Part shown: positions 1 through 32,000 of the stretch, one piece after another | Numbering within the stretch: the first letter of the stretch is position 1 | How the letters are laid out: each line of letters starts with the position of its first letter | Assembly (NCBI GenBank): GCA_046497275.1 | Contig: JAWOFX010000007.1 | Span: 83,098 to 115,097 of the forward strand | DNA from: Promethearchaeia archaeon | GTDB lineage: Archaea > Asgardarchaeota > Lokiarchaeia > Sigyniarchaeales > SOKP01 | Reading direction: 5' to 3' | DNA: 32,000 nt | The notes under the pieces: generated by a model | Database searches by the model: none | Told to the model about the DNA's origin: nothing | The model's input: only the letters and a program-made list of their open reading frames with translations | Made by a program: the position numbers and the translations under genes

Positions 1-2112
1 TTTAATTTTATCAGCCGAATATGGGTGTACGCCTAGAGCTTGAGTAGCATAACTCTTTTTAGGTTCAAGCAGAACCATATGTACATTTTGTCGGGACAAA
101 GTTTTTGTAATAGTCTTTAATTCTTCGACTATTAAGTTATAATCGCTCTCTAATTGTGCTATTAAATCTGGATGCTTCACAGAAATATTTGCTCCGCAAT
201 CAGAACAAATGAAGATCACTGGAATTATATTTCTATTTTTTAACTTTTCAATTTTTATTAATTCTTGACATTTCTTTAATCCAGCTGCCATTGGAGTATA
301 AGATTTACCCTCTAATTTTTTTAACTTTTGGATCGCATTTTGAAATGATACTGTTGGTTTTTGGAGGACAAGGGCATTTTTTCCCCTGAACACAATTAAA
401 CAAATTTTATCTTTTTTACGATAACCCTCTCTTTGCAGTGATAAAATTACATCAGTCATTTGTTTTATCACATAATACATAGAGGCAGAACTATCAAGAA
501 CAAAAAATAAACATAAGGGAGCACGATATTCATAGATCTTATCTTTTAAATCATATTTATTAAATTTTATGGGAAAATCAATCTCTGTTTTATTATAAAC
601 TGAATTTTTTAAGTAACTCCGTATAGTGGCATCTAATGCGATACTTTTGGGGTGTTGTCCAATAGGAGAGCGATATGAGACATATCTTCCTTTTTGAGAA
701 GATGCAACTTTTATTCTTCGACCAATTCCCCGCCCTCCATAATTAGAAATCTTTCGTTCATTTCGGATATTATCCAAAATAGATGTCATTTTTTTTTCCA
801 TTTTATAGATTAATGGAAATGGATCAAATCCATTACTAGTGAAATTAAAATCATTTTCTGAAGGAATTTCTTTAACTTTCCATCCTCCAGCAGGTTTTGG
901 ATTTCTTTTTCTTTCATCTTCATATTTCGGAGGTGGTAATTTTTGTTCTTTCGTCTCTGGTAGATCTACTTTATCAGGATCTATTGATTGCCGTTTAAAT
1001 TCTTCTTGTGGTTCGTCCGAATGTTTCAAGGGTCCTTCTGTTTCCCTATTAGGCTGATAAATATCAGGATCTTCATATGCCTCTCGAATCTTTCCATAGA
1101 CTTCTTTTATTTTAGTTTTGATTTCTTCAGGAGTTAATTCATAATGTAAGGATTTAATTCTATGTTCAAAAACTAAATCCATTGCAATATCAAGATCTTT
1201 TTCTATAAGATGATTCCTATTGCTAAATGCGGCATGAGCTCGAGCACAACGAATGAAGGTTATATCCGCCCTCTGTGAGAATATATCTAATTCATTAACA
1301 GTTCTCGCAACTAATTCATAAATAGTACTTGGTATCTTCACTTCTTTAATTATTTTCCTTGCTTTTAATAATTTTTCTCTTAATTCTTTTTGTTCCCCCT
1401 CATATTTTGCTATAAACTGCTTTGGATTATCATTAAATTCAATAACTCTTTTTGTAATTTCTGCACGTAAACTGGGATCACATGGCGCTTGAATTCTCAC
1501 CTCTAAACCTAATCTGTCAGCTATCTGTGGCCTTAATTCTCCTTCTTCTGGATTCATACTGCCTACTAGTACAAAACGCGAAGGATGCATTATTGAGATT
1601 CCTTCTCGTTCAATTATATTTACACCAGAAGCAGCAGCATCAAGTAAGGTATCTACGATATGATCTTGTAAAAGATTGATCTCATCGATATAAAGAATTC
1701 CTCTGTTTGCTTTTGCTAATAATCCAGGATGGAGTTCAGAAATGCCTTCCGTGAGCACCTTGTCAATTGAAAGCGAGCCAGTCACCATATCCTCTGTGAC
1801 TCCAAGCGGTAAATTGACTAAACGCATGTCACGCTTAATAACCTCAATCTGGCCATTCTTTTTCTTCTCTTGGCATTCAACACAAAGTTCATCCATCTCA
1901 GAATTTGGATCACATAAAAATGGACATCCTTTTACCACTTCGATTTGAGGCATCACTTCTACCAAAGACCTAACTGCTGTGGATTTACCCGTACCTTGAT
2001 GGCCAGAGAGAAGGACTCCACCTACTTGAGGGTCAATAACATTCAGAATTAATGCCATCTTCATTCTTTCTTGACCAAGTATTGCTGTGAAGGGAAAATT
2101 CAATTTCTTCAA
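1..2112 (-). CDS. Magnesium/cobalt chelatase ChlI/ChlD-family AAA+ ATPase with C-terminal VWA domain (runs off the left edge; stop not in window)
   Basis: Not in the ORF track; translated by hand at both ends and in part of the interior. TTG start at 2112, preceded by AGGTGA, gives LKKLNFPFTAILGQERMKMALILNVIDPQVGGVLLSGHQGTGKSTAVRSL (typical ChlI/BchI N-terminus with Walker A). There is a Pro-rich linker near 900-1050 and a VWA MIDAS motif LFFVLDSSASM near 480-510. The same frame is still open at position 1 (...ALGVHPYSADKIK). Confidence 0.88.
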   Translation of the reverse strand, partial: MKKLNFPFTAILGQERMKMALILNVIDPQVGGVLLSGHQGTGKSTAVRSLVEVMPQIEVVKGCPFLCDPNSEMDELCVECQEKKKNGQIEVIKRDMRLVNLPLGVTEDMVTGSLSIDKVLTEGISELHPGLLAKANRGILYIDEINLLQDHIVDTLLDAAASGVNIIEREGISIMHPSRFVLVGSMNPEEGELRPQIADRLGLEVRIQAPCDPSLRAEITKRVIEFNDNPKQFIAKYEGEQKELREKLLKARKIIKEVKIPSTIYELVARTVNELDIFSQRADITFIRCARAHAAFSNRNHLIEKDLDIAMDLVFEHRIKSLHYELTPEEIKTKIKEVYGKIREAYEDPDIYQPNRETEGPLKHSDEPQEEFKRQSIDPDKVDLPETKEQKLPPPKYEDERKRNPKPAGGWKVKEIPSENDFNFTSNGFDPFPLIYKMEKKMTSILDNIRNERKISNYGGRGIGRRIKVASSQKGRYVSYRSPIGQHPKSIALDATIRSYLKNSVYNKTEIDFPIKFNKYDLKDKIYEYRAPLCLFFVLDSSASMYYVIKQMTDVILSLQREGYRKKDKICLIVFRGKNALVLQKPTVSFQNAIQKLKKLEGKSYTPMAAGLKKCQELIKIEKLKNRNIIPVIFICSDCGANISVKHPDLIAQLESDYNLIVEELKTITKTLSRQNVHMVLLEPKKSYATQALGVHPYSADKIK

Positions 2113-2298
2113 TTTTTTCACCTATAGTTTCAAAATCTTAGATATTGAAACGAAAAATGAAATAAAAAGTTAATAATTCGAAACAAATTGGTATTAATAT
2201 CAAATAGTAAATATGAGTCATTAATAGAAAACCATAGTCAAAATCAAAACATCGTATTAGTTTAAAATTAAAAGATCAAAAACAATAAGAAAGAAAAA

Positions 2299-2496
2299 CT
2301 ATTTTTCATTTTTTTGTTTCATTTCTTCTAAAACTGAATCGATATCAAATTCTTTTAACCAAATTTCCCGCTCTTCTGTATAATCACCATTACCAGATTC
2401 GAACTGATGCAAAAAACGAACCATTCCAACGGGACCTAATGCTTCAGTTAAAGCTTCAATTCCCTTTTTTCTTATTTCGCTCATATTCATTTCCAT
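2299..2496 (-). CDS. Small putative antitoxin partner of the PIN toxin (65 aa)
   Basis: The sequence EIRKKGIEALTEALGPVGMVRFLHQF...GDYTEER resembles small proteins I recall being encoded next to this PIN subfamily. Its ATG lies 2 nt after the reconstructed toxin stop (TAG-TA-ATG). Confidence 0.7.
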   Translation of the reverse strand: MEMNMSEIRKKGIEALTEALGPVGMVRFLHQFESGNGDYTEEREIWLKEFDIDSVLEEMKQKNEK

Positions 2497-2498
2497 TA

Positions 2499-2937
2499 CT
2501 ATAAGACCTCTGTAAGAAATAATATTGGATTAAATATTTTAATTTTACTAAAAAATCTTTGTATGTTTGGTAATCTTTAATAATGTCAATATCTGTTGTA
2601 ATATAATCACATTTTATAAATTCCGCTGAGGCAATATGAAGGGCATCTATTGAATTTATACCTTTTTTCTCGATGATCTTTGCTCTTTTGATCAGTTTAT
2701 CAATGATTTTTTGTTTTTGATTTATTTTTTGACTTAGTAATTTCACTTTTTTTTTCGTTCTAGATCCGGAATTTTTGATATTTCAAAATCAATTATATCA
2801 CTCCCCACTAGTTCCCAATTTTTTAATGATATATTAGAAAGAATTATTAAAACAGCTTCAGTTTCAAGATGAATTTTTTCTTGAGTTTGATCATCAAAAG
2901 GACGATTATAGCAACAAACATCAAGATATATTCTCAT
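2499..2937 (-). pseudogene. PIN-domain (VapC-like) toxin interrupted by two -1 frameshifts
   Basis: ATG at 2937 gives MRIYLDVCCYNRPFDDQTQEKI...ERKKK*. After the A9 tract (T9 at 2747-2755) the -1 frame continues VKLLSQ...IDALHIASAE...ITTD. After the T6 tract (A6 at 2550-2555) a second -1 frame gives SKIKIFNPILFLTEVL* (stop 2499-2501). The reconstructed protein is about 146 aa with PIN acidic motifs (YLD, DALH, TTD). Confidence 0.8.
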
Positions 2938-3093
2938 AATAAGGATATTATAGATATTTTTTATTAAATAAGTTAGTAAACTTACATATAAATAATTGAT
3001 TTTAATTAGCATACATATCAAATAGAGAATAAGAATCTTTATTAGAGAAAACATAGTCAAAATCATAAATATAAATTAATGAAGTGATGAAGT

Positions 3094-3264
3094 GTGAGTG
3101 ATGAGTTTATATTATGCCAAAATTGTGGCGAAAATGGACCGGATGATGAAATTTTTTCATGTAAAAATTGTGGCAATATGATTTGTGATCTGTGTACCCG
3201 TATCTGTAAAAAGTGTGGGGAGTATTTTTGTGATGCTTGCTATATTGATCATAAATGTGTTTAA
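3094..3264 (+). CDS. Small multi-CxxC zinc-finger protein (56 aa), missed by the ORF track
   Basis: GTG start after GAAGTGA; translates to MSDEFILCQNCGENGPDDEIFSCKNCGNMICDLCTRICKKCGEYFCDACYIDHKCV*. Five CxxC pairs plus a terminal HxC are very unlikely by chance. Confidence 0.85.
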   Translation: MSDEFILCQNCGENGPDDEIFSCKNCGNMICDLCTRICKKCGEYFCDACYIDHKCV

Positions 3265-3425
3265 TGAGTTTTATTTAAACAAAAAATAAATGGTCCTTCC
3301 TAGATCATTAAAATTACCTTATTAGAGAAAATTCTAATAATTTTTTATTTATCCTTTCACTTCTTGGATTTAAGAGAAAAAAACAAATTTTAGTTGTCTA
3401 TTCTATTAATAACAGATTCTAAAGT

Positions 3426-4589
3426 ATGAACAGATATAAATTAATCAATATAGCAAAAACGTATCTTAAATCCGTGTTTTATTCTCTTTTACCTAATAGA
3501 AATGTACCTCTATGGGCGCATTTATGGGTTACTCATCGATGTAATCTAAGATGTGAATATTGTTATGTCTCCCGTGAAAAGTATCCTGAGATGAATTCAA
3601 TGGAGCTTAAAAAAGCAATTAAGCATATTAAAGAAAAATTGCATTGCTCTTTTATCGCTTTAATGGGAGGTGAACCAACATTAAGGCAAGATTTACCTGA
3701 AATCATAAAATATATGACAGAATTAAACATTACTTCTTTTTTAACCACAAATGGGATATTACTAACTGAGGAAAAGATTTTTCGGTTATGCGAGGCAGAT
3801 ATTGATTTTTTAGAATTATCTCTCGATGGGATGAAAGAATCCCCAATTAGTCAAAAGACGGGTGATAAATTGATTGAAATCCTTGATGTATTAATTGATT
3901 ATACTAAAACTTATGATGTAGGACTTTCAATTAATATGGTTATTACAAAACAAAATTATAAAGAATTGTATGACTTGATTCGCTTAATATCAGGGGAACC
4001 CATTTCAATAACAACAGGTCTCTATATCCCTGATATCCTATCAAAAGACAATATTTATAGTGATCCATTCGCATTTAGCACCCATGAGGATTTAAAAAAC
4101 CTTGAAAGGTTTACTAACAACATTATCAAACTGAAGGAAAAAGGTGCTTTTTTAGCTATGGACAAAACATATTACCAGAAATGGGTTCCATTTATGAAAG
4201 AAATGTTAAAAAAGCCTAATCAAATACCAAAGCAATTATGGAATTGCAAAGCGGGAAAGAATTTTATAGAAATTGACTGTGATGGAAGGATTAGATATTG
4301 TTCTTATCTTAATGATTTAATTGATGAGAACTTTACAATATTTGATTTAGATTTGTCTTATTATAAGAAATTTGAATCGAAATTCCAAAAAATGTTGAAC
4401 TATTGCAATAGAAGATGTTTATCAAACTGTTTTTATCAAGTGAGTTTAATCAAAAATCATCCAGCTAGATTCGCCAATGATTTCGCATTTAAACATGCTA
4501 TGCCATTTATAGATGAACTGTTTGATAGAAAGAGAACCATTGAAAAAAACCTATTAAAAAAGAAATGGCGTCAAGAATTCCAATTATAG
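3426..4589 (+). CDS. Radical SAM protein with C-terminal SPASM/Twitch-like Cys motifs, substrate unknown
   Basis: CxxxCxxC (CNLRCEYC), GGEP and TTNG motifs; C-terminal CKAG...IDCDGRIRYC and CNRRCLSNC. Confidence 0.9.
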   Translation: MNRYKLINIAKTYLKSVFYSLLPNRNVPLWAHLWVTHRCNLRCEYCYVSREKYPEMNSMELKKAIKHIKEKLHCSFIALMGGEPTLRQDLPEIIKYMTELNITSFLTTNGILLTEEKIFRLCEADIDFLELSLDGMKESPISQKTGDKLIEILDVLIDYTKTYDVGLSINMVITKQNYKELYDLIRLISGEPISITTGLYIPDILSKDNIYSDPFAFSTHEDLKNLERFTNNIIKLKEKGAFLAMDKTYYQKWVPFMKEMLKKPNQIPKQLWNCKAGKNFIEIDCDGRIRYCSYLNDLIDENFTIFDLDLSYYKKFESKFQKMLNYCNRRCLSNCFYQVSLIKNHPARFANDFAFKHAMPFIDELFDRKRTIEKNLLKKKWRQEFQL

Positions 4590-4655
4590 CAATTCGAAAT
4601 CTAATGGAAAAAGGTATTTTCTTATTATAAGTTCAATACTTGAATTTCTTAAACT

Positions 4656-5606
4656 TTAGAATTTATTTGCTAATTCAGTGAATTTATTATCCAATTGGGC
4701 AACTTTTTCATCCCATTTAGAGAGAATTTCCTTAACTTTAGGAATGACTTTTCCTCGTTCCTTAAATTCTAGGTAATCCATAAATTCTTTAATATTTTCA
4801 ATATTAATATAGGTTTGAGCTACAAATCTTCTAATATCCTTCACTTGCTCTTCCAAAACTTCTTGAGTTCTGTGGCCTTCACCTTTTCTGATCAGAGTTT
4901 TCAAATATTCTTCGGTTCCCAATAATTTTGAGTTTAATTCATTTATCTTATCATTGACAAATTTTTCATATCGAATGTAAATATTTTTTCTTGGGAAGAA
5001 ATTTGTGATATCAATAATGAATTTTTGAATTTGCTTGACTAGTTGTTCTTCACTTTCATATCCTTCTATTTTATAATCAACTTCATGATATGAGGCTTCA
5101 ATACCTCGATTGACGTTGTCAAGACGGAAAATTTTAAACCCAGGATCGTTTTTCAATTGTTTAACTGGATTCCCTTTTTTTTCGGGAAGCTCTACCTGTC
5201 GGATAAGTCGAACTGGATTGAATACTAAAGAAATTGCTTTTGGATTATTTTGTTGATAAGAAAGTGTAGTTTTAACATCAAGTTGAGACATCATTACTTT
5301 AAATCCTGGATGACTATGCCACCATCCAATGGTAAAATTTCCTTCAGAGAAAGCTTTATCATCAATTAAACTAAATGATTCATAATCTTCTGTACTCCAA
5401 TATACTTTATCAATTATATCTTCTGGATTCTTTTCTTGATGGGTTATTGGATAAGCTTTGGAAACAATTACATCATCACCATCCACACTACCAATAAAAA
5501 TACCATATACTTCTAGCCAATCATCTTCCGGAACGCGAGTGTTTGCAAATCTAACAGCTGCGGCTACTATAGTTTGATATTCTTTTTTCGGTATAATTAC
5601 AGTCAT
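4656..5606 (-). CDS. JAB/MPN (JAMM, Rpn11/Mov34-like) metalloprotease with helical C-terminal region; catalytic motif intact
   Basis: Upstream Glu in EVYGIFIG; GWWHSHPGFKVMMSQLD matches H-x-H-x7-S-x2-D; followed by ~120 aa of charged helical sequence. Confidence 0.9.
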   Translation of the reverse strand: MTVIIPKKEYQTIVAAAVRFANTRVPEDDWLEVYGIFIGSVDGDDVIVSKAYPITHQEKNPEDIIDKVYWSTEDYESFSLIDDKAFSEGNFTIGWWHSHPGFKVMMSQLDVKTTLSYQQNNPKAISLVFNPVRLIRQVELPEKKGNPVKQLKNDPGFKIFRLDNVNRGIEASYHEVDYKIEGYESEEQLVKQIQKFIIDITNFFPRKNIYIRYEKFVNDKINELNSKLLGTEEYLKTLIRKGEGHRTQEVLEEQVKDIRRFVAQTYINIENIKEFMDYLEFKERGKVIPKVKEILSKWDEKVAQLDNKFTELANKF

Positions 5607-5814
5607 TTTTTAAATATTAAAGTATCTTTTCTTGACTTGGTTTATTGATACATAAAACTTCTTTTATTTAAAAATATGGAATTTCAAAATTAATTTTCAT
5701 TTTATGCGTATTTTAAGATAATTTAATATCTTTAGAATAATCGAATTTTTCTAACTGGTTCTATTTAGTTGAAAATGTAAGAAAATAAAAAAAACATTAA
5801 ATTTTATTTTTATT

Positions 5815-6498
5815 TTAGTAATCCTTTAGATTCAGTAGAAATGCTATAAGTAATATTATGCCTCCATAACCAAGAACGGGATAACCTGTGGCGTTTGGTG
5901 ATATCCACGTAAATACTACGAATCCAATAATAAGCAGAACCCACCAAGAAAAGTCTAAGATTTTCAGATCAACAAAGTCAAAAATTAGGATTATCAATAA
6001 AATTATTAATATTAAACCGAAAACAGCATTAACGATAAGAATTGGACTCGCAGACAAAAATAAGACAAAGCATTCATAAACTGTGAACCCCGCACCTACA
6101 AGCGCTACCATTTTAGAAGCTTTATAAGGTTTCTTTTGCATTACAAAATCGATTATTGCCGCCATTAATAATAAGATGCCAGGTAGATATTCGTATGCAA
6201 ATCCGGTTCCAGGATCAAAGAAATAGGCCATCAATATTAAAATAGCACCGAAAATAAGCATTATCCACCATTCAAAAGGTATTTTGACAGGTCCAAAATC
6301 TACTAATTCAAATGTTAGAAAAATTGCAAAAGCAATAGCTAATAAAATGATTCCCCAGAGAAATTGAAAGATTGGAAAGATAGGGGGATAAAAATAATCA
6401 ATAGCTAATGCACCAATGTATAGCATAGCGATAAATGCGAGTAATTTTGGAGCAGGTGATTCTCTTTTAACAGTTGTACTTGTACTTGTTTCAGTCAT
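5815..6498 (-). CDS. Uncharacterised integral membrane protein (~8 TM, two internal repeats)
   Basis: 227-aa hydrophobic ORF; both halves carry F[ED][LF]VD...F[ES]WW followed by similar helices. Confidence 0.8.
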   Translation of the reverse strand: MTETSTSTTVKRESPAPKLLAFIAMLYIGALAIDYFYPPIFPIFQFLWGIILLAIAFAIFLTFELVDFGPVKIPFEWWIMLIFGAILILMAYFFDPGTGFAYEYLPGILLLMAAIIDFVMQKKPYKASKMVALVGAGFTVYECFVLFLSASPILIVNAVFGLILIILLIILIFDFVDLKILDFSWWVLLIIGFVVFTWISPNATGYPVLGYGGIILLIAFLLNLKDY

Positions 6499-6857
6499 TT
6501 TTTTTTCACTTTTTTATTTTTTAATTGGAAATTTCTAAATTATAATTAAAGCTAAACTATGCTTATCGGTTTAAAAAATTTTACCCTCTTTTTATTATAT
6601 TATTAATAGTATTCAATGTTAAAATCTTATATATACTGATGCTTAGTAAAAAACTAAGAGGATCTCCAATTTCGGAAATCTTCCGTTTTGCTAATTGATA
6701 CTTTTTCATATTTTTCATTTGAAAATAAAAAACCCTAGTTATTTTCCAAAATAAAAATATAATATATTTAAAATCTTAAATTACTATAATAAAGATAATT
6801 CAATATAATATACAATAAATAATTTTTTAAGTTTATAGAGAAAGGTTATCAGAAAAA

Positions 6858-7481
6858 ATGACAGAAAAAGGATTTGAACCATTATCCTCGCAACTGGGTA
6901 TACCAGGCACCTCTTATCGGCTCCAATTAGGATTAATCAATGAAAAATGGGCATCGAGAATATTAAAAGGGAACAATATCATCGATTCATATGTCTATAA
7001 GGATGAAGATGTAGAAGGAGGATATCCTAACCAAAATCTTATTGTTGGATGGGTACTTAGGACAGTAGCTATTCCAAATATTAACCCTCATCAAGTAATG
7101 AAAACAACACAAGCATTAATGAAACAAGCAAGAGAAAATAAGGATAAACAGAAAGTGGTTGCACCTTTATCAGAAACAAAAGATGTTGAATTAGAAAAAG
7201 TACCTGAAGGTGAAATTAAACGTCCTAAAGCAAGTGGATGGGTTAAAGAAGAGGCACCACATGACACTAGTGAAGAACAAAAACGAAAGGCGTTTCAGGA
7301 GAGTGTGAAAGCTAAAAAGGAAGGTGAGACGATTCAATCCCAAAAAGGAAGACAATTACACTCCATACCTAGTGCAGATCAAGAAGAAAAAGCCGGAAAA
7401 GTTTTTTGCCCATTTTGTGGGGGTACTTTACCAGTTTTTGTGTATTGTCCCTACTGCGGTAAAAAGTTACCTCATGACTGA
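6858..7481 (+). CDS. Hypothetical protein: N-terminal globular domain, charged linker, C-terminal double zinc ribbon
   Basis: C-terminal CPFCG...YCPYCGKKL; low-complexity E/K/Q-rich middle; coding-like composition. Confidence 0.8.
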   Translation: MTEKGFEPLSSQLGIPGTSYRLQLGLINEKWASRILKGNNIIDSYVYKDEDVEGGYPNQNLIVGWVLRTVAIPNINPHQVMKTTQALMKQARENKDKQKVVAPLSETKDVELEKVPEGEIKRPKASGWVKEEAPHDTSEEQKRKAFQESVKAKKEGETIQSQKGRQLHSIPSADQEEKAGKVFCPFCGGTLPVFVYCPYCGKKLPHD

Positions 7482-7605
7482 ATTTTAGTTTTCTCTTAAT
7501 TATTTATTTAATTTACTTTTTTCAATATTTTTAGGAACAAATAATATTCCTAGAGAAAAATAAAAAAATTTCTAACGAAAATTAGATTATAGTTAATTAT
7601 CAGTC

Positions 7606-8217
7606 ATGATTAAAAATATAATATTCGATCTTGGAAATGTTTTGATTAATTTCAAACCAGATAAGTTTTTATTAAATTTTACAAAAGATCGGAAAAAAAT
7701 AAAAAATTTCGTTAATGACGTCCCTAAAAGTAAAATTTGGTTTGATCTTGATAGAGGAAAATTTTCAATCAACCAAGCGTATGAAATATTTTTAAAGAAA
7801 TATCCCGAATATAAAGAATTACTTAAGAAATTTTTTGAAGATGATCGATGGATGGATATGCTTACTCCCATCACCCAAAATGTCGAAATTGTTAAATTGC
7901 TGAAAAAAGAGGGGTATAATTTATATATCTTATCAAGTTTTATTAAAGAAGCGTTTGAGTATATTGAATCTCGATATACATTTTTATCCCTCTTTGATGG
8001 AAGAGTTATATCGTATCAAGAAGGAATGATTAAACCAGAAAAAGAGATTTATCAAATATTATTGAAGCGCTATAATCTCAGACCCGAAGAATGTCTATTT
8101 ATAGATGACCATAAAATAATTTTAGAACCAGCAAAAAAACTCGGTATGAAAGTAATACATTATCAAAATTCTAAAGATTTAAGAGAAGAATTAATCAAAT
8201 TCTCTATAAAAATTTAA
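7606..8217 (+). CDS. HAD-superfamily hydrolase/phosphatase (YihX-like)
   Basis: Motif I IFDLGNVL, motif II ILSS, motif III KPEKEIY, motif IV FIDD. Confidence 0.9.
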   Translation: MIKNIIFDLGNVLINFKPDKFLLNFTKDRKKIKNFVNDVPKSKIWFDLDRGKFSINQAYEIFLKKYPEYKELLKKFFEDDRWMDMLTPITQNVEIVKLLKKEGYNLYILSSFIKEAFEYIESRYTFLSLFDGRVISYQEGMIKPEKEIYQILLKRYNLRPEECLFIDDHKIILEPAKKLGMKVIHYQNSKDLREELIKFSIKI

Positions 8218-8351
8218 GGTTAGGTAAAAAATTCTAATTGTATTGTGTATTAATTTGAATAATTTAGAAAACATTTTTAAAACTATAATTTGTTTTAATG
8301 AATATATAGAAATAAAAATCTACAATTATACATAATTAGTTGTGATAAAGT

Positions 8352-9935
8352 ATGGGAAGCCGTAAATCAGCTATGTCGGATGACTCTATTGTTGTAATTA
8401 AACCCGAAGCGTACTATAAAATGTTAGTTCATATTTTGAGATTTGGGGCAAAAACAATCCAGGGACGTGGTTATAAAGAAGTAATGGGAATACTAATTGG
8501 TCGTTTAGAGGGAGACGGGACGAGAAAAAATGTAATAGTAGAGGATGCAGTGCCTATTTCTCATGGAGGGTCAATTGAAGTAAGATTTGCTCCCGAAGAT
8601 TATGTTAGCTTCTCTATGATTGACGAGAGATTTGCTAAGGAGAATTTATTTAGCGTTGGCTGGTATCATTCCCATCCTGCTCTCGATATCTTTTTTTCAG
8701 GTACAGATATTATGAATCAATTAGGATGGCAAACAGCTAATCCTAGTGCTATCGGAATTGTGTTCGATCATACCTATTTGGAAAAACCTGGAGATTTAGG
8801 TTTTCGAACTTTTAGATTAGATGATCCTTCTAAAGGAGAGTCTTCAGGTTATCATGAAGTCAAAACAAAGGTTGAAGAGCCTGATAGCTTAGAATTTTAT
8901 AATAGAATTATAGATTTAATTTCAAGTATTAATACTGGAGAGCCTCCTATTCTCGAGATAAATGAAACCACTGATATTTTGGGGGAGATATCCTTTCCCT
9001 CTGATGGTGAATTGATGGTTAAAAAGCCAGAAAAAAGTACAAATAAGATTTTAGACAATTTGAAAATTGGTCTGTTTAATATTTTGGAGGCAATATTAGA
9101 ACCGATCTTGAACCGATATAATGAGTGGGGTCAAAATCTTTTAATAACGGTTATGAATCAAAATCTTTCTTTAAAAGATAATTTAATCAATGTTAAAGAT
9201 ATCCTTAAAAATCAATTTAAAGATATCCAAAAGGATTTTAAAACCAACCTTAATGACTTTTTTAATGATTTGGAATTTTTCATTGACGATAAATTAGACA
9301 TTTTAGATAAAAAAGTCGAGGAAATTAATAATACCTTAACAAATTTAGAAGAAGATTTATCAAATCAGATAAACCGCACGATAACGGAAATAAAAGAGAA
9401 AAATATTCATAACATTGATGAAATTTATCAAAAAGGAATCAGTAATTTTGCCGAAATGAGAGAAAATAGTGAAATGAATGAGGATTTAATAAGCAAGCAA
9501 AAAACTTTATTAAATACTTTAATTGAACAGCAAAATACTATTCAAGAAGAAATTGAGGTGGAAATTTCTACACATTTAGCCAAAAAATCTGAAGAATTTG
9601 AGAAAAAATATCAAATAATTAATAAAATTATTGATAAATCTGAAAAAAGGGCTGAATCCCTACAATCTAAGTTCATGGATTCATTATCAATATTAGAAAG
9701 CTCAGTAGACCCATTAAAAGATAAAATAGAAGGATTAAATACTGATAAAAAAGTACTCCAAAATAAAATAGATAAAGCTCATTCAAAAATTAATGATTAT
9801 GAGAAACAGATTAATAATTTAGAAAAGGATAATGAAAAGTTAAAGGAAGATCTTAGTAAATTTAAAGAGGAAAATCAAGATCTCTCAAAAAAAATTAAAA
9901 AATTAGAGAAAAAGGTGGAAAATACCAATGGATAG
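8352..9935 (+). CDS. JAB/MPN (JAMM) metalloprotease, catalytically intact (MPN+), fused to a ~300-aa coiled coil
   Basis: KEVMGILIG Glu; GWYHSHPALDIFFSGTD matches H-x-H-x7-S-x2-D; heptad-rich C-terminus (e.g. LQNKIDKAHSKINDYEKQINNLEKDNEKLKEDL). The real start may be the second Met (MSDD). Confidence 0.9.
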   Translation: MGSRKSAMSDDSIVVIKPEAYYKMLVHILRFGAKTIQGRGYKEVMGILIGRLEGDGTRKNVIVEDAVPISHGGSIEVRFAPEDYVSFSMIDERFAKENLFSVGWYHSHPALDIFFSGTDIMNQLGWQTANPSAIGIVFDHTYLEKPGDLGFRTFRLDDPSKGESSGYHEVKTKVEEPDSLEFYNRIIDLISSINTGEPPILEINETTDILGEISFPSDGELMVKKPEKSTNKILDNLKIGLFNILEAILEPILNRYNEWGQNLLITVMNQNLSLKDNLINVKDILKNQFKDIQKDFKTNLNDFFNDLEFFIDDKLDILDKKVEEINNTLTNLEEDLSNQINRTITEIKEKNIHNIDEIYQKGISNFAEMRENSEMNEDLISKQKTLLNTLIEQQNTIQEEIEVEISTHLAKKSEEFEKKYQIINKIIDKSEKRAESLQSKFMDSLSILESSVDPLKDKIEGLNTDKKVLQNKIDKAHSKINDYEKQINNLEKDNEKLKEDLSKFKEENQDLSKKIKKLEKKVENTNG

Positions 9936-11271
9936 TGAAGAGAAAAATGATATATCAGTAATTATTAAAAAAGAAGCATTTAGAAATATTTTAGCGCATA
10001 TTTTACGATTTAGTCATGAATCTTTAGAGGAAAGCTTGGAAACTAGGGGATATTGTTTAGGAAATATTGAGAATCAAAAAAAAATCATAATAAAAAACGC
10101 TATCCCTGTCTCTCATGGTAATCAAATTAATGCACTTTTTTCCCAAGATCATTTAGATATAATAAAGAAGATTGAGGAAAAATATCAAACACAAAATTTA
10201 GATTTAATTGGATGGTATATTTCTCACCCTTCAAATGGATTTAATTGGGTAGAAAATGATATTCAACATCATTTAAAAATACAAAATGAAAATAGACCTA
10301 ATGCATTTTGTATGATTTTCGATCCTACTCATCTTAGAGAAGATGACGAGTTTAAACTTAAAATTTATAGCTTGAAAGATTACAAAGATGGAACAGAGGG
10401 TAAAAAATTGAATTTAATCTATAAAATTGAAAAACCAAGCAGTCTAGATTATTTTAAATGGGTCCAAAAGTTTGTTGAGGATTACCATAAAAGTAATCCT
10501 ATATTAATAAAAGAAATTGAAGAAGTTTTGGAAAAAAAACCTGAGACATTACAAGAAATTCCTCTGAATGAAATTCAGGAATCAGAGAAAGATATGCTTA
10601 AAATCTCTTCAGAATACATAAAAAGAAACGATGAATTTGTTGATATGTTGAATAATTTATTTCAAACCGAAATCAATCAATGGATGGAAGAGATCAATCA
10701 AGGTGCTATTCTCGGCAATGAGAAGTTACTAACCAGTACAATTAAGATGAAGAAAAATCTTTCTCAGGGTATGAAAAGACTGAAGAATTGGTTTGAAAAT
10801 CTACTAACTGAACAATCTGGTGGATTTAAAAAGATTGTACAGAATTATATTGAAAATCGCATTAAAGAAATTATAAATTTGGAAAGTAGAATTTCTGAAC
10901 AATCCCAGTCGATAATAAATAATTCCAATGAAACTATCAAGGATAAAACTGAAACATATAGTAACCAAGTCAAAGAGAAGATTGAGGGATTAAAAACATT
11001 ATCAGAGGAAGTCTCATCTTTTATCTCCAGTAATTTAAATGAGGCACAATCGGTTTTTGATACAAATCAAAAATTAAAGAATGACATCAAAGAATTCTCA
11101 GAAAAAATAATTCAAAAATCAAAATCACAATTCGACGATATCATTGATCAAGAGATAAATAGAATGGATAAAATAATAGAAATTAATAGAGATATAAATC
11201 ACAGATATAATGATATTGAAGAAAATGTAAAGAAATTAGAAAAAGCAATTCTAAATCTTAGGAATTTATAA
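9928..11271 (+). CDS. JAB/MPN-domain protein with degenerate JAMM motif (MPN-, predicted inactive) fused to a long coiled coil
   Basis: Aligns to the upstream paralog (ETRGYCLG; KNAIPVSHG; AFCMIFDP), but the motif reads GWYISHPSNGFNWVEND, with the first His replaced by Ile and Ser by Val. The start overlaps the upstream gene by 8 bp and has GGTGG upstream. Confidence 0.85.
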   Translation: MDSEEKNDISVIIKKEAFRNILAHILRFSHESLEESLETRGYCLGNIENQKKIIIKNAIPVSHGNQINALFSQDHLDIIKKIEEKYQTQNLDLIGWYISHPSNGFNWVENDIQHHLKIQNENRPNAFCMIFDPTHLREDDEFKLKIYSLKDYKDGTEGKKLNLIYKIEKPSSLDYFKWVQKFVEDYHKSNPILIKEIEEVLEKKPETLQEIPLNEIQESEKDMLKISSEYIKRNDEFVDMLNNLFQTEINQWMEEINQGAILGNEKLLTSTIKMKKNLSQGMKRLKNWFENLLTEQSGGFKKIVQNYIENRIKEIINLESRISEQSQSIINNSNETIKDKTETYSNQVKEKIEGLKTLSEEVSSFISSNLNEAQSVFDTNQKLKNDIKEFSEKIIQKSKSQFDDIIDQEINRMDKIIEINRDINHRYNDIEENVKKLEKAILNLRNL

Positions 11272-11337
11272 TAATCCTTTTTTTATTTAAAGTAAAAAGA
11301 TTAGGGAATCAAATATATTTATTGAACTGATATCGCA

Positions 11338-11613
11338 TCAGAAAAATTTTAAACTTGAGACCATTGATACCCTTAATTTATATTTTGGAATATTAGTACT
11401 TAGTCTTTTTAACTCGTTTCGTTTTGCAAGATTACTCAAAATTCTCCCTATCCTATCTACTTTAATATCAATTCCGTAATTGTCGCTAAGAACGGAACTT
11501 ATTTTATAAGAGGATAGGATTACTACTTCAGAAATACTTTTTTCGCACAATAATTCGATGGCTTCTTTAATAAGTCCTAATAAGCTTTCCTTGTCATTAA
11601 CTTTCTTTTCCAT
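11338..11613 (-). CDS. Small hypothetical protein, possibly winged-helix-like (~91 aa)
   Basis: ORF in the track starts at TTG 11622; ATG 11613 is preferred. The helix-helix-helix then basic beta pattern (SSYKISSVLSDNYGIDIKVDRIGRILSNLAKRNELKRL...KYKL) suggests a wHTH, but this is inference. Confidence 0.6.
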   Translation of the reverse strand: MEKKVNDKESLLGLIKEAIELLCEKSISEVVILSSYKISSVLSDNYGIDIKVDRIGRILSNLAKRNELKRLSTNIPKYKLRVSMVSSLKFF

Positions 11614-11910
11614 CCTTCTCAAATTTAAATTTTAATGATTTATATTTAAAAGTATTATTAGATATTTTTTAAAATTTTCTCAACTAACTTTTTTTATAAG
11701 AAGTTAGATGTTTAACTTTTATTCTCTATAAGGAGAGAAATGAAAAAAATATTTAATTAACGCTTGAAATTATAAATTAAAATAAAATTTCAAGAAAGAT
11801 ATACTATAATCTGAAAAATAAAAATAATTTAGAAAAAATTAATTTTCTTTTTGAACTTTTAAAATTATATAATTATAAGATTATCTAATAATATACCATA
11901 GAATCAAGAA

Positions 11911-14274
11911 ATGACTAAATCGAACAGTTTTAAAAGAAAAATAAGAAATATCATAAGTGATACATATAAAAAATTGACAAATACTGCCGATACTATAAAA
12001 AATGAGGTCATATTTAAGAAAGTATATCTGAAAGGGGAAGAACCTCCAAAATCTTATGCATTTCAAAAAAAGTTTATTGGACTTTACATATTTTTCGCAA
12101 TTGTATCATTCTTGTTATTATGGGGAGTAAATAATCCTAAAAATATAATAATAATTTATTTAACTTTTGGCAATCCATTTGCATTTGGCAATGCGGCAAT
12201 AGCGATGTATCTGGTTTTATCTTTCATATTAAGTATTGATAAAATAAGATACTACATTTTTGAAGAATTTAGCATTATTAAGCAAATTTTAATTTTTGGG
12301 GCGATATTCGCTGGACTTTTTATTGTATCCATATTAGTCTCTACGAATATTAATTTTATTAGTTATTTATTAGGATTATCATTTATTTGGATATTATTAT
12401 TGAGTAGCAGATTTTATATCTATTCAAGAAAATTTTCAACAAAAATAGAAGCACAATTTATACAAAAATATTCGATATCAAGATATCTGATAATTCTAAT
12501 TGTACCAGTAATTCTTTTAGTTATTTTAGTTATAATTTCCATATTTTACCGTACATTTTTAGTTTTTTTATCACTTGATTTTTTTGGTCCAAGTAGTCCA
12601 AGTGAAGCCGTAAGAGTTTATAATATTGAGATGAAGATTGTAATGCCCCTTATTTATTTTAGTCTAGTTATGACATTTGTTTTTATAATTCTTGAATTCG
12701 TCTCAACTCGACGTAAATTAGAAAGTAGGAGGTCAGGAGCATTTGATAATTTCACTTTTTCTTTAATTGTCTTTTTTATTTTTTTCTTTCAATTATTTCA
12801 AATGAGTATGTTTTTGATATTAAGACCTGAAACTATTGATGCTTTAAAAGCAACTATAGGAGCGACGGGAACCACAGTCACCTATATTTTTTTCTTAGAA
12901 TTTTTTATTTCAATGGTTTTCCTTTATCGAGTCATTCTTAAAATTGGAAAATCCTATGGATGGAGAATATTATTTTTTAAAAGAGATGGTTTAATCTTAT
13001 TTTTTCTTAGTTGTGTTTTAGCTCAAACATTAACCCGGTTTGCTTTATCCAATGAAATAACAAATCAAGAAATAACTGTTTTAGGTAACATATTTCTGGC
13101 AGATAAGTATCTGATATCAATATTAATGATTGTCTTTCTTGGAGCTACCCTATTAATTTATTATATAAAACCACATCAAACATCAATGTTTCTACGATTG
13201 CAAAAAGAAACAGTTAGTGAAGAGGAAAAAGCTATGGATATGATCTACAATCTAATTCGGAGAGAATATATACGAAGAGGTGAAGCTTTTCCTTTAGAGA
13301 TTCTGGAACGGGAATTAATAAAATCTACAAAATTATCAAAAGCTATAATATACTCTTTAATAACGAGATTGGTGGAAAAAGATGTTGATATTGTTTTAAG
13401 AGAAACTAAAGATGATTATAATAGAAAAATAAAATGGATTGATTTTGTTTCAGTGACCGAAAAATTCGAAAGACACGGAACAGCTGATAAAAAAGCAAGA
13501 AAGTACCTTTCTGAGAGATTAATAGAATTCACTTCAGTTAAAAACAAAGATATGAGTAAATTAGGAAGTAATCTAAAAACTGGAAAAGCATCTGACCAAT
13601 TTATAGATTCTTTAATGTCAAGCTATGATAATAGACAAGAACAGTCCAAAAGCGATAAGCAAATTAAGGAATTAAGAGAATTTTCATTTAAACCAGAAGA
13701 TCTCACGGAAGAGACAAAATCTATTTTACTCCAAATTATAAAAGAGGAGTACAAGTATAGAATTGAACAAATAGAGCATTATAAAGATATATTTATCCCG
13801 ATCTCAGAAATTGCTAATTTAATTCAATACAGTACAAAAATTACTTCCGGAAATCTTTATCCGATCCTTGAATTTTTTGACAAAAATGATGTAGAAATAA
13901 AGTTAGTAGAAAATCCTGAGAATTCTGAGGATAAAAAGATTAGAATTATACCGTTTTCAGATGATCAAATGAATTTCTTATTAGCACAATTTAGACCTGA
14001 AGAGTATAAGGAAATAAGAAAATACATATCCCAGAATTTTCTTAAATGTGTTGAAAAGCATAGCCCTACTAAAAATATGGTATATCTATACAGAAATAAA
14101 TATATTAATGAAAATTGGAAACCAATTTTAGGGTATTTGAGAGATAATATTAAATCATATACTGAATGTTTTCTCTATAATCAAAATGTAAATGAATTGG
14201 TAAAACAAATAAATTTAATAAAAAATAGTAAAAGCAAAAAAGAAAGAGAGTCTAACAGTCCTCAGAAAAATTAA
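11911..14274 (+). CDS. Large uncharacterised membrane protein (~10-11 TM) with a cytoplasmic C-terminal region containing two repeats
   Basis: Hydrophobic N-terminal ~420 aa; soluble C-terminal ~360 aa with a duplicated ~80-aa unit (see findings). Confidence 0.85.
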   Translation: MTKSNSFKRKIRNIISDTYKKLTNTADTIKNEVIFKKVYLKGEEPPKSYAFQKKFIGLYIFFAIVSFLLLWGVNNPKNIIIIYLTFGNPFAFGNAAIAMYLVLSFILSIDKIRYYIFEEFSIIKQILIFGAIFAGLFIVSILVSTNINFISYLLGLSFIWILLLSSRFYIYSRKFSTKIEAQFIQKYSISRYLIILIVPVILLVILVIISIFYRTFLVFLSLDFFGPSSPSEAVRVYNIEMKIVMPLIYFSLVMTFVFIILEFVSTRRKLESRRSGAFDNFTFSLIVFFIFFFQLFQMSMFLILRPETIDALKATIGATGTTVTYIFFLEFFISMVFLYRVILKIGKSYGWRILFFKRDGLILFFLSCVLAQTLTRFALSNEITNQEITVLGNIFLADKYLISILMIVFLGATLLIYYIKPHQTSMFLRLQKETVSEEEKAMDMIYNLIRREYIRRGEAFPLEILERELIKSTKLSKAIIYSLITRLVEKDVDIVLRETKDDYNRKIKWIDFVSVTEKFERHGTADKKARKYLSERLIEFTSVKNKDMSKLGSNLKTGKASDQFIDSLMSSYDNRQEQSKSDKQIKELREFSFKPEDLTEETKSILLQIIKEEYKYRIEQIEHYKDIFIPISEIANLIQYSTKITSGNLYPILEFFDKNDVEIKLVENPENSEDKKIRIIPFSDDQMNFLLAQFRPEEYKEIRKYISQNFLKCVEKHSPTKNMVYLYRNKYINENWKPILGYLRDNIKSYTECFLYNQNVNELVKQINLIKNSKSKKERESNSPQKN

Positions 14275-14523
14275 CTTCGATATATGTAATGAAAAGAAGA
14301 ATTAGCAAATTCAAAAAATACCAGAAATAAACATGATGATATTTCTTACTCTCATGGATAGAAAATTTTTAGATCCTTTAATATTTCTTTGATTATAATA
14401 TACCAAATAATCGGAAACCTATTTTAATTAATATTTTTTTTGGCTTTTATTTTAATTCTGAATATTCTTTTTTTTAATTAAATTAACAAATTAATCTATT
14501 TAAAATTAGGATGGCTTGATATT

Positions 14524-16506
14524 ATGGAAAATAATAATAACGAAAATAAAAAAATGGACAAACAAGAACATCGCAAAAAAATGATGCAAGATTTTAAGAG
14601 GAGATTCTTTATCTCTTTGGCTTTAACGATACCAATTTTAATATTTTCTCCTACAATTCAATCTTTATTTGGTATCTCGTTTCAATTTCCCGGTATAACA
14701 ATAATATCTTTCGTTATCTCATCAATAATATTTTTCTATGGAGGATACCCTTTCTTAAAAGGATTACTTGATGAGTTAAAGGATAAACAGCCAGGAATGA
14801 TGACATTAATCGCTGTTGCAATCAGCGTGGCTTATTTCTATAGTACATCTGTTGTATTTAATATCGTAGATGGTAGGATCTTCTTTTGGGAACTTGCCAC
14901 TTTAATCGATGTTATGCTAGTAGGACATTGGATAGAAATGAAATCTGTCATTGGTGCCTCAAGAGCATTAGAAGAATTAGTTAAAATTATGCCAACTGAA
15001 GCACATCTTAAGAAAGATGGAGAAATCATTGATTTAAAAGTTGAAGAATTAAAAAAGGGAGATAAAGTACTTGTTAAACCTGGAGAAAAAATACCCATTG
15101 ACGGAATTGTTATAGATGGAGACACTAGTATAAATCAAGCTATGATTACTGGAGAATCAGAACCCGTACCCAAGAGTAAAGATGATGAAGTTATTGGAGG
15201 CTCGATTAACGGTGATGGTTCAATTACAGTTGAGGTTAAAAAAACCGGAGAAGAAACATATCTTAATCAAGTTGTAGCAATGGTATCAGAAGCTCAAAAA
15301 AGTAGATCCAAAACTCAAGACTTAGCTAATAGAGCTGCTTTCTGGTTAACTAGTATATCTATATCAGTAGGAGTTCTGACATTTATTTTTTGGATTTTTA
15401 TTAACCCTGATATAGCATATGCTATTGAGAGAACTGCGACTGTAATGGTTATTACTTGTCCACATGCTTTAGGTCTAGCTATACCTTTAGTAGTTGCAAG
15501 ATCTACCTCACTCGCCGCTACGTCTGGGTTATTAATACGAGATAGAAAGTCTTTTGAATTCGCGAGGAACATTGAAGCAATAGTATTTGATAAAACAGGC
15601 ACCTTAACGAAAGGGGAATTTGGTGTAACAGATATTATTGATTCCGAAAGCCACACAAATAAGGAAATTTTAACTATTGCCGCTTCCTTGGAAACAAATT
15701 CAGAACATCCGATAGGAAATGGAATTGTGAATTCTGCTAAGGATAAAGATATAGAATTTAGAGAAATAACGAACTTTGAAGCAATTCCAGGTAAAGGTAT
15801 AAAAGCTAAAATTGAAGACATAGAATACAAAGTAGTAAGCCCCGGTTATTTAGAAGAAAACGATATGAATTTCAAAGAAGAGGAAATCGAGGAAGTTAAA
15901 AAGCAAGGCAAAACGATAGTTTATTTATTAAAGAATGAAAAGATAATTGGTGCTATTGCTCTAGCGGATATTATTAGAGAAGAATCTAAGGATGCAATTG
16001 ACAAATTAAAATCTATGGGAATTAAATGCATGATGCTTACCGGAGACAATAGATATGTTGCTCAGTGGGTCGCCGAAGAATTAGGCTTAGATAATGTGAT
16101 TTCTGAAGTGTTACCTGATGAAAAGGCAGAGGAGATCAAAAAATTGAAAGAGGATTATAAAGTCGCAATGGTTGGGGATGGAGTAAATGATGCTCCAGCT
16201 TTAGCTAGTGCAGATGTAGGGATCGCAATCGGGGCTGGAACTGATGTAGCTATAGAAACGGCAGATATTATTCTTGTAAAAAGTGATCCACGGGATGCGG
16301 CAGATATAATTGAATTATCTAAAAAAACATATTCAAAAATGGTCCAAAATTTATGGTGGGCTTCAGGATATAACATAGTTGCTATTCCTCTTGCAGCTGG
16401 AGTTTTAGCTGGAGTTGGAATAGTTCTTCAACCTGCTATTGGTGCATTAATTATGAGTTTAAGCACAGTAATAGTTGCAATCAATGCTCGGCTTCTAAAA
16501 AAATGA
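14524..16506 (+). CDS. copB: Heavy-metal P1B-type ATPase, CopB-like (P1B-3)
   Basis: TGES, CPHALGLAIP (CPH), FDKTGT, GDGVNDAPAL, YN...P and MSLST motifs. Confidence 0.92.
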   Translation: MENNNNENKKMDKQEHRKKMMQDFKRRFFISLALTIPILIFSPTIQSLFGISFQFPGITIISFVISSIIFFYGGYPFLKGLLDELKDKQPGMMTLIAVAISVAYFYSTSVVFNIVDGRIFFWELATLIDVMLVGHWIEMKSVIGASRALEELVKIMPTEAHLKKDGEIIDLKVEELKKGDKVLVKPGEKIPIDGIVIDGDTSINQAMITGESEPVPKSKDDEVIGGSINGDGSITVEVKKTGEETYLNQVVAMVSEAQKSRSKTQDLANRAAFWLTSISISVGVLTFIFWIFINPDIAYAIERTATVMVITCPHALGLAIPLVVARSTSLAATSGLLIRDRKSFEFARNIEAIVFDKTGTLTKGEFGVTDIIDSESHTNKEILTIAASLETNSEHPIGNGIVNSAKDKDIEFREITNFEAIPGKGIKAKIEDIEYKVVSPGYLEENDMNFKEEEIEEVKKQGKTIVYLLKNEKIIGAIALADIIREESKDAIDKLKSMGIKCMMLTGDNRYVAQWVAEELGLDNVISEVLPDEKAEEIKKLKEDYKVAMVGDGVNDAPALASADVGIAIGAGTDVAIETADIILVKSDPRDAADIIELSKKTYSKMVQNLWWASGYNIVAIPLAAGVLAGVGIVLQPAIGALIMSLSTVIVAINARLLKK

Positions 16507-16548
16507 AATCTATAAAAACACAAATTAAGAATAAAAAGACAATGATGT

Positions 16549-16990
16549 ATGAAAAAACTGGAACCAAAGATTTCAATTATGGGTTGTGGAAATGTTGGAA
16601 TGGCATATGCTTATGCGGGGATTATTAAAGCAATTGCAAGGGAGTATATTCTCGTCGATATTGACAAGGAAAGAATAGAAAGGACAAGTAATTGTTTTAA
16701 ACCATACAGCACCGTTTACGAAGATTATTAAAATCAAAGTAGGAAATTATTCCGATATAAATAACTCTGATCTCATTGTTATAACAGCATGTAAAAATCA
16801 AGAACATGAACAAACCAGATTAGAAATTGCAGAAGGAAATATAGAACTTTTTAAAGAAATCAGATACAATTGTATATCTAACCAAATTAATGAGAAAGCT
16901 GAAAAAGATCATCATCAAATGATTTTAGATAATTTTAACTGTTTCAATTTTAATATTATCACCAACCATTCAATCTTGGTTTGTTTATGA
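16549..16990 (+). pseudogene. ldh: L-lactate/malate dehydrogenase family pseudogene (frameshifted and truncated)
   Basis: KISIMGCGNVG Rossmann motif, then LVDIDKERIE. After a +1 shift at ~16681 the frame continues GQVIVLNHTAPFTKIIKIKVGNYSDINNSDLIVITACKNQEHEQTRLEIAEGNIELFKEI, the LDH N-domain. Homology is lost after ~16861 and the frame stops at 16988-16990. The C-terminal catalytic domain is absent. Confidence 0.85.
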
Positions 16991-17124
16991 ATTAATATTT
17001 TTTTACCTCTCAATTTTTGCTCTTAAGTTTATTAACATTTGTATACAATTTTTTTTTAATTATTGAGTAACATGAAAATTAGAAATAAATAGAACTAAAT
17101 AAGATTATCTTTAGTAATAATACT

Positions 17125-18111
17125 ATGGGATCAAAGAAAAGATTAATAGTTACGATTTTGGGGATTATTGTGTTGAGTTTAATAACCGTGGGAATTATCA
17201 TCTCTGCCTATAATTTATCCTATAGTTCTTCTCAAAATTACGAATATACTTTAGAATATGATGGCGATGAAAGATATTATTTTGTTCATGTTCCCTCTTC
17301 TTATAATAAGAATGAAAAAGCACCTTTAATCATAGTTTTTCACGGAGGAGGAGGTCACCCTGGTTCAATAAAATATGAATCTGAGATGGATCTAGTTTCA
17401 GATAAAAATAAGTTTATTGTAGTATATCCTGCTGGAACTCCAACAAATGAATTATATAAAAATAGACTTTTAATTTGGAATGATGGAAGAAATTTTAGCG
17501 ATGGAACACCCAATAATGTCGATGATGTTGGATTTGTAGAAGAAATTTTAAAAGATATTAAAGAAAAATTCAATATCGATGATAGGATGGTTTACGCCTG
17601 TGGTTTTTCAAATGGCGCACAATTTACTTACCGTCTTTCAAAGCAGATGACCGATACGTTTGCAGCAATATCAACCGTTGCAGGACAGAGACCGGCTAAT
17701 GACACATTTGATACACCTCCTTCAAGACCAATTTCTATCATGCAATTTTCAGGATTAAACGACCCCATATCTCCTTATAATGGAGGTCCTCCAACAGTTG
17801 GAGAACCATTGTTAGAAGCAAATGCTTACCCTGTTATTGATTCAATTGACTCATGGGTCGAATTTAATGGATGTTCAAAACTACCAGAAGAAAAGAGGAT
17901 TGGGGATGCGCTCATGAAAAAATATATCTCCTATGAAAATAATACTGAAGTTATATTATGGACACTTGAAGATGCAGGACACACTTGGCCCGGAGGAAAT
18001 GTTGATCCCAATGTAGAATTCTTAAGATTAGGGGATATGGGAGGAATTAACGAAGATATACACGCTTCTGAGTTAATGTGGGAATTTTTTAAAACGCACT
18101 CTTTGGATTAA
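17125..18111 (+). CDS. LpqC/PHB-depolymerase-family alpha/beta esterase with N-terminal membrane anchor or signal
   Basis: VFHGGGG oxyanion motif, GFSNGAQ nucleophile elbow, GHTWPGG catalytic His; hydrophobic N-terminal helix. Confidence 0.87.
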   Translation: MGSKKRLIVTILGIIVLSLITVGIIISAYNLSYSSSQNYEYTLEYDGDERYYFVHVPSSYNKNEKAPLIIVFHGGGGHPGSIKYESEMDLVSDKNKFIVVYPAGTPTNELYKNRLLIWNDGRNFSDGTPNNVDDVGFVEEILKDIKEKFNIDDRMVYACGFSNGAQFTYRLSKQMTDTFAAISTVAGQRPANDTFDTPPSRPISIMQFSGLNDPISPYNGGPPTVGEPLLEANAYPVIDSIDSWVEFNGCSKLPEEKRIGDALMKKYISYENNTEVILWTLEDAGHTWPGGNVDPNVEFLRLGDMGGINEDIHASELMWEFFKTHSLD

Positions 18112-18199
18112 ATTTAATAAAAAAGAGGAAAATAAATAGAAATCTTTGAATTAAAGACATCAAATCTATATCTACTTTCTCTGTTAAGTGTGTGTACAG

Positions 18200-18378
18200 G
18201 TTGCATATTTTTATAGCGTCGCTATCGTATTTTGTCTCGAAGGAAGATTTTTCTTTTGGGAATTAATAACGCTTATCGATATTAAGTTATTAGATTATTG
18301 GATAGAAATGCGTTCTGTAATTGGAGCATTAGTACTATAATAGTAGCTATAAATGCCAGATTACTAAAAACTAAATAA
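18200..18378 (+). pseudogene. Collapsed remnant of a second copB-like ATPase gene
   Basis: 18200-18328 encodes VAYFYSVAIVFCLEGRFFFWELITLIDIKLLDYWIEMRSVIGA, matching CopB [44 protein letters not shown]. It is joined out of frame to 18331-18378, STIIVAINARLLKTK*, matching the CopB C-terminus STVIVAINARLLKK*. Confidence 0.9.
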
Positions 18379-18602
18379 AAATTATGTAAACTAATTAAAA
18401 TTATGTTAAATCGAGTGGAATTTCAATAATTGGAATTAATTTTCCTTGAAAAACGTAAAATATTTATTCCGGATAATTTTTTGAATGAAAGCTCAGATAA
18501 ATGAACTTACCAACGCATTCTCTTATTTAAAGAGAAAAATTATAGAAAAATTAATCATTTTTATTAAATTACAATTATAAAATTGCAAAAGTAGCATATA
18601 TC

Positions 18603-19886
18603 ATGAATTATGAGAAAATTAAACATTCCTCTTTCTTCACTCTAATAGGATTATCATCATTTCAGGTTCTCACAATGTTTCGAAGAGGTTTATTCTACAC
18701 GTATCTTTCAATATATTTGAGGGATTTTCTAAACCTTTCGGTGACTGAAACTACATTATATGCAACCTTACCAATGATAATGAGTGTTCTATTTCAGAAT
18801 TTTGTTTGGGGGCCTCTATCTGATAAATTGCAAAAAAGACGCTCATTAATCATCTTAGGGGAAATATTAGCCGGTATTGGAACAATATCTGTGTGGTTTA
18901 TCCATTATTTTGAATCTAATTATTGGATTGCAGGCTATATCATAATAATCGGTCTCTCATTTATTGAAATATTCTGGTCTATGTCAAATATTGCATGGAG
19001 TGCGCTCATCAGTGATTTGTATCCATCAATAGAAAGAAGCAAAATAATGGGAAGACTAACGAGTATTGGAGGTCTTGGAAGGATTGTTGGTATCACATTT
19101 GGAGGCTATTTATATGACAATGGATTTGGATTTAGAAATGGGATTTTATTTTTTATTGCTTCATTAGTGATGTTTTTATCAACATTACCTATGTTGCTGG
19201 CACCCGAAGGAGGTATTCAACATTTACATAAATCAAATAATGATGAGGTAGATATCCAAGACAATCAGACTAATTTGAAACATAAATATGTTTTTATGAT
19301 TTTCATAATTGCAATGGTTTTTATCAATTTTGGTCGAAATAGTATAAGTATACCTTATTCACAATACTTAATTTTAGATTCCGGATTTGATGTTGATAGT
19401 ATTTTATTAGGTTTTATCGTAAATACTCGCTCATTTGCCGTAATTATAGTTGGACTCATGGCAGGATATTTAAGTAAAAAAATTGGTCATGCTAAAACAT
19501 TAATATTAGGGGTCCTTTTAGCCATAGTTGCTTTGATATTAACTGCTGTGGCTCATCAACTTTTTATTATCTTTGTTGGAAGCTTTCTCATTGGAACATC
19601 AGAAGTAATAATTTATGCTGCATCTTATGCCATTGCGTCAATTTTAATCCCTGAAGAGTATAGAGGTAAATTATTCGGAGCTTATAATGCTACATTTTTC
19701 TTATCATGGGGTCTTGCCTGTACCGCTATTAGTGGTCCATTAATTGATTATTTAATAATAAAAGGAATCAGTGAAGTTATGGCATACCAAGTAGCTTTTT
19801 TTGTTGGAGCGATCATAAGCTTTGTGGGATTAATAATCTTTATAATCTCTGAAATCAAATTACGGCGGAAAAAAAAGAAGAGTTAA
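18603..19886 (+). CDS. Major facilitator superfamily transporter
   Basis: About 12 hydrophobic segments; MFS loop motifs GPLSDKLQKRR and GYLSKKIGH; ISDLYPSIERSK and PEEYRGK. Confidence 0.9.
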   Translation: MNYEKIKHSSFFTLIGLSSFQVLTMFRRGLFYTYLSIYLRDFLNLSVTETTLYATLPMIMSVLFQNFVWGPLSDKLQKRRSLIILGEILAGIGTISVWFIHYFESNYWIAGYIIIIGLSFIEIFWSMSNIAWSALISDLYPSIERSKIMGRLTSIGGLGRIVGITFGGYLYDNGFGFRNGILFFIASLVMFLSTLPMLLAPEGGIQHLHKSNNDEVDIQDNQTNLKHKYVFMIFIIAMVFINFGRNSISIPYSQYLILDSGFDVDSILLGFIVNTRSFAVIIVGLMAGYLSKKIGHAKTLILGVLLAIVALILTAVAHQLFIIFVGSFLIGTSEVIIYAASYAIASILIPEEYRGKLFGAYNATFFLSWGLACTAISGPLIDYLIIKGISEVMAYQVAFFVGAIISFVGLIIFIISEIKLRRKKKKS

Positions 19887-19897
19887 AAAAGATAAAA

Positions 19898-20074
19898 TTA
19901 TTCCTTTTTGCAGCATTCATCGCAGACATATTCATCTAAACTGATATAACCGCATCCTGAACCCATATAACATTCATATTGATTCTTTTCCTCATTATAA
20001 ATCATATCACTTCCACAATGTTTAGGTATTGTCTCGATATTTTTACCACATTTCGTACAAGTTAATTTTCCCAT
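19898..20074 (-). CDS. Small Cys/His-rich metal-binding protein (58 aa) homologous to the CopA C-terminal domain; missed by the ORF track
   Basis: ATG 20074 with AAGGTG upstream; translates to MGKLTCTKCGKNIETIPKHCGSDMIYNEEKNQYECYMGSGCGYISLDEYVCDECCKKE*. Confidence 0.85.
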   Translation of the reverse strand: MGKLTCTKCGKNIETIPKHCGSDMIYNEEKNQYECYMGSGCGYISLDEYVCDECCKKE

Positions 20075-20148
20075 TATATTTTACACCTTTTATTTATGCT
20101 TTTTAATTGTATTCTTATTTTAAATACTATTAGTTATAAAAAAAATTA

Positions 20149-23100
20149 TTATATAATTTTCATGGGTTTGCCATGATGTTCAGGTATTTCTTGAGTTCCG
20201 CATTGAGTTCCCATCCAGCAGACGAATTGTCCGTCCTCTATATGCATCGGTTTTCCACAATGCTGTGGTATTTCCTCAATATAATTACATTCTTGGCATT
20301 TTAATTTTTTCTTTGTTTCTTTACCCGTTTCAGGTAGATTCTCTTCGGAAGAATTCTTTTCTTCTATGAAAGCGTTTGGATCGTTTTTGAATTTTTCTAA
20401 ACAATTAGGATTGCAGAAGAAATATTTCTTTTCTTCATAGGTATATTCAATCCAATTTTCTGGATGTTCAGTCTTCATTCCACATACTGGATCCTCTACT
20501 AAGGTTTTTTCATTTTTCATATTTTTGTGCATAAGTTTAGGGTCAATATTTTCATAGTTTTTAAATTTTTCCGGATTATTCTTAAATGTTTTTTCACAGG
20601 AAGGATTACAGAAATAAAATTTTTCTCCTTTGTACTCGTATTCTATAGATTGACTTGGAACAATCTTCATTCCACAGACAGGGTCAGTTACCATTTCTTC
20701 TTGTTCGAGAAGTTTCTCTTCTTCTATTTGTTGTTCTGTTCTTGGATCAAAGCGTTTTAATAATAATGCATTTGTAACTACTGAAACAGAGCTGGAAGCC
20801 ATAAAAACCGCTGCCAAATATGGAGGCAAGAAATATCCCGTTAAATAGAATAATAAACCTGCAGCTATAGGAATACCGATTATATTGTAAATAAATGCCC
20901 AGAAAAGGTTAGTAATCATTTTGCGATAAGTTTTTTTAGATAATTTTAACGCAGCAACCACGTTCCTTAGATCTCCCCTCATTAAAACAATATTAGCAGT
21001 TTCTATTGCTACATCAGTACCAGATCCAATAGCTATCCCGATATCTGCTTGTGCTAATGCAGGTGCATCATTTATTCCGTCCCCGACCATTGCAATTGTT
21101 TTTTCTGATTTTAATTCTTGGAGTTCTTTAATCTTTAATGCTTTATCATTTGGCAAGACTTCTGCTAATATATGCTCTTCATCAAAATTTAATTCCTCTC
21201 CAATATTCAAAGCAGTTTCTTTATTATCTCCCGTAATCATATATATTTCTAACCCCTTATCTCTTAATTTCTCTAAAGCATATGGTGCTTGCTCTTTAAT
21301 TTTATCAGAGATTCCAATTATTCCCTTTACTTCATCATTAACACTAATAAAAATAGCTGTAATTCCTTTATTCTGAAATTCGCGAAATTTCTCTATATAA
21401 TAATCTATATTAATATCGTTTTCTGTCATTAGTTTTTCATTCCCTATGAGGATTTGATCATTTGTAATCGTGGCAACAACTCCTTTTCCTGGTTGAGCAT
21501 CAAAGGTTTCAGGTGAAACTAGATTTAAGCCTTTTTGATTCGCTTCTTCAATTATAGCTTTGGCAAGAATATGTTCTGATCCCATTTCAGCACTTCCAGC
21601 ATAATAAAGCACCTCTTTTTTATCAAATCCTCTTCCAGTTAGATCTTTTTCAGAAAATAATGCTACTACACTAGGTTTCCCAACCGTTAAAGTTCCTGTT
21701 TTATCAAATACAATCACATTTATTCCATTTATAGCTTCTAGTGAGTCCCCTCCCTTTATTAGAATTCCATTTTCAGCTCCTTTACCGGTACCTACCATAA
21801 CAGCTGTGGGAATAGCCAATCCAAGAGCACAAGGGCAAGAAATAACAACTACAGAAGTAAATACTAATAATGCTGTTTCCAGAGGATCCTCGAAACTTTG
21901 ACCTCCGAAGAAATACCAATATATAAACGCGCCAATTGCAATTAACACAACAATAGGAACAAAATAATTGCTTACTTTATCTGCTAATTTTTGTTTATCT
22001 GCTTTTCTACTTTGTGCTTTTTTAACAAAATCTATAATTTGAGAAAGAAGGGTGTCTTTTCCAATCTTTTTAGTTTTGATTTGAATCAATCCGGTCTGGT
22101 TTACAGTTCCTCCTATTACCTCGTCCTCCATTTCTTTTTTTACATATTTACTTTCTCCAGTAATCATAGATTCATCAATTTTTGTCTTTCCTTTTACTAC
22201 TACCCCATCAACAGGGATTTTTTCTCCTGGTCTTACGACTAATACGTCCCCAACTTCAATCTCCTCAATTGGAATCTCAATTTCCTTTCCATCCTTTATC
22301 ATCGTTGCTGTATTTGGTTGAAGTCCTATTAATTTTTTAATAGCTTCTGATGTTTGTCCTTTTGTTTTATGTTCAAAGTATTTTCCAATTAAGAGAAAGG
22401 AAAGGATCATACTCATTGCTTCATAAAATGTGGCTCCTTCAATAAAAAAAGTTGTTAAAATAGAGTATACATATGCTGTGGTTGTACCAAGAGCCACAAG
22501 CACATCCATATTTGTTGATTTATTCTTTAAAGATTTATATGCTCCTTCTAAGAAAAAAGAACCAGCGATAATATAATTTCCAGTTGCTAATAAGAACAAA
22601 ATTAAATTTCTAACAAATGAAGCATCCACTAACCAACTGATTGGAGTAATTATTAACGTAAAAGCTAATGAAATGAATAATATTCTTAAACGATATTTCA
22701 ATTCTTTTTGATGAGCCTCAATTTCTTTATCAACAGCTCCAGCAGCTTTAGTTATATCATAACCAAAATTTTTTACTTTTGAATAGACTTCATTTTCATC
22801 AATTTGGATATCATTAAATTCGATAAAAAGTTTTAAAGCATTATAATTTCCTCGAACATTTTCGATACCTTTAATATTTTCTACATTTTCTACAAGCTCT
22901 CCAAATTCTTGTTCACTTATAGAAACGGACTCCTTAATCTTGATATCCATTCGCGCCAAGGATGCTTTGTATCCGAGATCTTGAATAGCTTTACTAAATA
23001 TCTTGTAATCTGCTTTGTTAGGGTCATATTCCACAACCGCTTCCTCATTAGTAAAATTGACATTTGATTTTTTCACACCTTCCAAATTTTTAAGTTTGGT

Positions 23101-23175
23101 TTCTATTTTTAATGCACAGCTCGCGCAAGTCATACCTCCTAGCTTAATTTTCATTTCATCCTTAGATTCATCCAT
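20149..23175 (-). CDS. copA: Cu(I)-translocating P1B-1 ATPase CopA with N-terminal HMA domains and C-terminal YHS-YHS plus Cys/His domain
   Basis: [43 protein letters not shown] and MASSSVSV motifs; two DPVCGM...FC...C YHS domains at the C-terminus. Confidence 0.95.
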
Positions 23176-23351
23176 TATTAATTCACCTTATAACTATGGA
23201 TCAAATATCTAATGTAATAATTATAAATTATGTTTATAACTTGAAAAAAGAAAGGAGAAGATGGATTTAGAAATAAAGCAAATAGTTAATTACTCTATAA
23301 ATTATAATTATGGCTTTAAAAATTTAGTAAAGAAAATTATCGCTAAATAAT

Positions 23352-23732
23352 CTATTTCTTGAGATATTTTTGAATTGCATCCTTGAGACTATCGCTTGCG
23401 AGATTACTACAGTGCATTTTTTCCTCAGGTAATCCATCCAAAGCTTTAGAAATATCTTCTTTCGTTATTTTTTCAACCTCTTTAAGAGTTTTTCCTTTTG
23501 CTAATTCTGTTAATACACTCGAAGTTGCAATAGCAGGTGCACACCCAAATGTTTGGAAGGTTATATCTTTTAATATTTTCTGACCATTTTCTTCAGCCAC
23601 TTTTATGTATATATAAGTAATGTCCCCACAAACCGAATTTGTAGACTCACCTATGGCATCAGCTCCCTTTAGCTCCCCCATATTTCGAGGGTTTTTAAAA
23701 TGGTCCATAACTTTATCAGAATAAATTTTCAA
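23352..23732 (-). CDS. iscU: Fe-S cluster assembly scaffold IscU/NifU-like
   Basis: YSDKVMDHFKNPRN, CGD, FGC and MHCSNLA conserved motifs; TTG start directly after AGGAGG. Confidence 0.95.
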   Translation of the reverse strand: MKIYSDKVMDHFKNPRNMGELKGADAIGESTNSVCGDITYIYIKVAEENGQKILKDITFQTFGCAPAIATSSVLTELAKGKTLKEVEKITKEDISKALDGLPEEKMHCSNLASDSLKDAIQKYLKK

Positions 23733-23839
23733 AACCTCCTCAATAGATTAATAAAATAAAATCGTCGTAAAACAAAAAATTTTCTAAAATATGAAATTCT
23801 TTATAGAAAAAAAGTTTTCAAAAACATACTCTTCTTTTA

Positions 23840-26242
23840 TTACTGATTTAAAATCATCAATTTATTTTCTTGGGGTGTTGATACCTTTTCTACTCCTAAG
23901 GTCGTTACATATTTTGCGACGTTATATAATTTTTTAGGATTTTCGTGGAAAAAACAAACCTCTGTAGGTTCCAAATTTTTTATCATTTCAGTTAATTGAA
24001 CTTTATCTCCATGTAATTTTATTTTGATTTGGGGAGCAAATGTATTAATGAGTAAAGCTCTAAAGGGCAATTTCCAAGTTTCTGAAAGTTCTATGATATT
24101 TTCTTCACCTTCCTTATCTTCGGGGGGATTTACTAAAGATAAGCCTGGTTCTTCATGAACTGCTCCCGCTAAAAAAACAAGATTATGAGGATTTCTTCCA
24201 ACAACGTTGATAATATTCCTAATAATCCCATAAGATAAGTCTGGTGGATGGCTTATTATAATATTGTTTCTTTTTTTCAGAAAATCAAGATTATCATGGT
24301 CGAACCATCTAAATTTAATGCTATTAAAAGGATTGGCTTTATTGCGTATTAATCGCGAAATAGGACCATAAATATACTCATATCGGTGGTTAATTACTTG
24401 AATATTTTTTCTTACCATCATATCGACATATATATTGGGTCTTTTTTCATAATCTCGCCGCAATTGTTTTTTCCGAAAATGTCGCCAAAAAGTTAACATA
24501 AATGTAATCGCTAAGCTCGATGGATCAGCACCAATCAAAGAGCTATCCCCATATTCTGCTTTTTGTTCAAGAAAAAGGATTAAACTGTCAAAATGTTGAG
24601 ATGGATCTCCAAATTCTTCATATGCGTTTGAGCCATCTATTAATAAAAAGTCTAAAGGTCTAGAAATTTGATCTAGGAATCTTCGAGTACCTGCAAAGGG
24701 TGTTATATCATAATATGTATAATCTCCACTATATAAGAATCGATAATCTCGCGCTTTTACTAGCATCATTAATGCACCAGGCATATGACCCGCATGGAAG
24801 AAGGATAAATAACAATCCTTATCTTTAAATTCTATCTTGTCTCCGTTTTCAACATAAATGACATTTTTTACAATATTTTTGTATTCTTCCTCTTCGATTT
24901 GAGCATGACTTTCTTGTTTTAAAAATTCGGAATCTCTCAAAATGTAAAGGTCTAATGTTATTCGTGAACATATAATAGGAACATCAGGGTGTTTTTGAAT
25001 AAATTCTTTTAATCCAGATACGTGATCATAATGAGAATGTGATATGAAAACAGCATCAATTTTTGGTTGAAAATCTTTTATATTTAAAATGATATTTTCC
25101 TTTTCTTCAGAAATTTCGGCTGTAATATTTTTTTCTGACTCTTTTATGGAATTTCTCTCAATTTTTTCCTTCTCTACGCTTGTATTTTTCTCTCCTATTT
25201 CCTTATCATCTTTAATTCTTTTTTCAATTTCAGATAAAATGATCTTACTTTTCTCATCTTTTTTGAGTAAATCATTTAGATTATCAAGATAATTCTCAAT
25301 TTCTTCTTGAAAATCCTCTTCAATTCCACAATCAAGTAAAATATTTAAATGTCCTATCCCCAAGATAAGGCAATTATGATTTGGTCGTAATGCTATAGGA
25401 TATAGAGTTAGACGGATTTTATCTGTGTCCTTTAGATTTTTAGATAAAACTCTATCTTCAAAATAAGAAGGATCATATCTTTTTTCTATTTTGTCCACTG
25501 CTATAGATATTTCGCTTTTCCCAACTGGAACCCCAGTAATATAAAAATACCATCCATACTCCTTAACTAATTGCTCCAAATTCTCATACATCTTATCTCC
25601 AATCAGAGATTTTATAACAATTACCTTCTCGTCTTTATAGTATATGATCTTTTTAATTGATTCTTTTTCCTTTTCTGGAATATTATTATTTTTTGTTAAA
25701 AAGTGTGTGATTGTTTCTTTTATCTCTTTTTGAGGGATTTTTTGCGATTTAAGGATGTTTATGTATTTAAAATATTCTTTTGTTTTATAAAGCGGGCGCA
25801 TATTCTCCTTCTCTATTAAAGGAATTTCAAAATGATTGACTTTGAAATCTTCTTCCTGAATAACTCTTTCCCCCGCTTTTGATTTTTTTTTATTTTTGAC
25901 TTTATATTTTTTAGTTACAAAAAAGAACCAACCATATTTTTTAACTAGTTCTTCCCGCTTCCAGATAATTTCCTTGGCTTTATTAGATTCAATTATGATG
26001 ATTCGATCTTCTTCACAATAAATCACTCTTTTTATTGATTGAAGTGTTGATTGTGAAATGATCTTATTATTTTCTGAAAAAAAATCGTCTAATACATTCC
26101 GGATGGGGGTTTGTTGGATATTTTCCTTCTGCATTAAGCTAATTTTTTCGTTATATGATCTTACTTTAAATGAAAATGGGAGTTGATCTTTTTCTAGGAT
26201 TGAGATGGTTTGATTATTATACTGAATTGAATCCTTTTCCAT
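23840..26242 (-). CDS. Metallo-beta-lactamase/beta-CASP ribonuclease (divergent aCPSF-like) with two N-terminal KH-like repeats
   Basis: LLDCG, SHSHYDH, FHAGHMPGA, YSGD, LHGD and FFHEN motifs; duplicated N-terminal unit ending in L..LVK.YGW.F. Confidence 0.82.
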   Translation of the reverse strand: MEKDSIQYNNQTISILEKDQLPFSFKVRSYNEKISLMQKENIQQTPIRNVLDDFFSENNKIISQSTLQSIKRVIYCEEDRIIIIESNKAKEIIWKREELVKKYGWFFFVTKKYKVKNKKKSKAGERVIQEEDFKVNHFEIPLIEKENMRPLYKTKEYFKYINILKSQKIPQKEIKETITHFLTKNNNIPEKEKESIKKIIYYKDEKVIVIKSLIGDKMYENLEQLVKEYGWYFYITGVPVGKSEISIAVDKIEKRYDPSYFEDRVLSKNLKDTDKIRLTLYPIALRPNHNCLILGIGHLNILLDCGIEEDFQEEIENYLDNLNDLLKKDEKSKIILSEIEKRIKDDKEIGEKNTSVEKEKIERNSIKESEKNITAEISEEKENIILNIKDFQPKIDAVFISHSHYDHVSGLKEFIQKHPDVPIICSRITLDLYILRDSEFLKQESHAQIEEEEYKNIVKNVIYVENGDKIEFKDKDCYLSFFHAGHMPGALMMLVKARDYRFLYSGDYTYYDITPFAGTRRFLDQISRPLDFLLIDGSNAYEEFGDPSQHFDSLILFLEQKAEYGDSSLIGADPSSLAITFMLTFWRHFRKKQLRRDYEKRPNIYVDMMVRKNIQVINHRYEYIYGPISRLIRNKANPFNSIKFRWFDHDNLDFLKKRNNIIISHPPDLSYGIIRNIINVVGRNPHNLVFLAGAVHEEPGLSLVNPPEDKEGEENIIELSETWKLPFRALLINTFAPQIKIKLHGDKVQLTEMIKNLEPTEVCFFHENPKKLYNVAKYVTTLGVEKVSTPQENKLMILNQ

Positions 26243-26422
26243 GATTTTAGTTAATTTTTTTGATTGATCTAAATTATTTCCTAATTGAGTTTAAAAATGG
26301 ATCTCAATAAAATTTAATTATTCCTTGTTATTTGGAAAAATTCTTATTGAACTTGGTGATATCGTTATCTGAATTCTAAAAAGTTGGTTATTTTTTCTAA
26401 TATTAGTTAATAACCCTTGATT

Positions 26423-26614
26423 TTATCTTCTCTCCGTAATGACATCGATTTCTGATATTGGAATATAGGTAGAATTATTATATTTATCCTCCAACACAGC
26501 TAAATCTTCATCTGTTATTCTCACAAGAGTTCCGCTAAACTTTTCATTTATGTTTTTTATATAAATGTAAACACCAACTCCAATAAGGCTTTCAATAATA
26601 TTTTTAGGAATCAT
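26423..26614 (-). CDS. Small Sm/LSm/Hfq-fold-like protein (63 aa)
   Basis: Short helix (KNIIESLIG), strand (VYIYIK), FSGTLV, LAVLED, then YIPISEIDVI, matching the Sm-fold pattern of hydrophobic strands. Confidence 0.6.
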   Translation of the reverse strand: MIPKNIIESLIGVGVYIYIKNINEKFSGTLVRITDEDLAVLEDKYNNSTYIPISEIDVITERR

Positions 26615-26712
26615 ATTTTACCAATTTCTTTTTTATAAGAAAAATATCAAATTCTATTTTATATTTTTTGACTTTTAATTTTTAAGATGCAAGTAAGATA
26701 AAAGGTGAATAT

Positions 26713-27345
26713 CTATGAATCCTTCTTTTGAATTTCCTCTTTTAATTGATTGATTGATTTTTGTTTATCTGAAATATTTGTTTCGATTTTATTGTAATCT
26801 TCTTGAAGGTTATCACATTCTTTATCAATTACCACATTTGATTCATATTGTGTATTCTCAAGGGGTAAGTTCTTTAAATTCTTTAACTCATCAATTTTTT
26901 CCTTTTTTGATTGGAGATCTTTTTTAAGGTTTTCAATATCGGCTTCATAATGTAAAATTTCCTGAAGAATTAACTCTTTCTTATCCATATCAATTAATTC
27001 TTCTATTTTAGTAAGATATCTTTTAATTGCATGTAATTTTAACTCTTTTGATTCTTCACCTTTGAAAAAAAGGGCAATATTACTATCCTCTCCAAGTTTT
27101 AAAATAATAATCGAAACACTTTCTGTTTCAAATATTATTTTTTCATACTTTTTGGACTCTTGATTAGTAAGATCATATATTTGGTTAAAATTACCGATAA
27201 TTTGTGCTAAATTCTCCCCTAATTTTGGAATATTAATGCTTTGTTCAAAAGTTGTCTGAAAGATTATACCATTGTTGTAGAACATAACAATATGAATAAC
27301 TTCTGGCAGAGCAGTTTTTATTTTTTCTATACTTTTAAAAACCAA
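26713..27345 (-). CDS. Roadblock/LC7 (LAMTOR/MglB)-like domain fused to a C-terminal coiled coil
   Basis: The N-terminal ~115 aa fit the roadblock pattern (helix; IVMFYNNGIIFQT; long helix; KIIFETESVSIIILKLGEDSNIALF). Heptad-rich tail. TTG start 6 nt after GGTGA. Confidence 0.7.
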   Translation of the reverse strand: MVFKSIEKIKTALPEVIHIVMFYNNGIIFQTTFEQSINIPKLGENLAQIIGNFNQIYDLTNQESKKYEKIIFETESVSIIILKLGEDSNIALFFKGEESKELKLHAIKRYLTKIEELIDMDKKELILQEILHYEADIENLKKDLQSKKEKIDELKNLKNLPLENTQYESNVVIDKECDNLQEDYNKIETNISDKQKSINQLKEEIQKKDS

Positions 27346-27351
27346 TTACTA

Positions 27352-28803
27352 TCACCCTATAATTATATTTTTTACTTTTTTAAAAATGGATTTTAAATTT
27401 TCTCTTAGAATAAGTGGTCCTACCTTTAATAATATCAAAAATAAAACCACTATGGCTATGATAATTAAAACGATAAAGAGACCTAATTCTAGTTTGAAAA
27501 GTAGTGTATAATAAATTGTAACAATAGTTAACTGATATATAGTAGTAAAAAAGCCAAGTCGAAAAAATTGATTTATGGATATAGGTCTTTTATTTTGTTC
27601 CGCAATATTAACAACTAAAATATTATCACCCAAGGGAGTTAAATTATCCCCCCAGTTTGCTCCTATACTTAAACCGAAGAAAAGTTGTTTTCTTATCGAT
27701 TCTGATGCAATATCTGGCATTTCTCCAACCACAGGAATTAAAACTTTAGTTATTGGTATATTATCAATTGAACTACTTAAAAATGCTGATAACCATAAAA
27801 TCAGAATAAATAGTACATAAGTATCTCCCCTTCCTAAATCTGAGACAATAATTCCTATATAATTTAATAATCCCGTAGTTTCTAATGCTCCAGCAATTAT
27901 AAAAATTCCTAAAAGATAAAATATTAATTCTATATCAATTTTTGCTATTAACTCTTTCGGATTTAATCGACTAATTATTATTAAAAATATAGCAAAGCAT
28001 AAAGCTATAATATCTGGAGGAATTAAATCAGAAGGAACAAATAGAAATAAAACAAATAATAAGATTACGGACACCATAGATTGATAGAGAAGTCTTTTAT
28101 TTTGAACAACATTCCAAACATTATATTCCTTTAAAATAGTTAATCCTTGTTCTGAAATCGTCAGTTCATTTCGATAAAGAAAAATAAAAAAGAGTAAGGT
28201 GAATCCAAATACTAATATTGAAATTAGACCTGAATTAAGAAAAAATTCTAAGAAACTTATATTTGCATAAGTTGTTATTAAAATGTTTGGGATGGATGAT
28301 ATGGAGAAAAATGTACCTCCAATATTTACTAATATCGCTTGAGTTAAAATATAGGGTGAGGGATTTATATTTAAAATGCGTGAAATTGTAATGGTAAGGG
28401 GAATTAAAATAATAACAGTAAGAATGTTATTTAAAATTGAAGAAAGAACGATAGTGACAAAACACATTAATATCATTAATATTATAGGTTTAGCTTTTGA
28501 AAGTTTTATTAATTTAATCGCTATAAATTGAAATAAACCGGCCTCATGACATATATTAACAATAATCATCATACCTATTATCAAGATGAGAGCATGTAAG
28601 TTTACAAAGCCTTCCTCCTTAGTACTAAAGAGAAAATTAACAATTATACTAAAATCATAATTTTCAATAAAAATTAACACAAAATAAGAAATAATTGCCC
28701 CACTCAATGCTGCTACTGCTCTATTAAGCTTTTCAGTAATGATTAAAAGAATAACGCAAAAAAAAGTCCCCAAAATGATAATTGTGCTGATGATCATTAT
28801 CAA
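27352..28803 (-). CDS. ArsB/NhaD/SLC13 (IT superfamily, P-protein/OCA2-like) permease
   Basis: SSILNN, NIGGT, SSSIDNIP and GANWGDNLTPLGD motifs; about 12-13 TM segments. Confidence 0.88.
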   Translation of the reverse strand: MIMIISTIIILGTFFCVILLIITEKLNRAVAALSGAIISYFVLIFIENYDFSIIVNFLFSTKEEGFVNLHALILIIGMMIIVNICHEAGLFQFIAIKLIKLSKAKPIILMILMCFVTIVLSSILNNILTVIILIPLTITISRILNINPSPYILTQAILVNIGGTFFSISSIPNILITTYANISFLEFFLNSGLISILVFGFTLLFFIFLYRNELTISEQGLTILKEYNVWNVVQNKRLLYQSMVSVILLFVLFLFVPSDLIPPDIIALCFAIFLIIISRLNPKELIAKIDIELIFYLLGIFIIAGALETTGLLNYIGIIVSDLGRGDTYVLFILILWLSAFLSSSIDNIPITKVLIPVVGEMPDIASESIRKQLFFGLSIGANWGDNLTPLGDNILVVNIAEQNKRPISINQFFRLGFFTTIYQLTIVTIYYTLLFKLELGLFIVLIIIAIVVLFLILLKVGPLILRENLKSIFKKVKNIIIG

Positions 28804-28982
28804 ATTAATTATTCATTTTAATTATGATTTCAATTATAGTTGATATTAAATTTTTCTGAATTATTAAATTAAATGAAAATCACTTAGATTTTAATAGAAT
28901 GAAATTAAATTAATCTAAGGTAAAATTATAAAGTTAATAGAACGATTATGATTGATGAATTATCATTTATAATATTTTTATT

Positions 28983-29588
28983 ATGCCTACCTATATAATT
29001 CTCTTTGTTATAATATCTCGAAATCGAAAGACTGCTTCAGAGCGCTCAACCTTAAATTTAGTATATAAAAATTGGGTAGAAAACAGGATTAACGATGAAA
29101 ATCTACTCTATGCAACTCAAGCATTAAGAAATTTTATTATGGGAAATTCAACGTTTATTACAGGGTTATTAATACTAGTTGGAATATTGGTTGGGGTATA
29201 TAATACTCAAATTTTAACTTCGACTCCATTTTGGGGGATTAAAGGAATTTCTACTGGTTTTGTTCAAATGGCAATAAATTTTGTTATCGTGTTTTTTTCC
29301 CTATTTAACTTTATACTTTCAATTAGATACATAGTGCGAGTTTCTTTATTGTTATCCGGTGATATTAAAAAATTTTCTGAAGGTGGATATAAAGGAGTGA
29401 ATATAGCAAAAAAAGCATTTATATCGGCACAAAATCACTGGATGTTTGGAAATCGAGGTTTATTTTTTCTAATCGCAACTCTTTCATGGTTAATAGACCC
29501 TTTGTTTTTTATAATAATAACTATAGCTGTTATGTTATATCTTGTCTTATTCCAAGATATTTGGGTTGCATCAAAAAAATCAGAATAG
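28983..29588 (+). CDS. DUF599-family membrane protein
   Basis: W...R...LYATQALRNFIMGNSTF and a C-terminal GNRGLFF...LSW pattern recalled for DUF599. Confidence 0.78.
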   Translation: MPTYIILFVIISRNRKTASERSTLNLVYKNWVENRINDENLLYATQALRNFIMGNSTFITGLLILVGILVGVYNTQILTSTPFWGIKGISTGFVQMAINFVIVFFSLFNFILSIRYIVRVSLLLSGDIKKFSEGGYKGVNIAKKAFISAQNHWMFGNRGLFFLIATLSWLIDPLFFIIITIAVMLYLVLFQDIWVASKKSE

Positions 29589-29615
29589 AAAAATTTGAAT
29601 TACTAAACTGCTAAT

Positions 29616-30809
29616 TTATTTGTTTGATTTAAATGGTGAAATTCGCCTTAATCTTTCTATAATAGGGGGTAATTTTTCGAGAAAATAATCAACTTCATCT
29701 TCAGTTGTAAATCTACCTATGGAAACTCGTAATGAACCCGAAGCATCTCGATTTGAGAGACCTATTGCTCTTAAAACATGTGAGGGTTCTGAGGATGTTG
29801 AGGAGCACGCTGAGCCAGTGGATGCTGCAATTCTTTCTGAATCAAGATCTAATAAAATAGATTCTCCATCAACATATTTAATGGTTAAATTAATATTATT
29901 AGGTAACCTTTGCGTGGGATGCCCATTTAGAAAAGAATCATCAATAGCTACCAAAGCTTTTTTTATAATTTTATCTCGTAAATATTCTTGGCGTTTGATT
30001 TCCTCTGGCATTTCTTCGGCACATAATTCTGCTGCCTTAGCAAATCCCGCTATACCTGGAGCATTTTCAGTGCTAGGACGCATATCATACTCATGACCTC
30101 CACCAAATAATATGGGTTGGATAAATTTTTCTTCATTTTCGCGATAACCTTGATTTCTCATGTAAAGCATTCCTACACCTTTAGGGCCATAAATTTTATG
30201 GGCACTCGAAGATAATAAATCAATATTTAACTTATTTACATCGATTGGAATTTTTCCAAATGCTTGGACAGCATCAGTATGGAAAACAATATCGCTGTCT
30301 TTAGCAATTTCTCCAATATCGCCTATTGGTTCTATGGTTCCAATTTCGTTATTTGCGAACATAATGCTAATCAAAATCGTCTCTGGAATTATCGCTTCTT
30401 TTAATTCTTCAAGATCAACAAAACCAAATTCATCAACAGAAAGATAAGTTACTTTAAATCCGTTTTTCTCTAATTCCTTGCATGGATTTTCTACTGCATG
30501 ATGTTCTATGGAAGATGTAATGATATGATTACCTTCTTTTCGATTTTTATAGGCGACTCCTTGTAATGCCATATTATCAGCTTCCGTTCCAGATGAAGTA
30601 AAAATAACTTCCTTTCTCTCAGCGTTGATTATTGAGGCTATTTTTGCTCTAGATTTATATAATATTTTAGCAGCTTTTTGTCCCGCTGAATGAAGACTTG
30701 AAGGATTACCATAAGTTTCTCTAAAATGTTTTTCGATGACATCTATGACTCGCGGATCCATTGGAGTCGTCGCCGCATAATCTAAATATAAATAATCAGA
30801 TGAATTCAT
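29616..30809 (-). CDS. iscS: Cysteine desulfurase IscS/NifS family
   Basis: YLDYAATTP, EHHAV, HTDAVQ, SSAHKIYGPKG (PLP Lys) and STGSACSS (catalytic Cys). Confidence 0.96.
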   Translation of the reverse strand: MNSSDYLYLDYAATTPMDPRVIDVIEKHFRETYGNPSSLHSAGQKAAKILYKSRAKIASIINAERKEVIFTSSGTEADNMALQGVAYKNRKEGNHIITSSIEHHAVENPCKELEKNGFKVTYLSVDEFGFVDLEELKEAIIPETILISIMFANNEIGTIEPIGDIGEIAKDSDIVFHTDAVQAFGKIPIDVNKLNIDLLSSSAHKIYGPKGVGMLYMRNQGYRENEEKFIQPILFGGGHEYDMRPSTENAPGIAGFAKAAELCAEEMPEEIKRQEYLRDKIIKKALVAIDDSFLNGHPTQRLPNNINLTIKYVDGESILLDLDSERIAASTGSACSSTSSEPSHVLRAIGLSNRDASGSLRVSIGRFTTEDEVDYFLEKLPPIIERLRRISPFKSNK

Positions 30810-31001
30810 TTCACTATCATTAATTTTTATTCAATTAAAAAATAATTCCTTTAGACTTTTTTATTTCTCCAATTATAGAGAAAAAAGAATTAATTATCTT
30901 TTTTTAATAATATTAAGATTAATAAACAATGAACTCACTTTAAGCAATAAAATAAACAAGATATAAGATTTTTAATTGATCAATTTAGAGATGATAAATA
31001 G

Positions 31002-31559
31002 ATGGGATTAAAATTTGTATGGGGAATGACCGGAACGGGCTATCTAATAAAAGAATCTATAGATTTTATGAAAACATTACAAGAAGATTATAATGCGGAT
31101 ATAACTGTTATGCTTTCTAAAGAGGGTGAGGTAGTTGTAAAGTGGTATAAATATTGGGATTATTTAAATGAGGTTATTAAAAGTGTACGAGTCGAAAAAT
31201 CAGCTAATAATCCATTCTTAGCAGGACCTCTACAAATCGGAAAATATGATTTTCTATTAGTCTGTCCAGTTTCGGCCAATTCTGTAGCGAAAATTGTCTA
31301 TGGTATAGCAGATACTTTGATTACTAATTGTGTGGCACAGACTATAAAGGGTAGTGTACCTGTATACCTCTTACCTTCAGATCAGCATAAAGAACCTATC
31401 ATGACCACTAAACCTGATGGAAGTCCATTAATATTGAAAATTCGGGATGTAGAAATTAATAATGTAGAAAATTTAAAGAAAATGGAAGGAATCACTGTTC
31501 TTAGAGATTTTAAAGAATTAAAAAATCTATTAATCGAAAAATCGCAATATAAACAATGA
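31002..31559 (+). CDS. afpA: Archaeoflavoprotein AfpA (HFCD flavoprotein family)
   Basis: KFVWGMTGTG, VVKWYK.W, ANNPFLAGPLQIGKYDFLL, ANSVAKIVYGIADTLITN and PVYLLPSD. Confidence 0.85.
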   Translation: MGLKFVWGMTGTGYLIKESIDFMKTLQEDYNADITVMLSKEGEVVVKWYKYWDYLNEVIKSVRVEKSANNPFLAGPLQIGKYDFLLVCPVSANSVAKIVYGIADTLITNCVAQTIKGSVPVYLLPSDQHKEPIMTTKPDGSPLILKIRDVEINNVENLKKMEGITVLRDFKELKNLLIEKSQYKQ

Positions 31560-31703
31560 AATAGATAATTCAAAATTAACTCCTACTTTATGAAATAATG
31601 TATAATTAGAAAATTATTCCTCCACCAATAATTTCCATTAAATTTTTATTTGATAATATAAGTTTCAATTTATTTTATTAAATCTTTTGTTTTTCTATAC
31701 CAT

Positions 31704-31714
31704 AAAACTTATAT
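31704..31714 (+). promoter_or_regulatory. Candidate BRE/TATA promoter of the rRNA transcript
   Basis: AAAAC followed by TTATAT (31709-31714), about 26-30 nt upstream of where the structured leader begins (~31740). The AT-rich background limits specificity. Confidence 0.35.
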
Positions 31715-31739
31715 TTTAGATATGCTTATTACTCTATGC

Positions 31740-32000
<261 letters not shown>

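Follow-up and report, generated by a model that had tools for sequence, protein, structure and literature searches.

A conserved tandem pair of MPN-domain paralogs with long helical tails in Lokiarchaeia, one of which has a degenerate JAMM site

Gene arrangement and conserved surroundings

Within a 32-kb stretch of DNA from an Asgard genome of the class Lokiarchaeia (hereafter the window), two same-strand open reading frames overlap and encode related proteins. Gene A (P0001; positions 8352..9935, + strand, 527 aa) specifies an MPN+ (JAMM) protein with a long helical tail, and gene B (P0002; 9928..11271, + strand, 447 aa) specifies an MPN paralog that carries a degenerate JAMM site and a long helical tail of its own; both frames are open. 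The 8-bp overlap recorded in the initial annotation is correct, with the start codon of B (ATG, 9928-9930) and the stop codon of A (TAG, 9933-9935) reading A-ATG-GAT-AG. This junction (9914..9935, + strand) also includes the Shine-Dalgarno-like word GGTGG at 9914-9918, 9 nt ahead of the ATG of B. At the other end of gene A, translation may in fact initiate at the second ATG (M8, 8373), as the N termini of orthologs lie some 5-6 residues ahead of a conserved VIIKP sequence. Oligo-T runs act as termination signals in archaea, and one such run, read directly from the DNA 7 nt past the stop codon of B (T7-A-T3; 11278..11288, + strand), is the likely end of an A-B transcript.

Both genes are represented in RNA libraries. 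In salt-lake metatranscriptome libraries from two studies, A and B are covered by contigs with an identity of at least 99%. Two of these contigs bridge the A/B junction (X5, 9839-10225; X9, 9842-10136), an observation to be read with the provisos that contigs from RNA libraries can contain DNA and that a two-gene contig does not prove one transcript.

Adjacency of the two genes, whose absence from related genomes the initial annotation would have taken as a refutation, holds across the whole family to which the window belongs. Orthologs of B occur in 68 of 68 sampled genomes of this family, and in about 60 of those genomes an A-type match immediately precedes B on the same contig and strand. 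The A-B junctions measure -19 to +15 bp at 21 of 22 loci, and the tight coupling proposed in the initial annotation is supported; in genome G141, some 6 kb separate the two genes. Adjacency persists down to about 30% identity among B proteins and into a sister family, of which one genome (G162) carries a divergent pair whose genes overlap and whose B is fully degenerate. A search of five genomes from other Asgard families, each complete or nearly so, gave no A-B pair. Apart from one stop-containing copy (G156), B is full length and open in the genomes of the family.

Two further genes accompany the pair. P0225 (11338..11622, - strand), which is convergent with B, encodes a 94-aa winged-helix-like protein that is conserved at 62-79% identity in 21 family loci, always just past B, and that leads only to winged-helix families in the Atlas (scores of about 0.86). 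P0224 (11911..14274, + strand), divergent from P0225, encodes a 787-aa polytopic membrane protein with a soluble C-terminal half; it recurs at the equivalent position in 17 other loci with 41-60% identity and has no Pfam or PDB sequence match, the soluble half included. Neither P0225 nor a P0224-type membrane protein adjoins the pair in the sister-family genome. An AAA+-VWA gene located 6 kb from the pair encodes the sole VWA protein nearby, and a tRNA scan of the window found none.

Genes for ubiquitin, ubiquitin-like proteins, E1, E2 and E3 (RING-E3) are absent from the window, and none of its proteins gives a PCI hit. In the host genome, ubiquitin, an E2 and E1-like proteins are encoded at other, dispersed sites. 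The neighbors of the ubiquitin gene (on C168) are a DNA ligase and a protein of no assigned family, and no MPN gene is among them. Outside the window, a 793-aa frame on C127 has PCI-like matches. At one orthologous A-B locus only, an ORF with a weak ThiS-like match is found 2 kb upstream.

Active-site constraint and the origin of B

The MPN domain of A (residues 14-175; 8391..8876, + strand) matches the Pfam JAB family (PF01398; E 1.9e-12, residues 14-130, 47.5 bits against a curated cut-off of 22.5). As was originally claimed, its JAMM site is complete, with the catalytic E43 encoded at 8478-8480 and H106-S-H108-x7-S116-x2-D119 at 8667-8708, and this E...HxHx7Sx2D motif (E/H/H/S/D) is invariant in 120 of 120 orthologs. 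Homologs of A number 279; they are nearly full length, share 42-62% identity, and come from Lokiarchaeia/Promethearchaeota MAGs. By both sequence and fold, the closest neighbors of the domain are CsRpn11, Rpn11, CSN5 and BRCC36. A profile of A matches these PDB entries with E values of 3e-14, 2e-11, 7e-11 and 1e-10, respectively, and a Foldseek search with the AF2 model (pLDDT = 73) finds Rpn11 in Rpn8-Rpn11 crystals (E 5e-9; TM 0.62-0.71 depending on the target). In NCBIfam, a match to haloarchaeal desampylase is weak and sub-threshold (5.5e-5, 23 bits against a cut-off of 130), and the search otherwise returned only coiled-coil noise (SMC, Rad50). A is probably a zinc isopeptidase that acts on a ubiquitin-like modifier.

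B also exceeds the curated cut-off for Pfam JAB (E 8.2e-10, residues 10-121, 39 bits), and its AF2 model has a pLDDT of 78, reaching about 85-93 in the MPN part. Its MPN domain (residues 10-167; 9955..10428, + strand) has E38 and the degenerate motif I98-S-H100-x7-V108-x2-D111 (10219-10260), in which the first zinc His is replaced by Ile and the Ser by Val, just as the initial annotation described. There are 102 homologs of B. The complete JAMM motif is present in 27 of 103 B orthologs and is not complete in the other 76; across the B orthologs, the motif columns contain H/I/S/N/L, H/R/N, S/T/K and D/A/T/E/G. On the tree, these losses amount to at least three state changes, which occurred in different ways. 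The His-to-Ile change is shared by relatives, being common to a clade of about 15 B orthologs with 40-83% identity. The constraint visible in these alignments is asymmetric, in that the site is invariant in A and mostly degenerate in B. Because B looks catalytically competent in 27 of 103 lineages, a role for B only as a scaffold cannot be general, and the MPN+/MPN- pair, which is correctly described for this genome, is neither the ancestral nor the universal state.

The best-conserved part of B is not its active site but its post-MPN helix and linker (residues 168-226; 10429..10605, + strand). Nine of the 19 columns that are invariant across 69 B orthologs (27-83% identity) fall in this region (P170, W178, E184, D185, I194, E196, L208, I211 and P212). 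In A, the equivalent post-MPN helix (residues 180-194) and linker (residues 194-228), which contains EPPILEINE (8880..9035, + strand), are conserved as well, with P177, Y183, I190, E202, N204 and E205 invariant among 66 orthologs; the linker has a pLDDT below 50 in the monomer model. The linker motifs said to be shared by the two proteins are present, and they are among the best-conserved parts of both families. The head of A (MPN domain plus linker, residues 1-230) is 61-80% identical to its orthologs and that of B (residues 1-215/225) is 36-84% identical; B evolves faster than A, and remains full length everywhere.

A and B are full-length paralogs that share 25% identity over 494 aa (E 3e-27). 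Kinship of B to eukaryotic MPN proteins was judged by similarity ranking against PDB sequences, in which a B profile finds CsRpn11 (best value 6e-11), CSN5 and Rpn11 at about 1e-10 and Rpn8 at only 3e-4. On this ranking, B arose when an Rpn11/CSN5-like MPN+ gene was duplicated within the lineage. Full-length paralogy and the conservation pattern agree with the earlier proposal that a tandem duplication occurred and that one copy then lost its catalytic site, and the origin is within Asgard archaea. B as an ortholog of Rpn8, CSN6 or Abraxas is excluded by its paralogy to A and by the profile ranking, and no common descent with Rpn8, CSN6, eIF3f or Abraxas emerged from the paralogy, the profile ranks or the distribution of the pair, which is confined to one Asgard class. 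The initial annotation had offered both a parallel and a relative of the eukaryotic deubiquitinase design. Because B is a full-length paralog of A whose profile ranks the MPN+ proteins CsRpn11, CSN5 and Rpn11 above Rpn8, the parallel stands, whereas the relative or ancestor does not.

Helical tails and a predicted complex

One domain plan is common to both proteins: an MPN domain, a helix, the conserved linker (disordered in monomer models), another helix, a break and a very long helix. In A, the tail (residues 230-527; 9039..9932, + strand; about 298 aa) consists of a helix at residues 230-310, a conserved break at 310-317 and a single helix at 317-525. The tail of B (10609..11268, + strand; about 223 aa) has a helix at residues 228-277, a break at 277-281 and a helix at 282-446, with hendecads followed by heptads. 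Both tails had been called heptad-rich. They are indeed long and of the coiled-coil type, but the hydrophobic periodicity of the proximal ~130 tail residues is 3.64-3.72, corresponding to a hendecad (11/3), and this rules out heptads along the whole tail. Clear heptads are distal only, at about residues 362-405 and 426-527 in A, and the switch from hendecads to heptads occurs at roughly matching places in the two proteins (windows of 44-56 residues). The hydrophobic seam is narrow, occupying about 3 of 11 positions with 3-4-4 spacing and 32% core hydrophobic residues. The tail of A contains two prolines and that of B none; distally, the a/d heptads are clean. Against Pfam, the tail of A yields a match to Apolipoprotein A1/A4/E that is below the cut-off (8e-7), and the Pfam search also returned sub-threshold matches to Baculo_PEP_C, YtxH and DUF948; an Atlas search with the tail of A alone gave no usable match. 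To our knowledge, such very long hendecad/heptad tails are unlike those of any characterized JAMM enzyme.

The similar domain plans of A and B suggest a joint complex. Complex prediction with both full-length alignments favors the heterodimer of the initial annotation over the controls, but at a weak grade: the ipSAE is 0.56 (runs 0.54, 0.56 and 0.58) against 0.00 for the best of three controls, and part of this score may reflect likeness to MPN heterodimers that are already solved. Of 80 solved complexes, 58 score at or above the mark applied, as do 2 of 110 mismatched pairs, and scores of 0.60 or less above the mark come from 7 of the 80 solved complexes and from both passing mismatches. Contact agreement between runs is at least 85% and partner pLDDT at least 69; no interface was returned.

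We lean modestly toward an explanation in which A and B constitute a co-expressed heteromeric isopeptidase on a rod, with A as the catalytic subunit and B as the scaffold. Translation of the two proteins would be coupled on one bicistronic transcript, and they would assemble as a heteromer, probably a heterodimer or a dimer of heterodimers, whose head would consist of the two MPN domains and the conserved post-MPN linkers. The homologous tails would pair to give a coiled-coil rod of some tens of nanometres that could serve as a spacer or tether. A would remove a ubiquitin-like modifier from protein targets, and B would act as a partner with a structural or regulatory function that does not require a catalytic site of its own. 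The choice of substrate is a guess, because the window holds no ubiquitin-system gene and the ubiquitin gene of the genome has no MPN neighbor. Bolder, and in our estimation doubtful, is the proposal that Lokiarchaeia independently evolved a pseudoenzyme-assisted deubiquitinase in which an always-active MPN+ protein needs a repeatedly dead paralog, both on a long rod that would act as a spacer or tether, for example between a membrane protein and the targets.

Competing explanations and known systems

Alternatively, A and B could be independent enzymes or homo-oligomers with homodimeric coiled coils, adjacent only through tandem duplication and co-regulation, while B drifts to a noncatalytic role. 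That 27 of 103 B orthologs retain an intact JAMM motif is expected if B works, or once worked, as its own enzyme, and the same view draws on the separation of about 6 kb in G141, the crystallization of archaeal CsRpn11 as a homodimer (PMC6043591) and the weak grade of the complex score. We nevertheless regard independent action as unlikely, since junctions of 0-15 bp or overlapping genes persist to about 30% B identity and into the sister family, which is unusual for merely co-regulated paralogs, dead-site copies of B stay full length with a strongly conserved linker, and the complex-prediction controls score 0.00. That B is simply a recent, decaying and functionless duplicate, a pseudogene in the making, is barely credible. 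The first zinc His and the Ser are lost here and B is the faster-evolving protein, but the conservation of B contradicts decay: it is open and full length in 68 of 68 family genomes (with the one stop-containing exception), 19 columns are invariant in 69 orthologs at 27-83% identity, and RNA-library contigs cover the gene. Family-wide adjacency, together with an Ile state that is common to the clade of about 15 orthologs, argues against a recent decaying copy.

Two other proposals concern what the tails and the active site act upon. The tails might instead resemble the amphipathic 11-mer helices of apolipoproteins or perilipins and rest on a membrane or lipid surface, in which case the pair, which could still be a heterodimer, would be a membrane-surface isopeptidase, possibly working with P0224. 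A proximal periodicity of 3.64-3.72 (11/3) rather than 3.5, the sub-threshold Pfam matches (Apolipoprotein A1/A4/E at 8e-7, Baculo_PEP_C, YtxH and DUF948) and a 787-aa membrane protein as a family-wide conserved neighbor speak for this idea. We find it improbable, as a narrow seam, a scarcity of prolines and distal a/d heptads are typical of a coiled coil and not of a wide lipid face, and the membrane protein is not beside the pair in the sister-family genome. There is also a small chance that the substrate is something other than a ubiquitin-type conjugate, such as a SAMP/Urm1/ThiS-like sulfur-carrier adduct, a peptide or a precursor, and that the eukaryote-like design is coincidental. The locus has no ubiquitin-system gene, the desampylase match, though weak (5.5e-5, 23 bits against 130), points in this direction, and so does the weak ThiS-like ORF 2 kb upstream at one locus only. 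However, Asgard JAMMs cluster nearest Rpn11 and accompany complete ubiquitin systems (PMC6043591). Moreover, enzymes of the Rpn11, CSN5 and BRCC36 type rank first by sequence and fold, and the host genome has ubiquitin and an E2.

Pairs of active and inactive MPN proteins are a hallmark of eukaryotic ubiquitin machines, namely the proteasome lid, the COP9 signalosome and BRISC/BRCA1-A. In domain plan, the nearest match to A-B is BRCC36-Abraxas or BRCC36-ABRO1 (KIAA0157), the cores of BRCA1-A and BRISC, each of which combines an MPN+ enzyme with an MPN- paralog-like scaffold. In contrast to these, the A and B tails comprise 220-300 residues, mostly in hendecads, whereas BRCC36 has 316 aa in total; B is a recent A paralog within Lokiarchaeia rather than an Abraxas relative, and retains a complete active site in a quarter of orthologs; and no UEV (BRE) subunit was seen. 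Rpn11-Rpn8 and CSN5-CSN6 resemble A-B in being active/inactive MPN pairs that use C-terminal helices for assembly, and for both A and B the nearest eukaryotic matches in sequence and fold are Rpn11 and CSN5. The A-B locus differs from them in having no PCI-domain genes and in C-terminal helices that are an order of magnitude longer, and B groups with A rather than with the eukaryotic MPN- subunits, which points to an independent origin.

Among archaeal proteins, CsRpn11 from Caldiarchaeum subterraneum (PDB 6fjv/6fju), the best PDB sequence match of both A and B, is likewise an Rpn11-like JAMM protein with helices C-terminal to the core. It is a stand-alone protein of about 200 aa that is a homodimer in crystals and is encoded beside a Ub-E1-E2-E3 operon, whereas A and B have 447-527 aa, are paired and lie away from ubiquitin genes. 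In 2018, the structural study of archaeal Rpn11 stated that an active/inactive MPN organization was not known in archaea (PMC6043591), and our literature search, which was of limited scope, found no description of the A-B pair.

These archaea appear to have built the design of an active enzyme plus a dead twin independently, and eukaryote-style logic would then have arisen through a separate duplication in the closest archaeal relatives of eukaryotes. Within the family, some pairs have two intact sites, and in others the site of the partner was destroyed, by at least three different routes. Such a combination is seldom available in nature, and it can be used to address what makes MPN enzymes so prone to acquire an inactive twin and whether enzyme activity is stimulated by the partner. 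With many orthologs to choose from and both genes represented in RNA libraries, expression and structural analysis of the proteins look feasible. If our interpretation is true, A-B would be a prokaryotic replay of the logic of Rpn11-Rpn8 and BRCC36-Abraxas, and its orthologs would form a ‘before and after’ series of pseudoenzyme birth. The long tails hint at a function in scaffolding or positioning within Asgard cells.

An overlapping pair of MPN genes in Lokiarchaeia

Two open reading frames on the forward strand, gene A (positions 8352-9935; 527 amino acids) and gene B (9928-11271; 447 amino acids), share 8 bp within low-GC DNA (~29% GC for the window). The contig that carries them (C118) belongs to a 3.85-Mb genome that is 98.9% complete, and the nearest relatives of the window proteins are named Lokiarchaeota or Promethearchaeota by their sources. 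A GGTGG word lies 9 nt upstream of the ATG of B, and a T7-A-T3 run begins 7 nt past its stop codon. Both products match the Pfam JAB/MPN family over the curated cut-off, and the two are paralogs from end to end, with 25% identity across an alignment of 494 residues (E = 3e-27). The JAMM site of A is complete (E43, H106-S-H108-x7-S116-x2-D119), and that of B keeps E38 and reads I98-S-H100-x7-V108-x2-D111. Both frames therefore bear out the initial annotation, which described overlapping paralogous MPN genes, the second of which has lost the first zinc-binding histidine and the serine.

Homologs of A number 279, typically with 42-48% identity that extends across almost the entire protein and takes in the tail; those of B number 102, typically with 30-37% identity. 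Among 301 sampled genomes of the phylum are 68 from the family to which the window belongs, and every one of these 68 has a full-length B ortholog; in about 60 an A-type match immediately precedes it, on the same strand of the same contig. Between the stop of A and the start of B lie -19 to +15 bp in 21 of the 22 loci read, the exception being genome G141, where the genes are ~6 kb apart. One sister-family genome (G162) carries a more divergent overlapping A/B-like pair, whose B-like protein lacks the two histidines as well as the serine and aspartate, and aligns a non-acidic residue to the glutamate column. A closed 4.4-Mb sister-family genome encodes only a ~328-residue MPN protein and no A/B pair. 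Five complete or near-complete genomes from five other Asgard families have one to four short MPN genes each (open frames of 143-353 amino acids), none of them adjacent. Given its family-wide and sister-family occurrence and its absence from the other families sampled, the pair is old within Lokiarchaeia and confined to this group.

The feature is real and conserved, and it is found in RNA libraries: metatranscriptome contigs with at least 99% identity, from salt-lake samples of two studies, cover both genes as well as the neighbouring ones. The A/B junction is bridged by two of the contigs, although such libraries can hold DNA and bridging is not proof of one transcript. Contigs over the genes for a 227-residue membrane protein and a 207-residue zinc-ribbon protein (5836-7505) have roughly ten-fold the word depth of A/B in four of four RNA libraries, a figure not fit for ranking genes.

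Predicted architecture and association

AlphaFold2 models built from ortholog alignments (66 orthologs and pLDDT 73 for A; 69 and 78 for B) give the two proteins one shared plan. The MPN domain (residues 1-175 in A, 1-167 in B) is followed by a short helix and then by a linker of 35-40 residues (EPPILEINE in A, NPILIKEIEE in B) that is disordered in the monomer models and strongly conserved. Beyond the linker a 50-80-residue helix leads to a short break, which falls at matching places in the alignment (310-317 in A, 277-281 in B), and then to one continuous helix (209 residues in A, 165 in B).

The initial annotation called these tails heptad-rich, which holds for their distal parts. When the frequency of hydrophobic residues along the ortholog alignments is Fourier-analysed, 3.64 is the dominant period for both, and windows over the proximal ~130 tail residues give 3.64-3.72, a hendecad pattern whose a/d-e/h seam is narrow; heptads with clean a/d positions are distal only (approximately 362-405 and 426-527 in A, 337-392 and 401-444 in B). 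Because the tails are partly hendecad, they draw sub-threshold Pfam matches to apolipoprotein-like families. The narrow seam, the 32% share of core hydrophobic residues, the scarcity of prolines (two in the tail of A, none in that of B) and the distal heptads favour a coiled-coil rod and make an amphipathic helix lying on lipid the less likely form of the tails.

Prediction of the full-length A-B complex with both alignments yielded an ipSAE of 0.56 (runs of 0.54, 0.56 and 0.58), graded as weak support, and the best of three controls scored 0.00. At least 85% of contacts agree between runs, and partner pLDDT is at least 69. Of 80 solved complexes, 58 reach the mark used, as do 2 of 110 mismatched pairs; only seven of the 80, and both mismatches, do so with a score of 0.60 or less. 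Resemblance to already solved MPN dimers may contribute to the A-B score. We take the prediction as modest support for binding, added to the genomic evidence.

Neighbouring genes and other MPN proteins

Directly after B throughout the family lies P0225, a 94-residue winged-helix-like protein (11338-11622, reverse strand) that is 62-79% identical in 21 related loci and far better conserved than A (~43%) or B (~33%). It matches no Pfam family, and its Atlas clusters contain Promethearchaeota only. It is followed, also family-wide, by P0224 (11911-14274, forward strand), a 787-residue membrane protein whose N-terminal half is polytopic and whose C-terminal half is soluble; it is 41-60% identical in 17 further loci, where it occupies the equivalent place, and has no match in Pfam and PDB sequence searches. 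The two genes have a ~290-bp AT-rich divergent intergenic region in common, and neither adjoins the pair in G162; either may be functionally linked to A-B.

In total, five MPN paralogs are encoded in the genome. One, a JAMM protein with an intact site and about as long as Rpn11 (316 residues; 4656-5606, reverse strand), lies 2.7 kb upstream of A and combines an E...HSHx7Sx2D motif with a ~130-residue helical C-terminus. Its orthologs (~321-328 residues) occur near the pair in another locus (L002), and in two sister-family genomes without an A/B-type match they are the top-ranking MPN hit. In two genomes, a gene for a protein that combines AAA+ (Mg-chelatase/MoxR-like) and VWA parts lies near this gene (window 1-2121, reverse strand; L002 3648-5852). 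VWA subunits such as Rpn10 and MERIT40 accompany eukaryotic MPN complexes. Radical-SAM and zinc-ribbon genes adjoin an MPN gene twice in the genome, forming a recurring trio with the 316-residue protein (window 3426-7481) and with a 548-residue MPN protein bearing a TPR/SNAP-like tail (locus L035 on contig C185, 3803-7166). Many metagenomic proteins of 480-755 residues place an A-like MPN domain mid-protein or C-terminally, for instance at residues 250-420 (P0288, P0293, P0298, P0305-P0307 and P0312), which points to a broader diversification of MPN proteins with several domains.

The window contains no ubiquitin, E1, E2 or E3 genes; ubiquitin-system genes are dispersed over other parts of the genome. 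A 793-residue open frame on another contig (C127, 2158-3012, reverse strand) draws three Pfam matches of PCI-like (winged-helix) type, the strongest at 6.7e-10; tblastn ruled it out as a paralog of P0224.

Origin and divergence of B

The likeness of A-B to Rpn11-Rpn8 or BRCC36-Abraxas is one of design, and the eukaryotic MPN- subunits were weighed as possible kin of B. PDB sequence and profile searches with A and B alike rank CsRpn11 (6fjv) first, followed by Rpn11, CSN5, BRCC36 and AMSH, and Foldseek places the MPN domain of A on Rpn11, BRCC36 and CSN5. Since MPN+ proteins rank first and the B profile reaches Rpn8 at 3e-4 only, we rejected that kinship and regard B as a local derivative of an MPN+ enzyme. 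A-B belongs neither to the eukaryotic MPN- lineages nor to PCI complexes, and the pair appears to be an independently evolved version of the MPN+/MPN- design. The active/inactive organisation has been stated as not known in archaea (PMC6043591), and the literature searched, including papers on Asgard ubiquitin-ESCRT systems, does not mention the pair.

Across 120 A orthologs the five catalytic positions never vary; only 27 of 103 B orthologs retain the complete set. The remaining B proteins fall into distinct site classes (ESHSA, ENHSA, ELHSG, EIRTT and the x-I-H-x-D group of the window) that map to separate clades; at least three changes are required on the tree, a count that is if anything conservative because the motif columns were kept. 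The His-to-Ile change in the window, which could have marked a recently decaying duplicate, is instead a stable character of its clade. A forms one well-supported clade apart from B (SH-aLRT 98), which places the duplication before the radiation of the family. Although B evolves the faster of the two, it retains its full length everywhere, and of its 19 invariant columns 9 fall within the post-MPN helix and linker, a pattern that fits a subunit kept for binding, not cleavage.

Overall, we hold it to be a slightly better than even prospect that A and B are co-translated and would assemble as a heteromer on a long coiled-coil rod, in which A would act as a zinc isopeptidase on a ubiquitin-type modifier and B would be a partner with a necessary structural or regulatory role. 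The intact B sites and the separate clades of the altered ones indicate that the pair began as MPN+/MPN+ and became MPN+/MPN- repeatedly, and the states before and after pseudoenzyme formation both survive among close relatives.
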